DNA of 39,623 nt, from positions 1 to 39,623 of IMG/VR virus record IMGVR_UViG_3300033493_000006; one strand, 5' to 3'. The translations under genes were made by a program, and so were the position numbers. The notes under the pieces are model-generated. The model was not told the origin of the DNA. It saw only the letters and a program-made list of their open reading frames with translations, and searched no databases. The stretch's first letter is position 1. Each line of letters opens with the position of its first letter. The DNA is from a virus. Shown here in pieces: positions 1-39,623 of the stretch.

Positions 1-127
1 ATGGTCGCCGCAGCCCGGACCTTCACCGCCTCGTCTGGAGACTTCAAGGTGGCGATCAACGCCTCGACTGCGCTCGGGGCCGCAGAGAAGAGCAGCTCCT
101 TTGCTCGTCTCTCGGAGTCGGACATCG
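1..127. repeat. Terminal direct repeat copy A, identical to 39497..39623 (circular-assembly overlap)
   Basis: Bases 1-127 read identical to the last 127 bases. 127 is a typical de Bruijn k-mer size. Implies a circular or terminally redundant/permuted genome of about 39,496 unique bp. Confidence 0.95.
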
Positions 128-139
128 GAGGTCGACCTC
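128..139. other. 12-bp perfect palindrome GAGGTCGACCTC just upstream of the terS-like start codon
   Basis: Self-complementary by inspection. Contains GAGG and its complement. Lies 2 nt from the ATG at 125..123 (minus), which equals 39621..39619. Confidence 0.6.
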
Positions 140-242
140 GAGGGTTGCCGCTGACGCCCTTGACCCATGCGTTCGTCGGCGGGTCGTGCTTTGTGCCTCT
201 GGTCGGATTGTCTGTTTTAGTCCTGTTCGCAGGAGCCACAGA

Positions 243-536
243 TCATTCCCCGTAGACGATGCCGCGAACGAGCGCCATCGGCACAAAAACGCGCTCCATG
301 CGCGGCCGATTCGCGACGCGGTCGAAGACCTTGCGAGTCAGAAGCAGGCCGACCGGCATCTGGCCCTTCTCGATTGGCACCGCGCGACCGTCAGGCTCCA
401 GTCGGGCCGGCACGATGGCGACGTCTGGAGCGGCCACCGACTGCGCCTCTCCGTTGAACGGGACCGACTCCGAGAACCGAACGGAGGCGATGCGGTTGGC
501 TTCGGGTGCTGGCGCGGGCTTCGGGGGGTCGCTCAT
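243..536 (-). CDS. Hypothetical protein, 97 aa (MSDPPKPAPAPEANRIASV...)
   Basis: Internal ATG at 536 forms an ATGA stop/start overlap (533-536) with the upstream gene. Last gene of the leftward early block. Confidence 0.6.
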   Translation of the reverse strand: MSDPPKPAPAPEANRIASVRFSESVPFNGEAQSVAAPDVAIVPARLEPDGRAVPIEKGQMPVGLLLTRKVFDRVANRPRMERVFVPMALVRGIVYGE

Positions 537-721
537 GTAGGCTCCGGTGTGTAGAGACCGGCCTCCTGAGCTCTCAGGAGCAGCGCGCGCACCCACTCTC
601 GATGCTGTTGCCCGAAGTGCGACTTGCGCGTCTCCTCCGAGAGGGACGCGAAAAACAACTGCGTCCTCAGCCACGGCGAAGACGAGGTGTCAACGTGCTG
701 CTGTAGCTCGGTCCGGCTCAT
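533..721 (-). CDS. Hypothetical protein, 62 aa (MSRTELQQHVDTSSSPW...)
   Basis: ATG at 721. The ORF-track start at 730 is TTG. ATGA-coupled to the downstream gene. Confidence 0.5.
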   Translation of the reverse strand: MSRTELQQHVDTSSSPWLRTQLFFASLSEETRKSHFGQQHREWVRALLLRAQEAGLYTPEPT

Positions 722-755
722 GCAGCACAAAGAGTCTCACAGACAAGATCTCGTG

Positions 756-1154
756 TCAACCCAAGTAGATCTCCACGCGCGCCCCGTACTCGCGCACCCC
801 GCCGCGTTCTTGGTCCGGCACCCAAACCACGCTCGGGTCCCGGTCGTCGACCCCGAGCGCGTCTGCCACGCCGTCACGAAGGCTCTTCACCGCGCTCGCG
901 ACGCCGTCGTCGTCGAGATGGCGCGGGCCGACGTAGACGAGGCGGACTGAGCATGGGAGCGGCACGACTCGACGCTTGATGAGGCTCCTAGCCAGCGCAC
1001 GCACCGTCTTCGCCCGCTTCGCCGTGGCCCGCCAGTGCTCTCGGCCGTTGCTGGTGTTGACCAGCCGCACCGGAACATCCACGACGAGAAGCGGGCGTTG
1101 CCAGCCCATGATCGCCAACGCCTTCTCGAGACGCTCAAGCCGGTCGCTGATCAT
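756..1154 (-). CDS. rusA: RusA-like Holliday junction resolvase, 132 aa
   Basis: Pattern TSNGREHW...RHLDDDG..AVKSLRDGVADALGVDDRD resembles the RusA acidic catalytic cluster. Size fits. ATGA overlap at 1151-1154. Confidence 0.6.
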   Translation of the reverse strand: MISDRLERLEKALAIMGWQRPLLVVDVPVRLVNTSNGREHWRATAKRAKTVRALARSLIKRRVVPLPCSVRLVYVGPRHLDDDGVASAVKSLRDGVADALGVDDRDPSVVWVPDQERGGVREYGARVEIYLG

Positions 1155-1486
1155 CGCTGCACCTTGGCGGGCGGAGTCCACTCTGGTGGCGTGAGCACGT
1201 AGAGCTTCAGGGCGTATTCTGCGGCATCGAGATTATGGGTGCTGATCATCGTTTTTGCGTAGAGCCCGTTCTCATCGAGCTTGGTTGCAATGCTCTTCCA
1301 CAGCGAGGCCCACACCTCAGCCTCGACGTTTGGGTCCCCAGAAATAGCTCGATGGTATGTGAGCAGATGGGTTACATCAATAACGCGAACCCGCTCATGC
1401 AGCCCAACGAACGCATCGACGGTCTTTTGCGGCACACCTTTCTCGAGCAGTGCATCTCTGCACATAGCGATTTCCTCGGGCTTCAT
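1151..1486 (-). CDS. Hypothetical protein, 111 aa (MKPEEIAMCRDALLEKG...)
   Basis: ATGA overlaps at both ends (1483-1486 and 1151-1154). Normal amino-acid composition. Confidence 0.65.
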   Translation of the reverse strand: MKPEEIAMCRDALLEKGVPQKTVDAFVGLHERVRVIDVTHLLTYHRAISGDPNVEAEVWASLWKSIATKLDENGLYAKTMISTHNLDAAEYALKLYVLTPPEWTPPAKVQR

Positions 1487-1743
1487 GGCTTCCACCTCGG
1501 CATCCCTCTCTCGTCGAGGTCCTCGGCGCCGAACGGCCGCACCTCGAGCCCCGGGGACGCATGGGCGACCACTTGAGATCCGTCCTCGAGTCGCACTATT
1601 GCAACCGGATTCTGCTCCTGGATGAGCGCGAACATGGCGCCATCTTTGGTGCCGAGCTTTGGGCAGGTCGTGACCTTCATGTCGCCCACCTGGACGATCT
1701 CGGTCCCGTGCACCTCGCCGCACCACAGGCACCTTGGCTTCAC
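1483..1743 (-). CDS. Hypothetical protein, 86 aa, CxxC-containing
   Basis: GTG start in a GTGA overlap (1740-1743). ATGA overlap at the 3' end. Confidence 0.55.
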   Translation of the reverse strand: MKPRCLWCGEVHGTEIVQVGDMKVTTCPKLGTKDGAMFALIQEQNPVAIVRLEDGSQVVAHASPGLEVRPFGAEDLDERGMPRWKP

Positions 1744-1928
1744 TTGACACCTCCAACTTCGCACCGCGCAAGCGTCTCGTCGCACCTAACCCAGTCGCGA
1801 CACACGCCACCTATGAGATGGCTACGCAAGATCTTGATTCCGCATCGAGTGCATTCGGTCATGAGTTCGGCCCGCGTTCTGCGCCACCATTCACACCACA
1901 AGTCGCAGGAATCGGACGCAGGGTTCAC
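1740..1928 (-). CDS. Hypothetical Cys/Trp-rich small protein, 62 aa
   Basis: GTG start in a GTGA overlap (1925-1928) with the upstream gene. CDLWCEWW...CTRCG motif. Confidence 0.5.
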   Translation of the reverse strand: MNPASDSCDLWCEWWRRTRAELMTECTRCGIKILRSHLIGGVCRDWVRCDETLARCEVGGVK

Positions 1929-2158
1929 TGGCCACCTCCGAACGCCGCGCCCACCGTCTCGAGCGCGGGAATCACCTTCACTCCCGCCTCACGTTCCTTG
2001 GCGAGGATCCAGTTCGTCACCCGCTCGGGACCTGCGGCGGTTGCGATGGCGCGCTCGCGCTCTATGGGAGTGACGTTGCAGCCGTTCAGCATCCTGCGCA
2101 TCTCCTCGAGGGAGAGGGGCGCGACTTCGGTTGTCGTTGCTGTGGTCGCTGCTGTCAT
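1925..2158 (-). CDS. Hypothetical protein, 77 aa
   Basis: ATGA overlap at 2155-2158. The N-terminal TEVAPLSLEEMRRML resembles TEAVPISAEQMRQLL of the upstream gene (weak paralogy). Confidence 0.6.
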   Translation of the reverse strand: MTAATTATTTEVAPLSLEEMRRMLNGCNVTPIERERAIATAAGPERVTNWILAKEREAGVKVIPALETVGAAFGGGQ

Positions 2159-2343
2159 GGTGTTGTTTCCTCGTCCTTCTCGTCGAGACCCGCCCAGCGC
2201 GCAACGTTCTCGAGCGCTTCGGAGACTGAGACGGCGCCTGCCTCCTCGGGGTCGGCATACACTGCGATCAGAAGCTGCCGCATCTGCTCGGCAGAAATTG
2301 GAACTGCTTCGGTTGCTGCTTGACTTTTTGTTGCTGAGGTCAT
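2155..2343 (-). CDS. Hypothetical protein, 62 aa
   Basis: Internal ATG at 2343 in an ATGA overlap (2340-2343) with the DnaC-like gene. Confidence 0.6.
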   Translation of the reverse strand: MTSATKSQAATEAVPISAEQMRQLLIAVYADPEEAGAVSVSEALENVARWAGLDEKDEETTP

Positions 2344-3059
2344 GGTTTCTCCTTCGGTGCTGCGTTGGTTGGTTTTCTCATCGAGGCCCCTGACGTCTCG
2401 ACGCGCACGTAGCTGGAAAGAATTCGATCCGTGATGCGAGCCCCAAGCCATCGAGACAGATTTCCGCCCAAGAGGTTCGAAGTCAGGAGCGTACGTCGCC
2501 CCCGGTCGTGTCTCGTGTCGAGGAGCGAACGCAGCGTCACGCGCGCGTGGTCGTTCTCGGCTTCTGCGCCAACGTCATCGATGACCAAGAGGTCTGCGCG
2601 CTCGAGTCGGTCGAGCTCCCCCGCGTCATCCCAGGTGGAGAGCTGGGCGATTCTAACGGCGGACGTCATGAAGGCCCATCGGCCCGTATCGAGCACCTGG
2701 GAGACTGCCCAGCGGGCCGCGACTGACTTGCCTGTGCCGACGGGGCCGAGGACGAGACACCAGCGCTCTGAGCCCTGGAGCCAGCCACGGACGCCACGCA
2801 ACGCGTCGGTCTCGGTGGCCGCAGCTGCGGCGCTTTCGGTGATGGTGGGTAGCTGTGGGCGCAGTCTTTGCGCCTTGTACGCAGCAAGGGCGGCGGCGTC
2901 GGCTTCGGCTCGTTCGGCGGCGAGCTCGACGTACCTGGCGGCGAGGGCCGGGTTCGCGTCCTCCCAGGCCTTGATGGCCGCCTTGGTGCGAGGCGACCAG
3001 TCGAAGGCGGGGCGACCAAGGGCTCGAATGTCGACCTCGATGTCGGTCAGGGATCGCAT
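2340..3059 (-). CDS. DnaC/IstB-like AAA+ ATPase (putative helicase loader), 239 aa
   Basis: Walker A LGPVGTGKS and Walker B LLVIDDVG. Directly downstream of the organizer-like gene with a 1-nt TGATG overlap at 3059. Confidence 0.8.
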   Translation of the reverse strand: MRSLTDIEVDIRALGRPAFDWSPRTKAAIKAWEDANPALAARYVELAAERAEADAAALAAYKAQRLRPQLPTITESAAAAATETDALRGVRGWLQGSERWCLVLGPVGTGKSVAARWAVSQVLDTGRWAFMTSAVRIAQLSTWDDAGELDRLERADLLVIDDVGAEAENDHARVTLRSLLDTRHDRGRRTLLTSNLLGGNLSRWLGARITDRILSSYVRVETSGASMRKPTNAAPKEKP

Positions 3060-4018
3060 CAGAAAGCCCCCTCGTTGACCGTCACGACGGCTTTGACGGG
3101 TCCGGTGCCCCGAAGGCCCACCTCAGAGCCCCGGTCGTCGTACGCGCCTTCCAGGACCTTCAGGGCCGGTTCTGGCTTCGACCCACCGGCCCGAAGTGCC
3201 CAGTCGATGTCCGCCCGCCACCCTCGGTCGCCTCCGGCCTCGCCGCGACAGAAGGCACTGGCGGAGATCCTGGCGAAGATCTCCCGCCACTGGCTCAGAG
3301 GGCGCCTGGCGAGGGCTGCGGTCGCCTCGTTGACCCGCCCAGCCTCCCACCTCGGCAGCGGCGGGGCGGTGAGCTCGTTCCACGCGGCCCGGAGGGCGTC
3401 GACCTCAGGCGTGTCGGTCGGGGGTGCCTTCGAGCGCTTCGGCGACTTCGGCGGTTTGTTCTCCGGAGGAGGCGATCCGAAGAGCTCCCCATGCGCCACG
3501 GGCGGGGGCGCGTCAGCGACCCCCTGGAACCCCTGGGCTGGTGGTTGGGCTGGTGGTTGGGCTGGTGGTTGGGCTGGTGGTTGGGCTGGGCTGGGCTGGG
3601 CTGGAGGGGGACAGCTCGTGACATCTTGTGACGGCGCGTGACGGCGCGTGACATCGCCTCCAGTAGTTTCGCGTGCTTTCGTTCGCTCCCGCTCTCTTTG
3701 GTCTTTTTTACGCCTCGCGTCAGTTTTCGTAGCTTCCTGGGCCTCGATGAAGTGTGGGATAAGGTACCCGCTAGGAACGACCTCGAGGGTTCCGTCGTCG
3801 ACCAGCGCCTCGATTGCCACTTCGACCACTTCGACCGGGACCATGATCAGCACCGACAGGGCGCGCAATGGATCTCGATTTCCGACCTCGATGACGCCGG
3901 CCCCATTCGATGCTTGGAGGAGGAGAGGGAAGACGCAGCGGCCCTGCCAAGGCCACATGCGCCACGTAGCTGTCTGTCGCGTGTAGAGTTTTACATACCT
4001 CTCATCGCACCAGTTCAT
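3059..4018 (-). CDS. Replisome organizer / replication initiator-like protein, about 319 aa
   Basis: N-terminal winged-helix-like domain (MNWCDERYVKLY...), basic linker with PAQP repeats, C-terminal W..IF..I..S.FCRGE..GWRADIDW..R motif. Precedes the DnaC-like gene. An alternative GTG start at 4054 is possible. Confidence 0.6.
   Translation of the reverse strand: MNWCDERYVKLYTRQTATWRMWPWQGRCVFPLLLQASNGAGVIEVGNRDPLRALSVLIMVPVEVVEVAIEALVDDGTLEVVPSGYLIPHFIEAQEATKTDARRKKDQRERERTKARETTGGDVTRRHAPSQDVTSCPPPAQPSPAQPPAQPPAQPPAQPPAQGFQGVADAPPPVAHGELFGSPPPENKPPKSPKRSKAPPTDTPEVDALRAAWNELTAPPLPRWEAGRVNEATAALARRPLSQWREIFARISASAFCRGEAGGDRGWRADIDWALRAGGSKPEPALKVLEGAYDDRGSEVGLRGTGPVKAVVTVNEGAF
3535..3602. repeat. 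Tandem repeats (gggctggtggtt)x4 followed by (gggct)x4
   Basis: Read directly. Encodes the PAQPPAQP... linker on the minus strand. (GGGCT)4 on the plus strand fits the canonical G3N2 x4 G-quadruplex motif. Confidence 0.95.
3618..3657. promoter_or_regulatory. Four 10-bp-phased GTGAC iterons (candidate origin of replication)
   Basis: GTGAC begins at 3618, 3628, 3638 and 3648: GTGACATCTT GTGACGGCGC GTGACGGCGC GTGACATCGC. Lies inside the organizer linker, next to a T-rich tract at about 3660-3735. The repeat is certain; the ori function is inferred. Confidence 0.45.
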
Positions 4019-4068
4019 GAAAAATACCCCGGCCACTGCGCAATGTTGCCGCACCGCGCGGGCCGGGG
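4019..4068 (-). terminator. Terminator-like hairpin plus T-tract directly upstream of the organizer ATG
   Basis: CCCCGGCC (4027-4034) pairs with GGCCGGGG (4061-4068). On the minus strand the stem is followed by TATTTTTC (4026-4019) and then the ATG at 4018. The loop is 26 nt and contains GCAACATTGC. Confidence 0.4.
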
Positions 4069-4154
4069 CTCCCTACCATCGGGATGGAGTCAGGTGATGT
4101 CGGGCGGCAACCGGACATGGAGCGAACTCTGCAAGACTGAACCGTGAGCGTCAA

Positions 4155-4550
4155 TCATTTGACGCTTGTCACTTCGATTTCGCCGGGGATGAAACCGACT
4201 TCTCGGCAGGGCAGAGCCTTCGGGAGCTTCTGATCGATCAGCTTCGCCACCTTCTCCGCGTGTCTCCAGCCGATCGTTTCGCGCGGCTCGAACCCCTGAG
4301 TGGCCGATGTCAGCGCCATCAGCATCCCACGGAGCCACAGGACCGGGATGACGCGAGAGCCAGCCAAGGCGCGCGGGTTAGACTGCACTTCGTCGGAGCG
4401 CACGAGCAGACCCACGGCGCAGTCAGGGCAGTAGTCGAGGGCGAAGATGTGCCGCCCGCGCGGCATGGCGACCCACCATCCATCGTTCGGGTCGCGCGTG
4501 CCCTTCTCCTTGCCACACGCGCAGCATCGACAGACGAGGTGGCCCCTCAT
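4155..4550 (-). CDS. Hypothetical zinc-ribbon-like protein, 131 aa
   Basis: CRCCACG...CPDC cysteine pairs. Internal ATG at 4550 in an ATGA overlap (4547-4550). Confidence 0.6.
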   Translation of the reverse strand: MRGHLVCRCCACGKEKGTRDPNDGWWVAMPRGRHIFALDYCPDCAVGLLVRSDEVQSNPRALAGSRVIPVLWLRGMLMALTSATQGFEPRETIGWRHAEKVAKLIDQKLPKALPCREVGFIPGEIEVTSVK

Positions 4551-4825
4551 GGCCTCGCCTCGACCCGAACCCCGGCGTACGCGGCGAGCCAGGCGAGGAG
4601 ATCCACCGCGTCGACGTAGACGACGGTGTGGCCGTCCGCGTTTTCGCAGCAGACCTCGCCCCATAGCGTCTTGATGCCCTTGGCGCCGCCCAGCACGCGC
4701 ATCCGTAGTCGCCCTGTGCATGGACGAGGGACGACGAGCTGCACGAATTTGAGGCCTCGGGCGAGCGAGGCTTCGGCCTGTCCCGCCAGCACTGCGGCAG
4801 TCAGGGCGGTACCTATAGGCGTCAT
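4547..4825 (-). CDS. Hypothetical protein, 92 aa (MTPIGTALTAAVLAGQ...)
   Basis: ATGA overlaps at both ends (4822-4825 and 4547-4550). Confidence 0.6.
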   Translation of the reverse strand: MTPIGTALTAAVLAGQAEASLARGLKFVQLVVPRPCTGRLRMRVLGGAKGIKTLWGEVCCENADGHTVVYVDAVDLLAWLAAYAGVRVEARP

Positions 4826-5157
4826 GACTGGCCCTTCCCGCGGCTGAGCTGGCTGATCCACGGAAGGATTTCCTTGCGGCCTCGGACGAGGATCGCCTGC
4901 ACGTGATCGGCACTGGGATCGAATCCCCAGTTCCGAGTAGCGCAGATCTCCCACCAGGCGACGAACGCCGCGCGCTTGGCCTCCTCGAGTTTCGCGCGCA
5001 CCTCGGAGAGCTCGCGACGCAGCCGCGCCATCTCGTCGGCCGCCAGGTCGCATTCGTCGCAATCCTCGACCGATCCCCTGCCGTTGCAGGCCGAGCACGG
5101 CGGTGATCCGTCGCTGTCGTAGCGACCGCTTCCTCCGCAGGATGTGCAGGTCCTCAT
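4822..5157 (-). CDS. DnaJ-type zinc-finger (CxxCxGxG x2) protein, 111 aa
   Basis: CTSCGGSGR and CSACNGRGS match the DnaJ cysteine-rich repeat. GGGGAGGG SD lies upstream of the ATG at 5157. A coiled-coil follows. Confidence 0.65.
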   Translation of the reverse strand: MRTCTSCGGSGRYDSDGSPPCSACNGRGSVEDCDECDLAADEMARLRRELSEVRAKLEEAKRAAFVAWWEICATRNWGFDPSADHVQAILVRGRKEILPWISQLSRGKGQS

Positions 5158-5269
5158 GACCGGCCCTCCCCAATCAGCGCCCGCGCGGCATCGATGTCGC
5201 GGAGGCTCATGGCCGAACCTCCCGTGGCCTCGAGGCAGTGCGCGGGCGAGGGGCATTCGCAGGGGAGGA

Positions 5270-5710
5270 TCACGATCGCACCCCCGCCAGTACCTTCGCG
5301 ATCATTGCGTCGAACTCGTCTTCAGTTCCGCCCCAGCGGAGGAAGAGCCTCCGCCTCTGGATCCAGGTGAGAGTGACGTTGCGCTCCTTCACCTCGAGGA
5401 CTCGGGCACTGGTGCCCCGCCAGCTCGGAAACGGATCCTCGTTCGATGGCTCGGGGTCGACGAGCTCGACTCGATAGAGCGTGCCGCGCACCGCGCGAGA
5501 GGCGTAGTAGCGCGCGTACTCGCGATCAGAGGTCGCGTAGACGTAGCCCGAAGGAGTGCCTAGATCCTGCCCGGGAGCCCAGGTCCCGCTGCGCTGAGCC
5601 TCGCAGTGCGGGCAGCCCTCGACGTAGCGATGCTCGGCCATGTCGGGCTTGATGGTGGCGCCGCGCCAGAGACCGCCAACCCCGCCATGCCAGAGGACGA
5701 GCGGCTTCAC
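5270..5710 (-). CDS. Arr-like (rifampin-ADP-ribosyltransferase family) ADP-ribosyltransferase homolog, 146 aa
   Basis: Colinear with the Arr motifs. LWHGG matches (F/L)(Y/H)HGT. YVYATSDREYARYYA matches HVYxT..LDAAVWGAELA. GTLYRVELVDPEPSNEDPF matches GRI(F/Y)IVEP.G..EDDPN. PSWRGTSARVLEV matches P.RSYR..EP..IVGE. Candidate H-Y-D catalytic triad is present. GTG start in a GTGA overlap (5707-5710). Confidence 0.6.
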   Translation of the reverse strand: MKPLVLWHGGVGGLWRGATIKPDMAEHRYVEGCPHCEAQRSGTWAPGQDLGTPSGYVYATSDREYARYYASRAVRGTLYRVELVDPEPSNEDPFPSWRGTSARVLEVKERNVTLTWIQRRRLFLRWGGTEDEFDAMIAKVLAGVRS

Positions 5711-5889
5711 GGTCGCACCTCCCGCAGGCGACAATCGACGCGCCGCCCATCGAGCCACCTCGGCGCGTGGGGGCCGTCGCTGGAGTACCGGAGTCCGCCG
5801 CAGTCGTGGCAGGTGACGACGCGGTTGACGACGGGCTTGGTCTCGACGCGGGCCCAATCGGAGGCCCAGGTGATGACGGGGCCGCTCAT
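5707..5889 (-). CDS. Hypothetical small CxxC protein, 60 aa
   Basis: ATGA overlap at 5886-5889. TCHDCGG motif. Confidence 0.55.
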   Translation of the reverse strand: MSGPVITWASDWARVETKPVVNRVVTCHDCGGLRYSSDGPHAPRWLDGRRVDCRLREVRP

Positions 5890-6074
5890 CGTCCCCTCCT
5901 CTCGACGACTGCGCGCCACTCGCCCGAGGCTGGCTGGATTCGGCGGGCGAGCCGGGCAATGGCCTCAGCGTCGCGTCCGACAGCGAGCGGCTTGCGGTCG
6001 GTGGAACGGAGGACAACGAAGGCCATCTTCGCCGCGAGAAGCCGCTCATCTCGGACATTGCTGTCGAACATCAT
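5886..6074 (-). CDS. Hypothetical protein, 62 aa
   Basis: ATGA overlap at 6071-6074 with the first gene of the leftward operon. Confidence 0.55.
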   Translation of the reverse strand: MMFDSNVRDERLLAAKMAFVVLRSTDRKPLAVGRDAEAIARLARRIQPASGEWRAVVERRGR

Positions 6075-6280
6075 GACCTCACCCCTCCAGGAGGCGGGCC
6101 ACCAAGTCCCCTCGCCCGCCGCAGCGTGAATGCCAGGATCTCGGCCAGCGTGTCGTGAGTCAGCCCATTCTCCTCGCGCCGTTCGAGAACCCCAGAAGAA
6201 ACGATGGCCTCAGCAACGAGCTTCCAGGCCCTCCGCCTCCATTGACCGCGCAAGACTCTGCCATCTGTCTGTTTTTGCAT
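6071..6280 (-). CDS. Hypothetical basic protein, 69 aa; first gene of the leftward operon
   Basis: Internal ATG at 6280 preceded by a GAGGG SD. Faces the divergent control region. Confidence 0.55.
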   Translation of the reverse strand: MQKQTDGRVLRGQWRRRAWKLVAEAIVSSGVLERREENGLTHDTLAEILAFTLRRARGLGGPPPGGVRS

Positions 6281-6451
6281 ACCCTCAGAGTACGCCTTTA
6301 TTTTTTGAGCGCAAGACCTTGCCTTTCTGAATCTATCGGGGTACTCTGTTTTCACGGTCGCAAGGCCGGCGCAGCGGGCGATGGGTGGCGTAGTGTGGCG
6401 AGTCGTCTCTCGGAGACGAAGCCGCGAAAACACGTTGGAGGGGGCTCCAAA
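6281..6451. promoter_or_regulatory. Divergent early control region (promoters/operators)
   Basis: AT-richer 171-bp gap between divergent genes. Inverted repeat CAGAGTACGCC (6286-6296) / GGGGTACTCTG (6338-6348), 10/11. Palindromes GCAAGACCTTGC (6311-6322) and TCGTCTCtcgGAGACGA (6403-6419). T-run at 6298-6306. Confidence 0.5.
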
Positions 6452-6982
6452 ATGAAGAATGAATTCACGCACTCATTGGTTGACGCAGCGAGCAAGTTGG
6501 GATTGAGCACTAGTGACCTGATTTCGGCAATTTTCGCGGGAGAAATCCGAGCTGCATACGCAGTGGAGAAAGAGCAGTGGTTCGTCTCTGGGACGGACAT
6601 CGGTAGGATGCTGGCTCTCAGGGCCTCTGCCGGATCGAAGCCATCCGACGAAACACCGACGTGGCTTCACGATCACCTGCCATCGGCTGAGCGCTGGTGG
6701 AAGCTCTGGCTTGCAGACCGGGAGGCGCTTCGGCTCGCGCGCGAAGCCTGTGACACGCTCCCGACGAACCGCGGCGATCGGCTTCTCGGCGATCACGTGG
6801 CTGCTGAGCGGTCGAGCTCGCTCTATTACCTGTCCGAACTCATGACCGCAGAGACGCACGCGGTCTCGGCTCTGGCAGCACACGACGTGCGGCCTGAGGT
6901 CGTCGCTCGGGTCAAGGCTCGACGCTCCCGTCTCTCTGAGCTGATCAACGAGGTGCTGGCGGCAACGGGGTCGAAGCCATGA
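6452..6982 (+). CDS. Excisionase/MerR-type HTH DNA-binding protein, 176 aa
   Basis: LVDAASKLGLSTSDLISAIFAGEI...WFVSGTDIGRML fits the HTH_17 pattern. GGAGGGGG SD before the ATG at 6452. The 5' part has lower GC than the genome. Confidence 0.65.
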   Translation: MKNEFTHSLVDAASKLGLSTSDLISAIFAGEIRAAYAVEKEQWFVSGTDIGRMLALRASAGSKPSDETPTWLHDHLPSAERWWKLWLADREALRLAREACDTLPTNRGDRLLGDHVAAERSSSLYYLSELMTAETHAVSALAAHDVRPEVVARVKARRSRLSELINEVLAATGSKP

Positions 6983-7140
6983 GCACCGTCCGCGTCGTGC
7001 GCAGCACCCGAGGTCCCTCCGCCGCCGAGCTCGCACGTCGGCGCGCGGTGCTGAATCACCTGTGGGAGCGGTACCTGGCCGGTCGTCGGCAGGCGCTCGT
7101 GAGTCTCAATTTGCCGTGGAAGAAGGAGGGCAGGTCATGA
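6979..7140 (+). CDS. Hypothetical small protein, 53 aa (below the ORF-track cutoff)
   Basis: ATGA overlaps at both ends (6979-6982 and 7137-7140). Translated by hand with no internal stop. Confidence 0.45.
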   Translation: MSTVRVVRSTRGPSAAELARRRAVLNHLWERYLAGRRQALVSLNLPWKKEGRS

Positions 7141-7520
7141 AATTCACGTATCAGCAGATGGAGGTGATCCGGGCGCGGTCGTCTGAGATGGGGTTCTTCG
7201 CTCAGTGGTGCGGCGAGCGCTCGGAGGATGAGGCTTGGCTGAGGGTGAGTCGCGGGGTGGCAGAGATCGCGATGTGTTTTTTTCCGGCTCGCAAGCCGAT
7301 TCTCTCGGTCGAGGCGAGCGACCCGATGGAGCTCGCCCACACAGCCATAGAACTGGTGGCCATCCACTCGACTCTCACGACTGGCCTGTACGAGGTCCAC
7401 ACGGCGTCTCCATGCTCCGAGGTCGCGCCACCGACTGGCTGCCGTGGGTGCGTCTGGGAGCTCCAGCCCTGCGACGCTACCAGGTGCTTCAAGGCCCTTA
7501 ACCCGGAGTCCGCGCCATGA
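7137..7520 (+). CDS. Hypothetical protein, 127 aa (MKFTYQQMEVIRARS...)
   Basis: GAAGGAGGG SD upstream of the ATG at 7137. ATGA overlap at the 3' end. Confidence 0.65.
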   Translation: MKFTYQQMEVIRARSSEMGFFAQWCGERSEDEAWLRVSRGVAEIAMCFFPARKPILSVEASDPMELAHTAIELVAIHSTLTTGLYEVHTASPCSEVAPPTGCRGCVWELQPCDATRCFKALNPESAP

Positions 7521-7822
7521 GCCGCTTCGAGGTCTTCGTGACCGGCACCGCCACGCTCGAAATCGAGCGCCCGCTGCCACTGGTCACCTCCGAGCCTGAC
7601 CTCGCATGGAAGGTGCTCGCGGTCGAAGTGGAGGTCTCGGCCGGCGAGGTGGCCGGAGCGACGCTGGTGGGATCGACGACACCAGTGGTGCTCACGGACG
7701 AGGAGGAGATTCGGGCTCTCTACCGGGTCGAGGACAACTACGACCCGGATTGTCACTATGTCGATGACGTGTACGAAGAGGCGAGCTGCGAACGCAGGAG
7801 GGAACTCTTGGAGGATCGATGA
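7517..7822 (+). CDS. Highly acidic hypothetical protein, 101 aa
   Basis: ATGA overlaps at both ends. Rich in D/E, especially the C-terminal half (DEEEIRALYRVEDNYDPDCHYVDDVYEE). Confidence 0.65.
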   Translation: MSRFEVFVTGTATLEIERPLPLVTSEPDLAWKVLAVEVEVSAGEVAGATLVGSTTPVVLTDEEEIRALYRVEDNYDPDCHYVDDVYEEASCERRRELLEDR

Positions 7823-7965
7823 ACGCATGGAGACGATTGCTGTGTCGTCTGTTCGGTCATTCACACCACCCATGGATCAACCCAGCTCTTTCGGTGTACT
7901 TTCATTGCAGCCGGTGCGGCGAGTTGGCTCCCGGAGATCGATTTCACAGAAGGGATCGACGATGA
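7819..7965 (+). CDS. Small zinc-ribbon-like protein, 48 aa (LCRLFGHSHH...HCSRCG; resembles the prophage DUF1660 pattern)
   Basis: ATGA overlaps at both ends (7819-7822 and 7962-7965). Hand translation is open. The family assignment is from memory only. Confidence 0.45.
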   Translation: MNAWRRLLCRLFGHSHHPWINPALSVYFHCSRCGELAPGDRFHRRDRR

Positions 7966-8156
7966 CTATTCGAGAAGCAGCAGTGCTTTTCCGCACGGTG
8001 CGAAACCCGCCGAGCGACCTGGCAAGAGACCTCGCGCTGAGTCGCATCGTCCTCGTGGTGGCACAAGAGCTCGCGCACGAGCACGGAGTCAGCACGCAGG
8101 AGGCGGTGAAGGGCCTTCAAGACGTCATCAGGTCTCCGGTGGTGCAATGGCCCTGA
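7962..8156 (+). CDS. Hypothetical protein, 64 aa (MTIREAAVLFRTVRNPP...)
   Basis: ATGA-coupled start at 7962. Overlaps the exonuclease start by 10 nt. Confidence 0.55.
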   Translation: MTIREAAVLFRTVRNPPSDLARDLALSRIVLVVAQELAHEHGVSTQEAVKGLQDVIRSPVVQWP

Positions 8157-9028
8157 CGGAAGAGCAGCTTAAGCAGCGTCGTTCGGGCATCGGAGGGAGC
8201 GAGATTGCGGCAATCCTCGGCGAAGATGCGTTCTCGAGCCCGTTCGACGTCTGGCTGGCAAAGACGCAGGGGTGGGTCCGGCCCTCGAATCCAGACATGG
8301 AACGAGGTGCCCACCTCGAGGCAGGAATCGCGGAGTGGTACGCAGCGCGTACCGGCGCCGTGCTTGTCGAGTCCGCCACCCAGCGGCATGCCATGATCGG
8401 GATCGCCCTCTGTACTCCAGACCGCTTCGAGCGCGTTGGCCCTCGTTCGGAGTCGGCGCCGAGCGGAAGTCGCAGGCTCATCAGCATCAAGTCCCCGCGA
8501 CGAGGCGACGCTTGGGGGAAGGACGAGACAGACGACGTACCGCCAGGGTACCTGCTTCAGCTCCAGTGGGAGCACGCCGTGTGTGGATCCATGATGACTC
8601 TCGCGCCTGATATGCGGCTCGTCGCGCTCGTCGACGGCGACCTGCGCATCTACGAGACGCAAGCTGACCTCGAGATCCAGGCCTGGCTGCTCGAGTACGC
8701 ACAGCAATGGTGGGCCCGACACGTGGTGGGCGGTGAGCAGCCGCCGCTCGACGGGAGCAGCGAGGCGAATCGATGGCTGCGGACGAAGTTTCCTCGCGAC
8801 ACGGCCCCGATTCGGCCGGCGAGTATGGCCGAGGACCTCGGCATGCTCGAGCTTCGAGCCGTAGAGTCCGACCTCAAGCGACTGGAGGGCGAAGCCATGG
8901 CACTGAAGCTCGCACTGATGCAGGCGATCGGCGATGCCGGGGGGCTCGAGAGCCCGACAGGGATCATCACCTACAGGGCCGACAAGAACGGCAAACGCAG
9001 TTTTCGAACGAAGTGGGAGACGAAATGA
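8147..9028 (+). CDS. YqaJ/lambda-Exo-like recombination exonuclease, 293 aa
   Basis: N-terminal RRSGIGGSEIAAILG...SPFDVWLAKT...MERGAHLE is the characteristic YqaJ signature. Directly upstream of recT. Confidence 0.85.
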   Translation: MALTEEQLKQRRSGIGGSEIAAILGEDAFSSPFDVWLAKTQGWVRPSNPDMERGAHLEAGIAEWYAARTGAVLVESATQRHAMIGIALCTPDRFERVGPRSESAPSGSRRLISIKSPRRGDAWGKDETDDVPPGYLLQLQWEHAVCGSMMTLAPDMRLVALVDGDLRIYETQADLEIQAWLLEYAQQWWARHVVGGEQPPLDGSSEANRWLRTKFPRDTAPIRPASMAEDLGMLELRAVESDLKRLEGEAMALKLALMQAIGDAGGLESPTGIITYRADKNGKRSFRTKWETK

Positions 9029-9861
9029 GCACACCAGCAGCGCAGGCAATCCAGAAGAACACGTCGGCAACCCTCGGAGACCTTCTCCGTCAGCGAAAGG
9101 ACATGATCGCCCAACTCGTACCGAAGCACCTCACGGCCGAGCGCCTAATGCGAGTCGCGGTCAACTGCGTCGCGAAGACTCCGGATCTCCAGGAATGCTC
9201 GCCCACCTCGCTGCTTCAGTGCGTGCTCGTCTCGGCCGAGCTTGGTCTCGAGCCTGGTGGCGCGCTCGGGCACATGTACCTCGTGCCTTTCAAGGGCGTG
9301 GCGACGCCGATCATCGGGTATCGAGGCCTCCTCGAGCTCGCGCATCGTTCGGGTGACGTCTCATCGATCAGGGCTGTGGTGGTGCGCGAACGCGACAAGT
9401 TCCGCCTCACGGAAGGCATCGAGACGATCATCGATCACGAGCCGTACCTGGACGGAAACGCGGGGCCACTGAAGTACGTCTATTGCGTCATCAAGCTCAA
9501 AGACGGAGGAGTCCACGTAGAGTTGATGAACCGGGCACAAGTCGACGCGATTCGCGCTCGAAGCCGTGCGGCGAATAACGGGCCCTGGGTCACTGACTAC
9601 GACGAGATGGCGAAAAAGACAGTGGCGAGGCGAGCGCTGAAGTGGGTCCCGATGTCATCCGAGAGATTCGAAGCTGCGATCGAGCGCGACAACGCCGACT
9701 ACGTAGATGGGGACGTAGTTCAGCAGACGATCGATACCACGCAAGAGACGCTGAAGGAGCGTGTGGCGAAGAAGACCGGCCGCTTGCTTCAGGTGCCGGA
9801 AGAGCTCGCGACGGAGCCTGTTGACGACACGCCCCAGCCGAAGCCCACGCCGGCACCATGA
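9025..9861 (+). CDS. recT: RecT-family single-strand annealing protein, 278 aa
   Basis: LVPKHLTAERLMRVAVNCV..TPDLQECSPTSLLQCVL.SAELGLEPG...YLVPF and KKTVARRALKWVP are typical RecT motifs. ATGA overlap at 9025-9028. Confidence 0.85.
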   Translation: MSTPAAQAIQKNTSATLGDLLRQRKDMIAQLVPKHLTAERLMRVAVNCVAKTPDLQECSPTSLLQCVLVSAELGLEPGGALGHMYLVPFKGVATPIIGYRGLLELAHRSGDVSSIRAVVVRERDKFRLTEGIETIIDHEPYLDGNAGPLKYVYCVIKLKDGGVHVELMNRAQVDAIRARSRAANNGPWVTDYDEMAKKTVARRALKWVPMSSERFEAAIERDNADYVDGDVVQQTIDTTQETLKERVAKKTGRLLQVPEELATEPVDDTPQPKPTPAP

Positions 9862-10007
9862 TTCACGCGAGATGGCGACGGGCATCGACCCCCGTGGCGC
9901 CCAAGGCCGTTCGAGCCGGCCTGTCTCGCCTGTTGTACCGTCGCTCGCGCGCGGGGCTTCCCCCGGTCCTACGCGCGGGCGGCATTTTCTATGGGAGGAC
10001 GCAATGA
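9858..10007 (+). CDS. Possible very basic small protein, 49 aa (below the ORF-track cutoff)
   Basis: ATGA overlaps at both ends (9858-9861 and 10004-10007). The Arg-rich, junk-like composition keeps confidence low. Confidence 0.3.
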   Translation: MIHARWRRASTPVAPKAVRAGLSRLLYRRSRAGLPPVLRAGGIFYGRTQ

Positions 10008-10306
10008 CAGACGAGACAAGACAGCCGTGGACGCCAGGGCCGTGGGAGGTGACTGGTCCAGTCGGTCGCGCAGCCTGGATCGAGAGCGAAACCAACTCAA
10101 ACATCGCGGCCATGCATCGCATTGACACGCCAGAGGGCATGGCCAATGCCAAGCTCATCGCGAAGGCCCCAGCGCTCGCCGAGGCGCTGGCTGCACTGGT
10201 GGAGGCCTCCGACCATTCCGAGGTGACCTATCAGCCTATGCGCGACGCCTTCGAACGCGCCCGGGCTGAGCTCGACGCCTGCGGCTGGCAGTGGGGTGGG
10301 CGATGA
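10004..10306 (+). CDS. Ead/Ea22-like C-terminal-domain protein, 100 aa
   Basis: TPGPWEV...ANAKLIAKAPALAEAL is the motif common in Ead/Ea22-like prophage proteins. GGGAGGA SD. Confidence 0.65.
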   Translation: MTDETRQPWTPGPWEVTGPVGRAAWIESETNSNIAAMHRIDTPEGMANAKLIAKAPALAEALAALVEASDHSEVTYQPMRDAFERARAELDACGWQWGGR

Positions 10307-10530
10307 GCACCGACGCGAAGCCGTTGACGACGGCCGAGGTCGAGGGCTGGCGATACGCTCTCGGCCAGCACTGGGCCGCCAAGATTGGGCCTCTCGGGCA
10401 CGAGGTGGTGATTGAAGGCGACAGAATCTCGGCCACGACCCGGGCGCTGGAGTCAGCACGTGCACGCGTCGAGGAGCTCATGGCGTGGGTGAAGCAGCAC
10501 AATCCGGAGTGGCTGGAGAAGAAGTCATGA
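10303..10530 (+). CDS. Hypothetical protein, 75 aa; paralog family member 1 (MSTDAKPLTTAEVEGW)
   Basis: ATGA overlaps at both ends. Shares the N-terminal motif with the next two genes. Confidence 0.65.
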   Translation: MSTDAKPLTTAEVEGWRYALGQHWAAKIGPLGHEVVIEGDRISATTRALESARARVEELMAWVKQHNPEWLEKKS

Positions 10531-10757
10531 GCGACGCGAAGGTATTGACGACGAAGGACGTGGAAGCCCTCCAGGCCCACGCAGACGAAGACGGAGGTAT
10601 TCCTGGGGCTGTGCTTGTCGACCGCGACGAACTCCTCGCTACGACACTGGAGCGCGATGAGTTGCGCGCCGCGCTGCAGAGGGCGTTCCAGTGGGTGCCA
10701 GACGAAATGGTGATCGAGATGGAGGCCGAGCGAGTTCTCGCTTTCGGAAAGGATTGA
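10527..10757 (+). CDS. Hypothetical protein, 76 aa; paralog family member 2 (MSDAKVLTTKDVEAL)
   Basis: ATGA overlap at 10527-10530. Shares the N-terminal motif and the ELLATTLE motif. Confidence 0.65.
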   Translation: MSDAKVLTTKDVEALQAHADEDGGIPGAVLVDRDELLATTLERDELRAALQRAFQWVPDEMVIEMEAERVLAFGKD

Positions 10758-10759
10758 CA

Positions 10760-11332
10760 ATGAGCGCCGACGCGAAGCCGATGACGACGAAGGACGTGGA
10801 GGACATGCCGAAGCACACGGATAACCCACACACCTACGTCGCCGAGTACCCGAACCACGTCCTCGTTCGTCGCGCCGAACTCCTCGCCACCACCCTGGCG
10901 CTCGAGAAGCTCGAGGCGGGTCTAGCCCTGTGGCACGGACTTCCGCCAGACGAGCGGGCGATGAAGGCGATCCATGAGGCAGGAAATCTCGCCAATGCGG
11001 CAAGGTACCGCGCCGAGAAGGCTGAGGCCGAGCGCGACAACGCGCGTGAGCTTGGTACCGAGCTGATGACGGGGTTGATGGCGGCGCAGGCGCGGGCCGA
11101 GGAGGCCGAGAAGGAGCGCGACGCCGCGGTTGCCCGCCGTGACGAGGTGATCGCGGATCTCGACCGCATCCAGGGTCAGGTGGGGCCGGAGCTGGCGAGG
11201 CTTCGGGCGCTTGTCGCCGAGCTGGTAGCAGTACTGGCTAGGCTAGAGCGCCTCGCGAGCAAGGTGGGTTTCGAAGATACGTGCGACGCCGCCAGAGATG
11301 TCTTGAGAAAGGCAAAGGAGGCTTGTCTATGA
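10760..11332 (+). CDS. Coiled-coil protein, 190 aa; paralog family member 3 (MSADAKPMTTKDVEDM)
   Basis: Same N-terminal motif and ELLATTLALE, followed by a long Ala/Glu/Arg coiled coil (Ea22-like architecture). Confidence 0.65.
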   Translation: MSADAKPMTTKDVEDMPKHTDNPHTYVAEYPNHVLVRRAELLATTLALEKLEAGLALWHGLPPDERAMKAIHEAGNLANAARYRAEKAEAERDNARELGTELMTGLMAAQARAEEAEKERDAAVARRDEVIADLDRIQGQVGPELARLRALVAELVAVLARLERLASKVGFEDTCDAARDVLRKAKEACL

Positions 11333-11556
11333 GGCCCGAAGAAGCCGAAGAGATGGATGCGATGGACGAGAAGATCGGATCGCTCCAGTGCAGACTGGCC
11401 CGAGCACAGAAGGAGCGCGACTCCGCGCGTGCTCTCGTCTCCGAGCTGGTGACGGCGCTGGAAGCTGTGGTCTGCCCTGGACCCGAATGGCGCAGCGTCC
11501 TGGATTGGGAGCGCGCTCGCGCCGCACTGGCCAAGGCGAAGGGAGGCGCGCCATGA
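11329..11556 (+). CDS. Hypothetical coiled-coil protein, 75 aa
   Basis: ATGA overlaps at both ends. Confidence 0.6.
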   Translation: MRPEEAEEMDAMDEKIGSLQCRLARAQKERDSARALVSELVTALEAVVCPGPEWRSVLDWERARAALAKAKGGAP

Positions 11557-11816
11557 CTCCCGCCGCCTGGCACGAGGGCCGCATCCACAGGCGCACGCTC
11601 ACGCTCGGAGATGATGCCGAGATTGTGCAAACGCTCGAGGTCTTCGCCGCCACCGGGTCGGAGGCATGGAGCGTCGTCTCGCAGATCGTCGAGGAGGAGG
11701 ACGCCGCCCACGTGCTCACGGGGCGAGCAATGGGTCTCCGCGAGGCGAAGAAACTCGCCGACTGGCACGTCGACGAGCTGCGGAGGACGTGGATTGCCGA
11801 GGGACGGACGCCGTGA
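11553..11816 (+). CDS. Hypothetical protein, 87 aa
   Basis: ATGA overlap at 11553-11556. GTGA overlap at the 3' end. Confidence 0.6.
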   Translation: MTPAAWHEGRIHRRTLTLGDDAEIVQTLEVFAATGSEAWSVVSQIVEEEDAAHVLTGRAMGLREAKKLADWHVDELRRTWIAEGRTP

Positions 11817-12430
11817 AAGAGCGACCATTGTTGTTCTCGGCGCCGATGGTGCGCGCCTATCTCGCTGGGATGAAGACGCAGACGCGGCGCATCGTCAAAG
11901 ACACCGACGTTCGCGACGTCGGAGCGTTTGGGATCGCGGCCTACGTCACAAGTCGCGCCGTGAAGGAGAGAGGGCGTACCATCGGCAACAGAGACATCAC
12001 GAAGACCTGCCCCTACGGAGGTCCGGGCGATCGGCTGTGGGTCAAGGAGACGTTCGTCTATCGCACCAAGCACAATCGATACTACTACCGGGCCAATCAT
12101 CCGGTGCACGACCCATACGCGCATGACGGCTGGCGGCCGTCGATCTTCATGCCTCGCAAGGCCTCGCGCATCACTCTCGAGATCACCGAGGTGCGGATCG
12201 AGCGGCTGCAGGAGATCAGCGAGGAGGACGCATGTGCCGAGGGCGCGCCCATGTTGGTCGTCGGCCATGGCACGATAACCCCGGACGACCTCAAGGCCGA
12301 GCCTGGCTACTGGAGCCCGAACCTCTACCGAGCTGGATACGAGGACCTCTGGGAGTCGATCAACGGCCCCGGCTCATGGGAGGCGAACCCGTGGGTCTGG
12401 GCGATCTCGTTCCCGAGGTTCGCGCCGTGA
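11813..12430 (+). CDS. ASCH-like domain protein, 205 aa
   Basis: LLFSAPMVRAYLAGMKTQTRR...GDRLWVKETF...WRPSIFMPRKASRITLEITEVRIERLQEISEEDACAEG matches a widespread prophage ASCH-like family pattern. GTG start in a GTGA overlap. Confidence 0.7.
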   Translation: MKERPLLFSAPMVRAYLAGMKTQTRRIVKDTDVRDVGAFGIAAYVTSRAVKERGRTIGNRDITKTCPYGGPGDRLWVKETFVYRTKHNRYYYRANHPVHDPYAHDGWRPSIFMPRKASRITLEITEVRIERLQEISEEDACAEGAPMLVVGHGTITPDDLKAEPGYWSPNLYRAGYEDLWESINGPGSWEANPWVWAISFPRFAP

Positions 12431-12642
12431 GGCACCTGACCAAGCGAGCGCTGGCTGAGCTGGCCGGTAAAGACTGGAATGACCTGCCTTTTGGAGAGCC
12501 GGCGTGCGGCTGGTTTTTTCGTGAGATGCATGACTCAGTGACAGGCATGCTCGACGTGAGCTCTGGCCTCACGCCATCGAATAGGCCTACATGCCCCAGC
12601 TGCGCGGTGCTCCTCGACCAGGCCCTCGAGGCCGCGCCGTGA
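12427..12642 (+). CDS. Hypothetical protein, 71 aa
   Basis: GTG start in a GTGA overlap at 12427-12430. Confidence 0.5.
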   Translation: MRHLTKRALAELAGKDWNDLPFGEPACGWFFREMHDSVTGMLDVSSGLTPSNRPTCPSCAVLLDQALEAAP

Positions 12643-12836
12643 GCCACGTCCACCGCCGCGGCCGTCTCTCGACCCCCAGCGTCGACGTCTGCGTCTGCGG
12701 GGCGATTCAGGTGGTCGGCGACGAGTGGCTCGAGACGTCGTGGGAGCCTCCACCGGTACCGCCTCCACCTCGCGAGCGCCCCACCACGCCGCTTCCGCTG
12801 GTGCGCCTCGACTGGCTCACGGAGGTGTGTCGCTGA
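12639..12836 (+). CDS. Hypothetical Pro-rich protein, 65 aa
   Basis: GTG start in a GTGA overlap at 12639-12642. Its 3' end overlaps the convergent RHH gene by 20 nt. Confidence 0.45.
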   Translation: MSHVHRRGRLSTPSVDVCVCGAIQVVGDEWLETSWEPPPVPPPPRERPTTPLPLVRLDWLTEVCR

Positions 12837-13023
12837 GCGGCGCAGCATGCGCAGCCCGGAGCGCCCGCATCACCTCGTCATGGTACTCGAGCCTCTGCCG
12901 TGCTGCCCTCGTCCACCACTCGGCGAGAGTGCAGTGCTCGGCTCGCGCGGCTGCCTCGACGGCCGCGGCGAGCTCTGGGTCGAGGCGGAAGTTGATCGGC
13001 TTGCCGCGGCGTTTGGCGGTCAT
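12817..13023 (-). CDS. Ribbon-helix-helix (CopG/Arc-like) DNA-binding protein, 68 aa
   Basis: KRRGKPINFRLDPELAAAVEAAARAEHCTLAEWWTRAARQRL is a classic RHH beta-strand plus two helices. ATGA overlap at 13020-13023. Confidence 0.7.
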   Translation of the reverse strand: MTAKRRGKPINFRLDPELAAAVEAAARAEHCTLAEWWTRAARQRLEYHDEVMRALRAAHAAPLSDTPP

Positions 13024-13244
13024 CGGATTGGCACCAGCTTGTCCGTGGTGGCTCGACCGCCGACGAGCACGATCCATTCCTCGTTGCCATCCTCGTCGTA
13101 GTCAGCGACCTCGTAGGTCGCCTTCGGCGCCGTGCTCGAGTCAGCCTGGTCGTCGGAGGGTAGGTAGACGTTGCCGCCGTTGCAGCAGACGTCGATTCGG
13201 ATTCCGTCGGTGATCCATGTGTGCGTTGCGGCTGCGGTCGCCAT
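13020..13244 (-). CDS. Small acidic hypothetical protein, 74 aa
   Basis: GGGAGA SD before the ATG at 13244. Acidic (DDQADSS...EVADYDEDGNEEW). ATGA-coupled to the RHH gene. Confidence 0.65.
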   Translation of the reverse strand: MATAAATHTWITDGIRIDVCCNGGNVYLPSDDQADSSTAPKATYEVADYDEDGNEEWIVLVGGRATTDKLVPIR

Positions 13245-13274
13245 GATTCGTCTCCCGTGCTCGCGTGGTGTTCC

Positions 13275-13323
13275 TCCTCTGCCGGCGAGCGGCGGCAGAG
13301 GATGGTGCCCGACCGGAGTCGGG
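13275..13323 (-). other. Two adjacent GC-rich stem-loops between genes
   Basis: TCCTCTGCC (13275-13283) pairs with GGCAGAGGA (13294-13302). CCCGAC (13308-13313) pairs with GTCGGG (13318-13323). No U-tract, so the role (attenuator, processing site or stabilizer) is unknown. Confidence 0.5.
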
Positions 13324-13331
13324 CGGGTGGG

Positions 13332-13565
13332 TCAGTGGACTCGGCGATAGAGCGCCACGACCTCAGGAGTGAGCCCCGAGTCGATCTCGGCGTAGGTGGA
13401 GCCAGCCCAGCAACCGCCGTCCCAGTAGGCCACGGCGACCCGCCCGTCCTCAGAGACGCCCAGCGTGACAGGGTAAAGCGCGTCGTCGGCGCGCTCGGGG
13501 AGGGTGACGTTGGCTGGCAGCTCGTGAGTGGTGCGATAGGTGCGGCTCTTCAGTTCGGTGATCAT
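13332..13565 (-). CDS. Hypothetical protein, 77 aa (MITELKSRTYRTTHELP...)
   Basis: GGGAGAA SD before the internal ATG at 13565. First gene after the low-GC intergenic region. Confidence 0.6.
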   Translation of the reverse strand: MITELKSRTYRTTHELPANVTLPERADDALYPVTLGVSEDGRVAVAYWDGGCWAGSTYAEIDSGLTPEVVALYRRVH

Positions 13566-13752
13566 TGCGTTCTCCCGGTTGGTGACGGAACACAATGATT
13601 GCACACGTAATGCCAGTGTCTTTACTTCGACATTACGCACGATTGCGCACCGACGCACCGCCGCTGACTGTCGTGTTTTCGGACATGGCTACGCAACCGC
13701 TCGAATTCGCGAGTCCGATTCGAGGACACCGTCCGAACTCGAGACACGAAAG
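13566..13752 (-). promoter_or_regulatory. Repeat-rich low-GC intergenic region (candidate promoter/operator of the 13565->12817 operon)
   Basis: Inverted repeat CGTAATG (13606-13612) / CATTACG (13631-13637). GATTGC occurs at 13597 and 13641. Direct repeats GTCCGATTCGAG (13713-13724) and GTCCGAACTCGAG (13731-13743). CGAATTCG palindrome. Confidence 0.4.
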
Positions 13753-13781
13753 GACCCGGGCCGATCGAGCGGCACCGGGTC
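13753..13781 (-). terminator. Hairpin terminator candidate after the lysis cassette
   Basis: GACCCGGGCC (13753-13762) pairs with GGC-a-CCGGGTC (13771-13781), a 10-bp stem with one bulge. On the minus strand it is followed by CTTTCGTGT. Lies 12 nt downstream of the TAA at 13793-13795. Confidence 0.5.
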
Positions 13782-13792
13782 TGAGGGCCTAC

Positions 13793-14134
13793 TTACTGTG
13801 CGGCGGCGGTAGGCCGCGCCGCCCAGCCGATCGCGAACCCGCCGCCGACGCCCAGCACGATCGCGCCGACGACGAGCCAGACGACGGGGCTCGAGACGGT
13901 GGGGCCCTGCGAGGCCCTCGCCGCCTCATAGGCCGCCACCTTCGAGGCCACGCTGACCGCCAGGGGCTCTGGCAGGTAGACGCCGGGCCCGACCTCCACC
14001 GGCGCCGTGGGCGCGTCGAGCGGGTGCAGGGTGGCGCTCTCGACGGGCACGGCCACGAGGCCACCGTCCACCACCGGCTCAGCCCCCAGGGCGAGCTGCG
14101 AGACGAGCGCCAGCGCGATGACGGCGCGGGTCAC
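13793..14134 (-). CDS. Bitopic envelope protein, 113 aa (N-terminal signal-like segment plus C-terminal TM; spanin-like?)
   Basis: GTG start in a GTGA overlap (14131-14134) with the holin candidate. N-terminal segment TRAVIALALVSQLALGAEP. C-terminal segment VVWLVVGAIVLGVGGGFAIGWAA. No lipobox Cys. Confidence 0.55.
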   Translation of the reverse strand: MTRAVIALALVSQLALGAEPVVDGGLVAVPVESATLHPLDAPTAPVEVGPGVYLPEPLAVSVASKVAAYEAARASQGPTVSSPVVWLVVGAIVLGVGGGFAIGWAARPTAAAQ

Positions 14135-14574
14135 CGGCCCGCCCGGGTCAGCACGTCGGCCGCGCCGCGAGCTCCGCCGTAGATTGGCGTGTTCGTTGCG
14201 TCGACGAAGGCAGGGGCCCCAGGGGTCGAGCCCAGCATCGGCAGGGCGTGCCCGGTGAGCCAGCTGATCAGCGCGGCGCCGGCGAGGGCGAACGACTGCG
14301 GCCACCCCGCGGGCACGAGCGCCCAGAACTGAACGAGGAGCCCGCCGAGCGTGGTGACGATCGCGAGCGCGGCGCCCTGAAGCACCGGCTTGCCCTCGAC
14401 CGCGGCGGGCGGGCGGGCCGACAACCCGGCGAGGGTGGCGCAGAGGAAGCCGGCGAGCCCGGCGACGAAGCCCCAGGGAGGCGGGAGGGAGACAGAGATT
14501 GCTGCGAGCGCAAGCCCGATCGTGCCGACGATCGTGGCGGCAGTGCCGCTGAGAAGAGGTTTCGTGGTGTCCAT
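14131..14574 (-). CDS. Four-TM membrane protein, 147 aa (holin candidate)
   Basis: Four hydrophobic helices by eye. Immediately follows the endolysin (TAG then ATG). Confidence 0.55.
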   Translation of the reverse strand: MDTTKPLLSGTAATIVGTIGLALAAISVSLPPPWGFVAGLAGFLCATLAGLSARPPAAVEGKPVLQGAALAIVTTLGGLLVQFWALVPAGWPQSFALAGAALISWLTGHALPMLGSTPGAPAFVDATNTPIYGGARGAADVLTRAGR

Positions 14575-15087
14575 CTACGTTTCCTTTGGTGCTGCGGGTG
14601 GAGCTGCTGACAGAATCTTCGTGACGGTTCCGAGCACCGAGAGGAGCCGGCGCACGTACTCGTCGGGGTCGAGCTCGTAGTAGCGGGCTTTGCCGAGGAG
14701 ACGGGCGAACGGCTCGGCATGCCCGCGTTCGAGCTCGTTGCGCGCCTCGAGGTAGCGGCCCCCGTTTGCGACCGGACCGAGGAAGCGCCAGTAGTCGGCC
14801 AAGAACTCGGACGTAGTGTCGTAGATCCGCCACGTCTGGGTGATGCGCGCTCCGTCCTTGTCCGTGTCCCCGCCGATGTCGGTCCACTTCGGGCCGAGCC
14901 AGTAGGGTCCGGAGGTGATGTTGCCGAGATTGCTCCCGCGGCGAGCAGCCTTCGCCGTGCCGTAGCCGCTCTCAAGCGCAAGGTGCGCGAGCACGAGGTG
15001 TGTGGACGAGATCGAGATAAACGGCAGCGTCGTGAAGATCTCGCCGTGTATTCTCAAGCACCAGCTCGCGCGTTCTTCTTCAGTCAT
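14575..15087 (-). CDS. Endolysin, glucosaminidase (FlgJ/mannosyl-glycoprotein endo-beta-N-acetylglucosaminidase-like) domain, 170 aa
   Basis: LAHLALESGYGTAKAARRGSNLGNI matches the catalytic-Glu motif (aqaalESgwG...nNlFGi). Located in the lysis neighbourhood. Confidence 0.75.
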   Translation of the reverse strand: MTEEERASWCLRIHGEIFTTLPFISISSTHLVLAHLALESGYGTAKAARRGSNLGNITSGPYWLGPKWTDIGGDTDKDGARITQTWRIYDTTSEFLADYWRFLGPVANGGRYLEARNELERGHAEPFARLLGKARYYELDPDEYVRRLLSVLGTVTKILSAAPPAAPKET

Positions 15088-15463
15088 TAGCTGCTCCGAT
15101 GTACTCGATTCTAGCGCGCAACTCCGCCTGAATCACCTCGAGGGCGCTGATTCGCTCGCCGTGCTCGTCGACGCGCATCTTGGTCTCGCCTGTTGACGCC
15201 TGGTGATTGGCCATGCGCTCGCCCATGACCTCGATCGCGCTGCGCACGCCAGCGACGTGATCCAGGAGCTGCTTGATCAGGGCTTCGTGTCGATTGTCCC
15301 ACTCCGTCTCGATCCTCTCGTTGCCTCGTTGCGGCACAACCTCGACGGAGCGGATCTCGACGCGGCGGAGGAGGCGCCCGACGATCTCCTTGATCAAGAG
15401 CGTTCCGAGAATGCCGCTGAGAGCACCAACGCCATGGGCGTCGGCAAGGCCAGCGAGGTCCAT
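15080..15463 (-). CDS. N-terminally anchored coiled-coil protein, 127 aa (i-spanin-like or lysis regulator?)
   Basis: Internal ATG at 15463 shares 1 nt with the upstream stop (TGATG). Weak TM segment GVGALSGILGTLLIKEIVG, then a coiled coil. Contains arm L of the 41-bp inverted repeat. Confidence 0.6.
   Translation of the reverse strand: MDLAGLADAHGVGALSGILGTLLIKEIVGRLLRRVEIRSVEVVPQRGNERIETEWDNRHEALIKQLLDHVAGVRSAIEVMGERMANHQASTGETKMRVDEHGERISALEVIQAELRARIEYIGAAND
15324..15364. repeat. Inverted repeat arm L (41 bp)
   Basis: cctcgttgcggcacaacctcgacggagcggatctcgacgcg equals the reverse complement of 15880..15920 at 40/41 positions. Confidence 0.95.
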
Positions 15464-16266
15464 CACAGCCCCCCGAGCACGTCGGGTGGATCGTCGCCAG
15501 CCAATACTGAACATTCAGTTGGAACGCACTGGGTGCCGACCGCGACATCGGCAGGGAGGACGTTACAGCCCCACCATCTTGCGCCGCCGTCGGGAAGGCC
15601 TCGAGGTCCGGTGGCCTTGCAGTCAGGAGCAGCGGGGTGACCGGCTCGTCCCGCCTTGCTGTCCCACCCGCCGTCTGGAGCTACCCAGCACGCCGGGAGG
15701 ACGCATGGCGGGGTCTCGGCCCACAGGCGATTGAGGACGGCACACGGGGTGTCAGGCCACGGGATGCCTGGAGCGGCTCCAGCGTCGTAGGTGGCGCAGC
15801 GGTCGGCGCGACAGGACGTCAGCTGGTACTGATTCGAGTCGTCGACGCCGCTCGAATCGCCGCCGTCGTCGGCCACCGACGCGTCGAGATCCACTCCGTC
15901 GAGGTTGTGCCGCAACGAGGGGACGACGATTTCGCCCTCGAGATCAGCGACACGGACAGACCAGTCGAGCGGCCGGAAGCAGTTGCCTCCGTCTGCGGTG
16001 AAGCACTTCGCGACTCGGGCGATTCGAGCGTAGAGCTGGTGGGGCCGCAGGAACCCGGGTTGCGCCGAGTTGATGCGCCGCCTCGTCTGCGGCGTCAGCT
16101 TCTCGGGACACACAAGGATGAGCGACTGCCCGTCGGCGAGCCCGGCGTCACGCAGTTCGGCCATTGTTCGGGTCGCTGGCTGAGGAGTGAGCAAGTAGAA
16201 GCCGGTGCCCCCAAGGACAACGACGCCGACGCCGATCAGCATTGCTCTGAGTTGTTCGGTCATCAT
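15463..16266 (-). CDS. N-terminally membrane-anchored Cys-rich protein, 267 aa
   Basis: TM segment LRAMLIGVGVVVLGGTGFYLL, then a domain with more than 12 Cys. TAATG 1-nt overlap with the fibre gene at 16266. Contains arm R of the inverted repeat. Confidence 0.65.
   Translation of the reverse strand: MMTEQLRAMLIGVGVVVLGGTGFYLLTPQPATRTMAELRDAGLADGQSLILVCPEKLTPQTRRRINSAQPGFLRPHQLYARIARVAKCFTADGGNCFRPLDWSVRVADLEGEIVVPSLRHNLDGVDLDASVADDGGDSSGVDDSNQYQLTSCRADRCATYDAGAAPGIPWPDTPCAVLNRLWAETPPCVLPACWVAPDGGWDSKAGRAGHPAAPDCKATGPRGLPDGGARWWGCNVLPADVAVGTQCVPTECSVLAGDDPPDVLGGL
15880..15920. repeat. Inverted repeat arm R (41 bp)
   Basis: cgcgtcgagatccactccgtcgaggttgtgccgcaacgagg. Its single difference from arm L gives a G-U pair in the minus-strand RNA. 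Confidence 0.95.
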
Positions 16267-17597
16267 TATCTACACCTATCAAGATTGGCATCCCAGCATA
16301 TGTTTTTAATGACTCCATCGAGATGGCTGACACCGACCGTATTGTCGGCAATCCCGGTAGTAGCAGAGGATCCACCAACCGCCACAGCCAGAGATGCAGG
16401 GCCATAAAAAAGACTACCGTCCACAAATATCGACATGACTCCATACCCAGAATACGCTGCTATCCTGGTCGGAGTCCCTGCTACAACGGTCACGGCTCCA
16501 GAGGTCTTTGAGACATATCCCGATCCCGTTCCGTTCTGAACCCTAATGGCCATGGACGGCAAGAAAAGATCGCTGCCTTTTAAGGCGTACTCACCCATCA
16601 ATATCGAAGGCAAAGCCGGGCCCGTGGATGTGCTCCATGGGACCACTATCGTAGCGGCCTTTGAGTATTGGCTAGGAAACAGACTCCCGTTGACCTTTGC
16701 TGTTTCTGCAGACCTGGCCGTAGCGACTCCAGATGTGGGGATGTAGCTTGTGATGTACTTCCCCGCCTCAGCGTCTGCGCCCCAGACGTAGACGCGATTC
16801 GACGTGCGTGTGGTTCCTCCATTGAGATAGGTCATGTTCCCAATGAAGAGTTGGCCGGCAGCTATCGACGTTACGTTTTCAATCTTGCATTGCGTCCAGG
16901 CGATCGAGTCAAACGAGCATGTCGAGCACGTGGCCGTTGGCGCTGCAGCTGTTTGGATGCACACATCCATCGCCCCGCTTCCGCTTGTGCCGCGAATCCA
17001 CACTTGAGCAGAATAGGCGGCGGCGGTGAGCACGCCGATCGCTCTGGCGCTGGCCTGCGTAGCTGCGGTCGCGTCAAAAGTGTAGTCCTCGGCTGTGAGT
17101 GTGCCGTCCGGAGCAAGAGCAGCGTCGGCCCCATTGAGGACCGGGGCCGCCGCACCATTGGCCGTGAAATCACCAAACGAGACGTCGTCAATCTCTTGGC
17201 TCCTGGGCACAACATTGGTGCGCGACGACTCGACAAGTAGCCCGGGTCCTCCTGTCCCGTTTCCTCCCGGCATTGACCGCGGCTTCCCGGAAGCGCAAAC
17301 CACCATATCCCCGACCGCCGCGTAGCTGGTGGACGACTTCATGCACACGCCAGAACTTGTCCGTGTAAACGCAATCGCCTCTTCCCTTGCTCCGGTGACT
17401 GGGCCGCATGCACAAACGCCATCCATCCCAACTCCATCTGGTGGGGCGAACTCGAAGTAGGCCCGCTTCGAGCACGGCACCAAGCCGCCACCCGCGTAGC
17501 CCTTGGGGCACGTGAAGCCGCCTCCTCGCCCGTACCCCACCGAGTCCGCCGAGCCCGCGAGGAGCAGCACGACGAGAGCGAGAAGGCGGGCAATCAC
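16266..17597 (-). CDS. Tail fibre / receptor-binding candidate with jelly-roll carbohydrate-binding-like and LamG-like domains, 443 aa
   Basis: APDGTLTAEDY...YSAQVWIRG...VYVWGADAEAGKYITSYIPTSGVATARSAE is the fibre/head-spike jelly-roll signature. The C-terminal part (AAYSGYGVMSIFVDGSL) is LamG-like. GTG start in a GTGA overlap (17594-17597). Hydrophobic N-terminus IARLLALVVLLLAGSADS. Confidence 0.65.
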   Translation of the reverse strand: MIARLLALVVLLLAGSADSVGYGRGGGFTCPKGYAGGGLVPCSKRAYFEFAPPDGVGMDGVCACGPVTGAREEAIAFTRTSSGVCMKSSTSYAAVGDMVVCASGKPRSMPGGNGTGGPGLLVESSRTNVVPRSQEIDDVSFGDFTANGAAAPVLNGADAALAPDGTLTAEDYTFDATAATQASARAIGVLTAAAYSAQVWIRGTSGSGAMDVCIQTAAAPTATCSTCSFDSIAWTQCKIENVTSIAAGQLFIGNMTYLNGGTTRTSNRVYVWGADAEAGKYITSYIPTSGVATARSAETAKVNGSLFPSQYSKAATIVVPWSTSTGPALPSILMGEYALKGSDLFLPSMAIRVQNGTGSGYVSKTSGAVTVVAGTPTRIAAYSGYGVMSIFVDGSLFYGPASLAVAVGGSSATTGIADNTVGVSHLDGVIKNICWDANLDRCR

Positions 17598-18010
17598 GTC
17601 AGCTCCCAGACGAAGAGATTGCCCGCCCCGCCGCTGGGGATCCACTGGATCCACCCGACGTCAGGCCGCATGAGGATGATCGCCTTCTCTGTCGCCGCGA
17701 GCGCGACCCCGTGGACGGTCCCGAATGCTGCGGGCACCACCGACTGATTTGCGATCGTCAGTGCTGGCGTGAGCCCGACCGCAACAAAGCCGGCGCTCGA
17801 TGGCTGGATCAAGAGCGTCTTGCCTGCCAGCGTGCCTTGCATCGTGCCCGGGCACGTGATGGCCGCGTTGAACGGGTTCGCTGTCGTGGCGTTGTTCACC
17901 GCTACGAGCACGCCGCTCGAGACGAGCACGCCCAGCTCGGTCGGCACGCCGTTGAGGTAGTGAATCGTGTCGCGCTCGGTGGGCGGGCGCGAAGTTCCGT
18001 AGGTCCCCAT
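17594..18010 (-). CDS. Hypothetical beta-rich structural protein, 138 aa
   Basis: Internal ATG at 18010, 1 nt after the upstream stop. GTGA-coupled to the fibre gene. Confidence 0.6.
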   Translation of the reverse strand: MGTYGTSRPPTERDTIHYLNGVPTELGVLVSSGVLVAVNNATTANPFNAAITCPGTMQGTLAGKTLLIQPSSAGFVAVGLTPALTIANQSVVPAAFGTVHGVALAATEKAIILMRPDVGWIQWIPSGGAGNLFVWELT

Positions 18011-18011
18011 G

Positions 18012-18245
18012 TCATCTCCTAGAGCGGCGAACCGCGTCGGTGAATGCGAGGGCGCGCTTCTTCTCGACGTCCTCGTGTTGCTCTGTTTCCTCGGATTCGA
18101 CATCCTCGCCCACCGGCTCGAACTCGCCCGTGTCAGCCGTGACGAGGCCACCGGTCGAGAAGCCTTCCTTGTCGACGGACCCGCCGCAGTGACGGCAGAT
18201 GGGCCCGCCCGCCGTCTCGTCTACGTGCTCCGGCATGTCGCTCAT
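18012..18245 (-). CDS. Small acidic CxxC protein, 77 aa
   Basis: ATGA overlap at 18242-18245. ICRHCGG motif with an acidic tail. Confidence 0.6.
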   Translation of the reverse strand: MSDMPEHVDETAGGPICRHCGGSVDKEGFSTGGLVTADTGEFEPVGEDVESEETEQHEDVEKKRALAFTDAVRRSRR

Positions 18246-20452
18246 GTCTCGGTCCTCTCTCGTTGGTGTGGCTGGGCCATGCGCTGGCCAAGGGTCAGTT
18301 TCTCGGCGCCAGCCGTGCCCGGGGCCCCAGCGTTCGAAGGCTTCGTGCTTGGCGCCTGAATCGTGCGTTGGTTCGAAGCGGTCGCGGCCCTCGAGCCGTC
18401 GACGTCGATGCCGGTGAGGAGCGTCAACATCTGGCGTTGCTGGTGGCTCGGGCGCTTGCTGGCGCCGATCGCTGCGTCGAGCGCCCGGTCGCCGATGGCG
18501 CGGGTCAACGTCGGGTAGACGGCCTGTGCCGCGGCAATGTGCGCCCGGGTCAGCGTGCCAGCGCGGGCGTGCTCGAGAAGGATCAGCGGGTCGTCGATCA
18601 CGGCGCAGGCCTGTTCGACGATTCGCGTCTCGCTCCGGGTGGGCTTCCAGGCCGGCGCCAGGGGGCCCCGCGCTACCGGCGCTGAGGCGAGGGTCGAGAG
18701 GTGCTGCACCGCGCGCTGGGCGACCGCGGTCAGTCCCCCGGCGATGCCCGGGGCCACCGTGTGGAGGCCGCCGAGATTGTTCGAGACGCGGTCGACGAGC
18801 GCCTGTGGGTTGGCCGCGAGCTCGTGCACTCCGTCGGGAAGGGGCTTCGACTTCGGCTTCTCGGCCGACTTGCCTCCGAGGAAGCCTGAGACGGCCTTGT
18901 CGATCTCCGTGTGGTGGGTGTCGAGCACGCCCGCCAGCTGGGTCACGCCCACGGTCTGGTGGATCGCTTGGTCGAGCGGTGTCTGCGGGGTCGTGGTGCC
19001 GGTGAGGTAGCCGACGTCAGGCGGGTGGGCCCCGAGGATTGAGCCGAGACCACCGCGTGCCGCGAGCTGCTCCGCGGCGAGGTCTGGGTTGCCGAGCGAC
19101 GTCTCGTTGAGCGTCACCCGCCCGAGGATGGCCGCGGTCGGAACGATTCCATGCCGAATCGTCTGCGATGCGGTGATCAGCACGGGGATCAGCTTCTCGG
19201 CGACAGCGACGCGCACGCGGTTCGAGCGCGCCAGATTCTTGGTCATCTGACGAATGCCTGGCGAGTTCAGGCCGCCCATCGCGAACCCGTAGAACCCTCC
19301 CTCGTGCCCCTCGAACCCAGCCGCCTTCCCCGCCAGTTCGCCGAAGACCGCACCGATCGCCGCGAGCCCGAAGCGTGGGGCGAGAACGTTCGCCAGCTTG
19401 TCTTTGATGTCGCCCCTCCATACCGATGTGGCGAAGTAGTCGGCGGTCCGCTTCGCGGCTTCCTCGGCAGCGCCCGCGCTCTTGGCGATCAGTTCGGCTT
19501 CGATCTCGTCGATCGTCTTGGCTTGTCCAGGTAGTTTCTTGATCGACGACCGCGCAACGCGCTCCATCGTCGCCTGAGCCCCGGGCTCTCGAAGAGCGGC
19601 GATCGCTTCGGCCCTCAGCTCTCCGCTGACTGCGCCAAGACCGCCCTCTTCGGGGATTCCAGAGATGGCGCGTTGCAGGTTCTCACTGTAACGAGACCCT
19701 TTTTGAACGTTGGTCCCGAGCGTGCCCTCGAGCGACGCGATCTCCTTCTCGACCGTCTTGATGTCCTTGTCTGCCTGGCGAGCGAACGCCTCGTCAGCGC
19801 CCTTCCACAGCTTCGCCCCGAGCTTCCGCACGCCAGCCCCGAGAGCCTCACCAACGCCACCGGCCACGAGCCCGATTCCGGCCCCCTTGGCCATCTCGCC
19901 GAGGTCGCCGCCCGACTCGGCTGCGGCGCCGACTGCTCCGAGCCCCGCCGACACGCCGAGCCGCCCTGCCATCGACTCGGGCGCAGCAAGGCCGCTCGAG
20001 AGCACAGCCCCCGCCATCTGGTAGCCGAGCCCCGCCTCTTCGGTGGCCGTATCCACCGCCTTGCGAGCTTCGTCGCGCGCCTTCTTGTAGTCGCCCCCCT
20101 GGGCCAGAGCCTTGAGGCCAGCCATCTGCGGCACGAGCCCTTGGGCCCCACCTTGAGCCGTCGCCAGGATTCGGTTGAGCACGCCTTCTTTTGACGAGGC
20201 CTCGACGTCTTGGCTTCCTCCTGGGGTGTGGATTGCCTCGAGCGGCTCGCCGTACTCGTCGAGGTGGACTGGGCCTTGTGGCGTGGGGACGATCCAGGTG
20301 CCGTCTGGCTGGCGGACGCCGCGCTGACGGAACGTGTCGACGCCTGTCGAGGCATCGAGCGTGGCTCCCTGAGGAAGCTCGTCGAAAACCAAGCCCGGAG
20401 CGTCGACGGTGGCACCCGGAGGAAGCTCATCGAAGACCTGCGGCTTGCTCAT
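18242..20452 (-). CDS. Large internal virion / ejection-type protein, 736 aa
   Basis: ATG at 20452 in an ATGA overlap (20449-20452). Gly/Ala-rich with hydrophobic glycine-zipper stretches. N-terminal tandem motif VFDELPPGATVDA / VFDELPQGATLDA. Position resembles the T7 gp15/16 class. Confidence 0.6.
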   Translation of the reverse strand: MSKPQVFDELPPGATVDAPGLVFDELPQGATLDASTGVDTFRQRGVRQPDGTWIVPTPQGPVHLDEYGEPLEAIHTPGGSQDVEASSKEGVLNRILATAQGGAQGLVPQMAGLKALAQGGDYKKARDEARKAVDTATEEAGLGYQMAGAVLSSGLAAPESMAGRLGVSAGLGAVGAAAESGGDLGEMAKGAGIGLVAGGVGEALGAGVRKLGAKLWKGADEAFARQADKDIKTVEKEIASLEGTLGTNVQKGSRYSENLQRAISGIPEEGGLGAVSGELRAEAIAALREPGAQATMERVARSSIKKLPGQAKTIDEIEAELIAKSAGAAEEAAKRTADYFATSVWRGDIKDKLANVLAPRFGLAAIGAVFGELAGKAAGFEGHEGGFYGFAMGGLNSPGIRQMTKNLARSNRVRVAVAEKLIPVLITASQTIRHGIVPTAAILGRVTLNETSLGNPDLAAEQLAARGGLGSILGAHPPDVGYLTGTTTPQTPLDQAIHQTVGVTQLAGVLDTHHTEIDKAVSGFLGGKSAEKPKSKPLPDGVHELAANPQALVDRVSNNLGGLHTVAPGIAGGLTAVAQRAVQHLSTLASAPVARGPLAPAWKPTRSETRIVEQACAVIDDPLILLEHARAGTLTRAHIAAAQAVYPTLTRAIGDRALDAAIGASKRPSHQQRQMLTLLTGIDVDGSRAATASNQRTIQAPSTKPSNAGAPGTAGAEKLTLGQRMAQPHQRERTET

Positions 20453-23400
20453 TGGACGAGCTCCCACTTGCCGTCAGGTCGCTTGCGATACTTCTCGCCA
20501 TTCTTTCCGGTCGCCGTCTGCGCGCTCGAAGGCGTCGATCCTCCTTCTGACTCGCCAGGAAGTGGAAGCCCTCTGATCCGGTACGCGTCATTTCGACGCG
20601 TCTGGGCGTTGGCCATGTATGCCTTGATTTTCTCCTCTGCTCCTCCTCTGAGATTCTCGATCGAGACGCCAGGGTCGAAGATGTTTCGGCGCTCGAGTGT
20701 GACCTCGCCTTCTCGGGCAGCGCTGTCTGGGTCTTTGAGCTTGGCTGCGGCCGTGGCCATGTTGTCGACCAACTGGCGCATCTTGGCGTTGGTGGGCCCG
20801 AGTATGTCGCCTGTTCCGTGCTCCTTGATCAGCTTAAGCAGATTCGTGCCGGCTTTATGAATCGTCTCGTTCTCGGCCTCGATCGCCTGAACCTTCGCCT
20901 GCATCGTCTTGTCGACCTTTCCGGCCGCAAGCCCAGCCGCCAGGCGTCGGGTCTCCATGTCCTCGCGCTTGACCCAGTTGTCGAACGAGCGCTGCTTCGT
21001 CGCCGCGTCGTGCTCATCGCGCTTCTGCCCGAGCTGTGCCGAGAGCATCTGTCCCTGGGCCTTGGCGAGGGGGCTCGAAGCGCGGGCAGTGGCCAAGTCG
21101 ACTTGGTTCTTTGCGATCTCGAGGGCGGTCGCCGCAGACGCATCGCTGGCCGCAATATCGTCTTGGGCGAGCTGTCGCTTGAGCGTGTAGATTGAGGTCG
21201 CACTGTCGATCGCCATCTGCCCCTTGCGCAACCGAATCTCGTGCTCTGCCTTCTGCGCCTCGAGGTCGCGCCCGATGGCGTTTTCGATGATGCCAACCGC
21301 CCGGTTGACGCCGTCGTTGCCCGCGCCGATGGCCCCCAGCGCGAGCCCGATGGCCGCGGCGATCTTGCCAGGCGTCGACCTCGAGGCCCACCAGCGCCCG
21401 GGGTCGATGCTGGAGCTCGAGGAGGCAACGGCCTGGCGAGCCTCGAGGATGCGGGACATGTCCGCGTCAGCTGAGATCTTCGCCCGGGCCCTGGTCTCCT
21501 TTTGCTCGATCGCCTTCTGCTCAAGTGCCTTCTGGGCGCCGACAAGGGCTTCAGCTTGGGCTCGGCCGATCCCTTCGTTGGCCGCGGTCAGCTCGGAGAT
21601 CGCCTGCTGCGCGAGCGCGTAGTTGTCGGGCTGCAAGGGTGCCGACCGGGCTCCGATCGGGCGCACACCAGGCATTGGTGCGGCAGGTCGGGCGGTTCCA
21701 GGAACCACCTCGGAACCACCCGGAACCGGCATTGCGGCCCCTGGTGCCATCTGGGCGACCATGCCCGGTGGCGAACTTGACGCGCCGCCGAGATATTGAG
21801 CTACGAGCGCATTTCCTGCGGCCTCGTCCTCCATTGGGCCAGGTCCACCACCGAGCCGGGCCGCGGCCTCTGTCGGCGACTCCCCGGGCTGAGCGACGCC
21901 GCGGAAGCCCGGGGGCGTGCGAGCACCGAAGGGGCTGTAGACGTAGCCGAGCCGAGCCGCGGCCTGCTCCGGCGTCTCGCCCGCTTCGACGACCCCTCGG
22001 AAGCCGGGGTAGGGCACGTCACCGCCGTCGGCGAATCCGCAGGCGCGGGTGAAGGCCTTGTCGCGCGCCCGGATCTCACCGCCGTGCGCCGCGTAGGCCG
22101 TGTCTGAGTCGCTCGCCCAGCTCGGGGAATCACCGCCCGAATCCGAGCCCGAGTCACTGCCCCAGTCCCCCTCGTCAGAGACATCTTGCGTCCACGGATC
22201 GTTCGTCTCCCACGGGTCGGACCCGGAAGAGTCGGCAGTTCCGAGGTTCGCGTTGGCCTCAGCGTCCAGAGCCTTCAACCGCTTCTCGAGCGCACCAGCG
22301 CCGGCCGCAAACGCCTGGCCCGCGCCTCCGATGATGCCCCGGATCGCGGCCTGGTTTTGGAGCCCGATGCCGGCGTTCATCATCGAGTTCCGCCACGCAG
22401 CCTGCTGCCTGGCGAGGGCGAACGCCAAGTCCATCTGGCGCTGGCGCTGGATCGCCGCGGCGTACGACTGCCCGCCCCGTGCCGCCTCGTTGGCTGCGGT
22501 CGAAGCGGCCTTGCCGCCAGCGCTCGAGAGCTCCTCTGCCGCCTGGCCGCCGATCAGCCCCGCCGCCGCGCCTCGCCCCGCCCCGCGAGCCCCCGTCTGT
22601 GCCGACAGGGCGCCTGCAATGTTTGCGTCAGTCGCGGCTTGCATCGCCTGAGGGGCCACCGACGGGCCCCGACCGGCGTAGGCGTCGAGGAATGCTTGGG
22701 TCGACCCGAGGTTCGCGGTTCGGCTCGCGTCGTAGGCCGTGGTGTCGAGGAGGCCGCCGTTGCGCACGCTCGCGGCTTCCTGCGGGGTGGTGATTCCGAA
22801 AACGTAGCCCTGCCCGGTCGAGGTGCCGCCCGCTGCCGTCGGGTCGTTGGCGAGCACCGGAAGCGCATCGCTTGCGCTGGTGTCGGGCTTGGTGGCCCAC
22901 GGATCATCCGGCACCTTCCCGCCACCGTCGAAGTGGTGCCCGTGATGCTCCTTCACGGCCTGGACGAAGGCAGCTGCGGCGGCTTCGGGGTTGCCCGACT
23001 GGGTGACGGAGCGGGGGAGCACGATCTCTCCCGGCGACAGCATCGCCGGAACGGTGTCGTTGGCGGAGTCGTCGCCGAACACCTTCGCCTTGCCGGGAAC
23101 GGTCCCGCCATCAGAGGCAGCAACAGGAGCCTTTATGCCCGACCCCATGCTCGCGACCGTGCCCATGGCCTGGACATATCCGTTGTAGATGTTTGCGTTG
23201 ATTCGATTCGCCTCGTCGGTGATTGCCTTGTTTGCCTCCTGTCGTCCCTGACGTGCCGCCGCCTGCTCCGCCGCCTGCTGTGCGTCGAGGCTGGCTTGGG
23301 CCGCGTTGATGTCCGAGAGTTGCTGTTGGGCCTGCTGCTTCGTTTGCTCTCTGAGCGTCTCGGCCTGGCCCGCCGCACGCTGTTCCACGCCGGCCGTCGA

Positions 23401-24096
23401 GTTGCCGATGTTGCGCTTCATCGCCATCGGGTCGAGCCCCGCCGCCGATTGCCCGAGCGCCGACGCTGCGGCGGAGCCCTGCTGAGTCGACCGCGCAAGC
23501 TGCCCTTCCCACGCGCCCGAGCCGGTGGCCGCCTGGCCTTGCAGCTGCGCCAGGTAGGCGGCCATCCGCTTCCGGTCCTCGTCCGCCTGGGTCGTCGGGA
23601 GCTCGGCACCGGGTGCTGTGGCAGGAAGGAGATTGTTTGTTGCGCCTGACGGGTCGGCGGAGCCGGTGACGTGGTAGTTCGGCGCCCCGGGCGATGGCTC
23701 GGTCCCATCTGACACGCCGGGAGGATTGCCAGCCCACTTCCCGCTAGCTGCGGACGCGACAGTGCCAAGACCACCAGACGCGACTCCGAGAACGACGTCG
23801 AGCCATCCGGGATCCGTCGGCGTCCCGCTGGCCTGCTTGTTGATTTCGGCGTGCTCCTCCGGCGTGACCGGTGTTCCGTCTGGCCACACCGTCGACCCGG
23901 GCGCTCCGGCCTTGGTCCCAGGCACGCGCCCAGGCATGTCGTTCTTGTTCGGGATCTTTTCCCCGGTCGAGTTGTCGATCCAGAAGCCGTCTCGGAACGT
24001 CGCCTTCGAGCGGTCGACGCCCGAGTCGTTCGGATCGGTGCGATAGACGACGTTGCCGTCTTTGTCCTCCCATGTGCCGTCTGCTCGTCTGGGCAT
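20449..24096 (-). CDS. Giant internal virion / ejection-type protein, 1215 aa
   Basis: Ala/Gln/Gly-rich with long coiled-coil regions and an internal repeat PGFRGV..GE.P..AAARLG x2. Lies just downstream of the nozzle-like gene. No tail tube or sheath genes were seen. Confidence 0.6.
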   Translation of the reverse strand: MPRRADGTWEDKDGNVVYRTDPNDSGVDRSKATFRDGFWIDNSTGEKIPNKNDMPGRVPGTKAGAPGSTVWPDGTPVTPEEHAEINKQASGTPTDPGWLDVVLGVASGGLGTVASAASGKWAGNPPGVSDGTEPSPGAPNYHVTGSADPSGATNNLLPATAPGAELPTTQADEDRKRMAAYLAQLQGQAATGSGAWEGQLARSTQQGSAAASALGQSAAGLDPMAMKRNIGNSTAGVEQRAAGQAETLREQTKQQAQQQLSDINAAQASLDAQQAAEQAAARQGRQEANKAITDEANRINANIYNGYVQAMGTVASMGSGIKAPVAASDGGTVPGKAKVFGDDSANDTVPAMLSPGEIVLPRSVTQSGNPEAAAAAFVQAVKEHHGHHFDGGGKVPDDPWATKPDTSASDALPVLANDPTAAGGTSTGQGYVFGITTPQEAASVRNGGLLDTTAYDASRTANLGSTQAFLDAYAGRGPSVAPQAMQAATDANIAGALSAQTGARGAGRGAAAGLIGGQAAEELSSAGGKAASTAANEAARGGQSYAAAIQRQRQMDLAFALARQQAAWRNSMMNAGIGLQNQAAIRGIIGGAGQAFAAGAGALEKRLKALDAEANANLGTADSSGSDPWETNDPWTQDVSDEGDWGSDSGSDSGGDSPSWASDSDTAYAAHGGEIRARDKAFTRACGFADGGDVPYPGFRGVVEAGETPEQAAARLGYVYSPFGARTPPGFRGVAQPGESPTEAAARLGGGPGPMEDEAAGNALVAQYLGGASSSPPGMVAQMAPGAAMPVPGGSEVVPGTARPAAPMPGVRPIGARSAPLQPDNYALAQQAISELTAANEGIGRAQAEALVGAQKALEQKAIEQKETRARAKISADADMSRILEARQAVASSSSSIDPGRWWASRSTPGKIAAAIGLALGAIGAGNDGVNRAVGIIENAIGRDLEAQKAEHEIRLRKGQMAIDSATSIYTLKRQLAQDDIAASDASAATALEIAKNQVDLATARASSPLAKAQGQMLSAQLGQKRDEHDAATKQRSFDNWVKREDMETRRLAAGLAAGKVDKTMQAKVQAIEAENETIHKAGTNLLKLIKEHGTGDILGPTNAKMRQLVDNMATAAAKLKDPDSAAREGEVTLERRNIFDPGVSIENLRGGAEEKIKAYMANAQTRRNDAYRIRGLPLPGESEGGSTPSSAQTATGKNGEKYRKRPDGKWELVQ

Positions 24097-24099
24097 GGC

Positions 24100-27000
24100 T
24101 TACGGCACCCCTTGGGCCGCTGGAAGCTTGTTGGTGCCGCGACGAGCGCCGATTTGAAGCGCCATCGCCTGGAAACCGGTGAGCCCCGCCGCACCCGCTG
24201 ACACGGGGTTCTCATTCACGGTGATCGCCACGCTCTTGCACTTCTGGCGCCTGAACTTGTGCCGCAGGTCGACCGCTGCAGGGTTGGCGAAAGGGATCGT
24301 CGTGAGCGTGAGCGGCGAGGTGAGGTAGCAGCCAGGCGCCCCGGGAGGATTCTGGGTCTGGTAGAGGTCGTCGAAGTCGACGCGGAACGACAGTTGGGTG
24401 GCCGGAGCAGTCGGCCCCGATGCCGTGAGGTACAGCCAGCGCACGCGCTGGAAGCCCTCGAGGGACGCCAGGTGGAGGAACGACGAGCGCGCCGACATGC
24501 CGATTGCGAAGCCTCCGATGTTGGTGCCCGGCAGGTCGAGGTAGGTGCCCGGAGTGTCTTGGTTGATTCCGTCGTAGTAGCCGATCGACACGTAGCGGCC
24601 GAGCGTGGGCCACCAAACAGCATCGAAGACCTGAAGCATGTCGGCGACAGGTGTTCGAGTCCACGAAGTCACAGTGAAGATGCTCCACGTATCGGCAACG
24701 TACGAGTAGCAGAACTGGATCGCTCCAGACCAGTTCGGGTCATACGTGAGGCGCGAGCTGATCCGAATCTCCTGCCTGTCCTCCATCAGCACCGCGCTCG
24801 TGATGACGTCCGAGTCCCATCGCTTGATTGGTCCGCCGATGTACCTGACCGACAGATCGCGAGAGAGGAGGTACCATCCCTTGGCCGAGCGGAACATCAC
24901 GCCATCGGGGATCTTGAGCACGCTCGATGGATCCGAACACCCGACGTCTGAAGGGATCTCCACCGGGTCCGAATAGCCGTTGTAGCCCCCGCTCGGAGTC
25001 GGCCCCGAGCCGGTGATGCGGAAGAGCTTCCGGTCGGAGAAGATGATCACCATCTCGTCCATCGAGGCGAAGCCGGTGATCGCACCAGCCTCGACCGGCA
25101 GCTGCCCTCCGAGGAGCTCGTTGAACTGGAGCCCGACGCCCGTCACCAGTTGCTGCGAGTAGCGGAACGCACCTTGGCGGTCCGTCAGGTCAAGCCACAG
25201 GCGCTGCTGGTGGACCCCGACCATCGAGCACGGACCCGGGGCGTCGTTCGGAAGCGTGGTGTCAGCCACGAACGGCTGCGAGTAGAGAAGCTCGTTGCTC
25301 GCGGGCGGGCCGACGAGCACCGTCGTCACGGAGTGCGAGAGGGCCTTGTTGTTGAGGATCTCCACCGGAGCCCATGCGCTGCCGAATCGATTGAACGTGG
25401 TGCCGTTCGGCTGCGTCCCATAGAGCACGTGCCGAACGTTGGTGCGTTGCGTGAGCTGAAGCGTCGGGACCCGAAACGTGACCGTGTCATTGAGCGTGAC
25501 GACGAGCTGAACCGGTGGGCTCGGGGCAGACTGGTGCCTCTGACCCTGACCGTCGGTCCACTCGTAGATCGCGACGAATTCGTAGGTGCCTGCCGCCCAA
25601 CTTCCTCCTCCGGGCGAGCGAGTAGCCGTGATGCCTTCGGGGTAGAGATTGAAGTCTGCCTCGCTGATAGCCGCGCCGTCGTACATAGACAGCATCCCGT
25701 TGGCGATCATCGTCGAGCGGCCGATTTGAATCCGCCGCGGTGCCCATACGTCGGCAGCCGCGGCGCCCATGGGGACGTTCGGGGTCACCAGGAGCACCGA
25801 CACGTTGCTTTCCGTGACATTTGCCCCAGCAAGTAGCGTCACGTGCCCCAGCTCGAGGGCCGGGAGGAGGAATGTCCCGATCCCTGACCTGGCCACCGTG
25901 GGTGTCGAAGTCCTGAGAGGCGTAGACGGCACGGTGGCCGCGCCATAGTCGTAGGCCAGCGCGCTTCCGTAGAGCGCCTTGCCTAGGACCTCTCCGGTCG
26001 ACCCATCCAGCAAGAACACGCCCGACTGCTGCGCGGTGGTGTAGCGCGCATCCATTCGCACAGGCAGAACGACCGCCTCAGGATTGCTGAAGGCCCCCGC
26101 GGTCGGAGTCCCGGTGATCATCGGAGCCCCAGCAATGAACGGGCCCGTGAGAGCGTTGACGCCCAGGTTCGAGTTGATGAGGGTCCATGACCTCACCACC
26201 GTCAGAGGCAAGCCGGGGCCATTCATGAACACCGAGTACGCCCGAATCGGCACCGACGCGGCGTTTGGGACCGCTACGTCGGCGAACGCGTCGACGTAGA
26301 TCTGACACTCGGACAGGCTGTGGATCAGGTGCCGGATGCCGGTGACATGCGTTGGATGCAGGGTGGTGAAGATCGCTGTCACCCAGTCGATCGATGTGGC
26401 TGCCGACGCGGCCCAAGCGTCGTTGATCGCAGCCCCGGCGACTCCGCTCAGCACGGCGCCGCTTATGGGGCTCGCGATCGCCGTCACTGCGTACGCCGCG
26501 ACCCCGGACGTGCCGCCCGAAACCGAGAGGCCAAGCCCGCAGATGGTCGCGTTTGGGGCCTGCACCTCAGTGATCAGGTTGGTCGTCGTCATCACGGCCG
26601 GAACGAGCGTGACTTCGTTGAAGGTGACCTGACTGCACCGCACCGACGTCACGCCGTCTGCGTACACGTACGAGAGCGCCGCTGTCTCGACGAAGTTCGT
26701 CACGCCGTCGAAGCCGAACGCCACAGCGTCGAAGCTCGCGATCGTCGGTGCTGCGATCACGATGCCGAGCGCGGCTGGGGCCCCAACTCCCGTGCCCGGG
26801 GTGTAGACCTGGGCGTATGGGAGCACCGGCCCAGCGCCCTGAAACCAAAAGAACATGAACGAGCCCGAGAGGGCCACCACCTTGGGCGCGTAGCCGGTCG
26901 CCGAGAGAAGGGTGCGGGGCACAACGAGAGCTCGAGTCGACGAGTCGACCGCGCACCAGTAGACGCCGAGGTTCGCGGAGGTCGCGATCGAATACTCGCG

Positions 27001-27393
27001 CCAGACGTAGACCTCGAGCCCGACGCCATAGGCGCAGTCCACCGAGTCATGCGTGTTGCCCGACTGAGCCACGTTCCTTTTCTCGATGTGCATGCAGGGC
27101 ATTTGCCCCGGCACCAACGCGGCCCCGACCGACGGGTTGATGGTGGTTCGGTAGATGTTTGTGCCGTTGATGGCGAGAAGCTCGTCGTCGAACGTCGCCA
27201 GCCCATGGCCGTTGAGGTCTGACACCAGTGCGCGAACGCCGTCACGCTTCGAGATCGACCCGTCCCTCGAGTTGACGCAGTTCGTCAACAGATCCCACTT
27301 GCCCGGCACCCTCAGTTTCGGGTTCGTGCGCGTGTCGAGGCCACCGGTGAAGTCCACCGAGACCATCTGGAAGTCTAGTCCTTCGGCGCCCAA
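24100..27393 (-). CDS. Tail nozzle / tail tubular protein B-like protein, 1097 aa
   Basis: N-terminal FTGGLDTRTNPKLRVPGKWDLLTNCVNSRDGSISKRDG parallels T7 gp12 KGGISQQPDILRYPDQGSRQVNGWSSETEGLQKRPP. TTG start at 27393 with GGAG 7 nt upstream. An alternative ATG lies at 27366. Confidence 0.55.
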   Translation of the reverse strand: MGAEGLDFQMVSVDFTGGLDTRTNPKLRVPGKWDLLTNCVNSRDGSISKRDGVRALVSDLNGHGLATFDDELLAINGTNIYRTTINPSVGAALVPGQMPCMHIEKRNVAQSGNTHDSVDCAYGVGLEVYVWREYSIATSANLGVYWCAVDSSTRALVVPRTLLSATGYAPKVVALSGSFMFFWFQGAGPVLPYAQVYTPGTGVGAPAALGIVIAAPTIASFDAVAFGFDGVTNFVETAALSYVYADGVTSVRCSQVTFNEVTLVPAVMTTTNLITEVQAPNATICGLGLSVSGGTSGVAAYAVTAIASPISGAVLSGVAGAAINDAWAASAATSIDWVTAIFTTLHPTHVTGIRHLIHSLSECQIYVDAFADVAVPNAASVPIRAYSVFMNGPGLPLTVVRSWTLINSNLGVNALTGPFIAGAPMITGTPTAGAFSNPEAVVLPVRMDARYTTAQQSGVFLLDGSTGEVLGKALYGSALAYDYGAATVPSTPLRTSTPTVARSGIGTFLLPALELGHVTLLAGANVTESNVSVLLVTPNVPMGAAAADVWAPRRIQIGRSTMIANGMLSMYDGAAISEADFNLYPEGITATRSPGGGSWAAGTYEFVAIYEWTDGQGQRHQSAPSPPVQLVVTLNDTVTFRVPTLQLTQRTNVRHVLYGTQPNGTTFNRFGSAWAPVEILNNKALSHSVTTVLVGPPASNELLYSQPFVADTTLPNDAPGPCSMVGVHQQRLWLDLTDRQGAFRYSQQLVTGVGLQFNELLGGQLPVEAGAITGFASMDEMVIIFSDRKLFRITGSGPTPSGGYNGYSDPVEIPSDVGCSDPSSVLKIPDGVMFRSAKGWYLLSRDLSVRYIGGPIKRWDSDVITSAVLMEDRQEIRISSRLTYDPNWSGAIQFCYSYVADTWSIFTVTSWTRTPVADMLQVFDAVWWPTLGRYVSIGYYDGINQDTPGTYLDLPGTNIGGFAIGMSARSSFLHLASLEGFQRVRWLYLTASGPTAPATQLSFRVDFDDLYQTQNPPGAPGCYLTSPLTLTTIPFANPAAVDLRHKFRRQKCKSVAITVNENPVSAGAAGLTGFQAMALQIGARRGTNKLPAAQGVP

Positions 27394-27394
27394 T

Positions 27395-27847
27395 TCATTG
27401 CTCCGCGAGGTAGGAGAAGGAAATTACCAAGCTTTGACCTGGCGCTAATGCGTAAACAACATACATGCGGCCACTTGCTGGAAGGCCAACGACGTTGAAT
27501 CCTATTGAGCTGTTGACCACAAACCCATACTCCAGGTCGGGCCTATATCCCGGTGGCATGGTCGTCACGACCGTCCCGGCCGGAGCTCCACCTGCAGCGG
27601 TAACGTAACCGTGCACGTGCACGTAGCCAAGCACGTCTCTATGGTATCGCATTGGAGATTGGCCGCCGCCAGCATCGAAGAAGCCTGATTCAAGAGGCGG
27701 GCGAATCCATGCAGGCGGAGGCGATCCCATGATGGGTGTTGCCATCACCGCCTTGGCCACCGGCTCCACGAGGCGAGAGATCGCGTCCGTCTGGCGGTTG
27801 GCGCCCGGGTCTTTGCCTCGAAGGTTGGTGAGCGCATTCGACGCCAT
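27395..27847 (-). CDS. Tail fibre tip / receptor-binding-domain-like protein, about 150 aa
   Basis: W.RP.LESGF.......MRYHRDVLGYVHVHGYV...G....VVTTMPPGYRPD matches the common fibre C-terminal knob motif (W..l.L.nGW....y.kd..G.V.l.G.v......i..LP.GyRP). ATG at 27847, or GTG at 27850. Confidence 0.6.
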   Translation of the reverse strand: MASNALTNLRGKDPGANRQTDAISRLVEPVAKAVMATPIMGSPPPAWIRPPLESGFFDAGGGQSPMRYHRDVLGYVHVHGYVTAAGGAPAGTVVTTMPPGYRPDLEYGFVVNSSIGFNVVGLPASGRMYVVYALAPGQSLVISFSYLAEQ

Positions 27848-29088
27848 CACCAGTACCCTCCATCACCGTAGTCGTTGCCTGCGCCGTCTGGGCCCCATGC
27901 GGGCATGCCGTTTCCTCGGAGCCACAGCTGATTCCCGTTGAGTCTGTAGCGCATCGAGCGCCCGCGGCGCCTCTGGACATCGGCGACGCACGCGGGGGAG
28001 CCAGCATCGCGGTTGGTGATCTCGCCCTGAAGGCGCTCGAGGAGGTCTCTCTTGCGCTTGTCGAGAAGCGTGACGTCTGCCTCCTCCTTGCCGAGGGCTT
28101 TGATGCACACGTCAACGACGATGTATTCCTCCCACCCGTTCACTCCGTCGATGACATCGGCGTCCGCGTAGGGCAGCGTCGCGCGCGGAACATAGAGCAG
28201 GCGAATCGTCTGGCCTGCCATCGGAATCATCGAACCCAGGAAACCGAACGTGTTTCGCTCGGCCATCTGGAACGGCTTGAGTGCGACCCAGTAGTTCGGG
28301 GCTGTGACTTGGATGTCGACCGCGAGCAGCTTGAAGAGGTCGTTGGGCAGCGCGAACATCTCATTGACGCCGTCGGTCGTGATCGTGAAGCCCGATGCGG
28401 GCGACTGGGTGAAGTAGTCGTTGCCGAAGGCCGAAACGATGAGCCCATAGAGCTCCTGATACGAGGCGCGGATCATCGTGTCCCACTCAGAGTCCGTGAT
28501 GAACGACTGGCCCGCGTTGTCCGACTCCTGCTTGCAGCGTGTGCGGAGCTCGAGGAGCGTGACGCCGATGAATGCCGGCGGCGGGCCGGTGAAGTCGTTG
28601 ACGGACCCATACCACCGCGCGGGAATGCCCGGGGCGACGGTGGCCCCTTCGTATTGGACATCGAGCGCGCGGTCGGCGGCAGTGGGGCTGAAGGCGTAGA
28701 GCCCGCCGCCGAGGTCGAGCACCGCAGGCACTGGCACGACAGGGGCACCGACTGCGCTGCGGTATGAGGCGATTGCCGCGGTGAGGCCGGCCGTGGGCAC
28801 CCCACCAGCGTTGTACAAGCCGAGGAACTGATCGTACCCGACGCCGCCGCTCGCGTACGGTGGCACCACCGCGGCCGGGAGCGCCGGGTTGAGCGTGATG
28901 ACCCAGCCAGTGCCCGCCGTGACGTCGGCAGAGGTAGGCGTGAAGTCGTAGAGGCCTCCGCCGAGGTCGCGGATCAGTGGCGGGGTGCGAGGGCCGGAGA
29001 TCGAGCGGTAGACCGAGAAGACCGGCAGTAGCCCCGGGCGAGGGTTGCCGGTTGCCGCGTCGTAGGCCGCGAAGACGGTGGCGCTCAT
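27847..29088 (-). CDS. Virion protein, 413 aa: two N-terminal about 90-aa repeats plus an adaptor-like C-terminal domain
   Basis: Repeat signature DLGGGLYDFTPTSAD / DLGGGLYAFSPTAAD. The C-terminal LLELRTRCKQESDN..FITDSEWDTMIRASYQELY...ALPNDLFKL resembles head-tail adaptor families. ATGA overlap at 29085-29088. Confidence 0.5.
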   Translation of the reverse strand: MSATVFAAYDAATGNPRPGLLPVFSVYRSISGPRTPPLIRDLGGGLYDFTPTSADVTAGTGWVITLNPALPAAVVPPYASGGVGYDQFLGLYNAGGVPTAGLTAAIASYRSAVGAPVVPVPAVLDLGGGLYAFSPTAADRALDVQYEGATVAPGIPARWYGSVNDFTGPPPAFIGVTLLELRTRCKQESDNAGQSFITDSEWDTMIRASYQELYGLIVSAFGNDYFTQSPASGFTITTDGVNEMFALPNDLFKLLAVDIQVTAPNYWVALKPFQMAERNTFGFLGSMIPMAGQTIRLLYVPRATLPYADADVIDGVNGWEEYIVVDVCIKALGKEEADVTLLDKRKRDLLERLQGEITNRDAGSPACVADVQRRRGRSMRYRLNGNQLWLRGNGMPAWGPDGAGNDYGDGGYW

Positions 29089-29681
29089 ACGATGTTCCTC
29101 GAGACTTCAACCCACATGCCGACACCGACGCAGTAGGCGAGCGTGATTGAGTCGTAGAGCTTCAGGATTGCCGTTCCGCCCCCATGAAGTATGCACAGCG
29201 GGCCGCTAAGCATCGTCACCGTGAACCCCGATCCTGGCGTTTCCTGCATGATGGCGATCGTGACGATTCCGTTCGAACCAGGAGTTGAGAACGTGACCGG
29301 TCCCATCGCACCGCCACTCAAAATCAGGTTGCCAGTGAGCGCGACGGTGGACAGCGGGAGGAAGCTCACGACGCCGCCCTGAGTGTCGAGCTCCACGGTG
29401 GTGTCGGTGACCCCGATGACGGCAGGGAAGTAGCTGCGCACCGGATAGAAATTCGGGTCGAAGGCGGCGTCTTCGCTGGCCATCAGCACGCCGAAGCTGG
29501 CGGATAGCTGCGCCTCATTCGTGCCAGCCGTGCCAGCCGGAATACTGTGCTTGACGCGGACGATTGGGGTGGCGATCTGATCCGCCGACTTCTCCCCGGT
29601 GCCGAGCGTCTGGGGGCCAGTGGAGACCGCTCCGCGCGTGGTGCTCGACGCGTCTGGGAGCGGGGAAGGCTGAGTAGCCAA
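29085..29681 (-). CDS. Fibre-like structural protein, 198 aa
   Basis: TTG start at 29681 with a GAGGTG SD. The N-terminal TTRGAVSTGPQTLGTGEKSADQIATP resembles fibre N-terminal motifs. Confidence 0.5.
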   Translation of the reverse strand: MATQPSPLPDASSTTRGAVSTGPQTLGTGEKSADQIATPIVRVKHSIPAGTAGTNEAQLSASFGVLMASEDAAFDPNFYPVRSYFPAVIGVTDTTVELDTQGGVVSFLPLSTVALTGNLILSGGAMGPVTFSTPGSNGIVTIAIMQETPGSGFTVTMLSGPLCILHGGGTAILKLYDSITLAYCVGVGMWVEVSRNIV

Positions 29682-29786
29682 GGTGTCACCTCTGAGGATG
29701 GGACCCTACGGCTGCTGCGAGTACTGCGGCACCGAGCGACTACGGGAGGGAGAGCCGCCCGGTGCCATTCTGCCCCGCGGGAGAGG

Positions 29787-30416
29787 TTACGAGGCGTCCT
29801 CTTCCCATTCGACGGCGTAACACAACACAGTGGCCGCCGACAAGTTCGCCGGAGTCACGTTCTGGACCTCGAGGAACTGCGCCGCGCCCCTGAGGACGAT
29901 CGCCTGCCCAATCGTCGTGCCGATCTCTGGGAAGAGAACGTTGTGTGGGGGCGTGTTGACGGTTGGCGTTGTCACGACGCCGGTCTGCACGTTTGCCATC
30001 GCGATGGGGCCGCCGATGGCTGCGCCGGTCGCCTCGGCAGCCGTGGTGTAGTGCCTCACGACCGCGGTGGCCGCTGGGCTCGCAGAATCGAGCGGGGTGG
30101 CGACCGGCGTAACGGCGGTTCCACCACCTCCAGCGGTCGAGGTCTTCAGGAGCTGGTAGATGCTCTGGGCGTTCGCGGTCGAGACGCCTCCGACAGCGAT
30201 CCGCTTGATGCGCACCGTCCTGGTCGCGCTGCCCTGAATCCGAATCAGGCACACGGCGGCCGTGGCGAACGGGGTGAAGTTGGCCGCGACTCGGTAGGTG
30301 GCCTTGCCCGAGTCGAGCGAGATGACGCTCGCGTGGAAGCCTGAGGGGTCCTGGGTTGCGGCGATCGACTGAGCTACGTTGTTTCCGTCTCGAACGACAA
30401 GAGGGGTCCAAGCCAT
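29787..30416 (-). CDS. Hypothetical structural protein, 209 aa
   Basis: Strong AAGGAGA SD before the ATG at 30416. Beta-rich. Lies in the structural block. Confidence 0.65.
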   Translation of the reverse strand: MAWTPLVVRDGNNVAQSIAATQDPSGFHASVISLDSGKATYRVAANFTPFATAAVCLIRIQGSATRTVRIKRIAVGGVSTANAQSIYQLLKTSTAGGGGTAVTPVATPLDSASPAATAVVRHYTTAAEATGAAIGGPIAMANVQTGVVTTPTVNTPPHNVLFPEIGTTIGQAIVLRGAAQFLEVQNVTPANLSAATVLCYAVEWEEDAS

Positions 30417-30428
30417 TTGAGTGTCTCC

Positions 30429-30926
30429 TTACAGCGTCACGAGATTGATGAGGTTGAAGCCCGAGCTCAACTGCAACGCACCGCCCTGGGCCACGGGGAA
30501 CGGAGCGACGGTGCTGAGCACCGGAAACGGCTGGGCGACGGTCGAGACGACGCCGTCTGAAGACTGGCACTGGGCACGAAGCGTGACGGTGGTGTCTCGA
30601 GGCGGGCCGAAGACGCCTTGCGCACCGCCCGGCGCCTGAGGGCTGGGGCCCGAGTAGCCCGGCACGGTGAAGGCGACCTCGAAGGGGTACGTCTCCGACA
30701 AGCCTGGGCCGATGACGGGGTTGCCCAGACCCGCGGGCAGGTTCGGCCGCAGGTAGCTGGGCTGGTCGACGCGGGAGCCGGACTTCGACTCCTCGTAGAC
30801 CGAGAGCGAGGTGACGGTGAGCGCCGCGGCGCCCGGGTTCGTCACCGTGAGAAGCACCGTGTTCGGCCGCCCGTTGGCGGAGTCGGACCAGGCGAAACCT
30901 CGGGACATCGCAAGAACGAAGGGCAT
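30429..30926 (-). CDS. Beta-sandwich (CARDB/Ig-like?) structural protein, 165 aa; paralog B
   Basis: VLLTVTNPGAAALTV and the C-terminal GGALQLSSGFNLINLVTL are paralogous to the upstream gene. TGATG overlap at 30926. Confidence 0.65.
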   Translation of the reverse strand: MPFVLAMSRGFAWSDSANGRPNTVLLTVTNPGAAALTVTSLSVYEESKSGSRVDQPSYLRPNLPAGLGNPVIGPGLSETYPFEVAFTVPGYSGPSPQAPGGAQGVFGPPRDTTVTLRAQCQSSDGVVSTVAQPFPVLSTVAPFPVAQGGALQLSSGFNLINLVTL

Positions 30927-31453
30927 CAGAGCACCCCTGTCAGGAAGGTGACGAGGTTGTTGGGGGCCGACAGGCTAAGGAACCCACCCTGGTAGCCCAG
31001 CGGAGGCGGAGACACGACGTCGACGAAGATCGGGGCGGTGCCCGCGGCATTGATGGAGTGGTCAGACCCGTAGAGCGTGGCCCCAACGAGCACCGTGAAC
31101 TGGGGATACTTGTTCGACGTCGCCTCACCTCGAGTCTCGCTGGGCTGAGGCATGACGGGGGCGTTCGGGCTCTGGTACGAGTTGGCCCCGGCGTTCGAGT
31201 GCACGGCGAGCGTCACCGGCCCGATCAATACCGTGGCTCCAGCGGCAACCGCGGTGGGCATGCCCGGACCCAGGGGCAGCGCCGGCTTGGCGCACGATAC
31301 GGTGGTCCCGTCGCCGAGCTGGGTCACCTCGAGCTCTCCCCCGGTGATCGCGATGGGCACGGCCCCCGGGTTCGTCGCGGTGATGTAGACCGCGACCGGC
31401 TGGTCGCCCGCCTTTGCCGAGGGGTAGACGTACACCTGGCAGTTGAGCGGCAT
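30926..31453 (-). CDS. Beta-sandwich (CARDB/Ig-like?) structural protein, 175 aa; paralog A
   Basis: Internal ATG at 31453. VYITATNPGAVPIAI and the C-terminal GGFLSLSAPNNLVTFLTGVL. Confidence 0.65.
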   Translation of the reverse strand: MPLNCQVYVYPSAKAGDQPVAVYITATNPGAVPIAITGGELEVTQLGDGTTVSCAKPALPLGPGMPTAVAAGATVLIGPVTLAVHSNAGANSYQSPNAPVMPQPSETRGEATSNKYPQFTVLVGATLYGSDHSINAAGTAPIFVDVVSPPPLGYQGGFLSLSAPNNLVTFLTGVL

Positions 31454-31455
31454 GG

Positions 31456-31953
31456 TCAGGGCTCCGTGGCGTCGGCGAGGAAGATGCGGAGGTTCGCGAT
31501 CGTCCCGGCCGCGAGGTCGGCGGCAACGCCGCCGATGATCGTCGTGAGCCCGATGATCGTCCCGCCCGCCGCAGCGAAGTTGGTCGTGGTGCTGTTGATC
31601 GCCAGTTGCCCGGCCGTGACGCCGCCTGCGATCTCGAGTGTGAAGCCCACGCCGAAGTGGCGCTGGTAGTTGTCCTGAAGCTGGAGCAGCCACTGCCCGG
31701 CGCCAGTGCGCGTGACGCTGCGAACCCCCTCTGCACCGCACCCATACTGGAGCGGGTAGGGTGCCCCGGCAGGCAGGGCGTTCGCCAGCGGGGCTGCGGT
31801 GTACGTGCGAGCGTTGGGCCCGGCGCCGAACGTGGGGTAGTTCCATTTCAGGAGCGTCACGGCCCCTGCGGCCCCGACCGAAACGGCAGCGTAGAGATCC
31901 ACGCGCCGTTTCACGAGCCGGTATGACTTGTCGATGAAGCTTCGGTCAGCCAT
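31456..31953 (-). CDS. Hypothetical head-associated protein, 165 aa
   Basis: GAGG SD before the ATG at 31953. Immediately downstream of the major capsid gene. Confidence 0.65.
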   Translation of the reverse strand: MADRSFIDKSYRLVKRRVDLYAAVSVGAAGAVTLLKWNYPTFGAGPNARTYTAAPLANALPAGAPYPLQYGCGAEGVRSVTRTGAGQWLLQLQDNYQRHFGVGFTLEIAGGVTAGQLAINSTTTNFAAAGGTIIGLTTIIGGVAADLAAGTIANLRIFLADATEP

Positions 31954-31965
31954 CGCGTGCCTCGA

Positions 31966-33192
31966 TCAGACGCCGAATGCGATTTGAGAATTCCAGCCGG
32001 GGGCGTTGCAGCTGAGGTTGGCGTAGTCACCCACGCGCACCTCGCTCGCGTCGGCGTTGGCCAAGCGCAACATCTCGAGCCCATCGCCGTACTTGAAGAT
32101 CTTCGGCACGGGGCCGAGCGACAAGCACTTCCAGGTTGGCATCTGGAGCAGGTAGCCGGTGGCGGCCTGACAGTTCCTGTCGGCGAAGCACTCGATGGGG
32201 CCCGCGGGGCCTTGGAGCTTCACGCCGCGGAACGAGATCTCCATGTCGTCACTGCCCCAGTCGACGAACTCGCGGCGAGCACCGAGCGCCTTGAGCAGCG
32301 CGGCCTCGGTGCCGTAGTTGTAGATCAGGTGCTTCGGACGGCCCTTCTCACGCCGGACCAGCAACGCCGAGTCGATGATGGCCTCTTCCACCGGCTGCTG
32401 GGCGCCGGCCCCGTAGTAGAGCCCGTAGAGTCGGCTGTCGACGCTGCGGTTGACGCCGTAGAAGTTGTCGAACGCTCCCGGAGCGACGGCCGGCAGCCAC
32501 GCCGAGAAGCCGCTGATGGACGAGTTCGAGTCGCCCTGCATGAGCAAGAAGTCGTTGGCCGCCCAGAGCGCGGGGGAGCCAGCGGGACCGCCCTGCGCGA
32601 CCGCCGAGACGGTGATGGTCCCGGCCATGACGTTGCGGGCCACCACGTAGCCCAGAGCCGCTCGAGGAGCTCCGCCGTCGGTCGAGCTCGCCTGGAGCAC
32701 CATGTTGATCCCGAACTGGGTCACATCGGCCGCGTTCGTCAGCGTGATGACGCCCGCGTTGATGGCGCTGATCCCGCCGCGCGAGCCGGTGCCCCCGCGG
32801 AACATCGCCGTCGAGAATCGCAACGCCGCCGACTGAATCGCCAAGTCGACGAAGAGCGTCGAGAAGTCGATGAACGCGCCCGCGTTGTCGGCCGAAGCTT
32901 CCATCGCCTGGTTGTCCAGAGTCGCCAAGGCATAGTCCTTTTTCAAGGTGACCATGAACTCGGCGAGGAGGCCAGGCGACTGGTTGGCCTGAGCGATCGC
33001 GAAGTTGTTGCTCGAGCCTTGGCTCACCTCGTAGACGACCGGAACCGGCCAATACTTTCCGGTAGTGTCGGTCTTTTTCGGAATCATGGCCAACGACGGG
33101 TTGTCGTCGTAGGCCAAGTTCTCAACTTTTTGATCGTCGTAGTGCTCTCTGAGGGCCGCGTTGCCAGCCGCCATATCGAAATATGCACCCAT
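31966..33192 (-). CDS. Major capsid protein, 408 aa
   Basis: Follows the scaffold gene in the terL-portal-scaffold-capsid order. Size and composition are typical of P22-type/HK97-fold coat proteins. GAGG SD. Confidence 0.8.
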   Translation of the reverse strand: MGAYFDMAAGNAALREHYDDQKVENLAYDDNPSLAMIPKKTDTTGKYWPVPVVYEVSQGSSNNFAIAQANQSPGLLAEFMVTLKKDYALATLDNQAMEASADNAGAFIDFSTLFVDLAIQSAALRFSTAMFRGGTGSRGGISAINAGVITLTNAADVTQFGINMVLQASSTDGGAPRAALGYVVARNVMAGTITVSAVAQGGPAGSPALWAANDFLLMQGDSNSSISGFSAWLPAVAPGAFDNFYGVNRSVDSRLYGLYYGAGAQQPVEEAIIDSALLVRREKGRPKHLIYNYGTEAALLKALGARREFVDWGSDDMEISFRGVKLQGPAGPIECFADRNCQAATGYLLQMPTWKCLSLGPVPKIFKYGDGLEMLRLANADASEVRVGDYANLSCNAPGWNSQIAFGV

Positions 33193-33231
33193 CGAAAAGC
33201 CTCAGCGCCCGTGGCGCGGTGAGGGCTCTCC

Positions 33232-34233
33232 TCAGTGGTGTGCCGCGGCCTTCCTCTCCTTCACCGCGGCGAACGCGGCGAGCGCTCGCTGTCGGCGCTC
33301 TTCGGGAGTCAGGCGAGCCGGGGCATCATCTTTGGTCGAGCCCGTGATGTCGTTTGAAAGCGATTTGCGCGGCTGCTGCCCATTACTCTGAGGCTGCTGC
33401 TCACCGTTCGGCTTCTGCTTGAGTTTGAGGCTTTCAGACTTTTTCTCGGATGTCAAGTCTGGGGGCTTCGGGGCGAAGCGTGACTTGTACTTCTCGGCCT
33501 TCATTGCGGCCTCGGCTACAGTCAACATCTCGCCCTCGATGAGCTCCGCCGCCTCCTTGGTGGTGAGCACCCTGCCTTGCCTGACGACCGCGCCGGACTC
33601 GTCGCGGCGCGACGTGGCGTGGAACTCCGACTCGATGCGCTGGGCGATGGCGCGGGCAACGGCTTCCTTTCCGCCCAGCCTCTCGAGGATTGGGTAGTCA
33701 GCGCCCGAGGTTGCGTAGAACTCCTCGGCCTCCATGCGGATGTTGGCCCGGGCCTGGTCGAGCGCCTGCTGTTGCTGCGCCTGAAGCCGCGACGTGCTCT
33801 CGTCGTCTCGAGCCTTCAGCTTCTGCTCGAACTCGTCTCGCATGCGCGCCATCTCTGACTGGATCAGGTCGGCGGGTGGGACGCCGTTGAGCTTCGATTC
33901 GTTGACCACCTCGTGCCAGTTGTCCCCGTAGATCGATTTGAGGAAGGCGGGCGGGTTGAGGCGGGCCTGTGACTCGCGCTTCTCGAGCTCCGAGAGCCTC
34001 GAGAGACGTTCGCCGGTGGTCTTCCGGTCGGCATCCCACTTCCGCCGCTCGATGATCTGCTCTTTCAGCTTCTTCTGGTGTTCGGCCTCAAGGCGCCGGT
34101 ACTTCTGCGCGATGTCGGCATCGGGCGGTGCGGCCGGCTTGGCTTCGGCAGCTGGGGGCGTTGGTGTCGCCGGAGCTGTGGGCGTGACGGAGGCAGGGGC
34201 TGTCGTTGCGGCGGGCGTAGTGGGGTCGGGCAT
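33232..34233 (-). CDS. Scaffolding protein, 333 aa
   Basis: Pro/Ala/Thr-rich N-terminus, then highly charged coiled coils. Lies between the portal and capsid genes. Confidence 0.65.
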   Translation of the reverse strand: MPDPTTPAATTAPASVTPTAPATPTPPAAEAKPAAPPDADIAQKYRRLEAEHQKKLKEQIIERRKWDADRKTTGERLSRLSELEKRESQARLNPPAFLKSIYGDNWHEVVNESKLNGVPPADLIQSEMARMRDEFEQKLKARDDESTSRLQAQQQQALDQARANIRMEAEEFYATSGADYPILERLGGKEAVARAIAQRIESEFHATSRRDESGAVVRQGRVLTTKEAAELIEGEMLTVAEAAMKAEKYKSRFAPKPPDLTSEKKSESLKLKQKPNGEQQPQSNGQQPRKSLSNDITGSTKDDAPARLTPEERRQRALAAFAAVKERKAAAHH

Positions 34234-34242
34234 GGCGTATCC

Positions 34243-36165
34243 TCAGGCTGCGGCTTGGGGGATGTTCGGGATAAGTTCCGACGTGGGGCTCGGCATCGGG
34301 TTGGCCTGAGGCTGGCCCCCAGATTCTGCCGGTGCCACAGCGGGCAACTGTGGGGGAGCTGCGGCGGTGAGGAGCATGTCCTCGAGCTGGGCGTTGTAGT
34401 CGCGCAAGAGGTCGAGCTTCTCGTCCTCGAGCCCCAAGAGCCGGTAGCGCTGGATGTACTCGAGGATCATTTCCTTGCTCAGCTGCAGGTCGTCGGTGGG
34501 CTCGGGGGGTTGGTACTCGCCGTCATCGACGATGGCGTCGAGGTTGCGCATGACGAGGTCTTCCTGTGCCGACGCCAGTGACTCGATGCTGTCGAGGTCG
34601 GCGAAGTCGAGCGCCTTCCTGCCTTGGCGGGGGGTGATCATGCCCGCCTGAATGTATTCCTGAATCGTCTGCAGGCGCCCCGCTGGGTCGCGCGGCAACC
34701 TCGAGACGGGGAAGCACTGCAACACGAATTCGTCCGTCTTCACCGCCTTGATGTCTTTCTTCCAGTCGATGGCGGTGAACGAGGTCTTCGACGGCGACCG
34801 CACCGGGCGAAGAGCGCCAGCGTCGGCGAGCTCACCCGCGAGCGCCACGGCCATGTTGGCCACCTCGAGGTAGAGGTTGTCGTTCGCTCGCTGCGTGGTG
34901 CGGTGCCGGTCGCTCTCCACGTCCTCCATCTCGCGAATCGCGACGCCACTGTTGAGACCCGCGGGCTTCGTCCCATGCGCCGACATCTGCGAGACGCCGG
35001 ACTTGTTGCGCGCTCGCTCGATGATCTCCCGCGTGTTCTGGAACCAGATCGGGTCGATGGGCTGAACCGTGATGTATTGCGGGGGCGTTCCCACGTAGTC
35101 GATGATCGTCCCGACGTCGTTGTTGAGGTGCTCCTTCACCGTCTTGCTGCCAGCCTGACGAAGGATCTTGAAGCTGCCCGCGAGCCGCATCGATTTCTGG
35201 ATCAGCTGGAGCTCGTAGTTCAGCTCGATCTGGTCGCCCTGGAGCTGCTCGCACAGGCCCTGGCTCCAGTAGCCCATGGGGCGCCGGCACCACGTCATGC
35301 GCGCGAAGGGGAACCACGGAAAGGGCCAGTCCTCGATCACCGTGAGCAGCGTCTCGTCCGAGACAAGGCTGATGACGTGCTTCCCGCCCTTGAGCTCGCC
35401 CTTTTCGTTCTCGTTCCCCAGGTGCCACGACTCGGCGACCTGCACCATGTCGGCCACCGACTCAGTCAACACGCCGCGCGTGTCCTTCGAGACGCGCATG
35501 ATGGCGTCCTTCTGCTCTGGGAAGTGGCCGGCGAGCTCGTCGCGGTCGACCAGCTTCAACCAGTGCATGTTCCTTGGCGCCCCGTATTGCCCCTCGACCT
35601 CATCGATCCACAGCTCGGTGGCCAGGGCGCGCTCGACACGAACGCGGCCATTTTGGCCGAAGACGTGGAGGAAGCCATCGCCTCCGACGAGTGCGTCGCG
35701 GAAGGCGTCCAAGCCCTTGTCGTAGACGCGCTCCTCATAGAAGACGCCCTCGACCCACTGGTTCAGCTTCTTCGCCTTGCGCTGCTGCTTGTACGACCCG
35801 CCGCTCGTGAGGAAGTAGGGGCGGGGCTTCGTCTCTCCAACGCGCGCGGTGAGCGTGTCCACGACCTCCTGGCACACGTTGTACGTGACCCGGTCGCGCT
35901 GCGCTGTGGCCGCCTGCTGAACCCGCGCGTAGGCCCCGCTCGTCGGCAGCGACAGGGAGCCGTAGAGGCGCTGGCTGATGACCTGTTGCCGCATTCGCAC
36001 CGTCTGCGCCTTCTGCAGCTTCTCAATCGTCGACCCGATGGACCGGGCGCACTCTCGACCCTCGAGGCGCCACCAGTCGCGGCGCACGCCCCGCTCGATG
36101 TCCGTGCGGTCGTCGCGGTGGGGCTTCTGTCCCGACTTCGGCTTCAGGTCTCGATAGTCGCTCAC
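34243..36165 (-). CDS. Portal protein, 640 aa
   Basis: Size and position upstream of the scaffold and capsid genes. GTG start in a GTGA overlap (36162-36165). Confidence 0.75.
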   Translation of the reverse strand: MSDYRDLKPKSGQKPHRDDRTDIERGVRRDWWRLEGRECARSIGSTIEKLQKAQTVRMRQQVISQRLYGSLSLPTSGAYARVQQAATAQRDRVTYNVCQEVVDTLTARVGETKPRPYFLTSGGSYKQQRKAKKLNQWVEGVFYEERVYDKGLDAFRDALVGGDGFLHVFGQNGRVRVERALATELWIDEVEGQYGAPRNMHWLKLVDRDELAGHFPEQKDAIMRVSKDTRGVLTESVADMVQVAESWHLGNENEKGELKGGKHVISLVSDETLLTVIEDWPFPWFPFARMTWCRRPMGYWSQGLCEQLQGDQIELNYELQLIQKSMRLAGSFKILRQAGSKTVKEHLNNDVGTIIDYVGTPPQYITVQPIDPIWFQNTREIIERARNKSGVSQMSAHGTKPAGLNSGVAIREMEDVESDRHRTTQRANDNLYLEVANMAVALAGELADAGALRPVRSPSKTSFTAIDWKKDIKAVKTDEFVLQCFPVSRLPRDPAGRLQTIQEYIQAGMITPRQGRKALDFADLDSIESLASAQEDLVMRNLDAIVDDGEYQPPEPTDDLQLSKEMILEYIQRYRLLGLEDEKLDLLRDYNAQLEDMLLTAAAPPQLPAVAPAESGGQPQANPMPSPTSELIPNIPQAAA

Positions 36166-36425
36166 GGTGATGTCCCTTTCTCAGGTGGTGAACAAGAGCT
36201 CGGGTCGCAGCCGTGCAAGCAGAGCCCGCCGTCGCCGTGCTCGTGCGCCATGTGGCCGCACGCACATCGGTCGGGGTCGGGCGCTGGCTTCGCTTCGGGG
36301 CGAGGGTCGATGCTCGGCTCGAACTCGACCTCGATGCCGTGCGCTGTCTCTCGGTAGATGCGCACGCCCTTCGAGCGAAGCAGGTCGAGAATGTCGGCGA
36401 GGTGGGCGAGCTGGTGGTCGGGCAT
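36162..36425 (-). CDS. Hypothetical Cys/His-rich protein, 87 aa
   Basis: CACGHMAHEHGDGGLCLHGCD metal-binding-like motif. ATG at 36425 (TGATG overlap), or GTG at 36428. Confidence 0.55.
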   Translation of the reverse strand: MPDHQLAHLADILDLLRSKGVRIYRETAHGIEVEFEPSIDPRPEAKPAPDPDRCACGHMAHEHGDGGLCLHGCDPSSCSPPEKGTSP

Positions 36426-36631
36426 CACCGGCTCCAGTCGATGAGGTCGTAGTTGGCGCGGTACTCGGCGGAGTTGCCCCCGGGGCCCTCGCCGCCGCCG
36501 CGCATGAACTGCTTCATGAGCTGGTTCTTCAGCCGCTGCTCGCTGGGCGTGAAGCCACCGTCGTACCGCCCCATGCGCTTCTCGCGCGACTTCCCGCGCG
36601 GTGATTCGCTGCCGATTGGGTCGCCGTTCAT
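36425..36631 (-). CDS. Hypothetical protein, 68 aa (ends ...AEYRANYDLIDWSR)
   Basis: Internal ATG at 36631 in an ATGA overlap (36628-36631). Confidence 0.55.
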   Translation of the reverse strand: MNGDPIGSESPRGKSREKRMGRYDGGFTPSEQRLKNQLMKQFMRGGGEGPGGNSAEYRANYDLIDWSR

Positions 36632-37011
36632 GATGTCACCCATCCCTCGAGGCGTTCTCGCTCGTCCCTCTCGGCGCGGGTGGCCTCCCACACGGCATAG
36701 CCGCACATCAACTGTTCCTCTTCGCTCCCAAGGAGCGCATGAAGCTCGGCTATGCGCTTGGTGTTCTGCTCCACAAACCAGCCGGCCCCCAATCGGTACT
36801 CCGTGGCCACCAGTTCCCACGAAAGAGCCCTGAAGATCAGCTCGTGAATCTGCCGCTTCAGCGCCGCGGGGAACTCGTCCGGTACATCCTTGGTGCCAAG
36901 CATCGCCTCGACACCTCGCCGCGTCTGACGCAACTCCTCGAGGGCCTCTGGCGACAACGCCTTCGCGACCTGCTTTGCGCGCTCGTGGAACGCCTTCTCG
37001 GTGTCGTTCAT
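36628..37011 (-). CDS. Hypothetical helical protein, 127 aa
   Basis: Internal ATG at 37011 in an ATGA overlap (37008-37011). Confidence 0.6.
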   Translation of the reverse strand: MNDTEKAFHERAKQVAKALSPEALEELRQTRRGVEAMLGTKDVPDEFPAALKRQIHELIFRALSWELVATEYRLGAGWFVEQNTKRIAELHALLGSEEEQLMCGYAVWEATRAERDERERLEGWVTS

Positions 37012-37217
37012 GATGCCCTCGGCTTGAAGTCGCCCCGGCATCCGCAGTCGCACCCGTCGAGAAGCTGGCGCTTCACCATCGAGCGCAGCTTGGCCAGCAC
37101 CACCTTGTGCGGAATCGGAGCGAACGCGTCCTGAATGGCGAACAGCGACCCGCCGACACGGGCAATCACCTTGAGCACATCAGCATCGGTCAGCGTCTTG
37201 GCCTGGATGGTCTTCAT
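37008..37217 (-). CDS. Hypothetical winged-helix-like protein, 69 aa, with GCDCGCRGDF motif
   Basis: ATGA overlap at 37214-37217. ...HKVVLAKLRSMVKRQLLDGCDCGCRGDF. Confidence 0.6.
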   Translation of the reverse strand: MKTIQAKTLTDADVLKVIARVGGSLFAIQDAFAPIPHKVVLAKLRSMVKRQLLDGCDCGCRGDFKPRAS

Positions 37218-37642
37218 GTCCCCTCCGCCGCCTCAATCTCGGGTGGAAACTCGGGGCGATTCGCCTTCAGGAGTCGCTCGCGCTCGGCGAGTTCCGAGGG
37301 AGACCAGCGCACCGCGGGGGCTGGCGGGCGTTGTGGGGCCGGTGATTCGACCGATCCCACGTCGGGACCCGTTTCGTAGGTCACCGGCACAGGCAAGTGC
37401 TTGCCGTTGGCAGCCGGCTTCCATGCCCCAGCCTCTCGCAACACCGCCAACGCCGCGGCGACGCGCGACGCGGCTGCCTCGAGCTCTGCGACCGTCATGC
37501 TACCGATGTCCTCTGGGCTCACTTGGATTCCCCATCTCTTCTTCGCATTGAGTCGCTCCTTCTTGTCGTACTCCTCATCGATCCTTTGCTCGCGCGCTCG
37601 ACGCCTCTCCTGTCTCAGCTTGAAGCGCTCGGCTTCGGTCAT
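37214..37642 (-). CDS. Hypothetical protein, 142 aa, sharing a 32-aa module with the XRE protein
   Basis: Internal ATG at 37642 in an ATGA overlap (37639-37642). VSPEDIGSMTVAELEAAASRVAAALAVLREAG parallels VSPDIGKMTVEEIEHAARRVAVALAMLRSAQ. Confidence 0.6.
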   Translation of the reverse strand: MTEAERFKLRQERRRAREQRIDEEYDKKERLNAKKRWGIQVSPEDIGSMTVAELEAAASRVAAALAVLREAGAWKPAANGKHLPVPVTYETGPDVGSVESPAPQRPPAPAVRWSPSELAERERLLKANRPEFPPEIEAAEGT

Positions 37643-37965
37643 CTCGGGCCACCCAGCTTCACGCCGAGTACCTGGCCGATCTTCTCGAGGGTCCTGGGGC
37701 TCGCCTTGTCTTGGGTCTCGAGGATCACCACAGCCTGAATCCCGAGCCCAGCCAGCTTCGCCAGTGCCTGCTGTGAGTGTCCGGCATCGACGCGCAAGGA
37801 TCTGGCTCGGTCTCCGAGCCCCTTGGTCACCGTCATCCCTCCGGTCATGCGCTGGCGTGGTGTCGGTCCATTCTGCGCAGAACGAAGCATTGCGAGCGCC
37901 ACAGCTACGCGGCGGGCGGCGTGCTCTATCTCCTCGACCGTCATCTTGCCGATGTCGGGGCTCAC
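37639..37965 (-). CDS. XRE-family helix-turn-helix protein, about 108 aa
   Basis: LGDRARSLRVDAGHSQQALAKLAGLGIQAVVILETQDKASPRTLEKIGQVLGVKL is an HTH_3 pattern. Probable GTG start at 37965 in a GTGA overlap with the terL stop. The ORF-track start is 37971. Confidence 0.75.
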   Translation of the reverse strand: MSPDIGKMTVEEIEHAARRVAVALAMLRSAQNGPTPRQRMTGGMTVTKGLGDRARSLRVDAGHSQQALAKLAGLGIQAVVILETQDKASPRTLEKIGQVLGVKLGGPR

Positions 37966-39416
37966 AGCCACCCCTCGAGTTCAGCGGCTTCCGCTCTCGC
38001 CTGTCGATTCGCCTCAAACTCCCGCTCCATTTCGGCCTCCAGTTCCTGCATCTGCCTGTGATGCTCGTGCTCGAACCACAGCGGCGTGTTGATCTTCGGA
38101 GGAGCCACCTTCGGCTCAACGAACGTCCAAGCGAGCGCCCTGCGCCAGGCATAGAGCGTGGCGTCTGCGATGTCGCTGTGGAAGCGCTCGCTGATCTTCG
38201 GCTTCTCGGGATTCGACCGGTCCCACTCGACGCGCATGCAGTCGTCAGCGAAGCGTGAGTCGGGCGGGGCGAAGAAGCGGCTCGTGCGCATGGCGTCGTT
38301 CAAGAGCTCGATGTGCTCGAGCTTGCGCTCCTTCTCGGCCGCCTCGATGGGTACCTGGGTCCTCTGGGTGATCTCCTCGGCGATCTTCTTGCCAAGTCCG
38401 CCCGTGTCGGCGACGACAGCCATCGGCTGGTAGCGGTCGTAGGCGCTCTTCACCCGCTCCATGAGGCCGGTGATCGACTGCTTCGCCCCGACCCACTCTT
38501 CGACGAGGTCGATCTCTGGCGAGTCATCGCGCCACCCCAGCACGGCGATGGCGTCGGCGTCGTCGAAGCCGAGGTCGACACCGATGACGTAGTGCTGCCA
38601 CGCGCGGCGCTCCGAGCGGCCGTTGCGTTCCGGGTCGAAGCGGAACACGAGCGCGTTGGCGTCGAGGACCCAGCGCCCGAACCACTCGCGCTGAATCGAC
38701 GCGTCGTCGACCGTCACCCCTCGCCTCTCGAGCTCCTGCGCCAAGAGGGCCTGAGGGGTGAACCCGCTCTTCTTCGCGATCCATGGATTGTCCACCACCG
38801 ACCACGAGTGGTGCGCCCACGTCGGCGAGACTGAGCAGTCGTGGAAGTACCCGACCGGCACCGGTCCAGGCGTGCCCACGAGGAAGAGCTGGCCAGCGAA
38901 GTCCATCAACGCGGGGGCAATCACCTCGTCCACCAGCTTCGCCAGGTAGGCGGGGAACGACTGCGCTTCGTCGACGATGCAGAGCCCGAGTGCCAGGCCT
39001 CGGAACTTCTCCACCTCGGATTCGTCCGCGGCCCCGCTGAGGTAGATTCTCGAGCCGTTGGTGAGCTCGAGACAGAGCTCGGCCTCCGACACCTTCGCGC
39101 CCAGCTTGTGCTTCTCAGCGAGCTCTTTGACGATGCCCCAGACGAGCCGCTTGGCGTTGATTCGGCTCAGCGTGATGTACAGCGCGACGCAACCGGGCTT
39201 CTTGCGTGCGACGTCGATGAGCTTCGCTGCGCACGCGTACGACTTGCCAGCGCGTCGGGTGCAGACGGCGGTGACTTGTCGCGCTGTCTCGGTGCCGAAC
39301 GGAAGCTGGCGCTCGAAGAGGATGCTCGAGAGGTCGAAGACGGCGTCGGCCGCACTTCGACGCTTCTCGAGCGCCTCAATGCGCCGCTGAATGGCCGCTG
39401 TCACCTTCGGCGCCAT
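37962..39416 (-). CDS. terL: Terminase large subunit, 484 aa
   Basis: Walker A CTRRAGKS and Walker B/catalytic LCIVDEAQ. RNaseH-like nuclease acidic motifs VIGVDLGFDD, VVADTGG and HSDIADA. Confidence 0.92.
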   Translation of the reverse strand: MAPKVTAAIQRRIEALEKRRSAADAVFDLSSILFERQLPFGTETARQVTAVCTRRAGKSYACAAKLIDVARKKPGCVALYITLSRINAKRLVWGIVKELAEKHKLGAKVSEAELCLELTNGSRIYLSGAADESEVEKFRGLALGLCIVDEAQSFPAYLAKLVDEVIAPALMDFAGQLFLVGTPGPVPVGYFHDCSVSPTWAHHSWSVVDNPWIAKKSGFTPQALLAQELERRGVTVDDASIQREWFGRWVLDANALVFRFDPERNGRSERRAWQHYVIGVDLGFDDADAIAVLGWRDDSPEIDLVEEWVGAKQSITGLMERVKSAYDRYQPMAVVADTGGLGKKIAEEITQRTQVPIEAAEKERKLEHIELLNDAMRTSRFFAPPDSRFADDCMRVEWDRSNPEKPKISERFHSDIADATLYAWRRALAWTFVEPKVAPPKINTPLWFEHEHHRQMQELEAEMEREFEANRQARAEAAELEGWL

Positions 39417-39621
39417 CAGAGCCTTCCAGTCTTGCGAGACGATTCAGAAGCTCTTCGACCTCGGACTCGACCCCGCTCGGCCACACCTTCTGAAGGATGG
39501 TCGCCGCAGCCCGGACCTTCACCGCCTCGTCTGGAGACTTCAAGGTGGCGATCAACGCCTCGACTGCGCTCGGGGCCGCAGAGAAGAGCAGCTCCTTTGC
39601 TCGTCTCTCGGAGTCGGACAT
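39376..39621 (-). CDS. Small helical protein, 81 aa, upstream of terL (terminase small subunit candidate)
   Basis: Position directly upstream of terL, overlapping it by 41 nt. AVEALIATLKSPDEAVKVRAAATILQKV resembles a helix motif seen in some TerS proteins. The 5' end is duplicated at 1..125 by the assembly overlap. Confidence 0.4.
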   Translation of the reverse strand: MSDSERRAKELLFSAAPSAVEALIATLKSPDEAVKVRAAATILQKVWPSGVESEVEELLNRLARLEGSDGAEGDSGHSAAH

Positions 39622-39623
39622 CG
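39497..39623. repeat. Terminal direct repeat copy B, identical to 1..127
   Basis: Same as copy A. It contains the 5' end of the terS-like ORF, which is therefore duplicated at 1..125 (minus). Confidence 0.95.

Follow-up and report, generated by a model that had tools for sequence, protein, structure and literature searches.

Nearly everything known of Arr concerns antibiotic resistance. What the enzyme 'really' does in the cell is a long-standing question (PMC8120803), and its critical residues are H19, Y49 and D84 (PMC6092378; PMC8120803). Three of its elements contact rifampicin or belong to the rifampicin pocket: the SN[YF] motif in the β2-β3 loop at the NAD+ entrance, together with F39, which lines the pocket; the rifampicin-binding β5-β6 loop [LV]TK[KR]P, with V87, K91, L92 and P96; and the C-terminal α2 cap M[RK][DE]xL, with M126, L130 and L133 (PMC6092378). 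Arr-family enzymes also occur in phages, and a 2022 survey catalogues them in Gordonia and Microbacterium phages and in PBC5 and predicts small-molecule substrates for them (PMC9503650). With relatives annotated in GenBank and the family discussed in that survey, a phage Arr-like ADP-ribosyltransferase (ART) is not new in kind. Literature searches returned no experimental work on the CxxC-type phage proteins described below, and the Gordonia and Microbacterium phage papers that they did return were set aside, as they concern unrelated VIP2-like toxins.

The window analysed here is a stretch of 39,623 nucleotides that represents an uncultured, ~39.6-kb phage, with genes for terminase, portal, tail, RecT, RecE-like, O-like, DnaC-like and RusA proteins. 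The Arr-like gene and its surroundings comprise the following features.

5270..5710, minus strand: Arr-like ADP-ribosyltransferase coding sequence, 146 aa, GTG start at 5710 and TGA stop at 5272-5270
5718..5723, minus strand: Shine-Dalgarno-like GGGAGG with a 7-nt spacer to the GTG start, read directly from the sequence
5707..5710, minus strand: GTGA start/stop overlap with the upstream small gene, a 4-nt overlap also present in independent gene calls
5707..5889, minus strand: upstream 60-aa gene with a CHDC motif, not kept beside the enzyme in other loci
4822..5256, minus strand: downstream gene, predicted at 111 aa from 5157, carrying two CxxCxGxG motifs of DnaJ type; elsewhere not kept beside the enzyme
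3059-4054, minus strand: O/DnaD-like replication initiator, downstream in the same leftward operon as the Arr-like gene
2340-3059, minus strand: DnaC-like helicase loader, downstream in the same leftward operon

The 146-aa minus-strand ORF (5710..5270) is a real gene; independent gene calls give an identical product on four other contigs of the same phage, and its predicted mass is 16.5 kDa. GC3-based gene calling was not discriminating at the 65% GC of this DNA. The GTGA overlap suggests that the gene is translationally coupled to the small gene upstream, as a first-pass annotation of the DNA had proposed; the overlap itself is real, but the functional link to CxxC proteins that was read into it is unsupported, because no neighbour is conserved across the 21 loci compared. 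For the nearby DnaJ-type zinc-finger gene, also named in that annotation, the two CxxCxGxG motifs are present at 4822-5256, and the gene's database matches are weak (DnaJ_CXXCXGXG, E 0.16; PHROG 12902, E 7.7e-9). The operons of this region are divergent, and, judged from gene order, the Arr-like gene sits in a predicted lambda-like early operon, just upstream of the genes for the O/DnaD-like initiator and the DnaC-like loader, consistent with the placement first given to it. No sigma-70-like site was detected when the divergent region was scanned for promoters, ten further window ORFs included no integrase or repressor domain, and no tRNA genes were found in the window. The phage is new at the DNA level, because megablast with 25 kb of the window returned no cultured phage; its nearest genomic relatives come not from actinobacteria but from one Myxococcota and one Acidobacteriota MAG.

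A similar phage context was found at 20 other loci, in Gordonia, Arthrobacter and Streptomyces phages and in Streptomyces prophages. When the neighbourhoods of all 21 loci were compared, the sole family common to them was the Arr-like enzyme itself, and no partner gene (antitoxin, macrodomain or CxxC neighbour) was conserved across them. The other recurrent neighbours were antisense ORF artefacts and, in subsets of the loci, WhiB, ParB and RusA. The enzyme gene is thus solitary, in the window as elsewhere, within the early or replication-recombination region of phages or prophages, and its neighbourhood at the 21 loci indicates no particular target.

At least 85 close homologues of the window protein were found, nearly all of them in prophages or on phage-sized contigs. 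The protein matches PHROG 17296 over 122 of 125 profile positions (E 1e-20), and tblastn gave 41-46% identity to 16 Gordonia phage records and 1 Arthrobacter phage record. A shared signature, HGG ... CxxC ... VY[AF]T ... YA[RK]xYAS ... LYxV ... S-x-E-D, is found in the invariant positions of the clade alignment, in the conservation of 139 members and in the Gordonia and Arthrobacter proteins, and on these sequence grounds the window protein is assigned to a CxxC-type phage Arr-like ART clade (PHROG 17296). For instance, gp68 of Gordonia phage EMsquaredA, gp61 of Pickett and gp58 of Arthrobacter phage BruhMoment share its CxxC insertion, HGG, Y..YA[RK].YAS and S.ED, and their genes have the same early-region setting, with RecT upstream and RusA downstream. 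Unlike the window protein, Streptomyces phage TurkishDelight gp70 and Sinorhizobium phage PBC5 orf74 are without the CxxC and retain an Arr-like D-P-D. Many of these relatives, in Gordonia, Arthrobacter and Streptomyces phages and PBC5, are labelled 'ADP-ribosyltransferase' in GenBank. The family as a whole is found in phages of soil actinomycetes, in the Myxococcota and Acidobacteriota MAGs and in Sinorhizobium, and the hosts of relatives include Amycolatopsis, a rifamycin-producing lineage. Some copies lie in Streptomyces prophage-like regions and one on an integrase-bearing contig. GNAT acetyltransferase fusions occur in four distant relatives; one such fusion protein, P0209, had no match in genome contigs.

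The relationship to Arr was followed with two alignments, A1 for the window (CxxC) clade and A2 for 34 relatives that are without the CxxC. In hhalign comparisons A1 matched A2 at 99.9% (E 6e-34), A2 matched Arr at 97.7% (E 2e-12), and A1 matched Arr directly at 90.9% (E 1.2e-6). Pfam Arr-ms was matched by 19 of the 34 A2 members, with P0196 scoring 28.8 bits against the 25-bit cut-off of PF12120. The window protein itself matched no Arr family in Pfam or NCBIfam, falling below both thresholds (the NCBIfam rifampin_ARR equivalog, NF033144, is set at 130 bits), so that the Arr-ms match to which the first-pass annotation had looked did not materialise; only 2 of 42 clade members gave even a weak one (E 0.043). 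Because the family thresholds are not reached, the sequence link from the window protein to Arr runs through profiles only. A single-sequence search of PDB sequences returned no match. A cytochrome c7 match of the A1 profile among PDB sequences, over the CxxC-containing segment, was weak and non-significant (E >=0.06) and was discarded.

The predicted fold points in the same direction. The AlphaFold (AF2) model of the window protein has a pLDDT of 88 and a pTM of 0.80, and its best three PDB matches in Foldseek are the Arr entries 9iaf, 2hw2 and 9iba (probability 1.00, E 1e-3 to 2e-3, TM 0.40-0.55), followed by Rhs ART toxins, cholera toxin and LT. Profile and structure searches, which had been set beforehand as the refuting test of an Arr-family reading, thus returned ART-fold matches, and that reading gains from the three Arr structures and from profiles that link the protein to Arr both directly and through A2. 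The profile chain and the predicted structure, as two independent lines, support homology to Arr, a resemblance beyond chance. Arr (Arr-ms, 2HW2/9IAF; Arr-2, 9IBA; PF12120) is also like the window protein in its size of ~140-150 aa and its minimal ART fold. The segments of the protein that bear on its NAD+ site and acceptor site are as follows.

5681..5689, minus strand: His8-Gly9-Gly10, counterpart of the Arr H19-G-T NAD+-binding motif (hhalign, MAFFT)
5555..5644, minus strand: residues 23-52, clade-specific insertion replacing the Arr SN[YF] loop, pLDDT 71-78
5603-5614, minus strand: Cys33-x-x-Cys36, with Cys33 just before a predicted helix at 34-40
5495..5545, minus strand: residues 56-72 (YVYATSDREYARYYASR), the Tyr58 strand and then helix α1 with Tyr65, Arg67, Tyr69 and Ser71, placed by the alignments
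5459..5482, minus strand: residues 77-84 (TLYRVELV), strand equivalent to Arr GRIFIVEP, Tyr79 in 139/139
5435..5446, minus strand: Ser89-Asn-Glu91-Asp92, with Glu91/Asp92 as candidate catalytic acids (hhalign, MAFFT)
5276..5365, minus strand: residues 116-145, two C-terminal helices (Arg-rich IQRRRLFLRW, then EDEFDAMIAKVLAG) instead of the Arr α2 cap (AF2, MAFFT)

In hhalign and MAFFT alignments the protein is colinear with the small Arr enzymes, as had been claimed, with the HG[TG] histidine, the β3 tyrosine, the G-x-[YF]-x-VE strand and the [ST]-[WY] strand in order. WHGG falls at the position of the Arr HGT motif (His19, end of β1), with Gly in place of Thr, and is close to invariant among the 139 clade members (H8 in 138, G9 and G10 in all). 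The stretch YVYAT, proposed as the catalytic tyrosine motif, also aligns as expected, its VYAT with Arr Y49, so that Tyr58 is opposite Arr Tyr49 in β3 (Tyr in 130/139, Phe in 6). The proposed strand matches hold as well, with G-LYRVE opposite Arr GRIFIVEP and SW opposite Arr SY. The assignment of the catalytic acid is where the earlier reading is doubtful. It had paired the window's EDP with the Arr DDP and its catalytic Asp, a pairing of Glu91-Asp92-Pro with the Arr D-P that requires an assumed insertion of 2-3 residues; the gapless hhalign and MAFFT alignments place Ser89 opposite the catalytic Asp84 of the Arr DPN[VL] motif and Glu91 opposite Arr Asn86. The extent of the local Pfam match on a Gordonia phage orthologue agrees with Ser89 at the Asp84 position. 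Both acids are nonetheless conserved in the clade (E91 in 126 and D92 in 129 of 139).

In diphtheria toxin and PARP the second tyrosine lies at +11. The window protein has Tyr69 at Tyr58+11 (conserved in 127/139), in the manner of those enzymes, whereas Arr has Trp59 and Gly60 there. At the level of sequence, the conserved H8, Y58, Y69 (+11) and E91-D92 pair can be compared with the H-Y-Y-E set, the canonical constellation of diphtheria-like ARTs (PMC12421852). The protein could be inactive, or bind NAD+ only, should both Glu91 and Asp92 fall short of the ribose.

The loop that in Arr carries the SN[YF] motif is rebuilt. That motif is absent from the window protein in hhalign and MAFFT alignments, and a CxxC segment takes its place, the whole replacement being ~30 residues and ~20 aa longer than the matching Arr loop. 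The first-pass annotation was right to describe an extra CPHC-containing insertion here, since C33 and C36 are invariant in A1 and both are present in 139 of 179 near-full-length relatives. Residues 23-52 are also the least confident region of the AF2 model. A classical intramolecular zinc finger was considered for the CxxC and rejected, with only C33, C36 and D49 conserved in the insertion; as pure conjecture, the cysteines probably give the NAD+ loop a redox-sensitive or metal-bridging element.

The other two rifampicin elements fare no better. The β5-β6 loop is 8 residues shorter than in Arr, with a gap opposite Arr-ms DKKLPGNP in MAFFT and an equal-length gap in the sister clade in hhalign, and the α2 motif M[RK][DE]xL was not found in the C-terminus, in either the AF2 model or the MAFFT alignment. 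An additional C-terminal helix further sets the phage-borne protein apart from Arr, and R119 (126/139) and W126 (108/139) are conserved in this region. The cleft is lined by charged and aromatic residues (Arg63, Arg67, Arg72 and Arg119; Tyr65, Tyr68 and Tyr69), unlike the hydrophobic set of Arr. With the three rifampicin-contacting or pocket elements lost or replaced, some other molecule is probably modified, and the doubt voiced at first about rifamycin as the substrate gains weight. As far as its sequence indicates, the window protein is not a bona fide rifamycin Arr.

The protein is probably an early-expressed, stand-alone, NAD+-dependent mono-ADP-ribosyltransferase of the diphtheria-toxin/Arr fold, belonging to a phage-borne sister clade of Arr that uses a non-rifamycin acceptor, a reading drawn from sequence and model. 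It would be made early in infection and bind host NAD+; Glu91 or Asp92 would stabilise the oxocarbenium-like transition state through which nicotinamide leaves, and ADP-ribose would pass to an acceptor, other than a rifamycin, held between the Tyr/Arg-rich helix α1 and the Arg-rich C-terminal helix. Against this stand the Ser at the position of the Arr catalytic Asp and the rebuilt NAD+-covering loop, which are equally what one would cite for an NAD+-binding pseudo-enzyme or an NAD+ glycohydrolase, such as a decoy that interferes with NAD+-dependent host immunity. ART-fold NADases do exist (PMC9503650), but the His, both Tyr and the Glu-Asp pair are kept in at least 90% of the 139 members across phyla, as expected for a working active site, and early NAD+ depletion would presumably hurt the phage's own replication, so that we regard such a role as improbable. 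A genuine rifamycin resistance enzyme, an Arr orthologue shielding from environmental rifamycins the host RNA polymerase that the phage needs, would explain why Arr is the best match by structure and profile and would suit the occurrence of relatives in hosts from rifamycin-producing lineages such as Amycolatopsis; Arr is, moreover, broad in specificity and makes few direct rifampicin contacts (PMC8120803). The failure to match Pfam Arr-ms or NCBIfam rifampin_ARR, the absence or deletion of the SN[YF], [LV]TK[KR]P and M[RK][DE]xL elements, and the Ser at the Asp84 position make it very unlikely. Scarcely any credence is given to a prophage-encoded toxin or abortive-infection effector guarding a lysogen against other phages: copies are found in Streptomyces prophage-like regions and on the integrase-bearing contig, and ART effectors such as DarT work in defence (PMC9503650), but the gene lies within a lytic early/replication operon and adjoins neither repressor nor integrase, the window ORFs tested include no integrase, the 21 loci share no antitoxin or hydrolase partner, and PADLOC returned no match for the window protein and three relatives.

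What the preferred transferase would modify is a matter for lesser confidence. Our guess, which we put somewhat short of even, is that the enzyme serves host take-over or counter-defence by acting on a conserved macromolecule of the host, which would be nucleic acid or a core protein. Possible, if rather doubtful, is a non-rifamycin small molecule instead, with a diffusible antibiotic, an anti-phage metabolite or an immune signalling nucleotide ADP-ribosylated so that the infected soil host stays productive. The closest characterised relative, Arr, ADP-ribosylates a small-molecule hydroxyl, the C23-OH of rifamycin, and the AF2 model and Foldseek give the window protein the same minimal architecture, with a cleft between two helices. 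The GNAT fusions in four distant members of the sister clade are a combination typical of xenobiotic-modifying enzymes; these fusions and the small-molecule habit of Arr both weigh against the macromolecular guess. The spread of the family across phages of soil actinomycetes, the two MAGs and Sinorhizobium, and the absence of an immunity or antidote partner at the 21 loci, would suit a small molecule too, and the same proposal appears in PMC9503650. However, without conserved Arr pocket elements there is no specific ligand to name; the cleft is rich in Arg and Tyr; and it is conserved across phages of different phyla, whose metabolites differ greatly. A bolder and quite tentative version of the macromolecular guess, held at clearly less than even confidence, is that the CxxC clade is the first branch of the Arr lineage to leave antibiotic modification, with a rebuilt cleft (rifampicin loop deleted, walls rich in Tyr and Arg), the acid shifted to a Glu-Asp pair, and a CxxC redox or metal module, and that in several soil phyla it would act at the onset of infection on a host macromolecule (nucleic acid, RNA polymerase, or the translation or replication machinery) or a defence component.

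A widespread phage clade that appears to retain NAD+ chemistry without the rifamycin pocket makes it testable whether the minimal ART scaffold has other targets, and, because orthologues occur in cultured Gordonia and Arthrobacter phages, the question is open to both genetics and biochemistry. Should the enzyme act on a host macromolecule or a defence component, the clade would be a new family of phage take-over or anti-defence enzymes; should it act on a small molecule, the gene would be a phage-borne detoxification gene of relevance to resistome surveys. In such surveys, genes of the CxxC clade should not count as rifampicin resistance.

Other minimal ART domains offer partial parallels. DarT and Tpt1/KptA, the analogies first drawn for this protein, act on non-protein acceptors; the window protein matched neither DarT nor Tpt1 in Pfam or among its best 50 fold matches, the Tpt1-type H-H-h clade has His at the second catalytic position where the window protein has Tyr, and a DarG-like macrodomain partner was found at none of the 21 loci. 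AcrIF11, an anti-CRISPR of phages and plasmids, differs in that it has no sequence match to the window protein, is not among its best 50 structural matches and has other key residues (H-F-H-D), but it is also a very small ART of the diphtheria-like type, with neighbouring acidic residues and a catalytic set that departs from the canonical one. Working on its own, it targets N250 of Csy1, a host defence protein (PMC12421852), and so sets a precedent for protein modification by a tiny phage ART.

The enzyme, a candidate ADP-ribosyltransferase (ART), is encoded in a phage genome of about 39.6 kb, and is the third called gene of a leftward operon, ahead of the replication initiator and loader. The genes that locate it are as follows.

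756-1181, leftward, RusA
2340-3059, leftward, DnaC-like loader
3059-4054, leftward (minus strand), O/DnaD-like initiator
4822-5256, minus strand, small gene with two DnaJ-type CxxCxGxG zinc-finger motifs
5710 to 5270, minus strand, enzyme ORF (146 aa, GTG start)
8147-9028, rightward, RecE-like exonuclease
8773-9861, rightward, RecT
16266-17654, minus strand, tail protein
34243-36165, minus strand, portal
37962-39416, minus strand, large terminase

The enzyme is a real, conserved gene. The sequence GGGAGG lies 7 nt 5' of the GTG start, and the GTGA overlap with the stop of an upstream 60-aa gene, already described in the first-pass annotation, was recovered (4 nt) together with the 146-aa product when genes were called independently on further contigs of this phage (99.6% DNA identity). 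A word-indexed search returned 85 homologues at E ≤ 1e-3, and an exhaustive profile search 556 representative clusters. The zinc-finger gene that the annotation had placed nearby lies directly 3' of the enzyme; both motifs are present, its DnaJ matches are weak, it matches PHROG 12902 (E 7.7e-9), and an alternative gene caller starts it at 5157 (111 aa). Two plus-strand antisense ORFs that overlap the enzyme gene (5144-5563 and 5238-5477) and recur at other loci were rejected as high-GC artefacts, which look conserved only because the sense gene is. Several independent metagenome assemblies contain the same genome, on contigs of 39,613-39,686 bp (99.6% identity over 6.4 kb), and the window is therefore probably a complete genome. 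A megablast of 25 kb of the window against 50,697 records of cultured phages gave no match; no tRNA genes were found, nor an integrase among the ORFs tested.

Searched alone, the protein has no match in Pfam, PDB sequences or NCBIfam, and matches PHROG 17296 (E 1e-20), a family with no assigned function. Kinship to the rifamycin ADP-ribosyltransferase Arr emerges through a chain of profiles. From 42 close homologues, all of the window's CxxC type, an alignment (A1) was built that led by exhaustive search to a sister set lacking CxxC (A2), which A1 matches in hhalign at 99.9% (E 6e-34). Pfam Arr-ms is matched by 19 of 34 A2 members, one of which (P0196, 28.8 bits) exceeds the 25-bit threshold, and A2 matches Arr-2 at 95.8% (E 7e-9). 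A small Arr profile (Arr-ms, Arr-2 and 30 database Arr proteins) matches A2 at 97.7% (E 2e-12) and A1 directly at 90.9% (E 1.2e-6). The AlphaFold2 model (mean pLDDT 88.2, pTM 0.80) finds all three Arr entries, 9iaf, 2hw2 and 9iba, as its top three PDB matches in Foldseek (probability 1.00, TM up to 0.55), followed by Rhs ADP-ribosyltransferase toxins, cholera toxin and LT; matches among viral models include one protein named rifampin ADP-ribosyl transferase. These two independent lines, profiles and predicted structure, therefore support both the ART fold and kinship with Arr in particular, as the first-pass annotation had proposed from motifs. As a curiosity given the CxxC insertion, the next-best matches after Arr (8s2n_B, 8s2m_B and 9gco) are TreTu and TreX, Rhs ART toxins from Xenorhabdus that were crystallised with thioredoxin.

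In Arr, the critical residues are H19 (in HGT), Y49 and D84, an SN[YF] loop sits at the NAD+ entrance, and rifampicin is gripped by helices α1 and α2 (M[RK][DE]xL) and the β5-β6 loop ([LV]TK[KR]P, DPN[VL]) (PMC6092378, PMC8120803). The motifs WHGG and YVYAT hold up as the His and Tyr motifs, W-H8-G-G aligning with HGT and V-Y58-A-T with Y49; likewise G76-x-L-Y79-x-V-E aligns with GRIFIVEP and S96-W97 with S99-Y100. The SN[YF] loop, in contrast, has given way to a segment some 20 aa longer (residues ~23-52), and this is the CPHC-containing insertion noticed earlier, with an invariant C33-x-x-C36 whose C33 immediately precedes a predicted helix (34-40). The β5-β6 loop is 8 residues shorter than that of Arr and has lost the [LV]TK[KR]P element, the α2 motif is missing, and the C-terminus consists of two helices, the first Arg-rich. 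In structure the protein is a variant of the Arr type, and it should not be catalogued as a rifamycin-resistance Arr.

Residue conservation in the CxxC clade (139 near-full-length members).
H8, 138/139
G9 and G10, 139/139 each
Y58, 130/139
Y65, 134/139
R67, 115/139 (K in a further 13)
Y69, 127/139
S71, 122/139
Y79, 139/139
S89, 118/139
E91, 126/139
D92, 129/139
R119, 126/139

Y58 and Y69 are separated by 11 residues, the spacing of the nicotinamide-stacking tyrosine pair in diphtheria-toxin-like H-Y-Y-E enzymes (DTX, PARP1). H-Y-Y-E is the named motif of that group (PMC12421852). The position of the acid is where the alignments do not bear out the earlier reading: E91-D92-P had been equated with D83-D84-P of Arr, but hhalign of A1 and A2 and MAFFT place S89 at D84 and E91 at N86, and the extent of the local Pfam match on a Gordonia orthologue fits this placement. 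Non-CxxC relatives, including PBC5 orf74 and TurkishDelight gp70, have D-P-D, with an acid at both positions. The series of D-P-N in Arr, D-P-D in the sister clade and S-x-E-D in the window clade suggests that the acid shifted two or three residues along the shortened loop; the catalytic acid of the CxxC clade is probably displaced, with E91 and D92 as candidates.

The clade is already annotated and uncharacterised. Proteins 41-46% identical and bearing the same CxxC signature are encoded in sixteen Gordonia phage records and by Arthrobacter phage BruhMoment, many such relatives are annotated 'ADP-ribosyltransferase', and the non-CxxC form occurs in Streptomyces phage TurkishDelight (similarly annotated) and Sinorhizobium phage PBC5. 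Iyer et al. listed Arr-family enzymes in Gordonia and Microbacterium phages and in PBC5, and predicted rifamycin-like antibiotics or other diffusible compounds as targets (PMC9503650), and a literature search found no experimental study of these phage proteins. A phage Arr-like ART is therefore not a new idea in the literature or GenBank; what is added here is a CxxC clade without the rifamycin-specific features of Arr, with its acid probably displaced, occurring as a solitary gene in phages of several phyla. The category is known, and the target is testable in cultured actinophages.

In a comparison of 21 loci, drawn from the window, viral contigs, prophage regions of Streptomyces, and phages of Gordonia and Arthrobacter, no protein family other than the enzyme was common to all, the other recurrent families being its antisense ORFs, or WhiB, ParB and RusA in subsets. 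The window's CxxC neighbours, including the 4822-5256 gene, are not conserved beside it at these loci. Its setting is an early, replication or recombination region at every one. From the lambda-like operon layout we infer that the window enzyme would be expressed early. The closest of the genome-borne relatives, at 56% identity, is in an Archangiaceae (Myxococcota) MAG; others come from a Thermoanaerobaculaceae MAG and from many genomes of Streptomyces, Nonomuraea and Amycolatopsis. Four distant non-CxxC relatives of ~380-406 aa (P0209, P0210, P0211 and P0230) fuse an Arr-like ART to a C-terminal GNAT domain (Pfam Acetyltransf_1/_7), and a scan of genome contigs with P0209 gave no match; many other proteins of this distant non-CxxC group end in a conserved extension, W.DG.P.Y...G.

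The best-supported reading, and a fairly probable one, is that the protein would act as an active, early-expressed mono-ADP-ribosyltransferase, taking NAD+ from the host and modifying an acceptor other than rifamycin. For that acceptor we lean slightly and tentatively towards a conserved host macromolecule, because the walls of the cleft keep their charged and aromatic character in phages from different phyla, because the neighbouring genes serve replication and recombination, and because there are other very small phage ARTs that act on proteins, AcrIF11 among them (PMC12421852). The main rival, a non-rifamycin small molecule, is possible and somewhat less probable; it is the substrate type of the nearest characterised enzyme, GNAT fusions are present in the sister clade, and the published prediction points the same way (PMC9503650).

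The three remaining readings carry less weight. That the protein is an NADase or a pseudo-enzyme is unlikely. A genuine rifamycin Arr is more doubtful again, and the CxxC clade lacks the features of Arr that are specific to rifamycin. A prophage defence toxin is at least as improbable, and no macrodomain, hydrolase or antitoxin-like partner was found at the 21 loci compared.

The leftward operon (ART and replication) diverges from the rightward recombination operon (RecE-like and RecT) at about 6.1-6.5 kb. No sigma-70-type promoter was found at this junction (~6070-6500), where two ORFs overlap, one of 133 aa on the minus strand (6071-6472) and a long one on the plus strand (6155-6982); the mid-part of the latter looks helix-turn-helix-like by eye, and it has no family match. 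The initiator gene contains two tandem repeats.

3534-3589 and 3610-3657, in the minus-strand gene, initiator-gene tandem repeats

A perfect 12-bp repeat, TGGGCTGGTGGT (4.7 copies, encoding PAQP), is followed by a degenerate 10-bp repeat (4.8 copies). The 12-bp unit has two full copies in the same phage from two other samples versus four in the window, which accounts for the difference in initiator length (24 nt, 8 aa); by analogy with lambda gene O the repeats could be origin iterons, or merely a variable linker.
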